Part shown: in pieces, positions 1 to 64,000 of the stretch
Layout: every line of letters starts with the position of its first letter
How positions within the stretch are numbered: the first letter of the stretch is position 1
The notes under the pieces: model-generated
The model's database searches: none
What the model was told of the DNA's origin: nothing
The model's input: the letters and a program-made list of their open reading frames with translations, nothing else
Assembly: GCA_050014195.1 (NCBI GenBank)
Contig: JBEKDT010000003.1
Coordinates: 64,001 to 128,000, forward strand
Source: Desulfomonilia bacterium
Lineage (GTDB): Bacteria; Desulfobacterota; Desulfomonilia; UBA1062
Length of the DNA stretch: 64,000 nucleotides
Direction of reading: 5' to 3'
Position numbers and translations under genes: made by a program

Positions 1-2
1 TC

Positions 3-3000
3 AAAGGCGTCCTGCACGGCGTGGAATTCCTGCGCGACGCGGCTTTATCCAAAAAACCCAAGGTGAAGGACCGCGTGCTGGTCATCGGCGGCGGCAACGT
101 GGCCGTGGACGTGGCCCGGACCGCGCTGCGCCTGGGCGCTTCGAGCGTCGAGATGGTCTGCCTCGAAGCACGGCACGAGATGCCGGCCTACGAGGAGGAA
201 ATCGAGGCCACCCTCGCGGAAAACATCAGGATCCGCAACGGCTGGGGCCCCAAACGCATCCTCGGCAACGGAAAAGTCGCCGGCATCGAGCTCAAGCGCT
301 GCACCCGGGTCTTTGACGAGATGAAACGCTTCAGCCCGGCCTTTGACGAAAACGACCTCACCACCATCGATGCCGACCAGATCATCGTGGCCATCGGACA
401 GATGGTGGACGAACAGACCGTCAGCCACATCGACGTCCAGACCGAACGCGGCTGTTTCATGGCCGACCCGGTGACCGGGCAGACGTCCGTTGAGAGCATT
501 TTTGCAGGCGGCGACAATGCATCCGGTCCTTTATCCGTGATCGAAGCAGTGGCTGCTGGCAAACGGACGGCCGAATCCATCGAGCGGTATTTGAACGGCA
601 AGGATCTGCTCGGCGGCCGGTTTGAGGAAAGCTTAAGTCCGCTCCCCCAGGAGCTCCTGCCGGAGCTCGACAAGGTCGAGAAAAAGTCCCGGCCGCGTCC
701 GGAAGAGCTGGCGCCCTCCAGCCGCCAAAGGAATTTCAACGAGGTGGAAAAAGGTCTCACCGAAGAGCAGGCACTCGCGGAGGCCGAGCGGTGCCTCAAT
801 TGCGCCCTGTGCTCGGAATGCTTCCGGTGCGTCGAAACCTGCAAGCAGAACGCAATTGACCACGCCATGAAGGAACGGACAATCACCCTCGAAGTGGGCT
901 CGGTCATCCTGACCCCGGGCTTTGACGAGTTCGATGCATCGCTTAAAGGGGAGTTCGGCTACGGCCGCTATCCCAACGTGGTCACATCCGTCCAGTATGA
1001 ACGGATGCTGTCCGCCGCCGGGCCGTTTGAAGGGCATGTCATCCGCCTGTCGGACGGACGCGAGGCCAGGCGCATCGCCTGGATCCAATGCGTGGGTTCT
1101 CGCGACAAGGCGTGCGGCAACGAATATTGCTCCTCCATCTGCTGCATGATGGCCACCAAACAGGCGCTCGTCACCGGCGACCACGTCGAAGGGCTGGACG
1201 CCACGATTTTCTACATGGACATCCGTGCCCATGGCAAGGATTTCGATCAGTATTACGAGCGCGCCCGGGCTCAGGAGAACATCCATTACATCAAGAGCAT
1301 CCCCTCGCGGATCGTCCAGTTGCCCGGCAGCAAGGACCTTCGGCTTGCTTACTTCGACGAGAACGAAGGACTTTCGCACAAGGAGTTCGACCTGGTCGTG
1401 CTGTCCGTGGGCATGGAACCGCCGCACAGCATGGCGGGGCTGGCCGCCAGCATGAACATCAAGCTCAACAAATTCGGTTTCTGCGACACCGACCGGCTCC
1501 AGCCGCTTTGCAGTTCCCGGCCCGGCGTGTTCGTGGGCGGCGCCTTCCAGGAACCCAAGGACATTCCCGAGACCGTGACCCAGGCCAGCGCCGCGGCATC
1601 CATGGCCATGGAGCTGCTCGCGCCGGCCCGCAATTCGCTGATAACGAAAAAGAGCTATCCCACTGAGCACGATGTCACCGATGAAGAACCGCGCCTCGGC
1701 GTGTTTGTCTGCCACTGCGGCATGAACATCGGGTCGGTCGTGGACGTGGAGCAGGTGGTCAAGCAAGTGGAGCATGAGCCGAATGTGGTTTTAGCGACGC
1801 ACACCATGTTCACCTGTTCCGACACGAGCCTGTCGAATATCAAGGACATGATCCATGAGCACCGGCTCAACAGAGTCGTGGTGGCCTCATGCACCCCGCG
1901 GACGCACGAGCCGCTGTTCCGCGAAACCTTACGCGAAGCGGGCCTGAACCCTTATCTGTTCGAAATGACCAACATCCGCGACCAGTGCTCCTGGGTGCAT
2001 TCGGCCGAGCCGGAATCCGCCAGCGAAAAGGCGACTGAGCTCGTGAAGATGTCCATCGCCAGGGCCCGCAGGCTCCAGCCTCTGGAAGGAGGAACGCTCA
2101 AGGTTGACCAGACCGGCATCGTCATCGGCGGGGGCTTAAGCGGTATGACCTCTGCGCTGGCGCTCGCCAACCAGGGATTCGACGTCCACTTGATCGAGCA
2201 GGCGAATCGTCTGGGCGGCACCCTGCACGATATTCACCGGACCCTCGAGCAGGAGGACATCGCCGCCTTCGCTGAGAGTCTCATCGATCAGGTCCGGAAT
2301 CATTCCCAGATCAAAACATATCTCCAGGCCGAGATATCCGGAATCAATGGTCACATCGGCAAGTTCCATGTGTCGTTCGACCAGGATGGCAAAAACCAGG
2401 AGGTCATCGGCGGCGCCATCATCGTGGCCACGGGCGCTCAGGCGGCCGAGACAGGCGAATATTTACACGGCCGGTCCGAGAAGGTCCTGACGCAGGTCGA
2501 ACTGGGGAAGCGCCTTCACGAGAAGTCTTGGCCCGCCCGGGGACAGAACATCGTCATGATCCAGTGTGTGGGCTCGCGAAACGATGAGCATCCCTACTGC
2601 AGCCGCATCTGCTGCTCCATGGCCGTCCAAAACGCGCTGGCCGTCAAAAAACTGGATCCTGAGGCCAATGTAATCGTGCTCTACCGGGACGTGAGGACCT
2701 ACGGTTTCCGAGAAATCTACTACCAGCAGGCGCGCGAGGCCGGCGTGGTCTTCATCCGCTACGCGGCTGATGCGCCGCCCCAGGTGACCGAGGAGGGCGA
2801 CCTGGTTGTCACGCTCAAGAGCCCCGACTTCCCCGAGACACTCGCGATCGAAGCCGACAATGTCGTGCTCAGCACGGGCGTGGAAGTGGACTTGAAGAAC
2901 AACAAGCGCATGTCTGACATGCTCAAGGTGCCGCTCAATGCCGACGGCTTTTATGTGGAAGCGCACATGAAGCTGCGGCCGGTGGATTTTACGACCGAGG

Positions 3001-3410
3001 GCGTTTTCCTCTGCGGCATGGCCCATTCGCCGAAGTTCATTGACGAAAACATTTCTCAGGCGCGCGCAGCAGCCGCGCGGGCGGCCACCGTGCTTTCGAA
3101 GACGCAGCTCGACGTCAGCGCCCAGGTTTCGTATGTAGACCAGCAGAAGTGCATTTCCTGCATGACCTGCGTCACCGTCTGCCCGTATTCCGCGCCCTAC
3201 TGCAACAAGGACGGCAAGGGGCAGATCGAGGCAGCCAAGTGTATGGGATGCGGCATCTGTGCGGCCGAATGTCCTGCCTGCGCCATAGAGCTGCATCATT
3301 TCGAAACCGACCAGTTTGTTGTGATGATCAAGGAACTGTTCGCCGGCAACCTCGGGGAAGACCGGGAAGACGGCGAAACCGCGGCCTGCTCGGCAACCGG
3401 TAGGAGGTAA
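3..3410 (+). CDS. HdrA/HdrL-like heterodisulfide reductase flavoprotein (GltD-like NAD(P)-binding part fused to HdrA modules), 5'-partial
   Basis: Frame is open from nt 3. VIGGGNVAVD and EAERCLNC (GltD-like), CSECFRCVETC, IQCVGSRD..YCSSICC and IQCVGSRN..YCSRICC, VFVCHCG, VASCTPRTHEPLF, IGGGLSG, two C-terminal CxxCxxCxxxCP ferredoxin motifs. Confidence 0.9.
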   Translation, partial: KGVLHGVEFLRDAALSKKPKVKDRVLVIGGGNVAVDVARTALRLGASSVEMVCLEARHEMPAYEEEIEATLAENIRIRNGWGPKRILGNGKVAGIELKRCTRVFDEMKRFSPAFDENDLTTIDADQIIVAIGQMVDEQTVSHIDVQTERGCFMADPVTGQTSVESIFAGGDNASGPLSVIEAVAAGKRTAESIERYLNGKDLLGGRFEESLSPLPQELLPELDKVEKKSRPRPEELAPSSRQRNFNEVEKGLTEEQALAEAERCLNCALCSECFRCVETCKQNAIDHAMKERTITLEVGSVILTPGFDEFDASLKGEFGYGRYPNVVTSVQYERMLSAAGPFEGHVIRLSDGREARRIAWIQCVGSRDKACGNEYCSSICCMMATKQALVTGDHVEGLDATIFYMDIRAHGKDFDQYYERARAQENIHYIKSIPSRIVQLPGSKDLRLAYFDENEGLSHKEFDLVVLSVGMEPPHSMAGLAASMNIKLNKFGFCDTDRLQPLCSSRPGVFVGGAFQEPKDIPETVTQASAAASMAMELLAPARNSLITKKSYPTEHDVTDEEPRLGVFVCHCGMNIGSVVDVEQVVKQVEHEPNVVLATHTMFTCSDTSLSNIKDMIHEHRLNRVVVASCTPRTHEPLFRETLREAGLNPYLFEMTNIRDQCSWVHSAEPESASEKATELVKMSIARARRLQPLEGGTLKVDQTGIVIGGGLSGMTSALALANQGFDVHLIEQANRLGGTLHDIHRTLEQEDIAAFAESLIDQVRNHSQIKTYLQAEISGINGHIGKFHVSFDQDGKNQEVIGGAIIVATGAQAAETGEYLHGRSEKVLTQVELGKRLHEKSWPARGQNIVMIQCVGSRNDEHPYCSRICCSMAVQNALAVKKLDPEANVIVLYRDVRTYGFREIYYQQAREAGVVFIRYAADAPPQVTEEGDLVVTLKSPDFPETLAIEADNVVLSTGVEVDLKNNKRMSDMLKVPLNADGFYVEAHMKLRPVDFTTEGVFLCGMAHSPKFIDENISQARAAAARAATVLSKTQLDVSAQVSYVDQQKCISCMTCVTVCPYSAPYCNKDGKGQIEAAKCMGCGICAAECPACAIELHHFETDQFVVMIKELFAGNLGEDREDGETAACSATGRR

Positions 3411-3421
3411 AAGTCAAGTCC

Positions 3422-3868
3422 ATGAAATCCGACGTATTTGAACCCAAGATCGTGGCCTTTTGCTGCCACTACTGCGCCTATGCCTCAGCCGATCTGGCGG
3501 GGACCATGCGCATCCAGTACCCGCCCAACGTGCTCATCATCCGCACCCCCTGCACGGGCCGGCTGGAAACCGAATACTTCATGAAGGCATTTGAAAACGG
3601 TGCGGACGGCGTGTTGGTGGCAGGCTGTCTCGAAGGGGGCTGTCATTTTCTCGAAGGCAACCTCTGCGCCAAACGCCGGGTCAACTACATCCGGGACATG
3701 CTCGAGGAGATCGGCATGGAAAAGGAACGCCTCCGCATGGTCAACATTTCCGCCGCCATGGCGCGGCCACTGGCGGACACCATCATCGACATGGTGGAAA
3801 CGGTCCGCAAACTGGGCCCCAGCCCGCTGAGATCGGGCGCCAAATTAAAACAGGAGTGTCGCTCATGA
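3422..3868 (+). CDS. mvhD: MvhD/FlpD-type [2Fe-2S] hydrogenase iron-sulfur subunit
   Basis: FEPKIVAFCCHYCAYASADLAG, PCTGR, GADGVLVAGCLEGGCHF; directly after hdrA. Confidence 0.92.
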   Translation: MKSDVFEPKIVAFCCHYCAYASADLAGTMRIQYPPNVLIIRTPCTGRLETEYFMKAFENGADGVLVAGCLEGGCHFLEGNLCAKRRVNYIRDMLEEIGMEKERLRMVNISAAMARPLADTIIDMVETVRKLGPSPLRSGAKLKQECRS

Positions 3869-4533
3869 TCGTCGCACAAAGAAAAAGCATTCCCGAACTG
3901 CTCACAATCGTGGAAAAACACCGCAACGTGCTCGTGCTCGGCTGCGGCACCTGCGTCACCGTCTGCCTCGCCGGCGGCCAGCGCGAAGTCAGCATCATTG
4001 CCTCAGCGCTACGCATGGCGGCCAGAGTGAAAGACGTAGCCCTGGACGTCGAGGAGCTCACCATAGAACGCCAGTGCGACAACGTTTTCCTCGAGCAGGC
4101 CGCCGAGGCGGCCAGGCAGGCTGACGCCGTGCTGTCGCTGGGCTGCGGAGCCGGCGTGCAGGCGCTGGCCGAACGTTTTGTGGACAAACCGGTTTACGCG
4201 GGCCTCGACACCGCATTCATCGGCATTCTGGAAGAACGGGGCATCTGGACGGAAAAATGCGCGGCCTGCGGCTCGTGTGTGCTCCATCTCTACGGCGGTA
4301 TCTGCCCGGTCACCCGCTGCGCGAAGCACATGTTGAACGGCCCGTGCAGCGGCTCGCGTGAAGACCGGTGCGAAGTCGACCCCAGCCTTCCGTGCGCCTG
4401 GCAGCTCATTTACAAACGGCTCAAAGATATTGGGCAGCTGGACCGGTTGAAGGAGATCAGGCAGCCCAAGAACTGGCGTCCAAGCCTGTCCGGCGGCTGC
4501 CGTACCATCATCCGCGAAGACCACCGGGTGTGA
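3865..4533 (+). CDS. metV: MetV, methylenetetrahydrofolate reductase small (Cys-rich) subunit
   Basis: GCGTCVTVC, ERQCD, GCGAGVQ, CAACGSC, CPVTRCAKHMLNGPCSG, PCAW; ATGA overlap with the mvhD stop. Confidence 0.85.
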   Translation: MIVAQRKSIPELLTIVEKHRNVLVLGCGTCVTVCLAGGQREVSIIASALRMAARVKDVALDVEELTIERQCDNVFLEQAAEAARQADAVLSLGCGAGVQALAERFVDKPVYAGLDTAFIGILEERGIWTEKCAACGSCVLHLYGGICPVTRCAKHMLNGPCSGSREDRCEVDPSLPCAWQLIYKRLKDIGQLDRLKEIRQPKNWRPSLSGGCRTIIREDHRV

Positions 4534-4589
4534 CTCGAAAAATATAAGTTCTTTGTTTAACAACTATGTATTGAGAGGAGGGGATATAT

Positions 4590-4994
4590 ATGGTGACAGC
4601 AACACCCCAAGACCTTACTAACATGGCAAAGTGTCTTAATGGATTCGATATAGTTAATTTTGAAAAGCATGATCAGTGCGGATATAAAATTATTTCAAGA
4701 CATAATCTGGGTCTCTTAGCTTTAAAGGGTCTTTTAGAAAAATGCTACCCTGTTAAAAACCTTGAATATGTCGCAGAAAATAATATGCTTGATCGCTTGT
4801 TTTATTCATTTGATTTAAAAACAGATACACATCAGTTTGTCATCAATTCAAAAGTTCATAAACAATTACTTAATGATAAAAATAATGAAATGAGAGATGC
4901 TGCACTTTCTCTCCTTAATGCAATTGAAGAACTACATTTAAAAGATGAAAACGCAAAAGCACGAGATGAATATGTTAAACTTGTTAATAATTAA
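4590..4994 (+). CDS. hypothetical protein, AT-rich orphan
   Basis: 134-aa ORF with GAGGAG RBS; roughly 25-35% GC in sampled lines; no recognised motif. Confidence 0.6.
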   Translation: MVTATPQDLTNMAKCLNGFDIVNFEKHDQCGYKIISRHNLGLLALKGLLEKCYPVKNLEYVAENNMLDRLFYSFDLKTDTHQFVINSKVHKQLLNDKNNEMRDAALSLLNAIEELHLKDENAKARDEYVKLVNN

Positions 4995-5018
4995 AATTGC
5001 ATAACGTCAAATAGAGTC

Positions 5019-5141
5019 ATGGAAGAGCCTAGAAAGCTCATCAAAGAATCTATCGGGCTTACTCAATGGCTAAGCACAAATCTTGATGGCCTTAGCATAA
5101 AATCAGATGTACGCCCTCGTATTGCTGTCTCAAGTCTGTGA
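5019..5141 (+). pseudogene. probable truncated gene fragment (40 aa, MEEPRKLIKESIGLTQWLSTNLDGLSIKSDVRPRIAVSSL)
   Basis: ATG at 5019; the frame runs into the 3' end of the convergent MCP. From memory it resembles N-termini of DUF6988/DUF5677-like proteins (unverified). Confidence 0.35.
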
Positions 5142-6782
5142 TGTCTTAAACTTCTGCACATCCTCTGCAAGAGTTGTCGCCATAGAACGCAGGTTATCCA
5201 TAGTGCTGGCCAATTCTTCCACCGTAGTAGCGTTATTCTGGGTGGAATGGTCTATTTGAGATATTGCCCGGCTCAGCTCTCCAATATTCTGCGTCTGCTC
5301 CATACTTGATGTGCTGATTGTCTCCATCATCCGGAAGAAGAATTCCATACGACTCATGAGCTCTTCTAAAGAAGATGATGTCTTGTTCATCATCTCATCA
5401 CCGTTTTTGATCCTACTTACCGTGCCATCAATTAATGCCTTAATCTCGCTCGCCGCTCCAGCCGAACGCTGGGCCAGTGATCTTACCTCTCCAGCCACCA
5501 CTGCGAATCCTTTGCCGTGCTCACCGGCTCTTGCCGCCTCTACAGAAGCATTCAGGGCCAGCAGGTTCGTGTGGAAGGCCACCTCATTCACGGTGAGAAC
5601 AATGTCCCCGATCTTTCTTGAGTCGAGAGATATCCCTTGTATGGCCTTCATGAGCTCGGCAAACACCTGCTTGCTTTGATCAATGAGCTTGGTTATTGCG
5701 GATGATGCATCTTGGCCTTCATTGATCAAATTAGCATTATTCTGGATTGTTGAGTTCATCTCTTCGATGGATGCTGAGATTTCCTCTACATTCGCCGCCT
5801 GGTCTTGAGTTGCCTGAGAAAGTCCCCGGGAACCCGAACTTACATCTTCAATAGCCTGATGAAGTTCAAGGGAAGTGTCTCTCACATGACCTACAACCTG
5901 CTCAATATCTCCCATGAATTCATTGAACCAGAAAGAGAGCTCTCCCACCTCATTTAATCCGTTCACTTCGAGTCTTTTGGTGAGATCGCCCTGACCCTTT
6001 GCCATGTCCTGGAACATTACGGACATCCTGCCAACTGAAATCGAGAGGTTTTTCATGAGTAGAATCCCGCAAACGAATGAAAGGATTATGGTCTCAAACA
6101 AGATTACATAAAACCCCATCTGAAGGGATGCGATATTGAGCCCTGTAGCCATGGACAGGTAGAGAAGGCCGAGGATAAGCCCCAGGGGAGGAATGGCGAT
6201 GAGGAGGATCGTGATAAGGTTCTTCTGACTGAGACTCAGTCGGAAAAACCTCATATTACTGTCAAGCACCCCCTTCAGGTTGCTTTTCATATAAAAGGGG
6301 GTGAGACTATTTTCTGAGGCAAGATAAATAATCGGGATTGCCAAAAGGCCTATCATGGCAACGGAATTAACCCCGAACAAGAACTCAGGCAACCGTATAT
6401 ACCCTTTAAGATAAATCGGCAATGTTGCCATGAGATTCCCGAACAGGGCAAACCTTAAGAATATCACGATTGACTCTACAAGGGGCAGTAACGAGGCTGA
6501 ACGTACTGCACGATAAATCTCAGCAGGTGTATATGAGTCTTTCTCCATGACCTCAATGGCAGGGCGAATAAGAATATATTTAGTCATTGTGCCTAATATA
6601 AGGCCGAAATTTGCAGCAACTGATGCCCCCATGATAACAGGTAGGAAATTCTTCATGACCGATTCGGATATGTACCTGAAGAAAAACACCACGATAGGCA
6701 TGAGGATAGCAACGGTTACTGTCTCTTGGAAAAGTAAGGGTCTTAAAAATAGAACTTTTGTACTTTCTTTCATCAACGCCAC
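5130..6782 (-). CDS. methyl-accepting chemotaxis protein (multi-TM, HAMP, MA domain)
   Basis: GDLTKRL..NEVGEL HAMP; AFHTNLLALNASVEAARAGEHGKGFAVVAGEVRSLAQRS signalling hairpin. Confidence 0.95.
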   Translation of the reverse strand: MALMKESTKVLFLRPLLFQETVTVAILMPIVVFFFRYISESVMKNFLPVIMGASVAANFGLILGTMTKYILIRPAIEVMEKDSYTPAEIYRAVRSASLLPLVESIVIFLRFALFGNLMATLPIYLKGYIRLPEFLFGVNSVAMIGLLAIPIIYLASENSLTPFYMKSNLKGVLDSNMRFFRLSLSQKNLITILLIAIPPLGLILGLLYLSMATGLNIASLQMGFYVILFETIILSFVCGILLMKNLSISVGRMSVMFQDMAKGQGDLTKRLEVNGLNEVGELSFWFNEFMGDIEQVVGHVRDTSLELHQAIEDVSSGSRGLSQATQDQAANVEEISASIEEMNSTIQNNANLINEGQDASSAITKLIDQSKQVFAELMKAIQGISLDSRKIGDIVLTVNEVAFHTNLLALNASVEAARAGEHGKGFAVVAGEVRSLAQRSAGAASEIKALIDGTVSRIKNGDEMMNKTSSSLEELMSRMEFFFRMMETISTSSMEQTQNIGELSRAISQIDHSTQNNATTVEELASTMDNLRSMATTLAEDVQKFKTSQT

Positions 6783-7005
6783 CTACCCTATTTATTTTTG
6801 CAAGTGCATGGAAATATCAATGTAGCTTCCTTTTGTTATCGGAAGTTCTTTTTTCATTCTTTATTCCATTCGGGTATCATGTGCCGGTTGTTACACTCTG
6901 AAAAGATGACCCTCAACAAACCTTGATGATTAAACGTAATCGTTGACTTTAAAGGTTAAGGCCTTATTCATTGTTTCCTTAAGACCGAATATGCAGGAGG
7001 GTCAT

Positions 7006-7515
7006 ATGAAAAAGATAGCTCTGCTGGTGGAAAATATGTATGAGGATCTGGAACTGCATTACCCTTTCCTGAGGTTGAAAGAAGCCAGGTTTCAGGTCGA
7101 TCTGGTCGGGTCGGATAAAGGGGTTGAGTATACCAGCAAACATGGTTATCCCATAGTCAGTGATCTTGCCTCACAGCAGGTGAATGCCAAAGACTATGTC
7201 GCGGTAGTGATCCCGGGTGGATACTCTCCGGATATGATGAGAAGGTGCAAGGCAACTATGGACTTTGTGCATGAGATGGACGGGCAGGGCAAGATCATCG
7301 CTGCCATCTGCCACGGACCCTGGATCATGGCAAGCGCCTGCAACCTCAAGGGCAAGACCGTAACCTCCTTTTTTTCCATCAAAGACGACCTAGTCAATGC
7401 AGGAGCCACGTGGGTGGACAAAGAAGTCGTGGTCTCGGATAACCTGATCACCTCTCGCACACCTCAGGACCTTGTCGCCTTCACCTCAGCCATCATCAAC
7501 GCACTGCGCGGATAG
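7006..7515 (+). CDS. PfpI/DJ-1 family protein (type 1 glutamine amidotransferase-like)
   Basis: YEDLEL, VIPGG, AAICHGPW, LITSRTPQDL; start moved to ATG 7006 after AGGAGG. Confidence 0.92.
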   Translation: MKKIALLVENMYEDLELHYPFLRLKEARFQVDLVGSDKGVEYTSKHGYPIVSDLASQQVNAKDYVAVVIPGGYSPDMMRRCKATMDFVHEMDGQGKIIAAICHGPWIMASACNLKGKTVTSFFSIKDDLVNAGATWVDKEVVVSDNLITSRTPQDLVAFTSAIINALRG

Positions 7516-7615
7516 AAGAAAGACGTCTATGGGCAGGATCTCCTAAACAAATTAAATACCTTCTCCAACTTCCCAAGTCATTATTCACTTCTTCCTGATC
7601 ACTTCGCCACACCCT

Positions 7616-10600
7616 TTAGGATGGCAGTGCCTCTCCCTCAGTCGCCCTCTGGCTTGCCGCTTGCTTGGCATGGTCAGTAGCCATTAACATATACACGGCA
7701 GGAACAACAAACAGCGTGAACAGGGTGCCGATGGCGATGCCGGATGTGATCACCAGGCCCATGTTGTATCGGCCAGCTGCGCCTGCGCCGGATGCAAAAA
7801 CCAGCGGCATGATGCCCAGCACCATGGCTCCGGTGGTCATGAGGATGGGCCTCAGCCTGATGGCCGAGGCCATCTCGATGGCATCACGCTTGCTTTTGCC
7901 TTCGCGCTGAAGATCATTGGCGAACTGAACGATGAGGATGCCGTGCTTGCTGATGAGGCCTATAAGTGTCACCAGGCCCACCTCGGTATAGATGTTCAGG
8001 CTTGCCTGCCCTATCCCGAGGCTGATGAAGATGAGCGCCCCGCAGATGGACATGGGCACACTGATAAGCACGATGACAGGATCACGGAAACTTTCAAACA
8101 GGGCGGACAGTGCAAGGAAAATGATGACCAAGGCAAAGAAGAATGTGAGCAGCAGTGCGCTCGACTCCTGCATGTACTGTCTGGACTGCCCTGCATAATC
8201 AATGCTGTAGCCCTTAGGGAGCACACTCCCCGCAATCGTCTTGAGTGTATCCAATGCCTGGCCCATGGTTATACCCGGGGATGTCACTGCCGATATGGTG
8301 GCGGCATTGAGCTGTTCAAAGTGGTTGAGCGACTCAGGCACGACTTCTGTTTTGAGGCTCGCAACGGTGGAAATCGGTATCGACGCCCCGCTTGATGTAT
8401 TGATATAATAATCTTTCAATTGATCGGCATTCAGCCGGTAGCGCTGCATCACCTGCGGAATCACCTTATACGAGCGTCCGTACAGGCTGAAGTAGTTGAC
8501 ATAGTTTCCGCCAAGCATCCATCCAAGGGCGCTCCCTACATCACGCATGGTCAGGCCAAGCTGTGAGGCCTTGTCGCTGTCGATCTCCACCACGGTCTGC
8601 GGTTTGTCGATCTTGAGGTCGGTGTCCACGAACACGAACATGCCGCTCGCCCGGGCCTTTGCCATCAGAGCCTGTGAAACCTCGTTCAGCCTGTCAAAAG
8701 GTTCGGTAGTGCCTATCACAAATTGCACAGGCAGGCCCCTGGACCCGGGAAGCGGCGGCGGCTGGAACCCCACCACCTGAACCCCTGCGATTTCTCCCAG
8801 CCGCTTCTGAACCACAGGTTGCAGCTGCACCGCTGTCCGGGTGCGTTCATCCCATGGTTTGAATACCATGCCGGCAAAAGCGGTGTTCAAACCCGTGGCC
8901 CCGTCAAATTGAAACACATGTTCGGTCTCAGGGAATGATTTGACGATCTTGTATACCTGCACTGAATTGACTCCCGTCTGTTCCAGTGTGGCATCAGGGG
9001 CCCCTGTTGCCAGTGTAATGATGATGCCCTGGTCTTCCTGGGGCGCAAGTTCGCTCTTGGAGCTGATGAACAGGAAATAATTGCTGCAGAGGATTATCGC
9101 GGCGAATACCCCTACAACGCCCAGGGAGTTGAGCGCCCTGTGCAACAACCACGCATAGATGGAACGCACCAGTTTGAACTGGCCGTCAATGAAGTCGGTG
9201 AAGCGGTTCAACACGCCCACTCGCGATTCTGTAAGAAAGCGGGAGCACATCATGGGCGACAGGGTGAGCGCGATGATGGCCGATACGAACACAGAGCCTG
9301 CCAGGGTGTAGGCGAACTCGGTGAACAGTGCCCCGGTGAGGCCCCCCATGAAGCCGATGGGAATATATACGGCAACCAGCACGACGGTCATGGCGATGAT
9401 GGGGCCGCCTAACTCCCGGGCACCCAGTATGGCTGCCTGCATGAGCTCTACGCCTTCCTCCCTGTGGCGATGTACGTTCTCCACCACGATGATGGCGTCA
9501 TCCACTACCAGGCCGATGGCGAGCACCAGTGCGAGCAGTGTCAGCAGATTGATGGTGTAGCCCAGCACGAGCATGATGAAGAACGCTCCGACCAGAGAGA
9601 GAGGCATTGCTATGACAGGGATGATCACCGATTTGATCGATCCCAGCGATAAGAAGATCACGACAGTCACGATCAGCAATGCAGCAATGATGGTACGGAT
9701 TACCTCGTTGATGGAGCTGTTCACATACTTGGTCGAATCGTAAACAATGCGTCCGTTCAGTCCTTCAGGGAGTTGCTGTTCAATTTCGGGAAAAACCTTG
9801 TGCACGTCATTAATAACCGTGAGCAGGTTTGCATTCGGCGCTACCTTTATGCCGATGAACACAGCGCTTGCATTGTCGAATCTTACTGCAGTGTCATAGT
9901 TCTCGGCCCCCAGTGTGACGGTTGCAACGTCGCCCAAACGGACAATGGCATCGTTCATTGACTTGACCACGAGGTTTTTGAACTCATCGACCGAGTGCAG
10001 TCCTGTGGCCGCGGTGAGGTCGACAGTTACCATCTGTCCCTTTGTCCGTCCTACGGCCGATATAAAGTCGTTGTTGGCCAGGGCGGTGCTCACGTCAGTG
10101 GCGGTTACCCCAAAGGCCGACATCTTATCAGGATCGAGCCATGCCCGCAGGGCAAACTGCTTTGCACCAAGCACCTCCGCCGTCTGCACTCCGTCCACGG
10201 TCTGCAGCTTCGGCTGCACCACCCTTATCAGGTAATCGGTTATCTTGTTCGTAGGCAGCACCTTGCTGTAGAAGCCTATGTACATCGAGTCGATGGTCTC
10301 CCCGATGGCCACGCTGATCACCGGTTGCTGTGCGTCTTTCGGCAGCTGATTGATCACGGCGTTTACCTTGGCGTTGATCTCGGTCATGGCCTTGCTCGAG
10401 TCATAGTTCAGACGCAGATTTGCCTGGATGGTGCTCTGGCTGAGTGTGCTGCTTGAGGTGAGATAATCGATGCCCTGGGCCTGGGCAATTGAATTTTCCA
10501 GGGGAGTGGTTATGAATCCCGACACGAGTTCCGGGTCTGCACCGAAATAGGTAGTAGAAACGGTCACCACGGCATTCTGGGTTGCCGGATACTGTCGTAC

Positions 10601-10699
10601 AGGCAGCAGCCCTATAGACCGCAGCCCCAGTACCAGGATCAGCAGGCTGATTACCGTGGCCAGCACCGGGCGGCGGATGAAGATATCGGTGAAATGCAT
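7616..10699 (-). CDS. RND efflux transporter permease (AcrB family, MexI/MexW-like)
   Basis: FTDIFIRRPVLA, AIGLVVDDAIIVVENV, LIGLISKHGILIV, RLRPILMTT; 1027 aa. Confidence 0.95.
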   Translation of the reverse strand: MHFTDIFIRRPVLATVISLLILVLGLRSIGLLPVRQYPATQNAVVTVSTTYFGADPELVSGFITTPLENSIAQAQGIDYLTSSSTLSQSTIQANLRLNYDSSKAMTEINAKVNAVINQLPKDAQQPVISVAIGETIDSMYIGFYSKVLPTNKITDYLIRVVQPKLQTVDGVQTAEVLGAKQFALRAWLDPDKMSAFGVTATDVSTALANNDFISAVGRTKGQMVTVDLTAATGLHSVDEFKNLVVKSMNDAIVRLGDVATVTLGAENYDTAVRFDNASAVFIGIKVAPNANLLTVINDVHKVFPEIEQQLPEGLNGRIVYDSTKYVNSSINEVIRTIIAALLIVTVVIFLSLGSIKSVIIPVIAMPLSLVGAFFIMLVLGYTINLLTLLALVLAIGLVVDDAIIVVENVHRHREEGVELMQAAILGARELGGPIIAMTVVLVAVYIPIGFMGGLTGALFTEFAYTLAGSVFVSAIIALTLSPMMCSRFLTESRVGVLNRFTDFIDGQFKLVRSIYAWLLHRALNSLGVVGVFAAIILCSNYFLFISSKSELAPQEDQGIIITLATGAPDATLEQTGVNSVQVYKIVKSFPETEHVFQFDGATGLNTAFAGMVFKPWDERTRTAVQLQPVVQKRLGEIAGVQVVGFQPPPLPGSRGLPVQFVIGTTEPFDRLNEVSQALMAKARASGMFVFVDTDLKIDKPQTVVEIDSDKASQLGLTMRDVGSALGWMLGGNYVNYFSLYGRSYKVIPQVMQRYRLNADQLKDYYINTSSGASIPISTVASLKTEVVPESLNHFEQLNAATISAVTSPGITMGQALDTLKTIAGSVLPKGYSIDYAGQSRQYMQESSALLLTFFFALVIIFLALSALFESFRDPVIVLISVPMSICGALIFISLGIGQASLNIYTEVGLVTLIGLISKHGILIVQFANDLQREGKSKRDAIEMASAIRLRPILMTTGAMVLGIMPLVFASGAGAAGRYNMGLVITSGIAIGTLFTLFVVPAVYMLMATDHAKQAASQRATEGEALPS

Positions 10700-10713
10700 A
10701 TGCGTATCCCTGC

Positions 10714-11844
10714 TTATTCTTCCTGAGGTTTGGGGTACGCCTCATTTGAGGGCTGGACCCGGTTGTTGATGATAACAGGACTGCCGCTCCTGAGCTTGAG
10801 CTGTCCGCTGGTGACCACCAGATCTCCTTCCTTGATCCCGGCGGTGACAGCCACCTGGTCGCCCCGTGACGGTCCCAGGGTGACAAAGGTCTGCCTGGCG
10901 AACAGGGCCGGTTTGCCGTCTTTCGTTTTACCCTTCTCCTCCACGATATAGACGGTCTCTCCATAGGGGTTGAAGGTCACGGCCGTCCTGGGCAGTGTCA
11001 GGTTGCGCTGGGCCTCTCCTGACAAGACCTCCACCGATGCATACATACCAGGCAGCAGCTCATGCTTGGGGTTTTGTATTGTTGCCTCGATCTGGATATT
11101 CCGTGTCTGGGGGTCCACCTTGGGATTGATGGCACTCACTATCCCCCTGAAGGTCTTGCCCGGATAGGTGTCGGTGGTCACGGTCACAGTCTGGCCATCC
11201 AGTGCCCGGGAGAGTTCCTGCTGGGGTACGTAGAAGTCTACGTAGATGGAGTCGAGCGATTGCAGCGTGACAACCTTGTCACCGGCCTTCACGAACTGAC
11301 CGGGATTGACAAGGCTGATGCCGAGGCGCCCGGCAAAGGGGGCGCGGATGGCCTTTTTGTTTATTAATGCCACCTGCTGGGCGACCTGGGCCTTTTTACC
11401 CTCAATGTCGGCGGTGTAGGCATCCATGGTTGACTGGCTTATGGCCTGCTCTTCAACCAGTTTTATGTTGCGATCGTAGGTTGATTGCGCCAGGTCGGCG
11501 GCGGCCTGAAGCACGTGCAGCTGGGCAACGTCGGGATCCGTATTGAGCTGCACCAGCAGCCGACCTGCCTTGACATCATCACCCGATTTGAAATGAACGC
11601 TTCGCACCATGCCATCGACTTCACTGGACAACTCAACACCCTTGACCGCCCGCAGGGTCCCCACCGCCTTGAGTTGCGGCTGCCACGTATCAGATGCTGC
11701 CTTGACTGTAGACACGGTAACAGGGGGCATCCCGCCTGCGGACATGTATTTTTTCATCATCATTGCCATAAAGGCCTTATAGCCGAAGATGCCGCCGAAA
11801 AGCACAAAGACGGCCACAAGCATGATCACCATTCGCCTGGTCAT
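10714..11844 (-). CDS. RND efflux periplasmic adaptor (membrane fusion protein)
   Basis: N-terminal TM, AVGTLRA, IRAPFAGRLG, LLPGMY, VVTSGQLKL; directly upstream of the permease. Confidence 0.93.
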   Translation of the reverse strand: MTRRMVIMLVAVFVLFGGIFGYKAFMAMMMKKYMSAGGMPPVTVSTVKAASDTWQPQLKAVGTLRAVKGVELSSEVDGMVRSVHFKSGDDVKAGRLLVQLNTDPDVAQLHVLQAAADLAQSTYDRNIKLVEEQAISQSTMDAYTADIEGKKAQVAQQVALINKKAIRAPFAGRLGISLVNPGQFVKAGDKVVTLQSLDSIYVDFYVPQQELSRALDGQTVTVTTDTYPGKTFRGIVSAINPKVDPQTRNIQIEATIQNPKHELLPGMYASVEVLSGEAQRNLTLPRTAVTFNPYGETVYIVEEKGKTKDGKPALFARQTFVTLGPSRGDQVAVTAGIKEGDLVVTSGQLKLRSGSPVIINNRVQPSNEAYPKPQEE

Positions 11845-11881
11845 AGGAGAGGTCTCCCTCTGGGATCGGATATCATCGATC

Positions 11882-12715
11882 TCAATTCTTTTCTTTATTC
11901 ATTTCTTTATTTATTCCATTATTATATACATATGTCGTGTTTTCCGTATAGGCCTTTATACCTGCAGTTATGCCCTCGATGATATTTTCCAGATGTGCAT
12001 CATTATGCAGGAGCATACAATCGGCAGCATTAGTAATAAACCCCGTCTCGATCAGAATTGCCGGCATCTTTGCGCCCATCAGGACATAGAACGGGGCCTG
12101 TTTTACCCCATGGTCTTTCCCCACATAACCTGTCTTTCTTAAGGATGAGATGATTGAGTTCTGGATGGATGTGGCGAACCTCGATGATTCATTTATCTTG
12201 GCATTGAGCATGAGATCCCTGATGATAAGCGTTAGACCCTGCAAGGATTCAGGGGACATGGCGTTTTCCCTCTCAGCCACCTTTTTGGAAGAGGCATCGG
12301 TAGTCAGGTTGAGGAAGTATGTCTCGACCCCGTCTGTTGACTTTGCCTCGTTTGCATTCACATGGATAGAAATAAACAGGTCTGCCTTCTTCGTGTTGGC
12401 GAAGGCTGTCCGCTCATTCAGCGGCAAAGAGACATCATCTTCCCGTGTAAGAAAGACCTCGAAGCCTTCTTCAGTCAGTCGCTTTGCAAGCATCTTGCCG
12501 ACAACCAGGGTGATATCCTTCTCTTTCTCGCCATTCGGCCCGACCGCGCCGGGGGCCTTGCCTCCATGGCCCGGGTCAATGACTATCTTGAATATCTTAG
12601 GTTTTTCCGATGAGTCGGAATCGGCGGCAAGGACCTTGTTGCGTGTATCCGGAGACAGGAGAAAAACGGCTATGACCATGAGGACGAACAAGGTTTTTGC
12701 TTTGTTCGTATTCAT
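11882..12715 (-). CDS. N-acetylmuramoyl-L-alanine amidase (Amidase_3)
   Basis: IVIDPGHGG, EKDITL, FISIHVNA, AILIETGFITN; signal peptide. Confidence 0.92.
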   Translation of the reverse strand: MNTNKAKTLFVLMVIAVFLLSPDTRNKVLAADSDSSEKPKIFKIVIDPGHGGKAPGAVGPNGEKEKDITLVVGKMLAKRLTEEGFEVFLTREDDVSLPLNERTAFANTKKADLFISIHVNANEAKSTDGVETYFLNLTTDASSKKVAERENAMSPESLQGLTLIIRDLMLNAKINESSRFATSIQNSIISSLRKTGYVGKDHGVKQAPFYVLMGAKMPAILIETGFITNAADCMLLHNDAHLENIIEGITAGIKAYTENTTYVYNNGINKEMNKEKN

Positions 12716-12779
12716 GATGATAATTGTATCTGAAAATTTATTATTAAACAATTATTTCTATCACATAGATACGGCGCCG

Positions 12780-13595
12780 CTATTCCGGCTCAGGGAACTG
12801 CGGTTTCTGCTTTGACAGGAAGGCGGCGATGCCGTGGATGCATTCACCACCCGCAATAAGGGCTACCGCCTCTTCGGTCTCCAGCTCTAGGGCCTTCATG
12901 GTGGTCAAGTCAGCGGTGCTTCTGATCACCTTCAAGGCGTGACGAACGGCGTGCGGGCCGTTTTCGGCTATTGTCCGCGCCAGGACCACGGCCTCCTCCA
13001 GGGCATTGCCGGGTGCGCTGATGCGGTTCACCAGCCCCAGGGCAAGGGCCTCTGGTGCACCTACCTTGCGCGCGGTAAGGATGAGGTCTGCGGCCTTGGA
13101 TGAGCCCACGAGTCGGGTGAGCCCCACAACACCCCCCTGGTCCGGCATGAGACCGAGCCTCACCTCGGAAAAGCAGATGACCGCCCCCGGGTCCATGACC
13201 CGCATGTCGCAGCGGGACGCGATCTCAGCCCCGCCGCCGTAAGCAAGGCCGTTCACGGCTGCAATGACGGGCACTGGCAGCATGACCAGGCTGTCGCTCG
13301 TGGTCCTGACACGCCGGATGAGGTCCATGGCCGGGCCGCTCTCGTGTTTCTCCACGGCATTGATGAGGCGGGCCACCTGGGGGTTTTCGGGGTTCACGTC
13401 AAACCCGGCGCAGAAGGCCTTGTCTCCGGACCCGGTCAGAACGATCACCCGGGGCAGCCTGGCCCTGAGGTCGGCCACCACCTGTTCCATGCAATCCCAC
13501 ATATGCTCGTCCAGAGAATTCTGTTTGTGTGACCGGTCAAAGGTTACAATCGCCACGTGGTCGTGCCGCTCCAAGCGGATACCATAATCTGCCAC
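12780..13595 (-). CDS. enoyl-CoA hydratase/isomerase
   Basis: AFCAGFD, PVIAAVNGLAYGGGAE, EVRLGLMP. Confidence 0.92.
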   Translation of the reverse strand: MADYGIRLERHDHVAIVTFDRSHKQNSLDEHMWDCMEQVVADLRARLPRVIVLTGSGDKAFCAGFDVNPENPQVARLINAVEKHESGPAMDLIRRVRTTSDSLVMLPVPVIAAVNGLAYGGGAEIASRCDMRVMDPGAVICFSEVRLGLMPDQGGVVGLTRLVGSSKAADLILTARKVGAPEALALGLVNRISAPGNALEEAVVLARTIAENGPHAVRHALKVIRSTADLTTMKALELETEEAVALIAGGECIHGIAAFLSKQKPQFPEPE

Positions 13596-13638
13596 AGTAA
13601 ACCCCTCCCTATGAATCTGTGGAATAAGCGCAAAATTG

Positions 13639-14196
13639 TTATTTGAATGCCTTCCCGAAGGTGTCGAGATGGACGAAGGCGCTCAATTCCTTGCGGGGCG
13701 GACCCTGCTTGAGTTCCGCCAAAGGCTTGCCCACCGGGAGTACGGCTACAACTTCATAGCCATCCGGCAGGCCGATGACCTTCTTGCAGGCATCATGGTC
13801 CATCAGGCCCACCACCACGGTGCCCAGCCCCAGCTCGTGGGCTGTCAGGCAGAGGTTCTGGACCGCGATACCGAGGTCGAACATGAACCAGGTGGAGAAT
13901 TTGGTAACTTCCTTGCCGCCATAGCAGCCGGACACGCCGGTTTTTGCACAGGCCACAATAAGCACGGATGCACCAAGCGAGCATTTGGTGCCCGGGTTCT
14001 TGTCCGCATAGGTGCCGGCCACCTTCTCGATTATTCCCCTGTCGCGCACCACCACGAACTCCCATACCTGGGTATTGGCCCAGGATTGTGCCAGCCTGGC
14101 GGCCTCGAGAAGTTGCCTGATCTCCCCGTCGGTGACAATATAGTCGGTGAATTTCCTCACGCTCCTCCTGTGCAGGATGGCATCGGTCAGCTCCAT
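13639..14196 (-). CDS. nitroreductase family protein
   Basis: MELTDAILHRRSVRKF, AARLAQSWANTQVWEF, NLCLTAHELGLGT; GAGGAGG RBS. The true start lies inside the longer listed ORF. Confidence 0.9.
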   Translation of the reverse strand: MELTDAILHRRSVRKFTDYIVTDGEIRQLLEAARLAQSWANTQVWEFVVVRDRGIIEKVAGTYADKNPGTKCSLGASVLIVACAKTGVSGCYGGKEVTKFSTWFMFDLGIAVQNLCLTAHELGLGTVVVGLMDHDACKKVIGLPDGYEVVAVLPVGKPLAELKQGPPRKELSAFVHLDTFGKAFK

Positions 14197-14333
14197 GGCT
14201 CCCTCCTCTTTGGCTGATGTTGGAATAAAATCATAGGACATGATCATACACGAGGCATGCCATGTTGTCATTGGTTTCATAGTGAAGGCGTTCCCAGGGA
14301 TGAAGCTTTTTAGAGCCGGGTATGCTCCCCTGC

Positions 14334-14963
14334 TCAACGCCACAGGGAGATTATTGAGATCAGGATCATGAGAATACCCGACCCTGCAACGATTGCGCCC
14401 GAGATGCGGTTCACCCAGGCAAACCCTGATTCGTTCAGCCTGGACCTGAGCATGCCGGCGCCGCCGCTTAAGATGACCCACCACATGGCCGAGCCGATAA
14501 AGACACCGGGCACGAGAAACCAGGCCGCTTCGAGCCCATGGTGGGGGTTTATTATGCCGAACCCTGCAAACAGGATCCCGTAGGAAAAGATCGTCGTAGG
14601 GTTTGCAAGCGTCATGACGAGTGTGGAGGTATACGCGCCCATGAATCCCCTGGCGTGATTGGAGACCGCATGATCCCCCTGTTTTGCAAGGATGATCCTG
14701 ACACCCAGGTAGCAGAGGAACATACCACCGGCGAAGCGTATCCATATCTGATTTTTTATGAGGATATGGGAGACCAGGGTCAGACCCATTCCGGCGATGC
14801 CTCCATAGACTGCATCCGCAGTGGCGGCGCCGAGGCCCGAGATGGTCCCGATTGCCCGGCCCTGGTTCAGCGTGCGCTGGATGCACAGCACATTGACCGG
14901 ACCTATGGGGGCTGCAGCCAGGAAGCCAATGATGACAGCCCCAAAGAAAAGAATAAAATCCAT
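14334..14963 (-). CDS. LysE family translocator
   Basis: AAPIGPVNVLCIQRTL, GLGAATAD, TLANPTTI, GSAMWW. Confidence 0.9.
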   Translation of the reverse strand: MDFILFFGAVIIGFLAAAPIGPVNVLCIQRTLNQGRAIGTISGLGAATADAVYGGIAGMGLTLVSHILIKNQIWIRFAGGMFLCYLGVRIILAKQGDHAVSNHARGFMGAYTSTLVMTLANPTTIFSYGILFAGFGIINPHHGLEAAWFLVPGVFIGSAMWWVILSGGAGMLRSRLNESGFAWVNRISGAIVAGSGILMILISIISLWR

Positions 14964-15272
14964 ATGCCTCCCCTGGGTGTAAAGATATGGGCACTTCAGT
15001 GACAAAAATCAAGGGGAAGGACAAGGTGTCGCACGACAAGATCTGAAATGGAATGTTTATATATTTATGGACGTCCCTGCTGCCTACATAAGTCAGTACA
15101 TTCATCAGGCCAATTTCGTTTACCATGTCCATCCACTGCGATCCGTGCAGGGCGGAACTGCATAGATTTTTATGGTGTCAGGCCTTGATTCATGACATTT
15201 GGGTGCGACAATTATTTAAAAGTCAAAAAAAGACACCTCTATTGTTATAGACGTGCCCATCGAGTCTATGTT

Positions 15273-17792
15273 CTACGCAAAATCTTTTTCCAGGGTGTTA
15301 ATCCTATTTAAAACATCCTGGACAGATTCTTTTAATTCATCACCCATTTTTTTCAACTCATCAGAATATTTTCCACCCATCAGGGAAAGGAGTGCGTAGT
15401 AGACTGGTTTATATTTGTCCCTGATATCGTATTTGTTTTTCTGAAAAATATGGTAGACATAATTGTACTGCCTTTTTGCAATGAACCTAAGAAGAATATT
15501 GCTTATATCCGCATTAACTTCGTGCTGCATCTCCTCAGAATCAAAAACCGATTCAAAAAGCATAATTGCCTCTTGGATTTCATCATTCCAGAGCAGTACT
15601 GTCATGTACCCACGAGCCTCGTTTACACCCCTTTTTATTTCGTATGCTGTTTTTTGAAGATGCAAGGCCTCTTGTTTATTTTTCTTAAGATCAAAATAGA
15701 GGTGAGCAAGATTGTTCATTGCATCGGCATGGCCCTTCTCAACGGCCAACTTGTAATACTTCTCCGCCTTTTCGAAATCATTAAATTCAGTCTTGTAGAG
15801 CAAAGCAAGATTGTACATTGCTCCAGAATCGCCCTTTTCAATGGCCATCTTGTAGTATTGTTCAGCCTTTTCAAAATCCTTAAATTCAGTTGCATGAAAC
15901 ACAGCAAGATTGAACATTGCATAGGGATTCCCATTCTCAACAGCCATTTTGAAGTATTGTTCAGCCTTTTCAAAATCCTTGAGTTCATGCTTATAGAGCA
16001 CTGCAAGATTGTTCATTGCATCGGCATGGCCCTTCTCAATAGCCATCTTGTAGTACTGTTCCGCCTTCTCAGGGTCTTTGAGTTCAGTATGGTAGAGCAA
16101 GGCAAGATTGAACATTGCTTCATCAACACCTCTTGCAACGGCCATCTTGTAGTACTGTTCCGCTTTTGCGAAGTCCTTGAATTCAGTTGCGTAGAGCAGG
16201 GCAAGATTGAATATTGCAGTTGTATCACCTGATTTGATGGCATCTTTATATAAACTAATGGCCTCTTGAAAATCGCCTTCATCTTTAAGCAGCTGTGCCA
16301 GAATCATGATTGCTTTTAATGGTAAAAAACCATCAAGTTTGAGTTTCTTTCGAGCCCCATTGATATCTTTCTTTTTCACGTCCTCGATAACTTCTCTCAG
16401 AACATCAATATGAGACGGGCCAATGTCTTTTACATAGTCGCTTCTTTGGGCAGTGAGGCATTTTTTCGTTTCATCCAGCAGTTCATGTTGAAGATCATAA
16501 GGAATATGGGTTTTGGACAAGGCTTGCGAGACATAAAAGGCATGCTTGTCGTAAAGACGTCCTTCATGCATCGCCTTGATGTGCCTTTTTGTCCTTTCTA
16601 CAAGCTCTTTTTCGCCACAGCAGATTTCAAAAAACTTTACGAGCCAGAGCACACGATTTCTGTTTCGTCTTTTACCGAGGCGCATGAGATAGTAAATATT
16701 GAAAAAACGTTCGTTGATCTGATAGAGATGGTTCTTGGTCGATGTCGGTATCTTTTTTATGAGTTGATTTTTTTCGAGTTGATTGAGCTGGGAAGACACG
16801 GCCTTGCTCGGCATTCTCACCTTGGCTGCGATCTCTTTTGTGCTCACGGCATCCCAGTTTTGAGCTATGGCATCTATGATTGCCTGCTGTTGTGTCGAGA
16901 GATTATCTAACCGGTGTTTGTAAAGCGGGGTCACCCTGTCGAGGATAGCTTCGAGGTCCTTGAAGGAATTGCCGTCTACGTCATCGACAAAAATCTCGAA
17001 AAGCAGCACCACAGTCCTGGGGACTCCGCCCGTCAGGCGCCTCAGGGCATCTATTCTTTCCGGTTGCTCCCTGATGATGGTTTTTATTTCATCTGCCCCG
17101 TAAGTTTCACCAAGTTTGGTGAGAAGCAGAATTGTTTCATCGCGATCAAGCTCGTTGAGGGTGATGACTTTAAAAAAGTCGAAGAAAGGCTCTTTGTACT
17201 CATAGTAGAATTCGAGCAATGCGGATGAAGCACCGATGAATCTCAAATAATTTGAGGTAAGCAATACCTCCCTCAGTCTCTGGTTTTCCTTTCGGGTGAA
17301 TTTCCCCAGCAGGTCGTTGAAATTATCGAGGAGGAGGACAAGCTTTTTCTTCCGCTTCTTCAATTCCCCGATGAGAAGTTTATAGATCTCTTCCTCGGGA
17401 TTCTCGGTATCATAGAGGGCATCAATCTTTCCGGCAACCGGTTCAAAGGTTTCATCGCGATCTGCAAGGATTTGTATTACCTCTTCCCATAATCGCGCCA
17501 AGTTGAGAACACCGTACTGCTCTTCATCGAACATGACCGGTATGAGCCGGTCCAGGAGGTCTTTATCGTTTTCAATCTCGATTTTCAGCCGTAAAAGAAG
17601 GGTTGATTTACCATACCCTCTCTGGCCCTGGATCATGTAGTGCTGCGGGGGTTTAGCCATATTGTCGGTCTTTATTGCATGGAAGAGTTCATCGAATTCT
17701 TTCAACCTTATGACGAAATTAGCAACGATCTCGTCCGGTGGCTGCATAGCCGGATTAAAAAGTGATGGAAGACTTGATTTAGTTTGCGACAT
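15273..17792 (-). CDS. STAND-like P-loop ATPase + winged HTH + SEL1/TPR repeats
   Basis: Walker A GQRGYGKST, Walker B LVLLLDN, LTGGVPR (GxP), wHTH STKEIAAKVRMPSKAVSSQLNQLEK, 33-aa repeats. Confidence 0.85.
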   Translation of the reverse strand: MSQTKSSLPSLFNPAMQPPDEIVANFVIRLKEFDELFHAIKTDNMAKPPQHYMIQGQRGYGKSTLLLRLKIEIENDKDLLDRLIPVMFDEEQYGVLNLARLWEEVIQILADRDETFEPVAGKIDALYDTENPEEEIYKLLIGELKKRKKKLVLLLDNFNDLLGKFTRKENQRLREVLLTSNYLRFIGASSALLEFYYEYKEPFFDFFKVITLNELDRDETILLLTKLGETYGADEIKTIIREQPERIDALRRLTGGVPRTVVLLFEIFVDDVDGNSFKDLEAILDRVTPLYKHRLDNLSTQQQAIIDAIAQNWDAVSTKEIAAKVRMPSKAVSSQLNQLEKNQLIKKIPTSTKNHLYQINERFFNIYYLMRLGKRRNRNRVLWLVKFFEICCGEKELVERTKRHIKAMHEGRLYDKHAFYVSQALSKTHIPYDLQHELLDETKKCLTAQRSDYVKDIGPSHIDVLREVIEDVKKKDINGARKKLKLDGFLPLKAIMILAQLLKDEGDFQEAISLYKDAIKSGDTTAIFNLALLYATEFKDFAKAEQYYKMAVARGVDEAMFNLALLYHTELKDPEKAEQYYKMAIEKGHADAMNNLAVLYKHELKDFEKAEQYFKMAVENGNPYAMFNLAVFHATEFKDFEKAEQYYKMAIEKGDSGAMYNLALLYKTEFNDFEKAEKYYKLAVEKGHADAMNNLAHLYFDLKKNKQEALHLQKTAYEIKRGVNEARGYMTVLLWNDEIQEAIMLFESVFDSEEMQHEVNADISNILLRFIAKRQYNYVYHIFQKNKYDIRDKYKPVYYALLSLMGGKYSDELKKMGDELKESVQDVLNRINTLEKDFA
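15700..16230 (-). repeat. intragenic tandem array of 5-6 x 99-bp (33-aa) SEL1/TPR units
   Basis: Unit AMxNLAxLYxxExKDxEKAEQYYKMAxEKG; gcatcggcatggcccttctcaa recurs at 15721 and 16018 (297 bp = 3 units). Confidence 0.9.
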
Positions 17793-18960
17793 TTGCACAC
17801 CACCATTCGCGCAGTAAGGAGGAATTGAAACGGTATTCCTTCGGGTTATCGCTGTTATTTATGTAACCGTCGTGTTTCAGGGCATTCACTAAATCAGTGT
17901 AGGAATTTTCAAGGCCATATTTCACGGCACAATTGAAGATCTCGCTTGAGGGAATTCTCTTTTTCTCAGAGATTACATTGAGGAGCTCCTTGACAAAGGA
18001 GAATTCATTCGCCTTATATGCCTTTCTCAATCGGGCGAACCAGTGCTCAAAATATATGCGCTGCTTCAGGGCATTCTTTACCGCAGCATCGATATCGCCT
18101 TTGGTGATAACGGTCGAGCCCCGTTCCTCAATGATTTTATATGACTCATCAAGGATGATCTGAAAGTAGTAAGGTATCCACCATTCTGTAATTTCAAGAA
18201 GGTGTTCGAAGGCGTCCTCTTCGAGGGTAATTCCCGATCCATCGAAAATCATGTTTATTAATTTCTTCACTTCCTTTTTCGTCAAAGGCGGAACAGCTAT
18301 GGGGGCCAAATCGGCAACAAGGTTTACATGGTTCATCTTGCTGACAATGTTTTCAAGACCGATTGATCCTGCATAAATGAATTGCAGTTTATTTTGCATT
18401 ACAGGGTCCTGCCTGATTGATCTCTTGGTTTCCAGAAAGTGGATTGCCGCCCGCTCTCCTTCATCCTGCACGATATTTTCAACGGTTGAAGCAAACTCAT
18501 CAATGAGTACGATTATCTTGTCATCATTAAGGACCGCTTTCTGCATGAGCTTGCGCAATTCATCGCAGTAGTCAACAGAATTTCCCGGGTGGAATTTTAT
18601 CCCCTCAGGTCCGACAGACTCGATACATGAAGGAAATTTCTTTGCCAGTGTTTTGACAATCGCCGCATATCTCCTAAGAGTGGTCATTTCCCCCAGGATA
18701 TGGTGAAAGAGTTTCTTGTAGAATTCATTCTCATTGTTGACTGATTCGCTGATGTAGTAGGCGATGAGCAGCTTCTCTTTTGGATTATCAAAAAGATGAA
18801 AGAGGATGGATGATTTACCAACTCTCCGGGGAGCTACCAGCAGGAGGCTGCTGCCACCCTCGAGTTTCCTCCATATCTCGTTGGTAATGTTGGTACGAGG
18901 TAAATATTTCTCGCCCCGTGCTGCCTGCCCGATGACAACATTTAAAGCATTTTTGCTCAT
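17779..18960 (-). CDS. STAND-like/archaeal-type P-loop ATPase with C-terminal helical/wHTH region
   Basis: Walker A APRRVGKSS, Walker B IVLIDEF, YAGSIG, WIPYY; stop overlaps the start of the next gene. Confidence 0.85.
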   Translation of the reverse strand: MSKNALNVVIGQAARGEKYLPRTNITNEIWRKLEGGSSLLLVAPRRVGKSSILFHLFDNPKEKLLIAYYISESVNNENEFYKKLFHHILGEMTTLRRYAAIVKTLAKKFPSCIESVGPEGIKFHPGNSVDYCDELRKLMQKAVLNDDKIIVLIDEFASTVENIVQDEGERAAIHFLETKRSIRQDPVMQNKLQFIYAGSIGLENIVSKMNHVNLVADLAPIAVPPLTKKEVKKLINMIFDGSGITLEEDAFEHLLEITEWWIPYYFQIILDESYKIIEERGSTVITKGDIDAAVKNALKQRIYFEHWFARLRKAYKANEFSFVKELLNVISEKKRIPSSEIFNCAVKYGLENSYTDLVNALKHDGYINNSDNPKEYRFNSSLLREWWCANVAN

Positions 18961-18998
18961 AACCACCCCCCAAAAACTCTCTTCATGTTTCAACTACA

Positions 18999-19045
18999 TG
19001 GCAAAATATATTTTGTCAAGTATTATGACAAAAATTATTTTGTCA
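18999..19045. promoter_or_regulatory. tandem 20-bp palindromic operator-like sites
   Basis: TGGCAAAATATATTTTGTCA (18999-19018) and TGACAAAAATTATTTTGTCA (19026-19045). Confidence 0.6.
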
Positions 19046-19193
19046 TAGTGAGAGAGCCTCGTGGTCCTGTCGTGGACTTAGTGCAGGTGATAGGATAAGC
19101 TGAAGAGGCGAGTAATCTTGGACGCCGGACAGGGAATTCCGTGGACACAATACCTCACTCACTGCTGAAAGACCCTATGTGATATCTTTTCTT

Positions 19194-19730
19194 TTATCCG
19201 GATTCTTCCGGGATAAAGCCTATGCGCGGTTTCCTCTTTGCATGTCCAGGCTTCATCAATTGCTTCATGAGATTCACCATGGAGAGGATCTGTTCGTCGT
19301 GGTCGGCCAGCCTTATTTCCATCTTGTAGATCCTGCTTGAGAGCTCCTTGTGTTCTCCAATGACCCGGCGCAGTTTTACAAAGGCCCGTACGATGAAAAC
19401 GCTCACCTCTACGGCTTTTGCAGAATTGAGCACGCTGGCGGCCATGATGGAACCATGCTCCGTGAATACATACGGGAGGGACTTGGAAAATTTCAGGCCT
19501 TCGAGGTGGCCGCAGCTTGCGACCAGCAGTGCCTTTTCTTCAGGCGTGAGCTGAAACATGAAATCATGGGGGAAGCGTTCTTTGTTTCTCTTCACCTGTT
19601 CGTTCAGGCGCTTTGTGGGCACGCCGTACAACTCGGCCAGGTCCGAGTCTATGATGACCTTTTCGCCGCGTATGAACAGGATGCGCTCCTCGATTATGCC
19701 GACCCTTACTACCTCATTCTCTGGAGACAT
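19194..19730 (-). CDS. ORF6N domain (KilA-N-like) DNA-binding protein
   Basis: IRGEKVIIDSDLAELYGVPTKRLNEQVKRNKERFPHDFMFQL, PYVFTEHG, C-terminal coiled coil ending in RIGF. Confidence 0.92.
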   Translation of the reverse strand: MSPENEVVRVGIIEERILFIRGEKVIIDSDLAELYGVPTKRLNEQVKRNKERFPHDFMFQLTPEEKALLVASCGHLEGLKFSKSLPYVFTEHGSIMAASVLNSAKAVEVSVFIVRAFVKLRRVIGEHKELSSRIYKMEIRLADHDEQILSMVNLMKQLMKPGHAKRKPRIGFIPEESG

Positions 19731-19753
19731 CGTGCCTCACTCCTTAAGGGAGA

Positions 19754-19796
19754 TTTCATAGGGGGTGGTCGCATTTTGCGACCACCCCCTATGAAA
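19754..19796. repeat. perfect 20-bp inverted repeat upstream of the ORF6N gene
   Basis: TTTCATAGGGGGTGGTCGCA-TTT-TGCGACCACCCCCTATGAAA. Confidence 0.85.
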
Positions 19797-19882
19797 AGCA
19801 GACCTTTGTATTATGCTTAAAACTTCCGGCCGATGCCGTACCATTATCAGCAGGATGTCGGGTTTGTCAAAGAGGGGATAAA

Positions 19883-20809
19883 TCAGTTTCTTCGCTCTCC
19901 TCCGCCTCTACCGCCGCCTCCCGGGGGCGGGCTGATCCAACCACCGCCGTGAGGGGTCGGGCTGCCCATTCTGCCGCTTGGCACTCCTTGAGCATGCGGT
20001 GCATTAAAGATCGTCCTTTCACTCCTTGGAATCCCCGTAGGGATAGAATCCATATGCCGGGGCATGCCTATGCCGCCGAATGTTTTCCCCTTAAATCTTG
20101 CCACGGGGTCGATCCTGAAGGCATGATGGGATCCGTGTTCATGGAAATGATTGGTGATGACCACTACCTTGTTATGCCGGTGCATAATCCGATGGAAATC
20201 GTGCAGGATGAAGAATCCGGGGAACCACAGATCCGACCACCAGAACGGGCAAGGAACCCAGGTATACAAATCATAGTAATCCGGCGGAGGACAGTAGTAG
20301 GTGACCACCGGCGGACCTTCCTCTGTATAGCTGTCGTTTACCACCGCAGGGTTCGGGTAATTCGCGCAGCTTGCAGGGTTAGGCTGGTAGTTTGTTCCGG
20401 CAATGAAAGGTCTGAGAGACAAGCCAAGGCCGACCGTAACAGTATTGAACTTCTTCAGGGCATCTTCCTTGCTCATCGAAAGCTTGCCGGCAGCAGCGGC
20501 TTCAGCAAGTGAATTTTGCAGCTCAACGATAATGTCGGGAGTAACCGGATAATCGGCAATCCACCCATTCCGCGGAGCAATGCCGAGCTCTCCCAGAGAG
20601 CTCTCGGCCTCGGCCTCGTCATCGGTATTTACCACGGCCAATGCAGACGCCAGCTCGACTGCGAAGCCGCCTTCATTTATCAACGGCTGGCTCACGGGCG
20701 GAGCGCCCGGGTCTGACTGCTCCGATTGCGCAAGGATCATTACAGGCATCAAGAGCAGAAACAAGCTGATCATACATATTCCCGCATCTCTCGATGGTCG
20801 CATGTGCAT
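19883..20809 (-). CDS. secreted hypothetical protein (paralog 1)
   Basis: Signal peptide; GIAPRNGWIADYPVTPD and GPPVVTYYxPPPDY..WVPCPFWW shared with its neighbour; Gly/Arg-rich tail. Confidence 0.75.
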   Translation of the reverse strand: MHMRPSRDAGICMISLFLLLMPVMILAQSEQSDPGAPPVSQPLINEGGFAVELASALAVVNTDDEAEAESSLGELGIAPRNGWIADYPVTPDIIVELQNSLAEAAAAGKLSMSKEDALKKFNTVTVGLGLSLRPFIAGTNYQPNPASCANYPNPAVVNDSYTEEGPPVVTYYCPPPDYYDLYTWVPCPFWWSDLWFPGFFILHDFHRIMHRHNKVVVITNHFHEHGSHHAFRIDPVARFKGKTFGGIGMPRHMDSIPTGIPRSERTIFNAPHAQGVPSGRMGSPTPHGGGWISPPPGGGGRGGGERRN

Positions 20810-20842
20810 ATCATCCTTCTCCTTATATACGCTCCAACACTT

Positions 20843-21820
20843 TTATCGTTTTTTTATGAACCCCCTGCCGAAAGAACCTCTGCCTCCACCGGAGGGCGAG
20901 CCGGTCGTTCTCTCCCTGGACATCATTCGTGTGCGGGTCCCGTTAAAAATGGTCCTTTCGCTTCTCGGAACCCCCGTAGAGATATAGTTACCTCTATTAC
21001 TATTAGGAGTGCCTCTACCGGTAACGGTTCTTCCATTATGAGAAGCACCTGTACCAGCAACGGTTCTCCCAGTATGAGGAGCACCTATGCCGGCATAGGA
21101 TCTTCCATTGAATCTCGATATGGCATCGACACGAAAAACCCTATGATCTCTTATATCATTGAAATGATTCGTTATGAATACCGCCCTATGATTCACGTAT
21201 TCGATCCTGTGGAAATCATGGAGGATGAAAAATCCGGCAAACCAGAAATCGACCCACCAGAACGGACAGGGGACCCATGAGTACAGGTAATCATAGTCAG
21301 GAGGTGGTGCGTAGTATGTCACTACCGGAGGGCCTTGGTTGGAATAATAGTTGTTTATCACTGTTTGATCGGGTGATTGCCCGGGACCCGATGGGCGGGG
21401 TTGATTGGAGGCATAAGGCCTTATGGATAAATTGAGGTCCGCTACTGTGTCTTGGAATATATGCAGGGCCTCATCTCTTTCGTCGGGTAGCCTTTGGGCA
21501 ATCGCGGCATCACTCACTGATTTTTGTAACTCGGTGATGACGTCGGGGGTAACCGGGTAATCGGCGATCCACCCATTACGCGGTGCGATGCCGACCTCAC
21601 CGAGTCGGCTCTCGGCTTCAACTTCATCCTGGGTTGATCCGAGGCCCAATGCGGTATCCAGCTTGATCGCAAAGTCTCCTTCACGGACCAGCTGCTGTGC
21701 CAACGGAGGCGAGGCCGGTGCTGTCTGATCCAATTGTGCATGAATCATTGCCGGCATCAGAAACAAAAGACACAGACTGACAATACATGATCCCTTATAC
21801 CTGAAAGGCAACCGTTTCAT
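20843..21820 (-). CDS. secreted hypothetical protein (paralog 2)
   Basis: Same motifs as 19883..20809 plus a 12-aa repeat expansion. Confidence 0.75.
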   Translation of the reverse strand: MKRLPFRYKGSCIVSLCLLFLMPAMIHAQLDQTAPASPPLAQQLVREGDFAIKLDTALGLGSTQDEVEAESRLGEVGIAPRNGWIADYPVTPDVITELQKSVSDAAIAQRLPDERDEALHIFQDTVADLNLSIRPYASNQPRPSGPGQSPDQTVINNYYSNQGPPVVTYYAPPPDYDYLYSWVPCPFWWVDFWFAGFFILHDFHRIEYVNHRAVFITNHFNDIRDHRVFRVDAISRFNGRSYAGIGAPHTGRTVAGTGASHNGRTVTGRGTPNSNRGNYISTGVPRSERTIFNGTRTRMMSRERTTGSPSGGGRGSFGRGFIKKR

Positions 21821-21993
21821 TGAACTTCTCCTTTCATCTTTCGCTCTCTCTATATATAGTCTGGGCTCTGAAAATTCCAGTCCCCGTGATCAGGAGAATC
21901 AGGAAATACATTGCCGATTATCTTCATCCGCAATGAATATTCCTGCGATCTCATCTGGGTATAGTCAAAAGATGAAGGGGACCATGGCCTTCC

Positions 21994-22995
21994 CTAGCCG
22001 GCCACCTTGAGCACGATCTTCCCGATGTGCATGCCGCTTTCCATGAGCCGGTGTGCCTCACCGGCTTCAGCCAGCGGAAAGACCTTGTGTATCACCGGGC
22101 CGCAGCGGCCTGCATCCAGAACCGGCCACACCGATTCATGCAGCTCGCTCGCGATCCTCCCCTTCTCGGCAGTGGTGCGCGGCCGCATCATGGAACCGGT
22201 TATGACCAGCCGGTGAGACATCACGTGCATGAGGTCGATCTCGACCATTGATCCCTTCATAACGGAGATCTGCACCAGCCGCCCGTCCATGGCAAGGCAA
22301 CCAAGATTGCGCTGCGTGTTCGGAGCGCCTACGATATCGAGCACCACATCAACGCCCCTGTCTCCAACAAGCCCGCGGAGCGCTTCCGCAAAATCCGTCT
22401 CGCGATAGTTGATGGCAGCGTCTGCGCCGAGTTTCACGCAGGCGTCGCATTTCTCCCTGTTCCCTTCCGTAACAAAGACGCGGCTGCCGAATTCACGCGC
22501 GAGCTGTATGGCCGTGATACCGATGCCGCCCGCCCCCCCGTGCACGAGCACCGACTCACCCCTCGTAAGCCTGCCGATCTGGAACAGGTTCGCCCAGACC
22601 GTGAAGTATGTCTCGGGAAGCGCTGCCGCCCGGATTGCATCATAGCCTTTCGGCCAGGGCAGGCACTGCGGAGAAGGGGCGACACAGTATTCGGCGTAGC
22701 CGCCGCCGTTGGTAAGGGCGCAAACCATTTCGCCCGGTTTCACTGACTTTACCGTCCGGCCCACGGCCGCTACCTGGCCCGCCACATCCAGGCCGATCAC
22801 CGGACTGACACCTTCCGGCAGGGGGTAGACGCCCATGCGCTGCAGAACATCCGGATAATTCACGCCTGCAGCCAGCACCCGGATGAGAACCTCGTCGTCC
22901 CCGGGCTGCGGCACCGGCCCGGTGCCCAGCCGCATGACCTCAGGTCCGCCCGGCTTGAGCGTTTCAATGAAATTCATCCGTTCCGGCATCTTCAT
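21994..22995 (-). CDS. NAD(P)H-quinone oxidoreductase, PIG3 family (MDR)
   Basis: AGVNYPD, ALPETYFTVWANL, VLVHGGAGGIG, HIGKIVL. Confidence 0.92.
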   Translation of the reverse strand: MKMPERMNFIETLKPGGPEVMRLGTGPVPQPGDDEVLIRVLAAGVNYPDVLQRMGVYPLPEGVSPVIGLDVAGQVAAVGRTVKSVKPGEMVCALTNGGGYAEYCVAPSPQCLPWPKGYDAIRAAALPETYFTVWANLFQIGRLTRGESVLVHGGAGGIGITAIQLAREFGSRVFVTEGNREKCDACVKLGADAAINYRETDFAEALRGLVGDRGVDVVLDIVGAPNTQRNLGCLAMDGRLVQISVMKGSMVEIDLMHVMSHRLVITGSMMRPRTTAEKGRIASELHESVWPVLDAGRCGPVIHKVFPLAEAGEAHRLMESGMHIGKIVLKVAG

Positions 22996-23296
22996 GGTTC
23001 ATCCTCCTTCAGACCGGGGATTACCGCTGACGAGAATTTTTTCGCTCATCATGGCCGTTCTCCTTTCCTGGATATTAAGAGATTGGTCTCCCTTTTCAAT
23101 ATGGTCCGGGCAGATTATTATCCAGATATTGACATGGTGATTTAGTGGATTATATTCTAAAGAAGGCTGCAAAAAATTTTACCCATTAAATGCTATAAAA
23201 TGCAATTCGTGTTTTGCTTTGGATTTCAAAGAGAATAATACCAGCACATATTTTTATCGTTGCTTAGCTACCATGACAAATCAGGGAGGGTATATC

Positions 23297-24571
23297 ATGA
23301 AAAAAACCGGAATAAAGTACACATTGGCATTTGTTCTCATTATTGCAGCCCTGTTCGCCAATACAACATATGCATATGATGCAACAGGACGCCAGCTTGC
23401 GCAGAATGCGATAGCATCATTGCAATCCGTTGCAACGACCTCAACGACGAAGAATGTTGCGTGGCTAAACTGGTCATGGTTTGAGGTGAACTTCTATGAT
23501 GGAAAATATCCATATCCAATAACTGTGGATGTTCTCGGCAGCAACCTCGCCAGTGCAAAGAAGGTTATCTACCTGCTCCCGGGTGGAGGCGGCAATTTCA
23601 GTGCAAGTTTCTTTACGCCTATGGACAACAATCTCGCCCAATTCTTTCGCCAGGCCGGATTCCTCGTGATAGGTATAACGCCCAGGGAAGACAATGCACC
23701 ACCAGGAAATTATATGGCAGATTGGGGGATGGCAGCGCACAAAGCTGATATCCAGGAGATCATCGGGATAATCCAGGCGAAGATCAAGCTACCCTACTGG
23801 GTGCTGGGCCACTCCTTCGGCGCAGCATATGCTCTTGATTATTCAAGTACCTGCAGTGATGATCTTTTCAAAAAGGTCATCGCGCTCGATATCTACAGTT
23901 TTGATCCAGCAAAGGTCCCGGACATGGTCACCGATGCAGAGATAACATATGAAGCGTTTGTGGATTTGATCATCAATGAAGGCCAGTATGCAGACACAAC
24001 CTTTTCGGATTTTAAGTCATTGATGTTTATATCCTTGCTTTTCCCAAAATCAGATTCCGGTGAGTTACGGCCGATCGGTGGCGACTTTACGTATGAGGGG
24101 CTGCTCTACTTTTCAATGATCGACAGCTATCTGCTCCCGGGGATTCATACACCGCTTACCGGTCTGGCGAATGACTGGCCTTTGGTTCAGAGTTATGTAG
24201 CAGGGAAATACATATTTGCGGCTAATCCATTGGCTGATATGTACAGGTTGACTCATTCAGATATATGCACATTGAGGACTGCTATTTTCAAGCTTGGGAG
24301 CGGCTTGACTCCATGCGCCGTGTACCGCGATTATTTCGCAGTGAATGCCTATAATGGCGCCTATACAATCAATTGGTCAGGGATTCGTGTCCCGGTCTTA
24401 TGGGTGAATTCGCGGCTCGGGTATGGTGGGAATACCTATGGTGCAACCCTGATTAAGAACTCTGGAAACACGAATGTCAAGGTACCACAGAGTATTCCCG
24501 GATACGGACATTTAGATCTTCTCTTCAGCAACACTGCCCAAGGAGATGTCTGGAACTTGTTCCTGAAATAG
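23297..24571 (+). CDS. secreted alpha/beta hydrolase
   Basis: Signal peptide after GGAGG; nucleophile elbow GHSFG; C-terminal GYGHLD. Confidence 0.75.
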   Translation: MKKTGIKYTLAFVLIIAALFANTTYAYDATGRQLAQNAIASLQSVATTSTTKNVAWLNWSWFEVNFYDGKYPYPITVDVLGSNLASAKKVIYLLPGGGGNFSASFFTPMDNNLAQFFRQAGFLVIGITPREDNAPPGNYMADWGMAAHKADIQEIIGIIQAKIKLPYWVLGHSFGAAYALDYSSTCSDDLFKKVIALDIYSFDPAKVPDMVTDAEITYEAFVDLIINEGQYADTTFSDFKSLMFISLLFPKSDSGELRPIGGDFTYEGLLYFSMIDSYLLPGIHTPLTGLANDWPLVQSYVAGKYIFAANPLADMYRLTHSDICTLRTAIFKLGSGLTPCAVYRDYFAVNAYNGAYTINWSGIRVPVLWVNSRLGYGGNTYGATLIKNSGNTNVKVPQSIPGYGHLDLLFSNTAQGDVWNLFLK

Positions 24572-24596
24572 GTGAATTCAGATCCAGGCATTAAAT

Positions 24597-24634
24597 AAAA
24601 AGATTGAGGGAGGGCCTTCGCCCTCCCTCAATCT
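24597..24634. terminator. intrinsic terminator between convergent genes
   Basis: 15-bp perfect stem AGATTGAGGGAGGGC/GCCCTCCCTCAATCT, with an A-run on the left (U-tail on the minus strand). Confidence 0.85.
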
Positions 24635-24655
24635 CATTCTAGAAGATATCTTTTG

Positions 24656-26371
24656 CTACTCGTTCATTGCGTACTCGCCGTTCAAAACAGACACATACTT
24701 CTCCCAGACCTTGTTGTACTGCTCGGGGTTCGATACGCCCTTGATGAGCATGATCTTTGTGCAGTATTCGCGCTGAGCGTCCTTGGAGTTGTGGTTGCCG
24801 TAGATCTGCAGGGCGAAATGGGCAAAGTCGCGCACCATGAAGTCGAAGATCTGGTTGATGATGTCCGGGTCCACCTTGTCGAACTTGGCCTGCTCTAAGA
24901 TGAGCTGGCCGTAGACCACGATGGAGAACATCTCGCCCACGGGCAGGGACCACGAGGGAGCCATGTCCTGGGCCTTGTCCGGGCCGGCCTTTTCCAGCAT
25001 CTCCTTGAAGATCTCGATCTGCTTGATGAAGGTGGCCACGTTCGGCAGGCCCTTGTTGGCCTCGAACACGGGCTTGTAGTCGTGGAACTGGACCGAGCCC
25101 AGGCCCTTGGTGGGGCCCTGGTTGAACAGGAACGAGTCGTCCTTCAGCGAGAAGTCGGGTGCCGCAGGGGCGTACTCGGCCGGGGTGAAGAAATAGTTCT
25201 TCATGAACTTTCTGATGAGCTGCACGTTCACGTGCACCGTGCCCTCGAGCTTGGACGGGCCGCGCACGTCGGCGGCGGCCATGTGGAAGTAGGTGTCCTT
25301 CTCGAAGCCCTTGGCGGCTATCACATCCCAGAGCAGGTTGATGACGTCTTCGGACTGCAGGGTCACCTTCATCTTGCTCGTGGGGTTGTAGAGCAGGTAG
25401 CGCCTGTCACTGGCGCTCGCACCCCTGAAGTAGTCGGTGGAGCGGCGCTGGTACATCTTCATGGCCACGAGCCGCAGCCAGGCGTCCATGAAGTTCTTGC
25501 GCACGTGGGGCATGTCGGTTACCTTCATGCCGTAGAGGATGCGGTTCGATGCGTGTGTGATGGCCTCGTAGAAGCAGTGCTCGGCAACGCCGATGGATGC
25601 CGGGCCGATGTTGAACTTGCCGATGTTTACGGTATTGAGCGCCGAGTCCCACGCATGGGGGCCCCGGGAGAGGATGTCGTCTTCGGTGATTGGGTAGTCG
25701 TGGAGCGCGAAGTTGGAAACGTACTCCTGGTGGCTGATGACGTTCTTCTTGAGCTCATAGGCCTTGTGGCGGTAGTTGGTGGAGAAGAAGGTGTAGTCGT
25801 CGGTGCCGTCCTTGACCTTGCCCAGGGTGGAGACCATCTCGGCCTCGTTGCCGTTGCCGATGTAGTACTTCTCGCCGTTGGCGACAAACGTGCCGTCACC
25901 CTTGGGGGTGAGAGTCGTCTCGGTGGAGTAGATGTCTGCGCCGTGGGTGCGCTCGGAAAGCCCGAAGGCGAAGATGGCGCCTCCCTTGAGCAGCTGTGCG
26001 GCCCTCTTCTTGGCCTTCTCGTTGGGGCTCATCCAGATGGGGCCCAGGCCCAATATGGTCACCTGGAAGCAGTACCAGTATCCCAGCCCGTAGAAGGCCA
26101 GCAGCTCGGAATACTCGCTGTTGCGCGCCGTGTCCCAGCGGGCATCCGGATCGTCCTCGGCATACTGTTTGGGGGTAAGCAGCTTGAAGAATATCCGTTC
26201 CCGTGCGAGAAAATCGATGAACTCCCGGTACCAGATCTTCTTGTTGTAGTCGTCGAGCAGCCTCTGCTTGCCCATGTTCTCGAAGAAGACAATAGTCTTG
26301 TCCATGATGGCCTTTGACCCTTCATCGGCCATAAGGCTCTTATACTTCTTGGGCTGGATCAGATAATTCAT
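24656..26371 (-). CDS. acyl-CoA dehydrogenase
   Basis: AFGLSERTHGAD, ANGEKYYIGN, KLEGTVHVN; start moved to MNYLIQ after AGGAGA. Confidence 0.9.
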   Translation of the reverse strand: MNYLIQPKKYKSLMADEGSKAIMDKTIVFFENMGKQRLLDDYNKKIWYREFIDFLARERIFFKLLTPKQYAEDDPDARWDTARNSEYSELLAFYGLGYWYCFQVTILGLGPIWMSPNEKAKKRAAQLLKGGAIFAFGLSERTHGADIYSTETTLTPKGDGTFVANGEKYYIGNGNEAEMVSTLGKVKDGTDDYTFFSTNYRHKAYELKKNVISHQEYVSNFALHDYPITEDDILSRGPHAWDSALNTVNIGKFNIGPASIGVAEHCFYEAITHASNRILYGMKVTDMPHVRKNFMDAWLRLVAMKMYQRRSTDYFRGASASDRRYLLYNPTSKMKVTLQSEDVINLLWDVIAAKGFEKDTYFHMAAADVRGPSKLEGTVHVNVQLIRKFMKNYFFTPAEYAPAAPDFSLKDDSFLFNQGPTKGLGSVQFHDYKPVFEANKGLPNVATFIKQIEIFKEMLEKAGPDKAQDMAPSWSLPVGEMFSIVVYGQLILEQAKFDKVDPDIINQIFDFMVRDFAHFALQIYGNHNSKDAQREYCTKIMLIKGVSNPEQYNKVWEKYVSVLNGEYAMNE

Positions 26372-26639
26372 ACGTATATGTCTCTCCTTTCCTGATTTTT
26401 CTCCTGAGTTTTTAAACGCGGTGCTCCCGAGCAGAACTTTTATCGGAGACAATTGCGTCTTCTTTTCATACACGAACACATGCAAAAAGAAAATCCCTTT
26501 CGTGAAATGGGCATTAACCATACTTTTACCGTCGGGTCTTATGGTCCGTCATTCCACTATGACCTTGATGTCTTCGGAAAAAAAAGGTACTCCTGAAAAA
26601 AGGCATCCGGTACGGTTTCCCAAACCGCAGGGGTTAGGT

Positions 26640-27815
26640 ATGAAGATATTGATCGTTGATCCTATAGGCGGGATCAGTGGGGACATGCTCTTAGGCGGTC
26701 TCGTGCACCTCGGGTGCCCCACCGAATACCTTGAGGAAATCTTCGGCAAGCTTACTATCGAACCGTTTTCCATGCACACGAAAGAGGATTCCATAAACGG
26801 CATCTCCTGCATCGGCCTCAGGTTCGACATACCGGAGTCTCGCGAGGGCAGGACCTATGCCTCTATCCGGGATACTATTCTTCCCGGGCTTCCCGAGGCG
26901 GTCCGGTTCAAGGCGGAAAAGGTCTTCCAGGCACTGGCTCAGGCTGAGTCCGGGGTCCACGGGTGTGCGGTAGAAGATGTTCATTTCCATGAGATCGGGG
27001 CCCTTGACTCCATCCTCGATATCACAGGCATAGCAGCAGCTCTCGATTATCTCGGCGTGGAAACTCTCTATTCTAGGCCCGTTCCGCTCGGCAGCGGTTT
27101 GACGAATTCACTTCACGGAATGATCCCGGTACCAGCACCTGCCACGGTGAAGCTGCTGGAGGGTATCAAGGTGAGGCCCTCTGCCATAGAGGCCGAGCTT
27201 ACTACGCCTACGGGGGCGGCAGTGCTTAAGGCCCTGGCGGAAAGAGGCGAGCCTCCTGAAGTGCTCGTCATCAAATCGGTGGGCTATGGGTGCGGCAGCA
27301 AGAGGTTCGAGAACTGGCCCAACCTCTGCCGTGTCATGCTCTGTGATGCCGATACCACCCTTGATTCAGAGAGCATATTCAAGGTTGAAGCGGATATAGA
27401 TGACATGATGCCGGAGGATGCCGTAGCGGCCCTGGATAGGATTATGGACGCCGGGGCCAGGGACGTGGGCATCAACCCGAGGATCATGAAGCGGGGCAGG
27501 CCCGGCTTTACCATTTCGGCATTATGCGAAGAAGCGGATCTTCAGGATGTGCTTTCTGCATTCCTCATGCATACTTCCACCATCGGCGTGCGGTATCATC
27601 CGATCCGGCGCCTCATCCTGCCAAGGCATCAATACCGGGTAAAAACCAGGTATGGTGAAGTGAGCATCAAAGAGGTGGTTCTGCCTGATGGAACACGCAG
27701 AACCAAGCCTGAATATACTGACCTCTTTGACATTTCATTAAGGACAGGCATCCCGATAACCGAGCTCAGGGATGAGGTGAAAAGGGTGATGCAGGAAAAT
27801 AAGCAGGAGGCATAA
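26640..27815 (+). CDS. larC: nickel pincer cofactor biosynthesis protein LarC (Ni insertase)
   Basis: GISGDMLLG, VHFHEIGALDSILD, HGMIPVPAPAT, ELTTPTGAA, IDDM.PE, MKRGRPG, TSTIGVR, KPEY. Confidence 0.93.
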   Translation: MKILIVDPIGGISGDMLLGGLVHLGCPTEYLEEIFGKLTIEPFSMHTKEDSINGISCIGLRFDIPESREGRTYASIRDTILPGLPEAVRFKAEKVFQALAQAESGVHGCAVEDVHFHEIGALDSILDITGIAAALDYLGVETLYSRPVPLGSGLTNSLHGMIPVPAPATVKLLEGIKVRPSAIEAELTTPTGAAVLKALAERGEPPEVLVIKSVGYGCGSKRFENWPNLCRVMLCDADTTLDSESIFKVEADIDDMMPEDAVAALDRIMDAGARDVGINPRIMKRGRPGFTISALCEEADLQDVLSAFLMHTSTIGVRYHPIRRLILPRHQYRVKTRYGEVSIKEVVLPDGTRRTKPEYTDLFDISLRTGIPITELRDEVKRVMQENKQEA

Positions 27816-27832
27816 CTGTTCCGGGAGGGGCC

Positions 27833-28579
27833 ATGAAGAATCTGCTCGATGCATACAAGAGGGGGGAGCTCAGCGCCGACGAGGTCCAGGAAAGGCTCAT
27901 GCGCATGCTCTACGAGGAAGGGGAAGACTTCCTCCTCGATCTCCACCGATCTCACCGCATCGGCTTTCCCGAAGTAATCTTTGCCGAAGGTAAGACCCTC
28001 GACCAGGTTGTCTCCATTGCCAGGAGCCTGTTTGAGAAGAACGGACAAGTGTTTGTGTCCATCATCGATGAAGAAAAAGAAAACCTCATCAGGCAGCAGT
28101 TTCAACGCGCTGAAGTTTCTAAGTCCGGGAGGCTCCTGCTCATCAAGAGGCATGGCCTTGCTGCCAGGAAAATGCCCGGATGCGCAGGCATCATCACCGC
28201 GGGCACGGCGGATGTCCCGTATGCGCAGGAGAGTGCACTCATCTTGGAGGAACTGGGCTTCGATCTCATCAAGGCCTTTGATGTGGGCGCATCCGGCATG
28301 CACAGGCCGCTTCTCGGCCTTAAAAAGGCAAAGGACGCAGATGTGCTCATCGTTTTTGCCGGCATGGACGGCGTGCTGCCCACACTCATGGCCTCGCTCA
28401 CGGACCTGCCCATCATCGCAGTCCCCACGCCCATAGGGTATGGCCATGGCGGCCTCGGCGAGGCCGCCCTTTCCACCATGCTCCAGTGCTGTGTTCCGGG
28501 GGTCATGGTCATGAACATCGGCAACAGCGTGGGTGCCGCCGCTGCAGCAGCACGAATACTCAAGGCCCTTCAAAAATAG
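27833..28579 (+). CDS. larB: nickel pincer cofactor biosynthesis protein LarB
   Basis: GFPEVIFAEGKT, TAGTADVP, DVGASG, AGMDGVLP, IAVPTPIGYG, MLQCCVPG..NIGN. Confidence 0.93.
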   Translation: MKNLLDAYKRGELSADEVQERLMRMLYEEGEDFLLDLHRSHRIGFPEVIFAEGKTLDQVVSIARSLFEKNGQVFVSIIDEEKENLIRQQFQRAEVSKSGRLLLIKRHGLAARKMPGCAGIITAGTADVPYAQESALILEELGFDLIKAFDVGASGMHRPLLGLKKAKDADVLIVFAGMDGVLPTLMASLTDLPIIAVPTPIGYGHGGLGEAALSTMLQCCVPGVMVMNIGNSVGAAAAAARILKALQK

Positions 28580-28608
28580 ACGGGTGGAGAGTTTCGATTC
28601 ACAGCAAC

Positions 28609-28666
28609 GTAGGAGCGCCTTCAGGCGCGACCCGGTTTAAAAAGTCGCGGCTAAAGCCGCTCCCAC
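28609..28666. repeat. inverted pair of GTAG-type REP-like palindromes
   Basis: GTAGGAGCGCCTTCAGGCGCGA ... TCGCGGCTAAAGCCGCTCCCAC between convergent genes. Confidence 0.7.
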
Positions 28667-28726
28667 ACAAAGCCCCTGGATCTGTCCTCTGAGGAGACCG
28701 CTTTTCTCATCCCCACTTCTGCCCTT

Positions 28727-30025
28727 TTATAACCTGAACGCATTTGTGATATTCGCCTTGGTGCCGTGCAGGTGTGCTTCGAGCAGTAATGCCAGGGATC
28801 TGAGCGGATTTATGGGTACGAGCCGTATGGGCGGGATCTTCATGTGTTTCCCGAGCCCGTCGATGGTCTTTGCCAGGTTGTTGCACCCGGGCGAGACCGT
28901 GACCTTGCGCTTGCCGAGCCTGGCTTTGAGCTCCTGGTACCACTCGGCCATGGCGCAGTCGCCTGCGATATGGACCGGGCCTGTAATGCCCGCCACCTCG
29001 GCAGGGTCGATCCCCTTGCCCATAAGGATGGTGAAGCCGCCCTTTCCGCGGAAGTCCTGGCCGAAGACCTCCAGCACAGCCTCGGTATTCCGCTTGCACC
29101 CTTCCCGGCAGCACAGGGTCTTTCCCCTGATAATCCGCACGCCCTCGGGAAACTTTTCCAGGAGGTCCCAGGAGAACTGCTGCTTACGGCCATCGAAGAG
29201 ATCCCTGTTCTCGATGGTGATCCTCTCGAACTGCGACTCCCCGAACCCGTACTCGGCCGCAAGTTTCAAGTGCTGCACCTCTTCCAGGCCGAAGCCCAGG
29301 AACTTCGCCCCTACCACGTTCACGGCCATGGGGTCGCCCCCGCCTATGAGGACGTGCATCGGCACCACGCTGGCCGATTCCTGACTGAGGGCCGGATAGT
29401 GGCCGAAGTTGGTGGCCTCGATCCCGTCTATGAGGGTGAAGTCCGGCCTGATATTGGCATAGATGTCTGCGAGCTTCTGGTGCAGCTTGAAGTTGTGGTC
29501 CGCGATGCGGCTCTTCTGGTGGACAAGCCCGAACTGGTTCTTGATACCCAGGGTAACCGTGGTCATGGAATGGCTCTTGAGCTTGGGCATGGAAATATAG
29601 AGATTATCGCCCCTCTTCCGGATAAGGTTCTCGTGTATGAAGTCAGGGATGTTGATGAAGGATTCCAGCTTCTGAAGATACAGGGGCATCTCGGCGGTCT
29701 CATCGAGGTATATGGGTATGGCGCCTGTCTCCTCGCACATCCGTTTCATGCCCGTGATCTCGTAGACAAGCCTGGTGAAGTTCCCCTGGGTGCTGTTTTC
29801 CATCACGTAGATGTTCCGGGCTCCATGGGCCTTAAAGTACCTGACTGAGGCCGCCACCACCTCGGGAGACGTATAGACGTGTGGCTTGTAGTCGATACCG
29901 TTGACCTTAATATAGACATCTTTGGAGCGTTTCAGCAGGCTCGTCGCTCCCCCGAAGGCATCGAATAACCCTGAGACTGCCGCATCCAACCCTTGGGCTG
30001 TGTCCTCAAACCTCACACGTGCCAT
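28727..30025 (-). CDS. DUF362 domain protein with Cys-rich C-terminal (Fe-S?) domain
   Basis: VYIKVN, TSPEVV, ISMPKLKSH..TLGIKNQFG, LIDGI, DPMAVN; C-terminal CCREGC, GDC, PGC. Confidence 0.85.
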   Translation of the reverse strand: MARVRFEDTAQGLDAAVSGLFDAFGGATSLLKRSKDVYIKVNGIDYKPHVYTSPEVVAASVRYFKAHGARNIYVMENSTQGNFTRLVYEITGMKRMCEETGAIPIYLDETAEMPLYLQKLESFINIPDFIHENLIRKRGDNLYISMPKLKSHSMTTVTLGIKNQFGLVHQKSRIADHNFKLHQKLADIYANIRPDFTLIDGIEATNFGHYPALSQESASVVPMHVLIGGGDPMAVNVVGAKFLGFGLEEVQHLKLAAEYGFGESQFERITIENRDLFDGRKQQFSWDLLEKFPEGVRIIRGKTLCCREGCKRNTEAVLEVFGQDFRGKGGFTILMGKGIDPAEVAGITGPVHIAGDCAMAEWYQELKARLGKRKVTVSPGCNNLAKTIDGLGKHMKIPPIRLVPINPLRSLALLLEAHLHGTKANITNAFRL

Positions 30026-30120
30026 GGCTTTCCTCCTCGCTCATCATCTAACTGGTTGTGCCCTAATTCCTCGGGTGAGTCAACATTGCGAAGAGGGGTA
30101 ATATTTGTACCTTGTATTTC

Positions 30121-31290
30121 TCAAATCATCTCAAACATCGCCTCCACCCGTGTGCGGATTTGCCGTACATCGCCGTCGGAGTAGTCGGTTTCGATCTTCA
30201 GGAATGGGAGGTTATGCATAGTTTTTACGTGCTCGCCGACCTTGTAAGATTCGACATTGTAGCTGTGGCAGGCATGCAGGATTACGTCGATGACCGCATC
30301 GGGCTTGAAGCGATCGATGAGCCTGTCGAGCTGATCGAGACGCCTGGTGTTCGGCGACATGCAGGAACAGGGGAGCTTCAGGTATCTCTCGGCCAGTGCT
30401 GCGATGGGGTCTAACGCGTCTTCCTCAATGGTATCCAGGAATGCCTTCATGCCGGTACAATTATCAATTGCCACGATTACGCCCCCGGCCTCCTCAATGA
30501 CCTTGAATGCCTTGGTGGCATCTCCACCCACAGGACATCCGGTGATGAGGACACGCGGAGCACCATCTTTCCCTATGCCCTTTCCATTCTTCTTGCGATG
30601 CTCCAGGGTCTCGATACAACGTGTAAGGAGAGGCTTGATGTCGGTGAAGCTTGCCGGCTGTGCAAGGAACGTCAGGTCATACATATCCTGCCAGGAGAGG
30701 AGCGATGGTGTGCAGGCTGCATAGTCAAAAATCCTATCCATCATGGAGTTCTTGCGGTTCGTGTCCTTGATGGCGGCCTCGATGGCCCTGTCATGTATCT
30801 TCTTATTGAAGGTATTCTCCAGGAAGCCTTTGAGCTTGCCGATCACGCCCGCCCAGTTCTGCCGTGCCTCAGCCTCATCCGGCATCTGCGGGAGATCCAT
30901 GACAAACATGGGTTTCTTATCAGCAATGAGCTCGAACATCTTTTTCTTCCCGTCGCAGGTCGTCTCGGCCACCACGGCATCCGACAATCCGAAGAACGGG
31001 CAGGTATCGGTTATGATATACCCGTAACTCGACTTGATGAGCGGGCATAGATTACCGGGCAGAACCGCCTCGGCAGCCTCGATGGTGCCGTTTGAGAAGG
31101 CGCAGAGAACCGCGGGCACGGCATCCATGGCGCGGATAAGCTCAAAGGGTGCATAACCGCAGTAGGCCCCCACTACATTCTTGCCCTGCTCCCTCTTGGA
31201 TTGAACATACGCAAGCGCCCGCTTGCTCGGTGCACCCACGTACTGATCATTCATGAGCGGTTCTAATTGCTCCATACCCTTTTCCGACAT
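30121..31290 (-). CDS. 2-hydroxyacyl-CoA dehydratase family, double-cubane cluster (DCCP)-type reductase
   Basis: YCGYAPFELI, NLCPLIKSSYG, CPFF, ETTCDGKKKMFE, NCTG, PCSCMSPN, ACHSYNVE, IETDYS, TRVEA. Confidence 0.88.
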   Translation of the reverse strand: MSEKGMEQLEPLMNDQYVGAPSKRALAYVQSKREQGKNVVGAYCGYAPFELIRAMDAVPAVLCAFSNGTIEAAEAVLPGNLCPLIKSSYGYIITDTCPFFGLSDAVVAETTCDGKKKMFELIADKKPMFVMDLPQMPDEAEARQNWAGVIGKLKGFLENTFNKKIHDRAIEAAIKDTNRKNSMMDRIFDYAACTPSLLSWQDMYDLTFLAQPASFTDIKPLLTRCIETLEHRKKNGKGIGKDGAPRVLITGCPVGGDATKAFKVIEEAGGVIVAIDNCTGMKAFLDTIEEDALDPIAALAERYLKLPCSCMSPNTRRLDQLDRLIDRFKPDAVIDVILHACHSYNVESYKVGEHVKTMHNLPFLKIETDYSDGDVRQIRTRVEAMFEMI

Positions 31291-31429
31291 TGTGCCACCC
31301 CCCTATCGAAGTCTTAGCGCATCATATGCAACACAAGGTGAGAGATCAAATAGGGAAAAGTTATCAAACGTGCAGAGCCATTCCTTAAACGTATGGCTTC
31401 TGTGCGGCAATTAAGGTGTGCCAGGCCGC

Positions 31430-32668
31430 TTAAAACTCCGTCAGCCCGGGGCCCCTCACCCCTTTGAGGTATTCCTGCACAATCCCTATAGCCCGTTCGA
31501 AATCAGAGCGGGAGGGCGTGAGCAGGGAGAGCCTGATGTAGTGAGACCACCGCGCTCCATAGATGTCTCCGGGGGTGATCCTTACGCCGAGATCGAGGAG
31601 TTTTTCCTGGCTGATGCGGCTTGGCACCTTTGTTTTCATCCACAGGCAAGGCCCGCCGGTGGTCCATGCCATCGTGCGTGAAAGATACGCCTGGCGGGTT
31701 TGCAGCTCTGTCTTGAGCCGCTTGACATGTTCTGTTAAGTCCGAAGAGGCGAGCATGGCGGAAAGGCAGCGCTGAAGAATGCCTGAAAGTGAGAGGTCGT
31801 TGATCTCCTTGAGATGGATGATGCTGCCGTACATGGCCTCCGGGACAACCGCAAACCCGATGCGCAGACCGGGGCCCAGGATATTCGAAAGACTCTTGAT
31901 GTATATGACACGATCGTGTGTGTCCCGGGCCTTCAACGGGGTGATGCCGACAACCTCGGAGAGCGGGTCATCCTCGATGATGAAGAAGTCTTTTGTGCGG
32001 GCTATTTCTAAAAGCCCGTCTCTCAAGTCCGCAGGGATGGACCTGCCTGTGGGGATGTGCCCTTGGGGCATGGTGTAGAGCATGCGGATGCCTGACTTGT
32101 GCAGTTGGTTGAGATCTTCTCTGCTCGAAATATAGGGCATGGGTTTGACAACGGCACCAAGCGATTCAAAGATCCTTACCGCACCCATATAGCCGGGGGC
32201 CTCCACCGCAACCACATCACCTTTTTTCAACAGGGCAAGCCCGACCAGGAAGAGGGCTTGCTGTGATCCTGCCGTGATAATCGGGGTATGATCGATGCCC
32301 AGCAGGCCCAGCCAATTCCTGGCCTGAATCCTTAAGGGCTCATAGCCCTGCGGGGGGTCGTAGGTATAGAGTCCTTCAAGGGTAATGTTCAGATGAGGGC
32401 CCACCCACAACAGAAGCTCTTCAGGCGGGCGGATGGCCGACATGTCGACTATGCCCCCGGCCGATCCATAGGCCACGAAGGTGCCTGACCCCTGACGGCT
32501 GACTACCAGGCCTTTTGTGGTGAGATACTGATACACGTTTCTGGCCGTCACCAGGCTTATATTTTCTTGCCCTGCCAATTCCCTTACCCCCGGCAGGCGA
32601 TCTCCCGGCCTCTTTCTCTTCAGGATATCTCCGGCAAGTCTCTCGGCCACCTCTTTGTACCTCACCAT
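31430..32668 (-). CDS. MocR/GabR-family regulator (GntR HTH + PLP domain), probable PdxR
   Basis: RLPGVRELA..GSGTFV; GSQQAL, IIEDD, KSLSNILGPGLRIG; divergent from pdxST. Confidence 0.85.
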   Translation of the reverse strand: MVRYKEVAERLAGDILKRKRPGDRLPGVRELAGQENISLVTARNVYQYLTTKGLVVSRQGSGTFVAYGSAGGIVDMSAIRPPEELLLWVGPHLNITLEGLYTYDPPQGYEPLRIQARNWLGLLGIDHTPIITAGSQQALFLVGLALLKKGDVVAVEAPGYMGAVRIFESLGAVVKPMPYISSREDLNQLHKSGIRMLYTMPQGHIPTGRSIPADLRDGLLEIARTKDFFIIEDDPLSEVVGITPLKARDTHDRVIYIKSLSNILGPGLRIGFAVVPEAMYGSIIHLKEINDLSLSGILQRCLSAMLASSDLTEHVKRLKTELQTRQAYLSRTMAWTTGGPCLWMKTKVPSRISQEKLLDLGVRITPGDIYGARWSHYIRLSLLTPSRSDFERAIGIVQEYLKGVRGPGLTEF

Positions 32669-32722
32669 AATCCTCCTTGACTTTGCTGCCAATTAATATA
32701 ACACTAATGGTTTATAGAGTAA

Positions 32723-32738
32723 ATTGTTATATAACAAT
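32723..32738. promoter_or_regulatory. perfect 16-bp palindrome before the pdxS RBS
   Basis: ATTGTTATATAACAAT immediately upstream of AAGGAG. Confidence 0.5.
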
Positions 32739-32753
32739 AAGGAGAAAGAGAAC

Positions 32754-33641
32754 ATGGCCGGAATATCAGAACGGAATCTTGTGAACATAGGGCTTGCCCA
32801 GATGCTCAAGGGCGGCGTGATCATGGACGTAACCACGGCGGATCAGGCCAGGATTGCAGAGGATGCCGGTGCCGTTGCCGTCATGGCCCTGGAAAGGGTG
32901 CCTGCAGATATCCGCTCGCAAGGCGGGGTTGCACGCATGAGCGACCCGCTGATCATTAAAGGCATCAAAGAGGCCGTGAGCATCCCGGTCATGGCGAAGG
33001 TGAGGATCGGTCACATCGTCGAGGCCCAGGTGCTGGAGGCACTCGAGATTGACTACATAGACGAGAGCGAGGTATTAACCCCTGCCGATGAGGAGCACCA
33101 CATCAATAAACGGGCCTTCAGGATCCCGTTCGTGTGCGGCTGCAGGGACCTCGGCGAGGCGGCACGCAGGATCGGTGAGGGTGCGAGCATGATCAGGACC
33201 AAGGGAGAGGCAGGGACTGGAAATGTCGTGGAAGCAGTCCGCCATATGCGGACCCTCATGAAGCAGATACGCGACCTGTGCTCCATGAGTGAGGACGAGG
33301 TCTTCAGCTTTGCAAAAGGCCTTGGGGCTCCCCTTGAGGTCATCATAGAGATCAGGGCGCTCAAGACATTGCCGGTGGTGAACTTTGCGGCCGGCGGCAT
33401 CGCCACCCCGGCAGATGCGGCACTCATGATGCAGCTTGGGGCCGATGGCGTGTTTGTGGGCTCGGGCATCTTCAAATCTTCCGATCCTTCGAAAAGGGCC
33501 GTGGCAATCGTCGAAGCTGTAGCCCACTATGAAGATCCCGCATGGATCGCACGGGTTTCCGAAGGCCTCGGAGATGCAATGCCCGGACTTGATGTCAGGA
33601 CCATGCCGGATGAAGAGCGGCTTGCCAAGCGAGGCTGGTAA
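32754..33641 (+). CDS. pdxS: pyridoxal 5'-phosphate synthase lyase subunit
   Basis: [51 protein letters not shown]. Confidence 0.97.
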
Positions 33642-34231
33642 TGATGATCGGAATCCTGGCGCTTCAGGGTAATGTCCGCGAACACAGATTAAACCTCGAA
33701 CGGCATGGTGTGCACAGCCGGTTCATCAGGAGGCCTGTTGCGCTTGACGGCATTGACGGCCTCATCCTTCCGGGTGGAGAAAGTACGGCCATGAGGAGGC
33801 TCATCGCATCTTCAGGACTCAAAGAGCCGGTTCAAGAGCTGATCCGTCAAGGCCTGCCGGTCTGGGGTACCTGCGCAGGTGTCGTCCTTCTTGCCAAGGG
33901 AGGTATATGGCAGAGCGTTGATATACAAGTGGAGCGGAATGCCTATGGCTCCCAGGTTTATAGCCGCGTGGTAAAGGGCTCCTCGATCATAACGGATCGA
34001 GAGTTCTCCATGGTATTCATCCGGGCGCCTAAGATATGCTCTGTTCCCGAAAATGTTAAGATCCTCGCAGAGCTCGATGGAGACATCGTTGCCGTACGGC
34101 AGCGCAATATCCTGCTCACTACGTTCCACCCCGAGCTTACGGAAGATAGCCCGATGACCGAATATTTCCTCAAGATGGCGAGTAATGAAAACACTCGAAA
34201 CTCTTCTTTTAAAGCAGGGACAGGGTCTTAG
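33641..34231 (+). CDS. pdxT: pyridoxal 5'-phosphate synthase glutaminase subunit
   Basis: GILALQG, LPGGEST, GTCAG, RNAYG, FIRAP, FHPEL. Confidence 0.95.
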   Translation: MMIGILALQGNVREHRLNLERHGVHSRFIRRPVALDGIDGLILPGGESTAMRRLIASSGLKEPVQELIRQGLPVWGTCAGVVLLAKGGIWQSVDIQVERNAYGSQVYSRVVKGSSIITDREFSMVFIRAPKICSVPENVKILAELDGDIVAVRQRNILLTTFHPELTEDSPMTEYFLKMASNENTRNSSFKAGTGS

Positions 34232-34250
34232 GTAAGTATTTTAGTTTAAA

Positions 34251-35201
34251 TTATTCCTTGCTCTCGGTGAAAAACCGCCAGGCCTCTTCTGCCGTATCCA
34301 TCCCCCGGCTCACCCTGCCCACGATAAATAGGGGTAAATACTGCTTTCCGCCTGGTATCGTATGGCCCCCGCCATGGACCATGTACAGCCGCACCTTGGT
34401 GCCGGGCCAGGTAAGTCGGTCGATATGTGTATCGTCAGTGAGGTCGCGATCATCCATCGGCTCTATTTTGGGTTGTTTCTGGCGGTCTTCGTCTTTAAGC
34501 CAGGCACGCGCGGATTCCAGGGATGACATTACTTCCCCTTTGGAAAACACATAGAAGAGCCTTACCGTGCCTCCTTCAAAGGGGTTAATGGGGTCATCGG
34601 TCCCGTTTACGATCATCACAGGCATACCGGTATGAGGTGTTTTACACTTTGACATACCGGCTGCAGGCATGCTGGCCCCGATTGCAACAATGCCTGCAAC
34701 TTTATCCGGTGCCTCAACGGCGAGCCGGTAGCACATATGCCCGCCGTTGGAAAGGCCGATTGCATAAACCCTCTTGGGGTTTACATGCCACTTTGTGCAG
34801 CAGGTCTCGGTCAGTTTGGTGATAAACCCCACATCATCGATGTTCTGCGTGTGGGCATCATCTTTGGGTACGGTGCGGCAATCGTTCCAGTACTTTTTGT
34901 AACCATCCGGATAGGCCACGATGCACTTTTCCTTTTCGGCAAGACGATCGAACTGACCCCCGCATACATCCTCGCGCATCTTCTTGCCTGTGCCCATGGA
35001 GCCGTGCAGAACGATGATAAGGGCCGGAGAAGAGAGCTCGCCCGTTGGTATGTATGCAAGGAATGTCCGCTCAATACCTCCGTGTGAGATAGTCTCCTGT
35101 GTGATCTTACCCGGCATATCGGGCTCTGCTGCATAGAGAAGCGGGGTGAAAATGATGGCTGAGAAGAAGACAATAAAGGTAAAAAAAGGACGGATGTTCA
35201 T
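34251..35201 (-). CDS. secreted PHB depolymerase/LpqC-family esterase
   Basis: LHGSMG, AYPDG, DDVGF, GLSNGG, GTDDP, GGGHTIPG. Confidence 0.88.
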   Translation of the reverse strand: MNIRPFFTFIVFFSAIIFTPLLYAAEPDMPGKITQETISHGGIERTFLAYIPTGELSSPALIIVLHGSMGTGKKMREDVCGGQFDRLAEKEKCIVAYPDGYKKYWNDCRTVPKDDAHTQNIDDVGFITKLTETCCTKWHVNPKRVYAIGLSNGGHMCYRLAVEAPDKVAGIVAIGASMPAAGMSKCKTPHTGMPVMIVNGTDDPINPFEGGTVRLFYVFSKGEVMSSLESARAWLKDEDRQKQPKIEPMDDRDLTDDTHIDRLTWPGTKVRLYMVHGGGHTIPGGKQYLPLFIVGRVSRGMDTAEEAWRFFTESKE

Positions 35202-35346
35202 GTGGTCTCCCTAAAATTTGGTTCATTATAATATAAAAAGGTATTTGTTGCGAGATGTTCATCCATTTGAATTTTCCATGTCCTATCTTACATTACCACA
35301 ATCATGCCTGTTGACATAGAAGCCCGGCTATTTCAATACATAGTAT

Positions 35347-35637
35347 ATGAATTCTTTAGTTGTGGGATGCACCTTTTGCGGGAAACGGCATGTCATAAAT
35401 ATTGAAGACCTGGATATCTGGTTTGCTCAATGCGACTGCGGGGCCAACGGGTTCGTTCAGGATGAGGCAGAGCTTGTAGAGAGTGGACACAAGGGTATCG
35501 GCTTCACCGTGCATGAGGTTCCCAACGTGCTCGGAACATTCGTACACCTCGCAGACCCTGTTCCGATCTTTGTGAACGAAAGGGCCTGCTGGGTGTATGT
35601 TTGCTGGTATAAAAAAGATGAGAGACATTATGTGTAA
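35347..35637 (+). CDS. small hypothetical protein with zinc-ribbon-like cysteines
   Basis: CTFCG...CDCG; 96 aa; fills the gap before the next gene. Confidence 0.5.
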   Translation: MNSLVVGCTFCGKRHVINIEDLDIWFAQCDCGANGFVQDEAELVESGHKGIGFTVHEVPNVLGTFVHLADPVPIFVNERACWVYVCWYKKDERHYV

Positions 35638-35659
35638 TTAGTTTTTATGGAGGGGTTTT

Positions 35660-36814
35660 ATGGCAAGAAGAATTCTTAAGACCAAACTGTGCGACATGCT
35701 CGGGATCGAGTATCCCATTGTGTGTGCGGGCATGGGTCCGGTGCTTATCGGAGAGCAGGCAGGCTCACCTGTGGAACTCGTGGTTGCGGTTTCTGAAGCC
35801 GGCGGACTCGGTGTGCTGGGCGGAAGCGGCTTCACCGTGGATGAAATGCGGCAGGCCATCCGCGATATCAGGGCACGTACAAACAGACCCTTTGGGGTTG
35901 ACCTTCTGCTGCCCAAAACCGTGGTTGAAGGTAAGAGCATTGATTATGGCGACATCAAGGAGATACCGCTGAATGCAGTACTGAAAACCCTGCCCAAACC
36001 TCATCAGGATTGGATCAACAAGGTAAGGCAGGAGCTCGGGCTGCCCGGTCAAGATATCATGGTGAGACTCAACACCACTACCATGAGACCCTTTGAAGCC
36101 GTGAAGGTGTGTATCGAGGAGAAGATACCTCTTTTCTGTGCGGGGCTGGGTAACCCGGGTTTCATGGTGGATGAGGCACATGCGAATGGCATCAAGGTGC
36201 TTGCAATCACGGGCAACGTGAAGAACGCTCACCGAATGGCGGACTCCGGAATTGACCTGCTCGTGGCTCAGGGTTTCGAAGGAGGCGGACATACCGGCAG
36301 AGTCGGAACCATGGCTCTGCTTCCGGGAGTGCTGGATGCTGTAGGTAATGTCCCGGTGCTCGCTGCCGGCGGCATTGGCGACGGTCGGGGGCTTGCTGCC
36401 GCCCTTGCCATGGGGTGTGTGGGTGTCTGGGTAGGGACCCGGTTCCTGGCAACGCATGAAGCAGGAGCCCTGGATGTGAACAAGCACCGCATCCTGTCCT
36501 CAACTGAGGAGGACACCAGGGTAAGCACTGCTATCACGGGCAAGACCTCTCGTACGAGCTACAGTAAATTCCATGATTTGTGGAATTCATCGGGTCTTGA
36601 ACCGCTTCCATTCCCCATGCAGGTGCTGGTTTCTTCCGCCCTGTTCGCGGACTTCATTAAGGTCCATATGGACGACTATATGGGGGGCTTTGCAGGCCAG
36701 GTGTCGGGCATCATCCATGATATCAAGCCTGCCCGGCAGGTTGTGGAGGAGATGGTCGAGCAAACAGTGGACATACTTACGGGGAAACTGCCCGCAAACG
36801 TCAGAATTAAGTAA
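35660..36814 (+). CDS. nitronate monooxygenase/FabK-family flavoprotein
   Basis: LGIEYPI, AVSEAGGLG, AQGFEGGGHTG, AAGGIGDGRG, VWVGTRF. Confidence 0.9.
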   Translation: MARRILKTKLCDMLGIEYPIVCAGMGPVLIGEQAGSPVELVVAVSEAGGLGVLGGSGFTVDEMRQAIRDIRARTNRPFGVDLLLPKTVVEGKSIDYGDIKEIPLNAVLKTLPKPHQDWINKVRQELGLPGQDIMVRLNTTTMRPFEAVKVCIEEKIPLFCAGLGNPGFMVDEAHANGIKVLAITGNVKNAHRMADSGIDLLVAQGFEGGGHTGRVGTMALLPGVLDAVGNVPVLAAGGIGDGRGLAAALAMGCVGVWVGTRFLATHEAGALDVNKHRILSSTEEDTRVSTAITGKTSRTSYSKFHDLWNSSGLEPLPFPMQVLVSSALFADFIKVHMDDYMGGFAGQVSGIIHDIKPARQVVEEMVEQTVDILTGKLPANVRIK

Positions 36815-36825
36815 TTACCTGAGGA

Positions 36826-38196
36826 TCATGACTTCACGCCGGGCTTCGGCTCCGATGATGGTTGCTGGTTTGCCCCGACCGGCTGCACTGTTGGTAATGG
36901 CGAGACATTCTTTGGAGGGGTTGGCTGTTTAGATTCCTTGGTCTTTGTTCCAACGCCTGCCTCATGAACTTCGGGTTTCGGCTTCGGAAGATTCTGCATG
37001 GCCACATAGGCGTCTGTGTAGTGGTTCCCCGGGCTCCACAGCAGCCATCCCTTCCCACCGGCATCATTGGCCGCCTTGATCTGGGTCTGGATGTATTTCG
37101 GGCCGAACCCTCTTGTCACCCTGAGAGGAAATGACTGGAGCCACGGTCTGATGACCACCTCTTCTCCTACAAGCTCCTTCATCCTTTTTATACCGCTGAA
37201 TACAAAACGGTAAGGGTCATCAGCAGGGTTCTTCACCCCTGCGAACCCGGCGCTGAAATGTGAGGGGTAGAGCATGGGCGAGATGATATCCACATAGGAC
37301 TTTATCTTGGTCACGTCCTGACCTACCACGAGCACATCTTCGTCCTTCTGCCAGATCACGATCCCGAACATGTCCATGGATAAAAGTATGCCTCTGGGCG
37401 CAGTAATTTCATGCACCCTCTTGAGCAATCCGGCGATGACATCGGTCCGCTGGATGCCTTGCTTGCCCGTTGAGGTCTTGCCGTCCGCAAAATACCGGAC
37501 ATAATCGAGCTGGATCTCATCCAGACCGTTATCTGCGAGTTCTCTCACCACGGTAAGGATATATTCCTGTACCTCCGGGTTTTCGGGATTCAGCCATTGC
37601 TTTTCTCTATTGATGCACCATTCCGGTTTGGCCCGCGACATGATCGGGTCCCTGAAGACCACTACCCGGGCCGCCACATGGATACCCATTCGATGCAGGT
37701 ATTCGATCATCTTCGGGAGCTCTTCTATATTCGGGGTATACTTCTCGTTAGGACAGTATTTCGCCCGTATGGCGCTGGGAAACGTTATGGCGCCCGAATC
37801 ATCTTTGGCGTCAAATACGAGGGTATTCCCATTAAATTTTCTGAGCCTGGTGGCAGAATCGAGGATAAACCGTGTACCTGCCGAGGACGGATTCATATAA
37901 AGACCCCTGGCCGTAAAATCCTTCGGCTTCGTTATGGTCTTAGCCTTGAGAGGCTCTTTATAGACAACCGGTATGCTCAAGGATTGCCCGAGTGAGAGGG
38001 CGCCGTTGATCTTATTGATATCCTTGATGTTGGTTATGAGCTCCCTCTTCGTATAGGCAGCGGTATACGGCATGTACCTGGCTGCAATCTTAGAGAGAGT
38101 ATCTCCGCTTTGGACCGTATAGGTGTGTTGGACAGGTCCGTTCGCACCCATGAGAAAGATTGAACATAAGACGATGGCAATGAGCTTAATCTTCAT
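36826..38196 (-). CDS. LysM + putative glycoside hydrolase (DUF4015-like) exported protein
   Basis: YTVQSGDTLSKIA LysM; ARVVVFRD, DEIQLDYVRY, ISPMLYPSHF, IRPWLQSF. Confidence 0.82.
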   Translation of the reverse strand: MKIKLIAIVLCSIFLMGANGPVQHTYTVQSGDTLSKIAARYMPYTAAYTKRELITNIKDINKINGALSLGQSLSIPVVYKEPLKAKTITKPKDFTARGLYMNPSSAGTRFILDSATRLRKFNGNTLVFDAKDDSGAITFPSAIRAKYCPNEKYTPNIEELPKMIEYLHRMGIHVAARVVVFRDPIMSRAKPEWCINREKQWLNPENPEVQEYILTVVRELADNGLDEIQLDYVRYFADGKTSTGKQGIQRTDVIAGLLKRVHEITAPRGILLSMDMFGIVIWQKDEDVLVVGQDVTKIKSYVDIISPMLYPSHFSAGFAGVKNPADDPYRFVFSGIKRMKELVGEEVVIRPWLQSFPLRVTRGFGPKYIQTQIKAANDAGGKGWLLWSPGNHYTDAYVAMQNLPKPKPEVHEAGVGTKTKESKQPTPPKNVSPLPTVQPVGANQQPSSEPKPGVKS

Positions 38197-38373
38197 GCTG
38201 CACATCTTAATATATTTCGGAGCTATTACTCAATTACATAACCGGTCATTTTCTTTTTTTTAAGCGTTCAAGGCTGTAGGGAAAATGGTATTTAAGGAAA
38301 AGGCTTGAGGGGTACTTTCCAAAGGGCAATAAGATCCAAGCCCTTAACTCCGAATTGAAGGACTTGGGCTTTC

Positions 38374-38847
38374 CTAAACCCTGACGATCTCGATGATCTC
38401 GTATTCACGCCTGCCGTTGGGGGTGTCGACGATTATCTCATCCGAGGTCCTCTTGCCGATAAGGGCCTTGGCCATGGGTGACTCCACCGAGATCTTGCCC
38501 TTGTTGATGTCGGACTCGTCCACGCCCACGATCTGGTAACTGATCTCCTCATCAGTATTGACATTACACAGGATGAACTTGGACCCGAAGACAATACGGT
38601 CTGCAGGAAGCTTGTTGGTGTCTATAATCTCCGCGTTGCCGAGCTTATTCTCCAGGTCCTGCATGCGTGCCTCGATGAATGCCTGCCGCTCCTTGGCATA
38701 GATGTATTCGGCATTCTCCGAGAGATCTCCGTGTCCCCTGGCCTCTTCGATGGCGGCAATAATCTTCGGCCGTTCGTGCTTCTTTAACCTCTCAAGCTCC
38801 TCCCTGAGTGCGGCATAACCTTCTTTCGTAATGGGACTTCGCTTCAT
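38374..38847 (-). CDS. greA: transcription elongation factor GreA
   Basis: ARGHGDLSENAEY, ISVESPMAKALIG. Confidence 0.97.
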   Translation of the reverse strand: MKRSPITKEGYAALREELERLKKHERPKIIAAIEEARGHGDLSENAEYIYAKERQAFIEARMQDLENKLGNAEIIDTNKLPADRIVFGSKFILCNVNTDEEISYQIVGVDESDINKGKISVESPMAKALIGKRTSDEIIVDTPNGRREYEIIEIVRV

Positions 38848-38868
38848 GGCAGTTCCTTCTCTAAAATG

Positions 38869-38940
38869 AAAAAAGATACCGGTAGTGAAACTACCAGTAT
38901 CATTGAGGCTTCATTATGCCCAAAGGGGTTACGATGTCAA
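38869..38940 (-). promoter_or_regulatory. greA sigma70 promoter plus leader terminator hairpin
   Basis: TTGACA-16-CATAAT (38940..38913), then GATACTGGTAG-TTTCA-CTACCGGTATC-TTTTTT before the RBS. Confidence 0.65.
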
Positions 38941-39096
38941 GTGGGCAATACGTAATGTGAACAGCGAGAAAGAGTAATACTATGAAAGGGTGTACCCTTG
39001 CATTTTTTTATGTTATGGACTTCCCCATTGACTTGATCCAGGGCTTCCCAGTATAGAGAGTCTCTATTTTACATAGTACAAAGTGGAGGAAATAGT

Positions 39097-39738
39097 ATGG
39101 CGGCAAAACAGAAGCTCACCCTTGAAGTCAGCGAGCGATCACTCAGAAAGAAGAAGGTCGACAAGCTTCGTAGACAGGGCGTCATACCCGGCATCATTCA
39201 CGGGAAAGATTTCGAGCCGGTTCATGTCCAGGTTGATGAGCGGACATTCGAGCAGCTCTATAGAAAGTCCCACGGGACAACCCTGGTGAACCTGAAACTC
39301 GACGGCAAGACTATTCAGGTGCTCATCCATATGGTTCATAGGGATAAACTCAAGGGTGGGGCCATTCATGTTGAATTCTTGAAGATAGACCCCAAGCGGC
39401 AAGTCACGGTGGATGTCCCGCTGGTATTTATCGGTATGTCGCCGGGGGAGAAGGAAGGCAAGGGCAAGGTTGCACACGAGGAGACATCCATCCACCTCAA
39501 GTGCTCACCCGCCGATATCCCTTCCGAGATCGAGGTGGATATCTCCGGTATCCTGGACAAGCATAATATCATCCATGCATCAGACCTGAAGCTTCCCGAA
39601 GGCGTGCATCTTGCCCACGGTGTGAGCGAGAAAAAGGTCATTGCAATGCTTGTCACCACCCGTATTGCAGAGGTCGCCCCGGTAACGGTAGAAGAGGCGG
39701 CTGCAGGTGCCGAAGAGGAGAAACCGGCCGAGGACTGA
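39097..39738 (+). CDS. rplY: 50S ribosomal protein L25/Ctc
   Basis: LRRQGVIPGIIHG, IHVEF, VDVPLVFIG, IPSEIEVDIS. Confidence 0.92.
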   Translation: MAAKQKLTLEVSERSLRKKKVDKLRRQGVIPGIIHGKDFEPVHVQVDERTFEQLYRKSHGTTLVNLKLDGKTIQVLIHMVHRDKLKGGAIHVEFLKIDPKRQVTVDVPLVFIGMSPGEKEGKGKVAHEETSIHLKCSPADIPSEIEVDISGILDKHNIIHASDLKLPEGVHLAHGVSEKKVIAMLVTTRIAEVAPVTVEEAAAGAEEEKPAED

Positions 39739-39739
39739 T

Positions 39740-41182
39740 TTAACCCTTGACCATGGCAAAGGGTTTGAGACGGGCTACCGCTTTGGCGATGCCGGCCCCG
39801 GTCATCGTGTCAACTACATCTGAGACATCCTTGTAGGCTTCAGGGATCTCTTCGGCAAGGGTTGCGCGTGAAGCAGCCATGGCGTGAATGTCCTTCCTAC
39901 GCAGTTCTTCAAGGATCTGTCTTCCCTTTGATCGCTTCTTCGCCTCATGCCGGGAAAGCAGTCTTCCCGCGCCGTGGCATGCACTGTAAAAGGTCTCTGA
40001 TGCGCCCTGCGCACCCACCATGATGAATGACGCTCTGCCCATATCGCCGGGTACCAGCACAGGCTGTCCGCATTTTCTGAACCTATGGGGCAGCCTCTTG
40101 TCGCCGGGCGGCAATGCGCGGGTGGCACCTTTGCGGTGGATGCATACCTCCGTTTCCGAGCCTTCCCACATGACTCGCTCCATCTTGGCAATGTTATGGC
40201 AGCAGTCATACAACAGCCGCATGCCAAGCCGTTCAAAGGAACCCCCGAAGACATGTTCAAAGGTCTCCCGAATGAGAAAAACGATGAGTTCCCGGTTGGC
40301 AAAGGCGAAGTTTGCAGCAGAGGCCATTGCCGTAAAATACTCCATCCCTTCTTTGCTCATAACAGGTGCGCATGCGAGCTGCCTGTCGGGCAGGCTGATG
40401 TGGTGGCGCGAGGCCGCAGCCAACATCTCATGCACGTAATCGTCACACACCTGGTGACCGAGACCGCGGGAGCCGGTGTGCACCTGAACCACAACCTGGC
40501 CTTCGGAAATCCCGAAATGATTGGCCGTCTTGCTCTCCAGGACCTTGTCTACCACATCGAGCTCAAGGAAGTGGTTACCCGAGCCCAAGGTTCCGAGCTG
40601 GGGCTGGCCGCGCTCAATGGCCTTTTTTGAGACCGCATCCGGGTCGGCCCCTTCGATGCAACCACCGTCTTCATGGGCATCAAGATCGTCATGAGGTGCA
40701 TAGCCCTTCCTCACGGCCCAGCGTGCACCATTTTCAAGCACACTGCTGAATTCCTTGTTTCCGACGGCAAGATCCTTGTTGCTTGACCCTACCCCCGATG
40801 GCACGTTGTTGAACAGCGATGTGAGGAGCTTGTCCAGAGAAGGCTTCACCTCGTCGAGTTTAAGGCCGGTCAGTATGCAGCAGACCCCGCAGTTTATGTC
40901 ATAGCCCACGCCGCCCGGAGAGATGATGCCGTCTTTCTTTGAGAATGCAGCCACGCCCCCTATGGGGAATCCATAGCCCCAGTGGATGTCCGGCATGGCA
41001 AGCGAGGGCCCGATAATACCGGGCAGCGTGGCTACATTGGCTACCTGCTGAAGCACATTGTCGTGTTCAAGGGTCCGCTCAATGGCATGGTTGGCATAGA
41101 TGAGGCCGGTGGTCCGCATGGGAGGGGCCTTTTCAATCTCGATGCGAAAGGGATCAATGCGTCTTATTTTAAGGGCGATCAT
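39740..41182 (-). CDS. rtcB: RNA ligase RtcB (long archaeal/eukaryal-like type)
   Basis: MPDIHWGYGFPIGG, GVGYDINCG, LGSGNHFLE, HTGSRG, HNIA, HRKGAT, CHGAGR, EEIPEAYK. Confidence 0.96.
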   Translation of the reverse strand: MIALKIRRIDPFRIEIEKAPPMRTTGLIYANHAIERTLEHDNVLQQVANVATLPGIIGPSLAMPDIHWGYGFPIGGVAAFSKKDGIISPGGVGYDINCGVCCILTGLKLDEVKPSLDKLLTSLFNNVPSGVGSSNKDLAVGNKEFSSVLENGARWAVRKGYAPHDDLDAHEDGGCIEGADPDAVSKKAIERGQPQLGTLGSGNHFLELDVVDKVLESKTANHFGISEGQVVVQVHTGSRGLGHQVCDDYVHEMLAAASRHHISLPDRQLACAPVMSKEGMEYFTAMASAANFAFANRELIVFLIRETFEHVFGGSFERLGMRLLYDCCHNIAKMERVMWEGSETEVCIHRKGATRALPPGDKRLPHRFRKCGQPVLVPGDMGRASFIMVGAQGASETFYSACHGAGRLLSRHEAKKRSKGRQILEELRRKDIHAMAASRATLAEEIPEAYKDVSDVVDTMTGAGIAKAVARLKPFAMVKG

Positions 41183-41196
41183 GGCTTAATCTTTCT

Positions 41197-41598
41197 TTAC
41201 ATATCGAGAATAATGGTTGCCACAAAGGCGTTGTCAATATGTGCGATATCGAGGTTGTGGTAGGTGACGGCCTTGATTTCGGTTGTCAGCGGCTTACCGG
41301 TATACGCACCTCGAACGACACCTCGTGCCTCTGTATCAGTCAGCCCCCGGATGGCTGCGACTTTAAGCCGTAAGCCTTTTACCTCGATGAGATAGAGGAT
41401 TTCCTGGAGCCACCTCACAAGCAGGTCCACCTGGTCAATACCCTGCGTCTCGATTATGATTTCCTCTTTCCCTTCATCACTTCGACCGCCAAGGATGTCC
41501 GCAAGGGCATGAGCAGCCTCTTCAAACAGGCCTTCAACGCTTTTGGCGTTTACTCTCATCCCGATGTCGGCAGTATGGTCTATGAGGGTGTACGGCAT
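41197..41598 (-). CDS. archease (RtcB cofactor)
   Basis: IDHTADIG, LVRWLQE, EIKAVTYH, C-terminal ILDM. Confidence 0.94.
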   Translation of the reverse strand: MPYTLIDHTADIGMRVNAKSVEGLFEEAAHALADILGGRSDEGKEEIIIETQGIDQVDLLVRWLQEILYLIEVKGLRLKVAAIRGLTDTEARGVVRGAYTGKPLTTEIKAVTYHNLDIAHIDNAFVATIILDM

Positions 41599-41790
41599 GA
41601 TGACCTTCTCCTCTTTAAGGAGACATCCTTTGTACTCCAATGGCTCAAGATTGTCATGAGGGGATCTTTTTACGAGTCACTGCAGCTCCTGTATAGGAAA
41701 GGACTTAAGATTATTACGGGCAGCTCAAGCAGGCATCCTTTCCATATCTCTGTATGGTGATTGTGCAAGGAGAACAGTCGCGGCCCTCGC

Positions 41791-42390
41791 TTACGAACCG
41801 TGGATCAGGCCTTGTTTCTTAAGTTTCTGCTTCAATGCCACAAGGGCCCGGTTCCTGTGACTGTGCGTATTTTTTTCGTCGTTTGTCAGCTGGGCAAAGC
41901 TCTTGCCGGTTTCAGGGTCAAGGAAGATTGGGTCATAGCCGAACCCGCCCTCACCAATGGGCCCATGTAAGATGACGCCGTCGCACCGGCCTGTTGCCGT
42001 AATCACCCTGTCCTTAGATATGGCAAGGGCCACTGCGCACGTGAAGTGGGCCTTCCTGTCTTCTTTACCTTCCATGAGTTTGAGCAAAAGCTCATAATTC
42101 TCCTTGTCAGAGGCCACTACGCCTGCAAACCGTGCAGTATGCACCCCCGGCCTTCCATCAAGTGCGTCCACGCACAGACCGGAATCATCAGCCAAGCTTG
42201 GATATCCGCTGGCACCCTGCCAGGCAAGGGCCTTGAATATTGCATTCTCCTCAAAGGTATTGCCGTTTTCCTCTACGTTAAGCTCAAGGCCTGCCTCTTG
42301 CGGGGTAATGATAGTAATACCGGTATTGGAGAGTATCTGGGAGATTTCGCTGATCTTGCCCCGGTTTGAGGTGGCGACCAGCACCTTCAT
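41791..42390 (-). CDS. rdgB: XTP/dITP diphosphatase (HAM1 family)
   Basis: [36 protein letters not shown]. Confidence 0.95.
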
Positions 42391-43163
42391 AGGATCCCGA
42401 GGACTTGTGACTGTCTTGTCATAAGCTCACCTATCCCTTTTTGGGCGAGATGGATGAGCATCATCATCTGCTGCAGAGTGAAGGGGGCCTTCTCGGCCGT
42501 GCCTTGTACCTCTATGATCTTGCCGGTCCGAGTCATGACTACGTTCATATCGACAGCAGCGCTCGAATCCTCTTCATAACTCAAGTCAAGGAGGATCTGG
42601 TCGTCGATGATCCCAACCGATACGGCGGCTACCTGTTCCAGCAGTGGGTTTTTTACAATGAACTGATGATCGAGCATAAAATTGACGGCTTCATGGAGTG
42701 CAACATATGAGCCGGTGATGGCTGCGGTGCGGGTCCCTCCGTCGGCCTGAAGCACATCACAGTCAATCCAGACCGTCCGTTCACCCAGATCTGCAAGTGA
42801 GGCCGTAGCCCTGAGTGAACGCCCGATGAGCCTTTGGATCTCGTGGGTCCTGCCCTTGGTCCTTCCCCGGGTGGATTCCCGTGCGGTCCGCACATTGGTG
42901 GATGCAGGCAGCATCCCGTATTCCGCCGTTATCCAGCCGCTCCCGGTATTCTTCAGATGCGGCGGTACCTTGTTCTCAACGCTGGCAGCGCAAATCACCT
43001 TGGTGTCGCCGATCTCGATGAGGCATGAGCCCATTGCATGCTTGCAGTAGCCTCTTATTATCTTTGCTTGTCTTATCTCATCAGGTGCCCGGTTGTCACT
43101 GCGTCGCAAAACCTTTGGCCGTATTATGCCTTTATCTTTCAACAGTTCCTCTATGGATGCCAT
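42387..43163 (-). CDS. rph: ribonuclease PH
   Basis: [53 protein letters not shown]. Confidence 0.97.
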
Positions 43164-43284
43164 GCAAGACCTTCATGCCCTTTCTACCGGCCAATTCTAC
43201 GGACAGTGATCTGAGAAGTCAACTCCAACAAATGTACAATCTCAAGTCTTGACACTTTCGCGGTGCATCATGTAATCCCTCATA

Positions 43285-44844
43285 GTGGCTGGGAGGCCAA
43301 ACCCTGTGATATCACTGAAATCTGCCGCATCACTTCTCGTCGCGCTGGCGGCAAGCCTTGCCCTGCTCATGCCGTTGGCCTTTTTCACCCCGCCCAGAGA
43401 CAGCGAGGTCTGGCTCTTTCAGACCATTACCGAGATGCAGGGGCAGCATCGCTTTGTGCCGGTGCTCAATAACACACCCCTTACGGGCCACAATCCCCTG
43501 ATCTTAAGCGTGTTGTCATTTCTTCCCATCAGGGATATTTCCAGCCCAAGGTTGGTTTGCTGCGTTTTGGGCTGTATTTTTATCGTGTTTGTTTTTCTCT
43601 ACTCACTCGCGCTCTTCGACCTTTCGAGTGCCTTTGTATCATCTCTTGTGGCAATGACGAGCCTGGGATTTCTCGCCCTGTTCGGGACATTGAACCTTAT
43701 GACATTGCCTGTCACCCTTGGAGCGACGGCCTTTGGTTTTTTCTCGATGGTCTACCTTAAGCGGCTTCATGCTCTTTGGTATATCCCATCGTATGTGCTT
43801 GCTGCGATGGCCGTTGTTACCGGGGGCTACTTCATGCTCATGTTCTTTCTCCTTGGAGCACTGCTGCTTATCCTGCTCGACCTTGCCCCTTCGGAGCTTT
43901 TTTCCATACATCTCATTGCGGGCGCGATGATTATAGCCTGTGCGATGATAGCCTTTTTCGCATCATATAGGATTGCACTGGGACAAGGATTTACGAATCG
44001 GGCATTTTCACAAGGCGAACATCTCGGCTTATTTAAAAGTTTGTATGCCATCATCACCTATGCATCTCCTTGGATATTCCTGATTATCCCTGCATGGCTC
44101 TATGGGGGAGGTCCCTCGGACCAAGAGGCCTGGAGGAAGCTGCTGCCCCTGCGGATCGCCATTATACTGGGAATTTTCATGCTCTGGTTTTCGTCTTCCA
44201 GCCTGCCCCAGTACGCCACGGTCCTTGTGGTTTTTACCGCACCGCTTATCGGGTGCTGGATATCACGAAGTATTTTCCATGGTGAAAATAAAGGCCCTCT
44301 GGGCTTCTGGATGATGGTCCTTTCCGGACTTACCACATTTCTTTGCGCGTTTGTGCTCCTGCTGCTCCCCTGGCGCTCCGGGTTTGCAATACAAACAAAG
44401 CAATTCCTTGCTGCGGCAGGATTTCTCACGGCAACATTGCTCTTCATCATCTTTACTGCAAAGCGCAAGATGTCCGCCCAGTTTATCCTCATTGTGTCCG
44501 CAGTCGCCCTTATTGTTTGGTATATGGCGTTTCTAAGCCCCGAGGACCAGTGGGATCGTAAGATATCCTATATGGAGGGCATTTCCAGGAACAGACCCTT
44601 GGTTGTGTATGAAGATGACCTTATCATGCGGGGATACATGAGCGCAGTAGATGCCGATGCAATGATTGCAGATAGAAATATCGTGCCCTTGAATGACTCG
44701 GCCTTTCTGGCAGTGAGCACATCGGATCTAGGCGGGCTGCTCGAAGGCCTGAAGGGACGTATGGACTCAATGGTTCTGGATTCTTACCGGGCGGAAAACA
44801 CCTATGCACTGGTGATGATCTCGCCCAAACGAAAAGTTGAATAG
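43285..44844 (+). CDS. ArnT/GT39-like multi-TM glycosyltransferase (GT-C)
   Basis: About 12 hydrophobic segments; DSEVW..ITEM..VPVLN resembles the ArnT N-terminal loop, though degenerate. Confidence 0.6.
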   Translation: MAGRPNPVISLKSAASLLVALAASLALLMPLAFFTPPRDSEVWLFQTITEMQGQHRFVPVLNNTPLTGHNPLILSVLSFLPIRDISSPRLVCCVLGCIFIVFVFLYSLALFDLSSAFVSSLVAMTSLGFLALFGTLNLMTLPVTLGATAFGFFSMVYLKRLHALWYIPSYVLAAMAVVTGGYFMLMFFLLGALLLILLDLAPSELFSIHLIAGAMIIACAMIAFFASYRIALGQGFTNRAFSQGEHLGLFKSLYAIITYASPWIFLIIPAWLYGGGPSDQEAWRKLLPLRIAIILGIFMLWFSSSSLPQYATVLVVFTAPLIGCWISRSIFHGENKGPLGFWMMVLSGLTTFLCAFVLLLLPWRSGFAIQTKQFLAAAGFLTATLLFIIFTAKRKMSAQFILIVSAVALIVWYMAFLSPEDQWDRKISYMEGISRNRPLVVYEDDLIMRGYMSAVDADAMIADRNIVPLNDSAFLAVSTSDLGGLLEGLKGRMDSMVLDSYRAENTYALVMISPKRKVE

Positions 44845-44845
44845 A

Positions 44846-46840
44846 TTACCCCTTAGGCCGCTTCAATCGATCTTCGAGTGCCTTCAGAAGGATGCTTAAT
44901 TTGTTCCGCGCATCACCTTCATTGAGCATGGGGTAGAGTGCACTGTATAGCTCATATGCCTTGTTCATGTCCTGCATGCTCGTATAGGTTCCGGCCAGGT
45001 CACTCAGGAGGAACTTGTCATGGCGCATTCCCGGCTCTGCAAGGGCAAGGTAGTGATAAGCCTCATCCTTCCTACCTATCTTCCATGCGGAAAATCCGAG
45101 CTGGTAGTATGCATTCATCATGTAGTTGGGCGAGCCTGTGACGTTATCATGAAAGAGCCTGGTGTACAGCTCATAGGTGTCTTTATAATCTCTATTCCCG
45201 AAATAAGCGTAAGCAAGGCCCATCCGCGCCTCCGGCAGATCGGGCTTGAGCTTGAGGGCCTGTTTATAGTTGTTTATGGCATTATCATACTGTTTCATCA
45301 TCATCTGGGCCAGGGCCAGATTGCTTATGGCAAGATAGTCATAGGGCAAGGCCTTGATAGCCCTTAAACAGAGTTCCTGGACCTCGGGAAAGCGGCCCTG
45401 GTGAATATAGATTGCAGCAAGATTAACGTTTGCCGGGCTTGAATTCGGATACTTTGCAAGGGTGTCTTCCCACAAGGTCTGACTGTTTCTCCAGATACCT
45501 TCCTGCCTGAAAGTCATGTAGGCATAAAAGAGTGTCACAAAACAGAACAAACCGATGGCAAGGGCCATGGGAAAACGTCTGGAAAGGATGCTGTGATTGA
45601 GCTGCAGATGCCAGAGCTTGGTGAACAAGTATCCGAGCAACATGCACCAGCTCAGAGAAGGGAGCAGGGCATAGCGGTCTGTCATGAATTGGGATATGGG
45701 GAAGATGTGGGATACCGGAAGGAGAAAGATATAATGCCATGCAACAAAAAAGCTGTAGAGATACCATTTCTTCATAAAAGCCGCTCCCGCACTGATGATA
45801 AACAGCACATTGAGTCCTAAAAACACCCATGGTTGCCAGGTGTGCGGGTTGGTGTACAGATGGATGGGATAGTCCGCTGAATAGTTGATGGTAAAGCCAA
45901 TGAGTTCAATGTAGCTGATGAGGATCTGGGATACGGCCAGCAGATTTGTGGAAAATCTTCCACCATGGTAGGGTTTGATTCCGCCGGTGTCTTGCATCAT
46001 GGTGACGAGCCGGACGATCATGGGTATTGCGATACCAATTACAATTAAATAAAATACAAGTCTAATTTTTAAATTATTTGGAAGTTCTCCCCAGAATGAC
46101 CATAAGCTTGACCAGAAGCTTTTGGGATGGTCAGTTTCGTCTTTTTTAAACATTATAGAAATATGTTTAATGATCCTAGATAATAAGGATTTTTCACCTA
46201 ACCTAGCCTGCAAGGCTATGTCAAGTACAAACATGACTCCGGGAATGATGAGCGCCGTGGGCTTGGACATGATGGCCAGTAAGAGTGCTGCAGCGCTTAA
46301 CAGGTAATACTTCCAGGAGTCAAGCCGGGCCTTGATGAAGGCCCACAATGAGATGAAGGTGAAGAGGCCCAGCAGGGGTTCCTTTCTCGCATAAAGCCAC
46401 GCCACGCTTTCCACATGTACAGGATGCACGGCAAAGAGTACGGATGTGAGCGCCGCCCAGATGTAACACTCGTCTGGATCATCATGAAAGACCTTTAAAA
46501 GCTCACGCAAAAAGGCATAACATGCAATTACCATAAGGATATAGAGGATGATGCTCTGAAGATGTATACCAAAGACCACCATATTTTCATCCTTATCACC
46601 CCAGAGGCTGAAGTCGAACATATAGCTCAGGTCCCTCATGGGCTGGTAGGTGGCGGCGCTTCGGTATGTCAGTATTGCCTTGAGGTTATCCCAGGTAACG
46701 CTATGGATTAAGGTATTTTTAAAAAGCGTAGGGTCATCCCAGTTGGTGGCGCTGTTGCCAAAGATATTGAAGTACACGGCAAAGATCATCACACCCAGCA
46801 GTATGCTGATGATCAGAGGTGATCGTATTCTTTCTGTCAT
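44846..46840 (-). CDS. TMTC-like GT-C protein O-mannosyltransferase homolog with C-terminal TPRs
   Basis: NWDD, YQPMR, LFAVHPVHVESVAW..RKE, MTDRYALLP, IWRNSQTLWED, TPRs. Confidence 0.82.
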   Translation of the reverse strand: MTERIRSPLIISILLGVMIFAVYFNIFGNSATNWDDPTLFKNTLIHSVTWDNLKAILTYRSAATYQPMRDLSYMFDFSLWGDKDENMVVFGIHLQSIILYILMVIACYAFLRELLKVFHDDPDECYIWAALTSVLFAVHPVHVESVAWLYARKEPLLGLFTFISLWAFIKARLDSWKYYLLSAAALLLAIMSKPTALIIPGVMFVLDIALQARLGEKSLLSRIIKHISIMFKKDETDHPKSFWSSLWSFWGELPNNLKIRLVFYLIVIGIAIPMIVRLVTMMQDTGGIKPYHGGRFSTNLLAVSQILISYIELIGFTINYSADYPIHLYTNPHTWQPWVFLGLNVLFIISAGAAFMKKWYLYSFFVAWHYIFLLPVSHIFPISQFMTDRYALLPSLSWCMLLGYLFTKLWHLQLNHSILSRRFPMALAIGLFCFVTLFYAYMTFRQEGIWRNSQTLWEDTLAKYPNSSPANVNLAAIYIHQGRFPEVQELCLRAIKALPYDYLAISNLALAQMMMKQYDNAINNYKQALKLKPDLPEARMGLAYAYFGNRDYKDTYELYTRLFHDNVTGSPNYMMNAYYQLGFSAWKIGRKDEAYHYLALAEPGMRHDKFLLSDLAGTYTSMQDMNKAYELYSALYPMLNEGDARNKLSILLKALEDRLKRPKG

Positions 46841-47033
46841 GGCCTAAAAAATCCTTTCGTTAATACATGCCGAAACATTCTCCTTCATGCGGAATACGAT
46901 AACATCACTTTTTCCGGTCTACAAGGCTTTAAAACATACCCATTTCATGTCCGGTGCTTTCACTTTTGTTTCACCTGTACATTCCGGACGATGCTTGCTA
47001 TCATCCGCTGTTAAGGGCTTCAAGGGGGTAGTT

Positions 47034-48194
47034 ATGTCTGTTTCGGCTAAAATGCTTCAATTTATGGAAAATGCCTCGTGGATCCGGAAGATGTTCGAGG
47101 AAGGGGCCCGGCTGAAATCCATCCACGGCCCAGACCATGTATTTGATTTCAGCCTTGGCAACCCCGACATTCCCCCCCCCGGTCATGCCCTTGAATCCAT
47201 GGCAACACACGCCAGGACCATGTTCCATGGCTATATGGCCAATGCCGGTTATGCAGATGTCCGTTCATCCATTGCCGTACATCTCTCCGGCATGTATGAA
47301 GTCGCCCTCACGGGAGACGACATCATCATGTCCTGTGGAGCCGGCGGCGGTCTGAATGTAGTCCTGAAGGCCGTTCTCGATCCCGGTGATGAGGTGCTTG
47401 TCCTTGCACCGTACTTTGTGGAGTATGGTTTCTATGCCGACAACCATGGCGGAAGGATTGTTGTTGCCCAGTGCGACGAGCAGTTCCTCCCGAACATGGA
47501 CAAGATCGCAGAGAAAATCACCCCTCGCACCAAGGCCATCATCATAAATACGCCCAATAACCCCACAGGCAGGGTCTATCCGGAGAGCATCTTAAGGGGG
47601 ATCGGTGAGTTGATCAAAAGACATCCCCATGTGGTGGTTATCTCTGATGAGCCCTACCGGGCCATTGTCTATGACAAACGCGAGGTTCCTTCCGTGCTCA
47701 AGCACATCCCTAATTCCGTGGTTGTCACCTCGGCATCCAAGGAGCTTTCGCTGGCAGGAGAACGCATCGGCTACATCGCGGTAAGCCCTGTGCTTGCTCA
47801 GAAGAAAGAGATTGTCGGCGCCATGATCCTTGCCACCCGCATACTCGGCTTTGTCAATGCCCCTGCACTTATGCAGAAGGTTCTGGCCGATTGTCTGGAT
47901 GAGCGTGTCGATGTGGAGATCTACCGAAGACGGCGCGATGTGATGAAGGCGATATTTGATGATGCCGGCCTTCGCTATGCATCGCCCGATGGGGCATTCT
48001 ATCTCTTTGTGCAATCCCCCGTCAAAGACGAGATGACATTCTTAAATGCCCTGGTTGATGAACGCGTCCTGGCTGTCCCCGGAAGGGGTTTCGGCTGCCC
48101 CGGCTATGTGAGATTTGCTTACTGTGTGGATGAGGGAATCATCAAAGGCGCGGCCCGGGGCATTAAGAAAGCGGTGGAGAAAAGCCTTATTTAG
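47034..48194 (+). CDS. class I/II PLP-dependent (aspartate-type) aminotransferase
   Basis: [43 protein letters not shown]. Confidence 0.92.
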
Positions 48195-48619
48195 AACGGC
48201 ACATCATCGAACTCTGGAGAACCCGGCACGCCTTCGCTCGATCCGAGATCGGACCCTTCAACACCCTGACCCCTGTCTCCGCCCTCCACAGGACTTAAGA
48301 TCTGCATGGTATTTGCGACGATCTCGGTGGTGTAGCGCTTATTCCCGTCGCGATCGTCCCACTGCCTGGTCTGGAGCCTGCCTTCTACGTATACCTGCTT
48401 GCCCTTGCTCAGCAGCTTGGCGCAATTCTCAGCAAGCTTGCCCCACGTAACAATGCGGTGCCACTCGGTGCGCTCCTGCCGCTCTCCGCTCTGGTCTGTC
48501 CAGTTTTCATTGGTGGCCAGCGTGAAGTTGGTGACCGCCTTGCCGCTCGGGGTAAACCTCATCTCCGGGTCCTTGCCCAATCGGCCGATCAAGATAACCT
48601 TATTAATAGAACCTGCCAT
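48191..48619 (-). CDS. ssb: single-stranded DNA-binding protein
   Basis: [32 protein letters not shown]-terminal DDVPF. Confidence 0.97.
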
Positions 48620-48765
48620 GAAAAACCTCCTGAATTATTGGCGCAAAGTATGGGTATCGATTCAAAACGCACCATCAACCAAGAACAGGTCATGTCGCAT
48701 TCTTTTGACTTTACTTATGCAACTTATCTTACTCCAAAGCAATAAGATCCTCAAGGAAACAGGGC

Positions 48766-48799
48766 AAAAAAAGAGGCTGCCAATTCTGACAGCCTCTTT
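48766..48799 (-). terminator. intrinsic terminator after the thiolase gene
   Basis: AAAGAGGCTGCCA-ATTC-TGACAGCCTCTTT with a flanking A-run. Confidence 0.75.
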
Positions 48800-48818
48800 A
48801 TTATGTACTGATCCGCTC

Positions 48819-50033
48819 CTAATCGCAGAGCTCGAACAGTGCTGCAGCACCCATGCCGCCGCCGATGCACATGGACTCTATGCCGTACTTCTTGCCGCGT
48901 GCCTGCATCTCGGTCATGAGCTGCGCGCAGAGCTTTGCGCCCGTGCATCCGAGCGGGTGGCCCAGCGCGATGGCGCCGCCGTTGACGTTGACGATCCTCT
49001 GATCGCTCTCATGGGAGTAGTACTTCTCGTCGTAGAGGCCGATCTGCTGAAGGCTGTAGATGGCCTGGGATGCGAATGCCTCGTTGATCTCGAAGATGGC
49101 GTTATCTTTGATATCAGTGGCCTTTCCGAGGCCGGCGACCTTGAGGACCTTGGGGATGGCATAGGCAGGGCCCACGCCCATCTCGTCGGAACGGCAGCCG
49201 GCGACCACATATGCCCTGAACTTGGCAATGGGCTTTACGCCGAACTTCTTGACCGCCTCGCCGCTCATGATCAGGGTCGCACCTGAGCCGTCTGTGGTCT
49301 GGGAGGAGTTGCCCGCCGTGACCGAGCCCATGGCCGCGAAGGCCGGGCGCAGCTTGGTGAGTCCTTCCATGGTGGTGGGCCTGACGCCGTCGTCAAAGTC
49401 CTGGATGAAGGTCTCTTTCACGGTGATGCCGTTCTTCTCCTTGAACCTGCATGCCTCCACCGGCACGATCTCCTTGAACTTGCCGTTCTTCTGTGCCTCG
49501 GCCGCCTTTGCCTGGGAGCCGAATGCGAACTTGTCCTGCATCTCGCGGGTGATCTTGTAGCGGTTGGCAACGTTCTCTGCGGTCATGCCCATGGATATGT
49601 AGGCATCCGGGTATGTTTTTGCCAGCTCGGGGTGCGGCCGCGGCATGTTGCCGCCCATAGGCACTATGGACATGGACTCAAGTCCGGCGCCGATGGCCAC
49701 ATCGCACATGCCGCCCATAATCCTCATGGCCTGGAGGCAGATGGCCTCAAGACCGGAGGCACAGAACCGGTTGACCGTGGCGCCGCAGGTATCATCCGGG
49801 AACCCGGCCATCTGCGCAATGATGCGGCCGATGTTGAGACCCTGCTCTGCCTCGGGGAATGCACAACCGACCAATATATCTTCCACATCCTTCTTTTCTA
49901 CTCCCTTGGCCCTCTCCATGAGCCCGTTGAGTGCGGCCTTCAAGAGATCTTCAGGGCGAGTTAAGGCTAAGGCGCCTCTGCCTCTCCTGCATCCGGGAGT
50001 CCTTACTGCCTGTACGATATATGCTTCTCTCAT
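48819..50033 (-). CDS. acetyl-CoA C-acyltransferase (thiolase)
   Basis: VNRFCASGL, TAGNSSQTTDG, EINEAFA, GAIALGHPLG, SMCIGGGMG. Confidence 0.96.
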   Translation of the reverse strand: MREAYIVQAVRTPGCRRGRGALALTRPEDLLKAALNGLMERAKGVEKKDVEDILVGCAFPEAEQGLNIGRIIAQMAGFPDDTCGATVNRFCASGLEAICLQAMRIMGGMCDVAIGAGLESMSIVPMGGNMPRPHPELAKTYPDAYISMGMTAENVANRYKITREMQDKFAFGSQAKAAEAQKNGKFKEIVPVEACRFKEKNGITVKETFIQDFDDGVRPTTMEGLTKLRPAFAAMGSVTAGNSSQTTDGSGATLIMSGEAVKKFGVKPIAKFRAYVVAGCRSDEMGVGPAYAIPKVLKVAGLGKATDIKDNAIFEINEAFASQAIYSLQQIGLYDEKYYSHESDQRIVNVNGGAIALGHPLGCTGAKLCAQLMTEMQARGKKYGIESMCIGGGMGAAALFELCD

Positions 50034-50067
50034 TGGTTTTCTCCTCGTTCTTTATCGTAGTATCCGA

Positions 50068-52470
50068 TTACAGGAACAACGGCTTGCCCGTGGCCATGAT
50101 GTTCTCGGCCATCTTCTGGGTGTTTTCCGTCTTCCAGAGATCAACAAAGGCCTCGCGCTCGAGCGTCATAAGGTGCTCTTCGCTCACGAGCGTACCGGTG
50201 GGGACATCGCCGCCGGACATACATACACAGATCTTCTTGGCGATGAATTCCATGTGAGGCGTGATGTATCCGCCGCCCTTCATGTTGTTCATCTCGGCCC
50301 AGATCATACCCTGGGCCTCGCGTCCGAACACCGGGATCTTGGTCTTGAGCGGCGGGGCATACCCGTCATCCACCATCTTGAGGACTTCCTTCTTGGCCTC
50401 GCCGATGAGGTTGTCTCGGTTCATGACGATGCGGTCTGCGGCGCCGAGGAATCCCCTGGTGCGTGCCTGCTCGGCAGAGTTGGAAACCTTGGCCTGGGCC
50501 ACTGCCATGAACGCGTTGATGAAGAATCCACCGTAATCGGTGACCTTGGCATCTTCGGGCTTGGAGGTGATGATCTTCCTCCAGAGGTTGATCATGCCGC
50601 AGCCGCCAGGGACCAGACCTGCGCCGATCTCCACCAGACCCATGAACAGGTCGGTGTGTGCCACGATCCTGTCGGCTGACAGGCAGGTCTCACAGCCGCC
50701 GCCCAGGGTGAGACCGTAGGGTGCTGCCACCACGGGGTAGTTTGTGTACCTGGTCGCCATGATCCCTTTGTGGACGTTCCTGATGAATCCGTCGATCTCA
50801 TCAAACTTGCCGGCCTTGGCAAGCCCCAGCATGAATGCCAGGTCGCCGCCTGCGGAGAATGCCCCCGGCATGCCTCCGGCCTGGTTGCCGATGACCATGC
50901 CCACGCCGTTGACCCCGACATACTCGCCGGCCTTGGCCATGAAGTCCACCATCTCCTTGTTGATGGCGTTCATCTTGGAGTGGAATTCGAGGCAGAACAC
51001 GCCGTCGCCGATGTCGATGAGCGAGCAGGAACCCGATGTGAGGGCCGTCTTTTTCTCGGCCTTGAAGTTGTTGAGGTCCAGGGCCTTGTCGCTGACCTTC
51101 ACGGGCTTGTAGCTCTCCGAGGCTAAGTCGTAGAACATCTTCTTGCCCTTTTCGAGCTTATAGAACGAAGAGTTCTTCTTGAGCATCTTCTTGACTTTCT
51201 CGGGAACCTTGAGGCCTTCTTTCTCCATCTTCTCAACGGATTCCTTCACGCCGATGGCGTCCCATGTCTCGAATGGGCCCATCTCGAAGTTGTAGCCCCA
51301 CTTCATGGCGTTGTCGATCTCGACCACCGTGTCTGAGATCTCGGGGATGCGGTTGGCCGCATAGATGAACTGTGGAGCCGTGGCCTTCCAGGCAAACTTG
51401 GCTGCCTTGTCGTCGCCGTAGAGGACCGCCTTGAGCTTCTCAGGAAGGGTCTTGGCCTTCTTTGCTGCATCGATGCAGGGGAAGCTGACCTTGTCGAAGG
51501 TCTCGTATTCGCCAGTCTTGGGGTTGATGGCCTTCTTGATCTTCTTCCACTCGGGGGTTATCTCTTTCTTATAGAAGCCAGCCTTGGTCTTGTTGCCAAG
51601 CAGCTTCTTATCAAGCATTGCCTGGAGGAATTCGGGCAGCTTGAATACATCTCTGGCCTCGTCATTGGGGCAGAGATCATAGGTGTTCTTCATGACGTGG
51701 GTCATGGTGTCAAGGCCGACCAAGTCGCCGGTGCCGAAGATGGCGGTCTTGGGGCGGCCCAGCGGTGCGCCGAAGATGGCGTCCACCTCGGGGATGGTGA
51801 ACCCATCCTCGAGCATGGTCTTCAGGACTGCGCCGGTCCCGTGGATACCGATGCGGTTGCCGATGAAGTTCGGTGTATCCTTTGCCCAGACGATGCCTTT
51901 TCCAAGCCTGCTCCCGCCGAACTCTGCCACGAAGTCCAGGATCTCTTTCTTGGTGTTCTCACCAGGGATGATCTCCAAGAGATGCATGTAGCGGACAGGG
52001 TTGAAAAAGTGTGTGCCCAAGAAGTGCTCTTTGAAGCCCTTGCTTAAGCCCTCTGACATGGCCTTGAGGGGAATGCCTGAAGTGTTGGAGGATACGATGG
52101 CGTCCGCCTTGCGCACCTTGTCGATGCGGGCGAACAGCTGCTGCTTGATCTTGAGGTTCTCGACGACCACCTCGATGATCCAGTCGCACTCTGAGAGCTT
52201 GTCGAAATCGTCTTCCAGGTTGCCGGTGGTAATGCGCATTGCATGGTCCTTGTTGTAGAATAACGGCGGCTTCGCCTTCATGGCGCCTTCCAGACCCATA
52301 GTGACAATCCGGTTCCTGGCCTTTTTATCCTTCTTCTCTTCTTCTTTCAGGTCGAATGGAACGATGTCGAGCAGGAGCATTTCCACGCCTGCTGCGGCGA
52401 GGAGCGCAGCAATGCCGCCTCCCATTATCCCAGACCCGATAACCGCGGCCTTATTGATTCTCCTGACCAT
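50068..52470 (-). CDS. 3-hydroxyacyl-CoA dehydrogenase/enoyl-CoA hydratase (FadN-type)
   Basis: GSGIMGGG, SSNTSG, THFFNPVR, KDTPNFIGNR; C-terminal crotonase LGGGCE, GLVEIGAGLVPG. Confidence 0.94.
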   Translation of the reverse strand: MVRRINKAAVIGSGIMGGGIAALLAAAGVEMLLLDIVPFDLKEEEKKDKKARNRIVTMGLEGAMKAKPPLFYNKDHAMRITTGNLEDDFDKLSECDWIIEVVVENLKIKQQLFARIDKVRKADAIVSSNTSGIPLKAMSEGLSKGFKEHFLGTHFFNPVRYMHLLEIIPGENTKKEILDFVAEFGGSRLGKGIVWAKDTPNFIGNRIGIHGTGAVLKTMLEDGFTIPEVDAIFGAPLGRPKTAIFGTGDLVGLDTMTHVMKNTYDLCPNDEARDVFKLPEFLQAMLDKKLLGNKTKAGFYKKEITPEWKKIKKAINPKTGEYETFDKVSFPCIDAAKKAKTLPEKLKAVLYGDDKAAKFAWKATAPQFIYAANRIPEISDTVVEIDNAMKWGYNFEMGPFETWDAIGVKESVEKMEKEGLKVPEKVKKMLKKNSSFYKLEKGKKMFYDLASESYKPVKVSDKALDLNNFKAEKKTALTSGSCSLIDIGDGVFCLEFHSKMNAINKEMVDFMAKAGEYVGVNGVGMVIGNQAGGMPGAFSAGGDLAFMLGLAKAGKFDEIDGFIRNVHKGIMATRYTNYPVVAAPYGLTLGGGCETCLSADRIVAHTDLFMGLVEIGAGLVPGGCGMINLWRKIITSKPEDAKVTDYGGFFINAFMAVAQAKVSNSAEQARTRGFLGAADRIVMNRDNLIGEAKKEVLKMVDDGYAPPLKTKIPVFGREAQGMIWAEMNNMKGGGYITPHMEFIAKKICVCMSGGDVPTGTLVSEEHLMTLEREAFVDLWKTENTQKMAENIMATGKPLFL

Positions 52471-52520
52471 TATACCCTCCTCTGTTTTGTGTTTGTTGTT
52501 TATCTTCAGCTAGTGAAATC

Positions 52521-52562
52521 TGAATCAAAATTCAATTTACACCGGAAATATGTTTTAGTCAA
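52521..52562 (-). promoter_or_regulatory. sigma70 promoter with adjacent TGAAT-N4-ATTCA palindrome
   Basis: TTGACT-17-TAAATT on the minus strand; TGAATCAAAATTCA at 52521-52534 lies over the predicted +1. Confidence 0.5.
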
Positions 52563-52699
52563 CAAGACTGATGCAGGTATTCAAAGATTTTTCCGGTCTT
52601 TGAAGAGACGCTTTTGTTTTAATCATAATCGGACTGGATATTCATTCCTCATTGTTCTATAGCATAATTCCCCTCCGGGCTAAAGCTGATTTAAGGGAT

Positions 52700-53083
52700 C
52701 TTGAGATAGACCTCTTCAGCCAGGTATGCGCAGAATCCGCAGGCATTGCACAGATCTCCGGCACCGGGGGACAATTCGACTTCATATTTGGTGCGTTCTA
52801 TTCCCGCGGGGGCAAAGGGATCATCGGAATCAGCTCCACATTCACCGACAGGGAAGGCGCTGTGCATTCACGGATCGTTCCCACGCTTAGGCCCGGATCT
52901 ATCGTAACGGTGCCTCGTTCCATCGTGCAATACGTGGCCACCGAATACGGGATCGTGCAGCTCAAGGGCAAGTCCACCTGGGAACGGGCAGAAGCGCTCA
53001 TCGGGATTGCGCATCCCATGTTCCGCGACGAGCTCACCAGACAGGCCCGGGAGATGAAGATCTGGCTCAACAGGGATCGGTGA
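52700..53083 (+). pseudogene. C-terminal fragment of acetyl-CoA hydrolase/4-hydroxybutyrate CoA-transferase
   Basis: [61 protein letters not shown]; N-terminal domains and a credible start are missing. Confidence 0.78.
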
Positions 53084-53173
53084 GTTAGTGACCAGTTGTG
53101 AGTGAACCGTGATCAGCGAACAGACATTGAATGGGCTTGCCCTTGAGATGTGGCAAAACCCGCAGAAATGGAT

Positions 53174-53195
53174 GTAGGAGCTGCTTTAGCCGCGA
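53174..53195. repeat. single GTAG-type REP-like element
   Basis: GTAGGAGCTGCTTTAGCCGCGA, near-identical to the reverse complement of 28645-28666. Confidence 0.6.
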
Positions 53196-53229
53196 TTTGA
53201 ATCATCGAATGCCGTGAGCATCATGCCTA

Positions 53230-54078
53230 TTACCCGGGTTTTATCGTCTTCTTCATCCACGCCGGGGCTTCCTTGCGTCCGGCCAACCTCTGAAAACCAA
53301 CCGGGAACAGTCGTTTGAGCCAGTCCAGCACATATGCATCAGGGCCCACCATGATACGTTGCTTGTCTTTTTTGATGCCGGAGATGATTATCTTTGCTGC
53401 CTTGTCCGCCGTTGTTTTGGCCATGAAGCGATCGAAAATGGCAACGGCCTCATCTCTGCTCAAAGAAGCGTCCGAGGCCTTGTAGAAGCGTGCATTGCGG
53501 GCAATGTTCGTCTTGATACCTCCGGGATGGACACAGGAGACTTTGATCTGGGTTCCTGAAAGCTCCTGAGAGAGGGTCTCGGTGAAACCCCGCACCGCAA
53601 ACTTCGCAGTACAGTAAGGTCCATTATTCGGGTTGGTGTAGATTCCGTTTACGCTACTGATATTGACGATGTGGGCCTCCTTATGCTGCTTGAGATAAGG
53701 AAGAAACTCCTTACAGCCGTAAACCACACCCCACAGGTTAATCCCCATGAGCCATTCAAAATCTTCATAACGAATGTCTTCCAGGGTTTCTGTCACAACC
53801 ACACCGGCATTATTGATAAGGAGGTGCACCCCGCTATGTTTCTCCACTGTCTCTTCGGCATAACGCTTGACCCGATCTCGATCTGCTACATCTACAACAT
53901 GGGTAGTGACTCTGATATTTCGGTTGCCGATCATGTCGGCCGTCTCTTTGAGTCCTTCCTCGTCAACATCCGAGATGGCAACATGGCAGCCTTCATCGAC
54001 CAGGTTCACGGCCAGCGCCCTCCCAATACCGGACGCGGCGCCGGTTATGGCCGCTACCTTGTCTCTTAGCTCCTTCAT
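53230..54078 (-). CDS. short-chain dehydrogenase/reductase
   Basis: TGAASGIG, INNAG, NISS, YCTAK, HPGGIKT. Confidence 0.93.
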   Translation of the reverse strand: MKELRDKVAAITGAASGIGRALAVNLVDEGCHVAISDVDEEGLKETADMIGNRNIRVTTHVVDVADRDRVKRYAEETVEKHSGVHLLINNAGVVVTETLEDIRYEDFEWLMGINLWGVVYGCKEFLPYLKQHKEAHIVNISSVNGIYTNPNNGPYCTAKFAVRGFTETLSQELSGTQIKVSCVHPGGIKTNIARNARFYKASDASLSRDEAVAIFDRFMAKTTADKAAKIIISGIKKDKQRIMVGPDAYVLDWLKRLFPVGFQRLAGRKEAPAWMKKTIKPG

Positions 54079-54183
54079 GGATATATCCTCTCAGGTATGG
54101 TTGATAGGTAAAATCGCGCAGGCCATATCCATGGTCTTGGCCCGATGCCGGGAGATATGCCTGCCCTGGTGACGGAGCGGATA

Positions 54184-55218
54184 TTATCCGGCAGAACCTG
54201 CCTGCGCCGCCATATGCGCCCTAATCTTTTTGGCCGTCCATCCCATGGCCATGTAAGAGCCAAGGTACACTGCGATGAAAACACATACGACCTTTGATAT
54301 CATGGCAGCTGCAAACGGGATGTTTTCAAATCCGGCTACACCAAGAGCAAGTCCATACAGAATACCCACTACTATCCCCATAAAGAGCATGATGAGGAAG
54401 TAAAGAAATCCATGGATGCCCTTTCCCTTGCCTAAACCATCCAGGGTGATTATGCCCAGGTAAAAGCCCGAAATGGTGTACATGATGGCAGCCAGGAAGG
54501 TGAAGTTGCACACGAACATAAAGGTGATGACATGGTCAGCCACGACCGCCTTTACCGGAAGAAGACCTTGCAGATTGGGGAATTCCCGGGAGAGTTTGAG
54601 CATTTCCTGATGGAACCCCCTGTTCGCGATCGGACAGTTTATGATGAGTTGGAATATGAAGTTGGGCAGTATGTATGTTTTCCAGAAATACCCCTTCTTC
54701 GTTATGACCCCGGCATAGGCACCTAGTCCTTTGGCTGCGAGGCTAGTAAGGTCACGTCCGATGAATCGGCTGGTAATGAGGTAGTGCGGTATGACATAGA
54801 GCAACGAGAGCACTAAGGTTATGCGGGGGCGCGGTGTCCACCCGGTTCCATAGATGATACCCATGATGATCGCCGTGCATAACAAGGCGATGGGAAACGA
54901 TACAGGAAGAGTCATGAGCCAGGGGTTCCCCACAGGCCTATCCGCCCCTGCATCTCCCCCTGTTGGAAGCTCCACCTTTCCTTCGATGAGTTCCTTGCGT
55001 GCCGCAAACAGGGTGCCTGCGGGCTGGAACGTAATGAATGCCATGTATACCGTCGCAATGAACCCCGCCACGGTGAACTGAGTGTATTCAGCCCCCATGA
55101 CACGGAAGATAAGTAATCCCCCTACCACGATCAAAACGGCGATGACAACGAAGCTCACCACTACCTGGACTGCAAGAACCTGATTGACCCCGAGTTTCTT
55201 TTTCTTTGAATCTGCCAT
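54184..55218 (-). CDS. hypothetical multi-pass membrane protein
   Basis: 344 aa, about 8 hydrophobic segments, GGAGG RBS. Confidence 0.7.
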   Translation of the reverse strand: MADSKKKKLGVNQVLAVQVVVSFVVIAVLIVVGGLLIFRVMGAEYTQFTVAGFIATVYMAFITFQPAGTLFAARKELIEGKVELPTGGDAGADRPVGNPWLMTLPVSFPIALLCTAIIMGIIYGTGWTPRPRITLVLSLLYVIPHYLITSRFIGRDLTSLAAKGLGAYAGVITKKGYFWKTYILPNFIFQLIINCPIANRGFHQEMLKLSREFPNLQGLLPVKAVVADHVITFMFVCNFTFLAAIMYTISGFYLGIITLDGLGKGKGIHGFLYFLIMLFMGIVVGILYGLALGVAGFENIPFAAAMISKVVCVFIAVYLGSYMAMGWTAKKIRAHMAAQAGSAG

Positions 55219-55589
55219 AGAACCTCCCCTCAGAAATATAGGACCCCTTCAATACTTATTATAGCCCGGCATTATCATTCCTGTTGTGGAATCACACTCC
55301 CTACAGCAGATATGTATCTAAGAGCTTGATGATTTTCCTCCTCAACACACAGGTGTGGAGAGGTCTACAAACAGTATCATCTCAACATGCAATTTATCAT
55401 GAATTAATTAATACTCTCACTAATCACTAGAATAAATAGGAATCTTATTGAGTAACGGTTAAATTCGAACGGTAGATTATGAACTCTTAACCTGAAATTA
55501 ACGTGCCCCGTGGGAAGGGGCATTACTTGTTCAGAGGGAAATGCCCTGCTGGGGCAGGGTTTCATGGAGGACACGCACTGACCTGACCA

Positions 55590-55790
55590 CTATACTCCCG
55601 ACTCTTCGGTCCGCGGCTGGGGACCAGGGATGATGCCCGCAATATCAGGGTCTTCATCGTTTAACAGAGGATCCTTGTTTTCCTTCAGGTCCTTCCGTTC
55701 GAGCTTCTTGGCCTCCTTGGCGAGTCTTTTGCGCCTCTTTGCCTCTTCACGTTCCTTCTTTTTAAAGGTATTCGTTGATCTGTTAGCCAT
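55590..55790 (-). CDS. small basic/charged protein downstream of the csp gene
   Basis: GGAGGT RBS; TFKKKEREEAKRRK..EDPDIAGIIPGPQP. Confidence 0.7.
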   Translation of the reverse strand: MANRSTNTFKKKEREEAKRRKRLAKEAKKLERKDLKENKDPLLNDEDPDIAGIIPGPQPRTEESGV

Positions 55791-55926
55791 ATTTACCTCC
55801 CGGCTTGAAGCCTACGAGACCTTTTGAGGTCGAACAATACTTGCGAGGCTTGTTGCTGGGAACAAATTCCTCTGATTCCCAGATGGATTCAAGGGCGGGT
55901 CATGCCCCGCCCGTTTTTTCACTATT

Positions 55927-56127
55927 TTAAGATGTTGTTACGTTGGATGCCTGCATCCCCTTCTGACCTTTGACGATCTCAAAGGTAACCCTCTGGCCCT
56001 CTTCGAGTGCCCTGAACCCCTGCTGGTTGATGGACGTATGGTGTACGAATACATCCTGGCCGTCATCAGCGGTGATGAAACCATACCCTTTTTCTCTGTT
56101 AAACCACTTTACTGTTCCTTGCGCCAT
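55927..56127 (-). CDS. cold-shock protein (CspA family)
   Basis: GTVKWFN, KGYGFI (RNP1), DVFVH (RNP2), QASNV. Confidence 0.96.
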
Positions 56128-56414
56128 GTTCAATACCTTTCTTGCATTCTTCCCCTGCCTTGCCTGGCAGGAGACACTGCGGATGAATTTCTGAAATCTG
56201 AAGATATCGTCGATGAAATGTTGACTTGGGGGAGCCGTACAGAAGGTGTTCTTCGCAGGTCAAAACTCAAGTCGGATATATTCTTTTTCAGATGTAAGTT
56301 ACACGTAGTGCACAACAAAGCCGGTGTCAAGAGTTAAATCAGGTGATTATGTATTAAAAATAAGGGAGAACTGCGAATACGTCTCCTGTTTATTCTTTTT
56401 TCTCGTTCACCTCT

Positions 56415-57476
56415 TCATGGCCGAATCTTCTCGGTGCTCATGAGGTTAAATGTCTCAAAAACCGTCTCCGGCGGGGTGTAGAATTTTTCATCAGGCTTTT
56501 TTAGGAGGCTTAGGGCCTCAGTGGGGCAGGTGGTGACACACAAGCCGCAGCCGATGCAACGCTCAGCCCTGAATTGGATCTTATCTTCCTTGAGTTTCAA
56601 TGCTCCGACAGGGCAACGTTTCAAGCATACGCCACAAGCAGTGCAGAGTGATTCATCCAAGGAGCAGACATAGTTGCTCTTTGCTTCTCGGGCCGGTGCC
56701 GGGAAGAGCTTGAGTGAGATGAGCATGCCGCAGCAGCAGGAACAGCAGGCGCACATGGCCTCAACATTGACCGAATTCAGGATATGGATGACCAACCCCT
56801 CGGCTTCATTGCGCTTCAATATCGTTAACGCCTCATCCGTACTGATGTAACGGGCCATGCCGTTGTCCACATAGTAGTCTGCAAAGGAATCAAACTGGAT
56901 ACAGGTCTCTAACGGATGCGAGCAACCCTTGCCGTACATGCGCACCGCCTTGCGGCAAAAGCAATCGGCAACGGCAATACGGGATTTGCCCTTGATGATG
57001 GCAGCGGCATCGTCGTAGGGGGCAATGGGACCATCCGGGGTTATCCGGGTGTTGATGGGGATAGATCTCAGGTGAGGCGTCTTCAGCCCATGAAATGTGG
57101 CGCCCAGGCCGGTAAGGTAGTACTCGGAGATATCCTTTAAAAGTTGGGGGCTCAAATTGTTCAACTGAAACTCGTAGATGCCTACGATAAAGGGGATAGG
57201 GAAATATCGGGTGGTTTCACCTTCTCTCAGCCGGAAGATGAGTCCCTTCCCGGCCATTTCTTCCAACTGCGTTACCATGGCAGCAGGTTCTGACCGGACA
57301 TGAGAGGCCACCTCTTGGGCGGTTTGAGGCTGTGGATTCATGGCCAGGAATAGTTCGGCATCTTCCTCGCTGAAGAGCTGTTTCAAGATCCTAATCTCCA
57401 CCCCGCCCTGGGTGGCCGGGTAACCGGTTGCCATTTCATCGAGCCTGGCGCGCAATCTCTCATATACATCGGGCAT
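56415..57476 (-). CDS. 4Fe-4S dicluster-domain protein with N-terminal HTH-like region
   Basis: CFCR, LETC, CACCSCCCG, CTACGVCLKRCP, CIGCGLCVTTCP. Confidence 0.85.
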   Translation of the reverse strand: MPDVYERLRARLDEMATGYPATQGGVEIRILKQLFSEEDAELFLAMNPQPQTAQEVASHVRSEPAAMVTQLEEMAGKGLIFRLREGETTRYFPIPFIVGIYEFQLNNLSPQLLKDISEYYLTGLGATFHGLKTPHLRSIPINTRITPDGPIAPYDDAAAIIKGKSRIAVADCFCRKAVRMYGKGCSHPLETCIQFDSFADYYVDNGMARYISTDEALTILKRNEAEGLVIHILNSVNVEAMCACCSCCCGMLISLKLFPAPAREAKSNYVCSLDESLCTACGVCLKRCPVGALKLKEDKIQFRAERCIGCGLCVTTCPTEALSLLKKPDEKFYTPPETVFETFNLMSTEKIRP

Positions 57477-57686
57477 GACTGCATGATCCTCGTGTCTTAA
57501 GTTTTAACATGGATCATAGCGGATTCTAAAAGTCCTTACTACGAAAAATAGACATCTGTTTTCACCATTGGTTTGAATCACCCCTTTAAGTAAGAGAAGA
57601 AGCTTCTTCTCTCTTGATCTTTTCAACTCATGGAATATATTATTAAAGAGTACTACATATTGTAATCAAGTGAAGGGAGAAACTGC

Positions 57687-59177
57687 ATGGGGACTTTCCC
57701 GGAATATGACCGGTATGACGCACTCGGCCTGGCCGAGCTTATCAGGAGGAAAGAAGTTACACCAGAGGAACTCTGCGAAGAGGCCATCAGCCGCATAGAG
57801 AGAATCAACCCGAAGATCAACGCAGTAATCTACAATATGTTCGACATAGCCCGGAATACTCTCAAGGGCAAGCTGCCTCAAGGCCCGTTTACCGGCGTTC
57901 CATTCCTCATTAAAGACCTGCTCGCCTCCTATGCAGGCGTCCCTCTGACCATGGGGAGCAAGGCCTACAAAAACTACATTCCCGCTCAGGACAGCGAGTT
58001 GATGAAGCGCTACAAGGCTGCCGGCGTGGTGATCGTCGGTAAGACCAACACCCCCGAGTTCGGCCTCATGGGCATAACCGAGCCGGAACTGCATGGACCG
58101 ACCCGCAACCCATGGAATCCGGAACACACGCCGGGCGGATCGAGCGGCGGATCAGGTGCGGCTGTTGCAAGCGGCATGGTGCCCTTTGCCTCCGGCGGCG
58201 ATGGCGGTGGCTCCATACGCATTCCCTCTTCTTACTGCGGACTCTTCGGGATGAAGCCCACAAGGGGACGGAATCCTACAGGCCCGGAGTACGGCCAGAT
58301 ATGGCAGGGTGCTGCAGTGGAGCATGTGATCACACGCTCAGTGAGGGACAGCGCAGCCATGATGGATGCCGTAAACGGGCCCGATGCCGGTGCCCCGTAT
58401 ATCATACCGAACCCTGAGAGGCCGTATCTCGATGAATTAAACCGCGAACCAGGCCCCCTGAAAATCGCCTTCACAAAAAAATCACCCCTGAATGCAGGGG
58501 TACATCCTGAATGTCAAAAGGCAGTGGAAAATGCTGCAGCCCTCCTGACAAGTCTGGGGCATCGGGTGGAGGAAGCAGAACCGGATATCGACGGTATTGC
58601 CCTGGCCAAGAGTTATTTTACCATGTACTTCGGGGAGATTGCGGCCGATATGAAAGACCTCAAAACGGTACTGGGGAGAAAGGCGAAACCTTCGGATGTG
58701 GAAGGCCCCACCTGGGCGCTCAAGCTGCTCGGGGATGCATTCACAGCGGGGGAGTTCGTGTATGCAATAAGGCAGTGGAATACCTTTTCCCGGCAGATGG
58801 GCCTCTTCCATCAGAAATATGATCTCTATCTCACTCCTACCACGGCTTACCCCCCGGTGAGGATCGGGGAACTGAAACCAAAACCTATAGAAGAATGGCT
58901 CATGAAAATCACCAATTCGCTGAACCTGGGCAAACTGATACGCCTTTCAGGTATTGCCGACAAGCTCGCCATTGAAAGCCTGGCCAAGACGCCATACACA
59001 CAGCTTGCTAATCTTACCGGCCTGCCCGCCATGTCGGTGCCGTTGCACTGGACCGGGGACGGCCTGCCCTGCGGGGTTCAGTTCATAGCACGCTTCGGGG
59101 ATGAGGCAACACTCTTCAGACTCGCAGCCCAGCTCGAAAAGGCCCAGCCCTGGTTCGACAGGAGACCAAAACTATAG
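57687..59177 (+). CDS. amidase signature family protein
   Basis: [33 protein letters not shown]. Confidence 0.94.
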
Positions 59178-59281
59178 GCTCCTGCCGCACATCGATTATC
59201 ATACTCTTTGCATAATATTTTATGGTAATCTTAATGTTGTGGTATGTGTTGAATTAATACAAACAAGAGGAGGTCCCATCA

Positions 59282-60952
59282 ATGGAAAAACCCTGGCACA
59301 GGCACTATGACTACAACGTCCCCACCAGCATCCGCTACCCGAGGATCCCGGCCCAGAGCCTTTTCCAGCTCTCTGTCGGCACATTCCCTGACAAGCCTTG
59401 TATAAACTTCTACGGGACCGAGTACACATTCTGGCAGATCAGGGAACGGATGCTCCGCATGACCAATGCCCTTGGGAAGCTCGGCGTGAAGAAGGGAGAC
59501 CGGGTGGGCATCCATCTGCCCAACTGCCCCCAGTTTCCCATCTCCTATCTCGCCGTCCTTTCCCTCGGGGCCATCGTAGTGAACATGAATCCGCTCTATA
59601 CCATAAGCGAGCTTAAGCACATCATGGAGATCACCGGGATGGAGACAGCGATCTCCTTTGACATAGGGCTTCCCAATATCCGGACACTGTCTAAGGATGT
59701 CGGGCTCAAGCGGATAGTGGTGACCAGGGTGACGGACTACATCAACGGGTTCGGCGTGAGTACTGCCAAAGACCTGGACTTGAACAAGGATGAGGGATTC
59801 TACCACTTCTCCGAACTCATCGAAGGTACCCCGGAAACCCGCCTGCCCCGCTTCCCGTTCAGCCCGGATGACCCGGCCATGATCCAGTTCACCGGCGGCA
59901 CAACAGGCGTGCCCAAGGGCGCGCTGCTTACGCATGCGAATATCCTGGCAGCCACCTTCCAGGCAGCCATGTGGGGCAACCCCGTCAACTTGCCGGTACC
60001 TGCTGAAAGGCGGACTGTCTTGAGCGTGCTTCCCTATTTCCATGTATATGGCAACATCGTTGCAATGAACTGGGCTTTCTTTACCAACGCCACCCAGATC
60101 CTGGTGCCGCGATTCGATATCGAGGAGCTCATGGGCATTATCGCCAACTTCGAGGACATCTCATTCTTCCCCGCAGTGCCCACCATGATCACCGCCATCA
60201 TCAACCACAAAAAGGCACTTGAGCTTAACCTTGCCAAACGATTGAAGGTGCTCAACTCCGGTGCCGCGCCCATGCCGGTCGAGCTCATCGAGAAAGTACA
60301 GGATATGGGCATTTATTTCAGCGAGGGATACGGATTGAGCGAATCTACATCCCTTGGCATCAGCAATCCCATCTTTGGCATGAAGAAGGTGGGCAGCATC
60401 GGCATCCCCTTCCCGGACAACGATGTCCGCCTGGTGGACGTGGGAAACGGGACCGATGATGTGAAACCGGGCGACCCGGGGGAGATCATCATGAAAGGCC
60501 CGCTCATCATGAAGGAATACTGGAACAACCCCGAAGAGACCAAGGGCCAGCTTGTTGATGGCTGGCTGCACACCGGCGATATTGCCCAGATGGACGAGGA
60601 CGGCTACCTCTTCATCGTAGACCGGAAAAAGGACATGATCATTGCAGGCGGGTTCAATATCTACCCGCGCGAGATCGACGAGATCCTCTACCAGCACCCC
60701 AAGGTCGCCGAGGCTGTAACGGTCGGCATACCGGATAAGTACCGGGGCGAAACGGTGAAGGCCTTTGTCGTCCTCAAACCCGGACAGACAGCCACGGATA
60801 AGGAGATCATGGACTTCTGCAAGGCCAAGCTCACGGCCTACAAGGTGCCGAAGCTCATCGAGTTCAGAGACTCGCTTCCCAAATCCACTGTAGGCAAGAT
60901 CCTTCGCAAGATCCTCAAGCAGGAGGAGGCGGAAAAGGCAAAGAAATCTTGA
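59282..60952 (+). CDS. long-chain-fatty-acid--CoA ligase
   Basis: FTGGTTGVPKG, EGYGLSE, WLHTGD, IVDRKKDMI, LPKSTVGK. Confidence 0.95.
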   Translation: MEKPWHRHYDYNVPTSIRYPRIPAQSLFQLSVGTFPDKPCINFYGTEYTFWQIRERMLRMTNALGKLGVKKGDRVGIHLPNCPQFPISYLAVLSLGAIVVNMNPLYTISELKHIMEITGMETAISFDIGLPNIRTLSKDVGLKRIVVTRVTDYINGFGVSTAKDLDLNKDEGFYHFSELIEGTPETRLPRFPFSPDDPAMIQFTGGTTGVPKGALLTHANILAATFQAAMWGNPVNLPVPAERRTVLSVLPYFHVYGNIVAMNWAFFTNATQILVPRFDIEELMGIIANFEDISFFPAVPTMITAIINHKKALELNLAKRLKVLNSGAAPMPVELIEKVQDMGIYFSEGYGLSESTSLGISNPIFGMKKVGSIGIPFPDNDVRLVDVGNGTDDVKPGDPGEIIMKGPLIMKEYWNNPEETKGQLVDGWLHTGDIAQMDEDGYLFIVDRKKDMIIAGGFNIYPREIDEILYQHPKVAEAVTVGIPDKYRGETVKAFVVLKPGQTATDKEIMDFCKAKLTAYKVPKLIEFRDSLPKSTVGKILRKILKQEEAEKAKKS

Positions 60953-60967
60953 TCTCTTTTGAATTAC

Positions 60968-61018
60968 ACCCCTCATCCCCTCTCCCTGCGGATTGGGGAG
61001 AAGGCCGGGGTGAGGGGT
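60968..61018. repeat. GC-rich palindromic element/terminator between convergent genes
   Basis: ACCCCTCATCCCC-TCTCCC...GGGGAGA..GGGGTGAGGGGT. Confidence 0.55.
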
Positions 61019-61032
61019 CCATTGAGTTCTTT

Positions 61033-62016
61033 TTAAGAGTAATTCTTCCGATAGAGCCGCTGATAATCCCTGGGAAGAAGCCCTGTCTGCCGGAGAAAAA
61101 TCCTGCGGAATGAGGCCGGGTCTTCGTATCCTACCATTGAGGTGACCTCTTCAAATGACCTGTTTCCGGTCTCGAGCAGATCACGTGCCGCTTCGATCCG
61201 TACCTTTTGGAGAAAGTTCACCGGGGTGTCCCCGGTGGCCTTATTGAACCTGCGCTGAAAGGTCCGCTCGCTCATATTGGCCTTTCGGGCCAACATCTTA
61301 ATGCTGAGCTTTTGGGAATAGTGCTCCTCGATCCAGTTCTGGGCATCATGAATCATGCCGTCCCTGTGTGACCTCTTTGCAATCAGGGCTGAATAAGGCG
61401 CCTGAGTGGATCTTCCAAGGTCATACACAAAAGCCTTTGCACATTGAATAGCCGCTGCCCTACCGCAAAGCTTCTCCACGAGATACAGCGAAAGATCGAT
61501 GCACGAGTTGGAACCGCCTGAGCAGTACAGATCGCCCTCATCCGTGATGAGTTCATCGGCTCTGCACTCCACCTTGGGGTACCTTTTCCTGAACTGCCTG
61601 ACAAAACCCCAATGGGTTGTAGCCGTCTTCCCGTCCAGCAGGCCGGTCTCAGCCAGGACAAAGGCCCCTGTGCAGACGCTGGCGATCCAGGCGCCATTTT
61701 TATATATTTCCTTCAACCATGATACGACCTCCCTGTTCGCATCGAGCGCACCTGAGATATTGCCGGTAATGGCGCTGACCATGACCAGGTCTGTCTTATG
61801 TATGTCATGCATGGAACAATGCGGTGTCAGGATGATCCCATTCAGGCACTTTACCGGTTTTCCGTCTTTCGTTACTATACGGACCGTAAAGTCCGGTGCA
61901 GCGGATCTGCCGCTGATCCCGTTCCACAACACGCCCGAGAGGGAAAATACATCCATGGGCCCGGTAAAGGTGGATGCCACACCGGCGTCTAATGCCACAA
62001 TGGTAATGTCTTTCAT
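61033..62016 (-). CDS. GlxA-family regulator (DJ-1 + AraC HTH)
   Basis: SVCTGAFVLAETGLLDGKTATTHW; MSERTFQRRF, VGYEDPASFRRIF. Confidence 0.93.
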   Translation of the reverse strand: MKDITIVALDAGVASTFTGPMDVFSLSGVLWNGISGRSAAPDFTVRIVTKDGKPVKCLNGIILTPHCSMHDIHKTDLVMVSAITGNISGALDANREVVSWLKEIYKNGAWIASVCTGAFVLAETGLLDGKTATTHWGFVRQFRKRYPKVECRADELITDEGDLYCSGGSNSCIDLSLYLVEKLCGRAAAIQCAKAFVYDLGRSTQAPYSALIAKRSHRDGMIHDAQNWIEEHYSQKLSIKMLARKANMSERTFQRRFNKATGDTPVNFLQKVRIEAARDLLETGNRSFEEVTSMVGYEDPASFRRIFLRQTGLLPRDYQRLYRKNYS

Positions 62017-62162
62017 TTCACTCCTGCCGAAGAATGTCGTTTTTCACCTTATAAATGTCATTTATGCCACTGGGCAGGGGCAAACGCAAGGGATACTATC
62101 TTGATGCATCAAGGCTCTTTTTATTACAAGTAGCCTTGAGAGCTCATGCACGGGAGGATGAC

Positions 62163-62510
62163 ATGGAAAAGATGGTGGCCTTTTGCGGGATCGTGTGCTC
62201 GGAATGCCCGGTATTTCTTGCTACGAAGAACGATGATGACAATGCGAGAAAAGAAGTGGCAGAACTCTGGTCAAAACGGTTCGGGTTTGACATGAAACCG
62301 GATGATGCCAACTGCGACGGATGCCAGTCAAAGGACGGCAGGCTCTTCAACCACTGCCGGACCTGCAATATAAGGCTCTGCGGTATAGACAAACAGCTCG
62401 GCAACTGTGCCTCTTGTCCCGAGTATGCATGCCAGAAGCTACAGGATTTCCATGCACTCGTCCCTTATGCAAGAAAGAAGCTCGATAAGTTACGGCAGCA
62501 AGAAAGATGA
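62163..62510 (+). CDS. DUF3795 Cys-rich protein
   Basis: CGIVCSECP, CDGC, CRTCNIRLC, NCASCPEYAC; GGAGG RBS. Confidence 0.85.
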   Translation: MEKMVAFCGIVCSECPVFLATKNDDDNARKEVAELWSKRFGFDMKPDDANCDGCQSKDGRLFNHCRTCNIRLCGIDKQLGNCASCPEYACQKLQDFHALVPYARKKLDKLRQQER

Positions 62511-62557
62511 GATCATCACCATGGAAGAGGTTTTAGGAGGTGCGCCCAAGGCACATA

Positions 62558-63772
62558 TTACATCCTCTCAATTATGGCTTTCCCGAACTCGGAGCACTTG
62601 AGCAGGGTGGCGCCTTGCATCTGGCGCTCCAGGTCATAGGTGACCTGCTTGTCCGATATGGCCTTGGCGATACCCTTGCGAATAAGATCACCTGCCTCAG
62701 TCCAGCCTATGTGGTCGAGCATCATGGCGCCCGATAAGATAAGCGAGCCGGGGTTGATCTTGTCCTGACCTGCATACTTTGGCGCAGTGCCGTGGGTGGC
62801 CTCAAACACGGCAAAAGGGATACCGATGTTGGCGCCGGGCGCCATGCCGAGCCCGCCCACCTGGGCCGCAAGGGCGTCCGAGATGAAGTCACCGATAAGG
62901 TTAGGCACGGCCAGCACTTCGTACTCTTTAGGACGCAAAAGTACCTGCTGGAACATGGAGTCGGCGATGCGGTCGTTGATGAGGATCTTTCCCTCGGGGA
63001 GCATCCCTCCGTACTTCTTTGCAAGATCTGCTTCAGCAATAGCGACATCACTGAACTCATCACGGGCGAGCTCATAGCCCCAGTCCCTGAAGGCCCCTTC
63101 GGTGAACTTCATGATGTTGCCCTTGTGCACGAGTGTCACGGTCTTCTTGTGATGTTTGACGGCATACTCGATGGCCATGCGCACCAGACGCTTGGTACCA
63201 TGGACGGATATGGGCTTGATGCCGATGCCGGAATCCTCCCTGATGTGGGTGCCCATCTGCTCGTTGAGGAACCTGATCACCTTGGTCGCGTCAACACTGC
63301 CCTTGGACCACTCGATGCCTGCATAGAGGTCCTCGGTGTTCTCGCGAAACACCGTGATATCTACAAGCTCGGGCTGCTTCACCGGGGCTGGCGTCCCCTG
63401 GTAGTACTTCACGGGCCTGATGCACGCAAAAAGGTCCAGGATTTGGCGCAAGGCCACATTCAGGCTGCGGATGCCGCCGCCCACAGGCGTGGTAAGCGGG
63501 CCCTTTATGCCCACGAGGTATTCCTTCAAGGCCGTGATGGTCTCTTCGGGCAGGTAGGTGCCGAACTTCGTATTGGCCTTTTCGCCCGCATAGATCTCTT
63601 TCCATATGATCCGGCGGTTTGACCCGTATGCCTTCTTCACCGCCGCATCGAAGACCGCCTGCGAGGCGGCCCAGATATCGGGCCCAACGCCGTCCCCCTC
63701 GATGAATGGGATGATGGGGTCATCGGGAACATCCAGCTTGCCGCCTTCAAACGTTATCTTGGTCCCTTCCAT
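62558..63772 (-). CDS. icd: NADP-dependent isocitrate dehydrogenase
   Basis: [50 protein letters not shown]. Confidence 0.97.
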
Positions 63773-63921
63773 TTTCCCTATTCTCCATAGAAACAAATCT
63801 CCCCTGTATCCTTGTTAGAAAGGAAGAAAACTCGTTAACCAAGGCATGGGGCTGATTCACGATCTTACAAGTTTCTTTCATAGATAACAGCGAGCATCAT
63901 GCATGCGAGGTGCTCCTCACC

Positions 63922-63999
63922 TTAGACCAAGTCCCGGTGGAGCTCATCCCAGAGCAGCCGCTGGTAGCGCTGGACATCCTTGGGGCTCATGCTCATGCC
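63922..63999 (-). CDS. 3' end of an unidentified gene (..GMSMSPKDVQRYQRLLWDELHRDLV*)
   Basis: Open frame from the window edge to a TAA at 63922, with GC-rich codon usage. Confidence 0.45.
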   Translation of the reverse strand, partial: GMSMSPKDVQRYQRLLWDELHRDLV

Positions 64000-64000
64000 C

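Follow-up and report, generated by a model that had tools for sequence, protein, structure and literature searches.

The stretch analysed here, 64,000 nucleotides of forward-strand sequence (the window), contains on its minus strand a cassette of two NLR-like ATPase genes, A and B, which travel with their own control sites and without a recognisable killing enzyme, and which for that reason look like an undescribed sensor module. We tentatively interpret the cassette as an autoregulated, horizontally mobile, effector-less STAND sensor/partner pair with its own promoter and operators. This analysis found the genes to be obligately paired and to have STAND-type folds, a private operator array, a variable repeat face and a patchy spread. 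The minus-strand open reading frames are 17779..18993 and 15273..17798, and the genes were placed from the ORFs and their translations:

17779..18960, minus strand: gene A, 393 aa, ATG start
15273..17792, minus strand: gene B, 839 aa, ATG start
17779..17792, minus strand: 14-nt overlap of the A stop and B start, read from the sequence and suggesting translational coupling

The stop codon of A (17781-17779) falls within the first codons of B. Sequence and ORFs thus agree with the initial annotation, which had reported a 14-nt overlap and Walker A and B motifs in both genes.

A collection of 185,579 species genomes yielded 338 loci, the best 80 of which span more than 12 phyla. The N-terminal module of B lies directly downstream of A in 75 of these best 80; as the other 5 end within 22 nt of a contig end, the count is 75/75 where there is room. 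In 74 of the 75 loci that show B, the two genes overlap or are separated by no more than 30 nt; the exception (L024) has a frameshifted A. The identities of the A and B homologues to the window proteins correlate with r = 0.92 (67 loci). A and B are an obligate, co-evolving pair, and no third partner gene recurs among the 824 ORFs of the best 80 loci, where the families of A (74 loci) and B (75 loci) are followed by one found in 6 loci.

The cassette is horizontally mobile, accessory and patchily distributed. Plasmid matches are limited to 7 of 72,556 records, with two plasmid copies showing the same overlapping A-B layout, and none of 50,697 phage records contains a match. Of 14 other genomes of the genus, one contains gene A, which is frameshifted there although B persists, and the copy in this sister genome is decaying. 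The GC content of the cassette is 0.427 (42.7%) compared to 0.529 (52.9%) for the window, the lowest of all 3.77-kb segments in the 64 kb (mean 0.526, sd 0.032). The AT-rich island of the initial annotation is therefore real in its low GC, but it is a 3.8-kb cassette nested in an insertion of about 10 kb with ordinary GC. The adjoining ORF6N gene is also real (19194-19730, E 8.9e-30), although not as a linked neighbour, being present in 1 of the 80 loci, which is itself the same island in the sister genome.

The most informative feature, missed by the initial annotation, is the private operator array, made up of 20-bp palindromes (TGACAAAA-N4-TTTTGTCA) at 27-bp spacing over the cassette's own promoter. 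Its elements in the window are:

19026..19045, no strand: distal operator palindrome TGACAAAAATTATTTTGTCA, without mismatches; it begins 85 nt before the A start codon
18999..19018, no strand: proximal operator palindrome with a single mismatch; it begins 58 nt before the A start codon, at 27 nt from the distal palindrome
19014..19019, minus strand: -35-like TTGACA, the left arm of the proximal palindrome, from sequence

In the 160 nt before A, 79 of 79 evaluable loci have at least one site that differs from TGACAA-N8-TTGTCA at no more than 2 positions, and 73 of 79 have at least two; 85 of 92 successive sites are spaced by 27 nt. The density of sites is 13.5 per kb upstream of A compared to 0.18 per kb in the rest of the loci (1.06 Mb). 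In the 4.2-Mb genome from which the window comes, only the two cassette sites match at up to 1 mismatch, and two more appear at 2 mismatches compared to 3 for the reversed control. The palindrome arm TTGACA is followed by a -10-like hexamer at 16-18 nt in 48 of 80 upstream regions (the 79 loci and the window), compared to 34 of 311 control TTGACA occurrences. In a divergent plasmid copy from Moraxella osloensis, whose A protein is 30% identical, the palindrome is another one, of the type AACTATA-N4-TATAGTT; it occurs three times, again at 27-nt spacing. Such a private array over the cassette promoter indicates a self-encoded, sequence-specific DNA binder and autoregulation, and it makes a STAND transcription switch a serious rival reading.

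Gene A is predicted from its model to be an MNS-type STAND ATPase with a nucleotide-binding domain (NBD), a helical domain and a C-terminal winged helix. Its main features are:

18808..18834, minus strand: Walker A, APRRVGKSS, aa 43-51; G48 and K49 invariant in 22 sequences
18493..18513, minus strand: canonical Walker B, IVLIDEF, aa 150-156; D154 and E155 invariant in the 22-sequence alignment
17782..18012, minus strand: predicted C-terminal winged helix and terminal helix, aa 317-393, from model secondary structure

The C-terminal part of the model (pLDDT 86) has helices at 317-333, 338-347 and 354-364, a strand at 375-378 and a helix at 381-392, and the tail YRFNS..LLREWW is conserved in an alignment of 22 homologues. 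The best PDB fold matches are 2fna (E 1e-11, TMq 0.61) and 2qen (E 8.8e-11, TMq 0.62), followed by ORC/Cdc6, NRC3, CED-4, Avs3 and MalT.

Gene B has the plan STAND NTPase, winged helix, arm, Sel1 repeat array and helical cap (model pLDDT 87). Motifs, Pfam and the structure model here confirm the GxP, wHTH, SEL1/TPR repeats and helical tail noted previously:

17148..17717, minus strand: nucleotide-binding domain, aa 26-215, from alignment and motifs
17604-17627, minus strand: Walker A motif, GQRGYGKS, aa 56-63
17313-17339, minus strand: Walker B motif, VLLLDNFND, aa 152-160; D156 and N157 invariant
17013..17030, minus strand: GxP, GGVPRT, aa 255-260; R259 and T260 invariant, G256 and P258 at least 90% conserved in a 26-sequence alignment
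16680..16901, minus strand: winged-helix domain, aa 298-371, from weak Pfam, NCBIfam and PADLOC wHTH matches, model and conservation
15633..16322, minus strand: TPR/Sel1 array, aa 491-720, six 33-aa Sel1 units, from Pfam and tandem DNA repeats
15276..15632, minus strand: C-terminal helical TPR-like cap (tail aa 722-839), from alignment and model

The Walker B motif reads D-N-x-x-D instead of D-D/E. Pfam matches to the winged helix are weak only (aa 298-350, MarR E 0.002, HTH_24 E 0.0021), and the model runs helix-helix-helix-strand-strand over aa 300-359; ERFFNI(W/Y)YLMR is conserved, and the third helix, SKAVSSQLNQLEKNQLI, presumably follows the ArsR recognition-helix pattern. The cap has conserved KYKPVYYAL and KMGxELK motifs and no enzyme-like match. 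The fold matches of B are 6mfv (PH0952 STAND-TPR, E 9.1e-10), 8dgc (Avs3) and 2qen. Fold also upholds the earlier assignment of both proteins to STAND-type NTPases (A: 2fna and 2qen at full length; B: 6mfv, Avs3 and 2qen). All P-loop/STAND Pfam matches are below their curated cut-offs (AAA_16 28.5 bits against 32.6, nSTAND5, the best such match of B, 26.8 against 34, NACHT 19.9 against 26.7, ATPase_2 19.9 against 33.2), and the term STAND-like therefore rests on motifs and fold searches.

The Sel1 match of B reaches 72.7 bits against a cut-off of 30.7, several TPR families also exceed their Pfam cut-offs, and the units are visible as 99-nt tandem DNA repeats at 15696-16218. Homologues differ in length by steps of 33 aa: the lengths of 61 of 120 deviate by no more than 2 aa from 839 plus some multiple of 33, compared to 18 expected, and the sister-genome copy, at 740 aa, is three units shorter than the 839-aa B. 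Across 263 repeats, variation is limited to repeat positions 2, 3, 4, 7, 11, 14, 15 and 21, where the entropy is 2.3-3.2 bits compared to at most about 2.2 elsewhere, and these positions lie on a single helix face. This hypervariable face presumably binds a protein or peptide ligand.

The initial annotation also proposed a hetero-oligomeric sensor/partner module. The pairing stands, and the heteromer model gives weak support. Predictions of the complex of A with B aa 1-480 scored 0.44, 0.44 and 0.54 (median 0.44) compared to 0.00 for the best of three controls, with at least 80% of contacts agreeing between runs and a partner pLDDT of at least 82. Among solved complexes, 58 of 80 attain the mark we used, as do 2 of 110 mismatched pairs; at scores up to 0.60, it is attained by only 7 of the 80 solved complexes and by both passing mismatches, and these counts hold roughly only, because our predictions used their own alignments.

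No nuclease, TIR, SIR2 or protease family was found in A or B by Pfam, PADLOC or NCBIfam, and no membrane-like segment is present (Kyte-Doolittle maximum over 19 aa of 1.09 in A and 1.43 in B), in agreement with the earlier view that no effector is recognisable. Because neither the window proteins nor the N-termini of the 150 best representatives contain an effector domain, the output step of the following model is one that we purely infer. Gene B would be the sensor, with a NOD (NBD, helical domain and winged helix), an arm and the Sel1 array, and gene A, a minimal MNS-type STAND ATPase, would be its obligate partner, held at a fixed ratio by translational coupling. At rest, dimers of a cassette-encoded winged helix could occupy two to four 20-bp palindromes, 27 bp apart, covering the -35/-10 of the cassette's promoter and keeping expression low; the ArsR-like winged helix of B is the favoured reader and that of A an alternative. 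Capture of a ligand by the Sel1 face would open the NOD of B and allow nucleotide exchange, after which B and A could assemble into a hetero-oligomer, much as paired sensor and helper NLRs do. Assembly would remove the proteins from the operators and raise expression in a feed-forward manner. As neither protein has an enzyme domain, the oligomer itself would be the output, possibly via clustered DNA-binding domains, a sequestered target or ATP turnover.

A conflict or defence-type sensor is plausible as the most likely biological role of the pair, but the role assigned to it initially lacks direct backing. No defence model of PADLOC, NCBIfam or PHROG matched, and no phage copy was seen. Defence-island enrichment is not apparent among 112 neighbouring genes, which are overwhelmingly metabolic or housekeeping. 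About 9 of the 112 are mobile or defence-like by Pfam, and 9 have PADLOC matches at E <= 1e-12. Clear defence genes number 3 (ORF6N/PDC-S05 in the sister island, HigB and Cas6), the other PADLOC matches being generic (UvrA, SMC, methyltransferase, ArsR). Toxin-antitoxin (TA) neighbours are occasional (MazF, HigB, MqsA).

The same operators and housekeeping flanks could belong to a signal-responsive pair of STAND transcription regulators of the MalT, PH0952 or AfsR kind, regulatory rather than conflict-related, in which the Sel1 array would detect a metabolite or protein of the cell and transcription would be controlled by the winged helix. The whole-chain match of B to PH0952 (6mfv) and the weakly ArsR/MarR-like third helix of its winged helix point in this direction. 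Transcription factors such as PH0952 and MalT likewise combine a STAND-TPR protein with a DNA-binding domain (excerpt of PMC6468293), and defence and non-defence STAND clades are interspersed (excerpt of Lee et al. 2026 bioRxiv). We nevertheless consider a regulator pair unlikely. Operator copies in the 4.2-Mb genome lie only before the cassette itself, and with no conserved neighbour gene there is no visible target except the cassette. The distribution is patchy and horizontal, with a decaying sister-genome copy, and the operator changes along with the cassette, which is more in keeping with a self-contained mobile unit than with a regulator of the host.

A selfish addiction-type cassette, in which one ATPase does harm when not paired with the other, autorepression and coupling hold the ratio, and loss is penalised with or without a benefit against invaders, would likewise explain a small autonomous operon with overlapping genes and palindromic self-operators over its promoter, inserted singly among unrelated housekeeping genes in many phyla and at times beside TA genes. 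It is nonetheless improbable, as neither protein belongs to a known toxin or antitoxin family, their 393 and 839 aa are far above typical TA pair sizes, and the hypervariable repeat face would have no role in a plain addiction module; the persistence of B beside a frameshifted A in the sister genome also speaks against strict addiction, at least if B is the toxin. We find it highly improbable that A and B are an ORC/Cdc6-like initiator or partition-type pair whose 27-bp-phased palindromes serve a small integrated replicon as iteron- or origin-like sites. Both proteins do match the folds of archaeal Cdc6/Orc1 and eukaryotic ORC subunits, including the DNA-bound heterodimer 2qby, a weak TIGR02928 match exists (E 0.0029), and the repeated sites occupy an AT-rich gap beside the genes. 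However, the ORC/Cdc6 TMq of about 0.45 is poorer than the 0.61-0.62 of the MNS type, the sites overlap the -35/-10, and each cassette is one chromosomal insertion flanked by housekeeping genes. No integrase, Rep or Par gene recurs beside the copies, few plasmids carry one, and the phage collection contains none.

The sensor/partner reading that we prefer has parallels among known systems. Sensor/helper NLR pairs (NAIP-NLRC4 and paired plant NLRs) join a receptor-like STAND protein to a partner STAND protein by a similar logic, although gene A has none of the signalling domains found in helper NLRs. The C-protein/C-box of restriction-modification systems and type II TA operators are likewise mobile units that repress their own promoter via travelling palindromes. 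To our knowledge, none of these is related in sequence to the cassette. Gene A resembles at full length the archaeal MNS-type proteins SSO1545 (2fna) and PAB2304 (2qen) of Pfam ATPase_2 (PF01637), with TMq 0.61-0.62 and TMt 0.67-0.69 and the same P-loop domain, helical domain and C-terminal winged helix, although the sequence match is marginal (PF01637 19.9 bits against 33.2; 2qen profile E 0.14). We know of no assigned function or obligate partner for either.

Avs/AVAST and bNACHT share with the cassette the STAND core, the C-terminal helical-repeat sensor and the patchy horizontal spread, Avs3 (8dgc) matching the folds of both A and B, and Avs5 sensors use Sel1/TPR motifs (excerpt of PMC12931631). 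Unlike the cassette, Avs is one protein, whose N-terminus carries an effector, for example a nuclease or Sir2; the cassette differs from Avs and bNACHT in its two genes, private operator, missing effector, missing PADLOC match and lack of a defence-island context. The nSTAND2 two-gene operon and the MNS "Npun2340/2341" family, computational predictions for which a hetero-multimer is proposed, are mobile like the cassette, and both products are STAND NTPase modules (excerpt of PMC8195603). nSTAND2 has one partner with eroded NTP-binding motifs and a GT4 or HEPN effector, whereas both Walker A motifs of the cassette are intact and no effector is fused.

PH0952 of Pyrococcus horikoshii (6mfv), a STAND ATPase with a TPR sensor, has the plan of B: NBD, helical domain, winged helix, arm and helical-repeat sensor (excerpt of PMC6468293). 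The whole-chain Foldseek match (E 9.1e-10) extends over 773 alignment columns; its low TM-scores (0.23/0.28) are due to different conformations and repeat numbers of the two chains. PH0952 is a single polypeptide with a separate N-terminal ArsR-like effector domain (same excerpt), whereas the cassette has no separate effector domain, an obligatory second ATPase gene and a Sel1-array sensor. The two are alike in that a link to DNA binding is predicted for both.

The cassette and its immediate surroundings in the window comprise the following features:

ATG at 18960 to stop at 17781–17779, minus strand: gene A, 393 aa (open reading frame and translation)
ATG at 17792 (within the end of A) to 15273, minus strand: gene B, 839 aa (open reading frame and translation)
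17779–17792, minus strand: overlap of A and B, 14 nt (from the sequence)
19026–19045: distal palindrome, 20 bp, perfect
18999–19018: proximal palindrome, 20 bp, one mismatch, 27 nt from the distal palindrome
19194–19730: ORF6N gene, adjoining the cassette

The architecture described in the initial annotation was borne out by motifs, Pfam and structure models: two genes overlapping by 14 nt, Walker A and B motifs in both, and a GxP motif, a winged helix, SEL1/TPR repeats and a helical tail in B. The ORF6N neighbor is likewise present, and the block is AT-rich as claimed, with a GC content of 42.7% compared to 52.9% in the window, the lowest of any 3.77-kb stretch within the 64 kb. Gene A has the Walker A sequence APRRVGKSS and a canonical Walker B, IVLIDEF; its GKS and hhhhDE motifs are invariant among 22 aligned homologues. 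Gene B has GQRGYGKS and VLLLDNFND, and its GKS/T and hhhhDN-x-x-D motifs, including D156 and N157, are invariant among 26 aligned homologues. We take the D-N-x-x-D form of this Walker B to be reminiscent of the extended NACHT motif. The GxP motif of B is GGVPRT (aa 255–260), with W-I-P at aa 261–263 as its counterpart in A. The winged helix spans aa 317–378 in the structure model of A and aa 298–371 in B (modelled helix and strand elements at aa 300–359). A TPR-like array at aa 491–720 of B includes six 33-aa Sel1 units and is followed by a helical cap; Sel1 and several TPR models exceed their Pfam cut-offs there. All P-loop/STAND Pfam models stay below the curated cut-off for both proteins (bits/cut-off: nSTAND5 26.8/34, NACHT 19.9/26.7 and AAA_16 28.5/32.6 for B; ATPase_2 19.9/33.2 and nSTAND1 16.2/27.1 for A), and PF25199, PF01637 or PF05729 is assigned to some homologues in precomputed lists.

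The structure model of A (pLDDT 86) has its best PDB fold match in SSO1545 (2fna; E 1e-11, TMq 0.61, TMt 0.67) and matches PAB2304 (2qen) with TMq 0.62 and TMt 0.69. Because both matches extend over the full length, whereas those to Cdc6/ORC (TMq ~0.45), NRC3 (0.58), CED-4 (0.54), Avs3 (0.51) and MalT are poorer, A is a minimal MNS-type STAND module made up of an NBD, a helical domain and a winged helix. The model of B (pLDDT 87) matches the STAND-TPR protein PH0952 (6mfv) with E 9.1e-10 across 773 columns, and other matches include Sel1/TPR proteins, Avs3, 2qen and Cdc6/Orc1. Its last 118 residues resemble further TPR-like helices and not an enzyme; an Atlas search with the tail (aa 722–839) returned only TPR/PPR-like structural neighbors, with feature scores ≤0.84. 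Searched by sequence against the PDB, A matched nothing but 2qen (E 0.14), and all matches of B were Sel1/TPR proteins. Both proteins combine the features by which STAND ATPases are recognized, namely P-loop Walker motifs, a GxP-type helical domain, a winged helix and the fold matches. They are not recent paralogues of each other, since BLASTP detects no sequence similarity between them.

The statement that no nuclease, TIR, SIR2 or TM effector is recognizable in the pair held in every search applied. Pfam detects no enzyme-type effector (nuclease, Sir2, TIR or protease) in A or B, PADLOC and NCBIfam are likewise devoid of effector matches, and a TM scan found no membrane-like segment in either protein. 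Neither a GT4 nor a HEPN domain is present in A or B. N-terminal effector fusions are also absent from the best 150 of 2,743 representatives of the B family, where the NTPase module begins no more than 40 residues from the start. Searches of A and B against PADLOC-DB v2, NCBIfam and PHROGs returned no meaningful family: the best defense-model matches of A are sub-threshold (PDC-S01, E 0.0055; DS41_1, E 0.0042, 16.1 bits compared to a cut-off of 370), and those of B in PADLOC and NCBIfam are to wHTH models only, so that no PADLOC model assigns the pair to a defense system. Pfam indicates no separate DNA-binding domain (LuxR-type, ArsR-like or SARP) outside the NOD, and the sole winged helices of A and B occupy the NOD position. 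The literature searched nowhere describes the A/B cassette or its operator, nor does it mention nSTAND5.

The two genes form an obligate, co-evolving two-STAND cassette. Homologue searches gave 512 matches for A and 1,201 for B in 90% clusters, and a profile of the N-terminal 480 residues of B collected the 2,743 representatives (50% identity clusters) at E ≤ 1e-30. A pattern scan of 185,579 species genomes yielded 338 loci, the best 80 of which include Bacteroidota, Ignavibacteriota, Desulfobacterota, Cloacimonadota, KSB1, Calditrichota, Spirochaetota, Fibrobacteria, Omnitrophota, Sericytochromatia, Campylobacterota, Actinomycetota, Fusobacteria, Nitrospinota and others. B lies directly downstream of A in 75 of these 80 loci, the remaining five ending at a contig edge, and the identities of A and B covary with r = 0.92 (67 loci). 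Clustering of the 824 ORFs of the 80 loci revealed no third recurrent gene and no recurrent integrase or transposase near the pair; the families that repeat a few times within 10 kb are generic (ABC ATPase, ECF sigma, AMP-binding, Band 7). A search for fused forms of A, a weak line of evidence, found no A–B fusion. The only long fused A relative in that search is P0243 (786 aa); its A-like module (aa 14–314) is followed by an AAA_15/AAA_21/SMC_N-type ATPase (aa 388–672), a type common among defense ATPases.

Modelling of the heteromer gave a weak pass. Predictions with A and aa 1–480 of B scored 0.44, 0.44 and 0.54, compared to 0.00 for the best of three controls, with at least 80% contact agreement among the runs and pLDDT of at least 82 for the partner. 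Of 80 solved complexes, 58 attain the mark for such scores, as do 2 of 110 mismatched pairs; at 0.60 or under it is attained by only 7 of the 80 and by both passing mismatches; as our own alignments were used for the prediction, these calibration counts hold roughly. Combined with a strong genetic prior, the modelling leads us to infer that A and B form a hetero-complex.

The cassette promoter carries a private operator array. Upstream of gene A, related loci share palindromes with the consensus TGACAAaAAATaTTTTGTCA. When a site is called at no more than two mismatches in the palindrome arms, at least one site occurs within 160 nt upstream of A in all 79 evaluable loci and at least two in 73 of them (one, two, three and four sites in 6, 55, 17 and 1 loci, respectively), and the spacing of 27 nt is exact in 85 of 92 successive sites. 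The density of sites is 13.5 per kb upstream of A compared to 0.18 per kb elsewhere in 1.06 Mb of loci. A regulon search of the window's own 4.2-Mb genome found no operator beyond the cassette's: only its two sites appear at ≤1 mismatch, and the two further matches at two mismatches compare with three for a reversed control pattern. The copy on a Clostridium tagluense plasmid has the same palindromes as the window cassette. The divergent copy on the Moraxella osloensis plasmid pNP7-2 (A 30% identical; B with an hhalign probability of 100) has three copies of a different, 18-bp palindrome of the type AACTATA-N4-TATAGTT, again with 27-nt spacing (locus L114, 6916–6987). The left arm of the palindrome, TTGACA, is −35-like, and a −10-like hexamer follows it at 16–18 nt in 48 of 80 upstream regions (the 79 loci and the window), compared to 34 of 311 control TTGACA sites.

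Because the sites travel with the cassette across phyla, are absent elsewhere in the genome, diverge together with the proteins and keep their register, the binder is probably encoded by the cassette and represses its own promoter, the likely agent being one of the cassette winged helices. Among the new findings, the best founded is this predicted control of the cassette over itself by way of phased operators that co-evolve with it. The third helix of the B winged helix, SKAVSSQLNQLEKNQLI, is ArsR/MarR-like by weak profile matches, and presumably fits the ArsR pattern. The operator subclass (AA or T[AG] at half-site positions 7–8) does not cleanly sort the recognition helices of A or B, and in the Moraxella variant the recognition helices of both proteins differ. 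At one locus, L044, a second two-palindrome block with 27-nt spacing (15574–15620), nearly identical to the pre-A block over ~50 nt, is found 2.4 kb downstream of gene B. A PF09820+PDDEXK_9 ATPase-nuclease gene precedes this orphan block and there is no cassette behind it; it may represent either a remnant or a duplication of the control region. A further candidate site at 13250 of the same locus was rejected as not palindromic.

The constant part of the cassette is A together with the NOD of B, and the variable part is the C-terminus of B, which carries a variable sensor face. An alignment of 263 repeats (33 aa each) taken from 62 B proteins places the bulk of the variation at positions 2, 3, 4, 7, 11, 14, 15 and 21 (2.3–3.2 bits), with most other positions nearly fixed, as would be expected if the variable positions lay on a single exposed side of the first helix. 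Of 120 homologues, 61 deviate by no more than 2 aa from a length of 839 aa plus some multiple of 33, compared to 18 expected. B of the sister genome, which belongs to the same genus as the window genome, has 740 aa, is 88% identical and is exactly three units shorter; in Moraxella and Clostridium the C-terminal regions of B are different and shorter and give no Sel1 matches. Judging from these lengths, the number of repeats turns over quickly. Repeat-number polymorphism was not seen in contigs of four DNA runs over 15200–19200, which broke inside the repeats and were identical to the window wherever they covered this interval.

The spread of the cassette is horizontal and patchy. A was found in one of 14 other genomes of the genus, the sister genome (G003, loci L024 / L108), and is frameshifted there, split into two frames covering aa 1–221 and 202–393; the cassette is decaying in that genome. 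In two genomes of the genus the nitroreductase gene adjoins the homologue of the window gene at 24656–26521, so that ~14300–24600 of the window represents a ~10-kb insertion, common only to the sister genome. It contains the A/B cassette, ORF6N, two paralogous genes of no recognized function, a Zn-dependent dehydrogenase and an alpha/beta-hydrolase-like gene. Apart from the low-GC cassette nested inside, the insertion has 51.8% GC. ORF6N is similar to phage anti-repressors (phrog_4792, E 2.1e-22). In the sister genome its homologue gives a match to the PADLOC candidate PDC-S05 (E 1.3e-29). Immediately upstream of ORF6N (19754–19796) there is a perfect inverted repeat of 20 nt with a loop of 3 nt. 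The paralogous genes (19883–20809 and 20843–21820, minus strand; 308 and 325 aa) have no Pfam or PHROG match and share a 272-nt stretch, 70% identical, at a distance of 1008 nt; three 36-nt tandem repeats occur in the longer one (21001–21109). On the other side, the cassette is adjoined by a 497-aa "nitroreductase" ORF (13639–15132, minus strand) whose N-terminal extension of ~280 aa borders the cassette and has no Pfam match. Eleven genomes of the genus match this ORF, ten of them only from residue 245–312 onward, and the sister genome from residue 31.

Outside the window island the pair stands alone between ordinary genes, and ORF6N with the two adjoining genes accompanies it in one of 80 loci, the sister island. 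By Pfam, the neighbors are mostly metabolic, and about 9 of 112 immediate neighbors are mobile or defense-like by raw count (EcoEI_R_C, MazF, HigB, two PF09820+PDDEXK_9, IS110, Cas6, MqsA and ORF6N). PADLOC matches 9 of the 112 at E ≤ 1e-12, of which three are clearly defense genes, also by raw count. A counter-example is the Moraxella plasmid copy, located beside QatD, a protein kinase, IS elements, a dUTPase and an N6 methylase. Seven of 72,556 plasmid records match the cassette, and no copy was found in 50,697 phage records. The initial annotation had called the pair an NLR-like candidate conflict system and looked to defense-island enrichment of homologue neighborhoods. These neighborhoods are mostly housekeeping or metabolic, and raw neighbor counts indicate no enrichment beside known defense genes; a conflict role is plausible, and the genomic context lends it no support.

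The cassette is real, widespread and uncharacterized: an effector-less, two-component, self-operated STAND module. As to how it works, we tentatively favor a joint proposal of a hetero-complex, self-repression and ligand-switched assembly as the output, with a conflict-type role. A cassette winged helix would repress the cassette's own promoter, binding of a ligand to the Sel1 face would switch the NOD so that B assembles with A, and the A/B assembly itself would constitute the output. A more specific and rather unlikely extension is an effector-less immune switch, in which a foreign protein on the hypervariable Sel1 face would trigger ATP-dependent B–A assembly and release from the 27-bp-phased private operators, the cassette would amplify its own expression, and the invader would be neutralized without an enzyme, by sequestration or by assembly on DNA. 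If true, STAND/NLR signalling of this kind would be without a described precedent in bacteria.

The main rival, to which we assign a similarly low probability, is a MalT/PH0952-like regulator answering a cellular signal. The fold match, the predicted DNA binding and the housekeeping neighbors speak in its favor, but no target of such a regulator was found apart from the cassette itself. Pfam detects in A and B none of the dedicated DNA-binding effector domains outside the NOD that mark the MalT/PH0952/AfsR type. An addiction-type module is less probable again. An ORC-like replicon function is the least probable of all. Gene A matches ORC/Cdc6 with TMq ~0.45 compared to 0.61–0.62 for the MNS-type ATPases, and TIGR02928 reaches 16.5 bits where its cut-off is 181.3.

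Across all domains of life, STAND/NLR proteins have a central part in innate immunity, and the well-studied bacterial ones kill via a fused enzyme. The present cassette is common (338 species-level genomes in many phyla) and represents a switch split over two ATPases with no effector. It also has a co-evolving operator array in a fixed 27-bp register, and these features together make effector-less STAND signalling directly testable, along with the questions of whether the NOD's own winged helix reads DNA and how small autonomous cassettes retain regulation on moving between phyla; the copies on Clostridium tagluense pCM008-C and Moraxella osloensis pNP7-2 provide culturable sources. A 2026 census counts 589 prokaryotic STAND clades, 198 of them defense-associated and interspersed with non-defense ones (bioRxiv 10.64898/2026.01.04.697583). 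PH0952 is a STAND-TPR protein and predicted transcription factor (PMC6468293), and Avs5 has TPR/Sel1 motifs as a sensor beside a Sir2 effector (PMC12931631). Two-gene STAND operons predicted computationally include nSTAND2, in which an inactive partner is fused to GT4 or HEPN, as well as the MNS "Npun2340/2341" family (PMC8195603). Whereas Avs/AVAST systems are single proteins with an N-terminal effector, the cassette consists of two genes and has none, and whereas one partner of the nSTAND2 operon has eroded NTP motifs and the operon includes GT4/HEPN, the cassette dispenses with an effector and keeps both Walker A motifs intact.

Follow-up and report, generated by a model that had tools for sequence, protein, structure and literature searches.

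The window (the whole 64-kb stretch of DNA analysed here) carries two genes of nickel-pincer nucleotide (NPN) synthesis, larC and larB, which converge on a co-oriented pair formed by a double-cubane-cluster reductase (DCCP) gene and a DUF362 gene (Table 1). All four genes were found in the order claimed by the initial annotation, and its caveat that the two pairs are convergent and not co-operonic also holds, with larB and the DUF362 gene lying tail to tail. In profile searches, the larC product matched the Pfam model PF01969 with E 3.5e-115 and passed the NCBIfam models for LarC1 (TIGR00299; 190 bits, cut-off 90) and LarC2 (NF052512; 121 bits, cut-off 50), and the larB product passed NF033503 (218 bits, cut-off 175) and matched PF00731 as well. 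The DCCP gene product reached 457.7 bits with NF040772 (cut-off 350) and E 7e-105 with PF06050.

The initial annotation had also stated that larA and larE are absent. This is true of the 64-kb window but not of the genome, where contig 7 encodes a homologue of LarA (Lar_N, E 9e-50) and contig 5 carries larE (TIGR00268, 294 bits). Since the genome already has a LarA homologue and larE, its larC and larB genes need no new client.

Table 1. Genes and sequence features of the larC-larB/DUF362 locus, in window coordinates
Feature	Coordinates	Strand	Description	Basis
larC	26640-27815	+	391 aa, ATG at 26640; nickel-inserting cyclometallase of NPN synthesis	PF01969, NCBIfam models
larB	27833-28579	+	248 aa; NaAD carboxylase/hydrolase of NPN synthesis	NF033503, PF00731
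larB/DUF362 spacer	28580-28726	.	tail-to-tail, 147 bp between both stop codons	
Terminator-like hairpin in spacer	28647-28660	-	count no higher than in shuffles	pattern match
DUF362 gene	28727-30025	-	432 aa, without signal peptide	PF04015
C306, C310, C357, C381 codons	28883-29110	-	probable Fe-S or metal site, metal inferred	family conservation
H152...K162...H177 codons	29495-29572	-	counterparts of LarA H174/K184 and probably H200	alignments to LarA
DCCP gene	30121-31290	-	389 aa; 95 bp upstream of DUF362 gene	NF040772, PF06050
Promoter-like site upstream of DCCP gene	31321-31349	-	no more than in shuffled controls	pattern only

Fold and cofactor-site residues of the DUF362 protein

The DUF362 protein matched PF04015 with 118.1 bits (cut-off 24), its residues 37-240 covering positions 1-199 of the 200 in the profile. 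It is thus a member of the family that includes the cyanobacterial Npun_F2552 proteins, with a four-cysteine (Cys4) C-domain added; the model of the cyanobacterial group itself, NF052623, gave a weak match (40 bits, cut-off 500). In the AlphaFold model (pLDDT 90.2), an N-domain (residues ~1-262) has the fold of the LarA N-domain, and a C-domain (residues 263-432) bears the four conserved cysteines. Among the top Foldseek matches listed for this model against the PDB, ranks 1-12 and 14-16 were without exception structures of LarA or of homologues sharing its fold (E 1.5e-6 to 1e-4; probability mostly 1.00, and 0.98 for 4nar). VIA-align placed it on 12 LarA-family entries with Z 13.4-15.7 and rmsd 2.9-3.8 Å over 210-233 residues, as compared to Z 5.2 for the best non-LarA fold. 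The fold relation between DUF362 and the LarA N-domain, as stated in the initial annotation, is therefore borne out; PMC11770544 likewise places DUF362 and DUF2088 in one Pfam clan, CL0471.

At the sequence level, a search of the window protein with Lar_N (PF09861/DUF2088) gave no match up to E 10. DUF362 paralogues and operon-linked DUF362 proteins matched Lar_N weakly (E 0.0035-0.087), and the Pfam Lar_N and DUF362 models cross-match over the same stretch. No LarA was found when a profile of 20 orthologues was run against all PDB sequences, and hhalign gave low probabilities against LarA (whole protein 9.3%, N-domain 14%, C-domain 0.6%). The relation is visible only through the fold and these weak profile cross-matches. 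The best PDB-sequence match of the 20-orthologue profile, KDO8P synthase, had E 0.03 and was dismissed as noise, and the PDB sequence and fold searches turned up no solved DUF362 structure.

Within DUF362, a sister family of LarA, the window protein belongs to the two-domain cytoplasmic members. As a single query it matched 3044 representative clusters. Relatives extended by a fused domain were looked for without success, a negative result of little weight. Many family members are apparently exported through the Tat pathway. The subfamilies comprise Tat-exported single-domain forms, forms with a ferredoxin insert and the subfamily of the window protein, with its added Cys4 C-domain.

In the LarA of L. 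plantarum (Lp), H174 is the acid/base, K184 tethers the NPN cofactor and H200 is a nickel ligand; D72 binds the cofactor ribose and R75 its phosphate. The motif H152-x9-K162-x14-H177 (KSHSMTTVTLGIKNQFGLVHQKSRIADH), noted in the DUF362 protein as a possible counterpart of the first three residues, is present in the translation with correct residue numbers. All three residues are unchanged in 20/20 orthologues, and H152, K162 and H177 are kept in 42, 43 and 43, respectively, of 47 diverse DUF362 family members. The triad is a family-wide feature, with nothing particular to the window protein, and it is also retained by DUF362 proteins of LarC-less genomes.

When the genome's own LarA was aligned to 5huq_A, its H185/K195/H211 corresponded to Lp H174/K184/H200. 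Against this LarA, hhalign paired H152 with H185 and K162 with K195 but left a gap at H177, so that the nickel-binding His was not paired with it. A LarA HMM matched the DUF362 paralogue on contig 5 (L005) in a gap-free stretch of 40 residues (E 7e-4), in which both have the same H-x9-K-x15-H spacing, and in a MAFFT alignment H152, K162 and H177 of the window protein share columns with the L005 residues so matched. The coordinates of the Lar_N/DUF362 cross-match, too, agree with H177 lying opposite the nickel-binding His. The sequence alignments thus support the proposed correspondence of H152 and K162 to LarA H174 and K184, and are divided over that of H177 to H200.

Other residues of the LarA site have different equivalents. 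An H108-type catalytic His is described as present in all LarA homologues in PMC12611868; hhalign places Q80 of the window protein at this position, which varies across the DUF362 family. The ribose Asp aligns near N42/G43 and the phosphate Arg near Y46/K47, both in a low-confidence region of the hhalign alignment, and DUF362 has a conserved K40-x-N42 and T52 instead. The universal LarA residues outside the triad (the H108 equivalent, the ribose Asp and the phosphate Arg/Lys) therefore appear not to be kept in DUF362.

The C-domain had been proposed to be a Cys-rich Fe-S domain from its CCREGC, GDC and PGC motifs. C306, C310, C357 and C381 are indeed conserved, in 43, 45, 43 and 38 (plus 6 with His) of the 47 family members, but C305, the first Cys of CCREGC, is found in only 6/47. 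Each conserved Cys directly follows a beta-strand of the beta-alpha-beta C-domain in the AlphaFold model, and together the four probably form an Fe-S or metal site. A protein-atlas search for the identity of this domain returned just unnamed or DUF362 fragment clusters.

Gene neighbourhoods and co-occurrence with lar genes

Of 28 related loci, 11 have larB, larC or both no more than 8 kb away from the DUF362 gene, and in four loci (L016, L020, L021 and L022) only 8-60 bp separate the end of a larE-larB-larC set from the stop codon of the DUF362 gene. It is possible, though in our view unlikely, that this adjacency is inherited synteny without functional meaning, and that the protein is a LarA-fold enzyme with another cofactor or a plain metal site, in which the triad was inherited and repurposed. 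The stretch is broadly syntenic, with pdxRST, an esterase and NMO retained in it as well, and the adjacency does not persist in L017, at 86% identity, or in any of the 11 informative loci whose identity is 67% or lower. Beyond the window lineage, orthologues adjoin lar genes in 0/7 genomes for which both positions are given. The same explanation would account for the three LarA site residues that are not conserved and for triad-bearing DUF362 proteins in genomes where no LarC was found; these include the control Bacteroides thetaiotaomicron, a 100% complete genome (G296) and 10 from Verrucomicrobiota that lack both LarC and LarA. In total, DUF362 occurs without LarC in 22/98 Verrucomicrobiota genomes.

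Against this explanation stands the recurrence of the association elsewhere in the family: counted over four phyla, three or more distinct DUF362 subfamilies have members next to lar genes, in several cases inside a lar operon. In Verrucomicrobiota, other DUF362 subfamilies are found within ~10 kb of larC in 11/89 loci, where ~1 would be expected by chance, and LarA is near larC in 0/89 of the same loci. Five of these 11 loci are contiguous operons; one (L060) has the order DUF362-polyferredoxin-larB-larC-cbiMQO-larE. In a set of 80 larC loci drawn from many phyla, 4 had DUF362 and 4 had LarA. The larC loci of Desulfobacterota count against the association, DUF362 being nearby in only 2 of 40, both of one genus. 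The Fe-S partners seen with DUF362 members are ferredoxin domains, either inserted or fused, or polyferredoxins of the NapH/NapG type.

Genome content also links DUF362 to LarC. Genomes with and without LarC numbered 259/13 when DUF362 was present and 52/27 when it was not in Desulfobacterota (odds ratio 10), 76/22 and 16/37 in Verrucomicrobiota (odds ratio 8), and 42/3 and 18/38 in Cyanobacteriota (odds ratio 30), these ratios ignoring phylogeny in all phyla compared. They exceed that of LarA itself, which in Verrucomicrobiota was 1.4-1.9. Lar_N was found in only 3/101 cyanobacterial genomes sampled; a clear match to LarA was lacking in 58/60 LarC-positive cyanobacterial genomes, and DUF362 was present in 40 of the 58. 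Pyruvate:ferredoxin oxidoreductase, taken as an indicator of lifestyle, likewise goes with LarC (odds ratio 4), and at 135/151 genomes it is too common to be a strong control; the DUF362-LarC ratio in Verrucomicrobiota survives restriction to genomes that have it. The association of DUF362 with lar genes that the initial annotation had looked to across genomes is therefore seen both as gene neighbourhood and as co-occurrence. Of the outcomes it listed as refuting, the two open to computation, a triad that does not map to the LarA active site and a missing lar-DUF362 association, did not arise.

Genomes without LarC that carry DUF362 often keep LarA as well (9/13 in Desulfobacterota and 12/22 in Verrucomicrobiota), so that the finding of no LarC does not separate DUF362 from LarA. 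One 99% complete genome (G240) has an orthologue of the window protein and an orphan LarA but no larB, larC or larE.

Several Verrucomicrobiota and Bacteroidales loci have DUF362 inside or beside an operon of larB-larC-larE and a nickel transporter, with no substrate-specific gene. Such loci, together with the retention of the cofactor-binding half of LarA in a protein missing the H108-type catalytic His, would fit an accessory of NPN supply that carries or stores the cofactor, serves in delivery or repair, or performs an Fe-S-dependent step. We consider such a role improbable: LarB, LarE and LarC alone suffice for NPN synthesis as described in PMC13524815, many LarC-positive genomes do without DUF362 (52/311 in Desulfobacterota, 16/92 in Verrucomicrobiota and 18/60 in Cyanobacteriota), many family members are apparently Tat-exported, and orthologues of the window protein occur in catabolic-looking operons. 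These operons, seen in 6 loci for orthologues at 50-56% identity, contain an FGGY kinase and a glycerol-3-phosphate-dehydrogenase-like or GlcD-like flavoenzyme, which gives a hint of the substrate class.

That the DUF362 protein acts with the neighbouring reductase as its dedicated partner, as the initial annotation had suggested, was rejected as very improbable, because the pairing recurs in just 1/28 related loci (L015) and is missing from L014, where DUF362 is 94% identical and no reductase gene lies between pdxR and DUF362; no BcrAD/BadFG-type activator ATPase was found within the window, and although the two genes run in the same direction with 95 bp between them and are probably co-transcribed here, the promoter-like site before the DCCP gene and the terminator-like hairpin after the DUF362 gene are matches at the level of shuffled controls.

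A candidate class of nickel-pincer enzymes

The family of the window protein is a strong candidate for a missing class of nickel-pincer enzymes, because it combines a LarA-like fold with the kept cofactor-holding residues and travels with lar genes in four phyla. For the window protein itself, we see about an even chance that it is a paralogue within the LarA superfamily that binds the nickel-pincer cofactor and has a Cys4 centre. Most likely, such a protein would bind the NPN made by LarB, LarC and LarE, with H152 as the acid/base, K162 as the NPN tether and H177 as the nickel ligand, in the manner of LarA. It may use the cofactor for hydride transfer, acting on a small substrate that bears hydroxyl groups, such as a polyol, a sugar or a hydroxy acid, and the Cys4 C-domain would hold an Fe-S or metal centre linking the active site to electron carriers.

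Compared with the LarA/LarA-homologue (DUF2088) superfamily of nickel-pincer racemases and epimerases, the window protein has the same N-domain fold (Z ~15), a homologous His-x9-Lys pair followed by a probably homologous His, and a two-domain build of ~430 aa, and DUF362 genes, too, occur beside larBCE. Unlike LarA, it has neither a Lar_N match nor the H108-type His, ribose Asp and phosphate residue, its C-domain shows no detectable relation to that of LarA and bears four conserved Cys, and members of its family are tied to Fe-S partners.

A precedent exists in NphT, a nickel-pincer-dependent aldo-keto reductase homologue with a TIM barrel (Nat Chem 2026, PMC13524815). NphT was nominated, as DUF362 is here, by genes beside larB/larC/larE without LarA and by suitably placed Lys and His; it is unrelated to LarA and experimentally proven, whereas DUF362 is a LarA-fold relative known here from sequences and a predicted model. 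The users of the NPN cofactor named in that paper are LarA homologues, a family of aldo-keto reductases and a single ornithine cyclodeaminase, and DUF362 is not mentioned in the main text or in the 12 supplementary files searched. Our search of the literature outside subscription journals found no proposal of DUF362 as an NPN-cofactor user. According to PMC11796402, ~15% of genomes make the cofactor without LarA, "including many cyanobacteria".

More tentatively, and with somewhat less confidence than we place in the window protein, all of DUF362 could be a large unrecognised second branch of nickel-pincer enzymes, with hydride chemistry coupled to Fe-S carriers. This branch may span the single-copy cyanobacterial form, Tat-exported periplasmic forms with NapH/NapG-like polyferredoxins, ferredoxin-insert forms and the Cys4 two-domain form. 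To our knowledge, coupling to Fe-S electron carriers occurs in no known nickel-pincer enzyme. If true, such a branch would account for the large number of genomes that make the cofactor but lack LarA. Since methods for cofactor loading and detection have already been published (PMC13524815 and PMC11796402), binding of the cofactor by DUF362 can be tested directly. Should it bind, a family of thousands would gain a cofactor and a testable chemistry, and nickel biochemistry would extend to Fe-S-linked and periplasmic redox enzymes.

Active-site residues and fold of the DUF362 protein

Translation of the DUF362 gene bore out the motif and numbering of the initial annotation, with H152, K162 and H177 all present. 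Judged by sequence comparison, H152 and K162 of this triad are homologous to their counterparts in the lactate racemase LarA, and H177 probably is as well. The organism's own LarA, aligned to 5huq_A, carries H121, H185, K195 and H211 at the positions of L. plantarum H108, H174, K184 and H200. An hhalign comparison of 47 diverse DUF362 proteins with 13 LarA homologues paired H152 with H185 and K162 with K195, at a probability of only 9% and with a gap opened ahead of the second histidine. A LarA HMM matched the DUF362 paralogue on contig 5 over 40 ungapped residues with an exact H-x9-K-x15-H (E 7e-4), and a 16-protein DUF362 alignment, with a one-residue gap, places the window triad in these H-K-H columns. 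The two Pfam models, Lar_N and DUF362, also cross-match across this stretch. Rather than being peculiar to the window protein, the triad is family-wide (H152 in 42/47, K162 in 43/47 and H177 in 43/47 proteins). The universal site residues of LarA also include the H108-type histidine, a ribose-binding aspartate and a phosphate-binding arginine or lysine (PMC12611868); these are not retained, the hhalign alignment placing Q80, N42/G43 and Y46/K47 of the window protein, respectively, at their positions.

An AlphaFold model built with 20 orthologues as input (pLDDT 90.2, pTM 0.90) retrieved LarA structures or LarA-fold homologues at ranks 1-12 and 14-16 among the PDB matches listed by Foldseek (E 1.5e-6 to 1e-4, probability 0.98-1.00), with unrelated folds starting at E 1e-3. 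VIA-align gave Z 13.4-15.7 for 12 LarA-family entries (rmsd 2.9-3.8 Å over 210-233 residues) and 5.2 for the next fold. The published clan assignment agrees with this kinship, and the homology itself is already in print, DUF362 having served as an outgroup (PMC11770544). Between the C-domain and that of LarA no profile relation was detectable. Four of its cysteines are conserved among the 47 proteins (C306 in 43, C310 in 45, C357 in 43 and C381 in 38, with histidine in 6 more); C305 is not.

The genome (4.2 Mb, 29 contigs, 100% complete) encodes five further DUF362 paralogues. In two of the six proteins a two-cluster ferredoxin domain is inserted within the DUF362 domain, right after the conserved second histidine, and in a third (L002) such a domain is fused C-terminally.

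Features of the window and of the compared loci and genomes
Feature	Location	Strand	Match or remark
larC	window 26640-27815	+	PF01969, E 3.5e-115; NCBIfam LarC1 and LarC2 also match
larB	window 27833-28579	+	NF033503, 218 bits (cut-off 175)
Terminator-like hairpin	window 28647-28660	-	past DUF362 stop codon
DUF362 gene (432 aa)	window 28727-30025	-	PF04015, 118 bits, residues 37-240; 147 bp from larB, tail-to-tail
Double-cubane-cluster reductase gene	window 30121-31290	-	NF040772, 457.7 bits (cut-off 350); 95 bp upstream of DUF362 gene
Insert-bearing DUF362 paralogue	L004:1330-2454	-	own genome
Insert-bearing DUF362 paralogue	L005:1393-2415	-	own genome
CDF metal-efflux gene	L020:2925-3875	-	ZitB-like
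CDF metal-efflux gene	L021:6888-7826	-	ZitB-like
CDF metal-efflux gene	L029:6659-7630	-	ZitB-like
Aldo-keto-reductase homologue (405 aa)	L064:9725-10942	-	PF00248, E 7e-29
Partial-Lar_N ORF	G375:C36:13774-14271		Verrucomicrobiota
Partial-Lar_N ORF	G453:C4:96518-97015		Verrucomicrobiota

Neighbourhoods of DUF362 and lar genes

In the window, larC is flanked divergently by an acyl-CoA-dehydrogenase-like gene, and pdxR and pdxST lie on the opposite side of the group. The hairpin and a promoter-like site upstream of the reductase gene are pattern matches no more numerous than in shuffled sequence.

Of 28 related loci, 11 have larB and/or larC in the 8-kb flank of DUF362, and these 11 belong to the window's lineage (DUF362 identity at least 71%); the remaining 17 comprise 11 informative negatives and six whose downstream DNA is shorter than 1 kb. 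Eight of the 11 positive loci also carry larE, in the operon order larC-larB-larE. The distance between the end of this operon and the DUF362 stop codon is 8 bp in L020, 17 bp in L016, 25 bp in L021 and 60 bp in L022. Against a specific lar link, the two sets of genes are convergent, pdxRST and other genes are syntenic too, and the adjacency is lost in L017 (86% identity). The absence of larA and larE noted initially holds for the window but not for the genome, where a LarA homologue (contig 7, 422-aa ORF, Lar_N E 9e-50) and larE (contig 5, 294 bits) are found, so that cofactor synthesis already has a conventional client. The main rival reading, in which a LarA-fold enzyme uses a different cofactor and owes its place beside larCB to inherited synteny, is a real though lesser possibility.

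In three relatives (L020, L021 and L029) the DUF362 gene is flanked by larCBE on one side and, divergently upstream, by a metal-exporter gene on the other. Orthologues at 50-56% identity occur in two other contexts, with a glycerol-3-phosphate-dehydrogenase-like flavoenzyme and an FGGY kinase preceding DUF362 (L026, L028, L034), or with DUF362 between a GlcD-like FAD oxidase and an FGGY kinase (L036-L038), these neighbours all scoring under NCBIfam cut-offs.

Other DUF362 subfamilies give a stronger neighbourhood signal than the window lineage. Around 89 larC genes from 88 Verrucomicrobiota genomes (about ±10 kb, with Pfam checks), DUF362 occurred in 11 loci, invariably on the strand of larC, and LarA in none; about one DUF362 gene would be expected by chance, on a rough estimate that ignores phylogeny. 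Five of these 11 are contiguous operons, such as DUF362, NapH/NapG-like polyferredoxin, larB, larC, cbiM, cbiQ, ABC ATPase, larE (L060) and two DUF362 genes, larB, larC, larE (L062). Between the 11 loci LarC is 31-62% identical, except for one pair at 78%; their DUF362 proteins represent two or more subfamilies and mostly carry a signal peptide, Tat-like or other. In a set of 80 larC loci spanning many phyla, four were flanked by DUF362 and four by LarA, two of the DUF362 loci being Bacteroidales with DUF362 divergent from larC at 65-130 bp. The picture was weaker in 40 Desulfobacterota loci (DUF362 in two, of a single genus; LarA in none), and in one further Desulfobacterota genome DUF362 precedes larE-larB by 2.3 kb. 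In L064 (Verrucomicrobiota), an aldo-keto-reductase gene sits between a DUF362-polyferredoxin pair and larC-larB; its product may belong to the recently described nickel-pincer class of that family.

Co-occurrence of DUF362 and LarC across genomes

DUF362 tracked LarC in three phyla, with a significance that is overstated because related genomes were counted as independent. In 351 Desulfobacterota genomes (LarC in 311, DUF362 in 272, LarA at E 1e-10 or better in 199), genomes with and without DUF362 split 259/13 and 52/27 by presence/absence of LarC (odds ratio 10, versus 5.4 for LarA). The corresponding splits were 76/22 and 16/37 in 151 Verrucomicrobiota genomes (odds ratio 8.0), where LarA was not significantly associated (1.4-1.9). 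Pyruvate:ferredoxin oxidoreductase itself tracks LarC there (odds ratio 4), and within genomes carrying it the DUF362 value was unchanged (8.2). In 101 Cyanobacteriota genomes (LarC 60, DUF362 45, Lar_N 3) the odds ratio was 30, from splits of 42/3 and 18/38. Of the genomes with a stated size of 4 Mb or more, DUF362 was found in 30/32 with LarC and 0/9 without.

Counter-examples include Bacteroides thetaiotaomicron (DUF362-positive, LarC not found), G240 (99% complete; orthologue and LarA present, larB, larC and larE not found), G296 (100% complete; weak DUF362 match, lar genes not found) and ten Verrucomicrobiota genomes having DUF362 with an intact triad and neither LarC nor LarA. Since LarA has similar orphan cases, these weaken the hypothesis rather than refute it. 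Strong LarA homologues where LarC was not found occur in two Desulfobacterota genomes 99-100% complete (G240 and G149, where LarB and LarE were not found either) and in Verrucomicrobiota (G374, G398, G416, G467, G472, G488, G489), posing the question whether the cofactor is salvaged or reached by some other route.

Small Cyanobacteriota genomes (1.8-2.2 Mb; G512, G521, G524, G527, G530, G533, G563, G566, G575, G590, G596) have ORFs of about 250 aa that match only positions 1 to about 235-250 of the LarC model, some with in-frame stop codons, and may represent split or decayed LarC. About 30 Verrucomicrobiota genomes have ORFs of about 380-720 aa (mostly 420-480) matching just Lar_N positions ~45-195 (E 1e-10 to 1e-22); these may make up a divergent third branch of the LarA/DUF362 clan.

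Candidate roles of the DUF362 family

On the most probable reading, the window protein and much of its family use the conserved lysine and histidine to bind the nickel-pincer nucleotide (NPN), or a closely similar cofactor, and couple it to an Fe-S or metal centre. For the window protein this prediction has about an even chance of being right, and for the operon-linked subfamilies it is somewhat more probable. An accessory role in cofactor supply is improbable, ranking below both NPN binding and use of another cofactor. Also ranked below these, and highly improbable, is the proposed dedicated partnership with the adjacent double-cubane reductase: its gene is kept in one of 28 related loci (L015, among species-representative genomes), no BcrAD/BadFG-type activator ATPase, its usual companion, is encoded in the 64-kb window, and in L014 (DUF362 94% identical) pdxR directly adjoins DUF362 with no reductase between, pointing to a recent gain or loss.

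Besides LarA, an aldo-keto-reductase family and an ornithine cyclodeaminase are now known to use the cofactor (PMC13524815). We found no proposal of DUF362 as an NPN user in the literature outside subscription journals or in that paper's supplement, five files excluded. A candidate NPN role for DUF362 would bear directly on a question acknowledged as open in PMC11796402.
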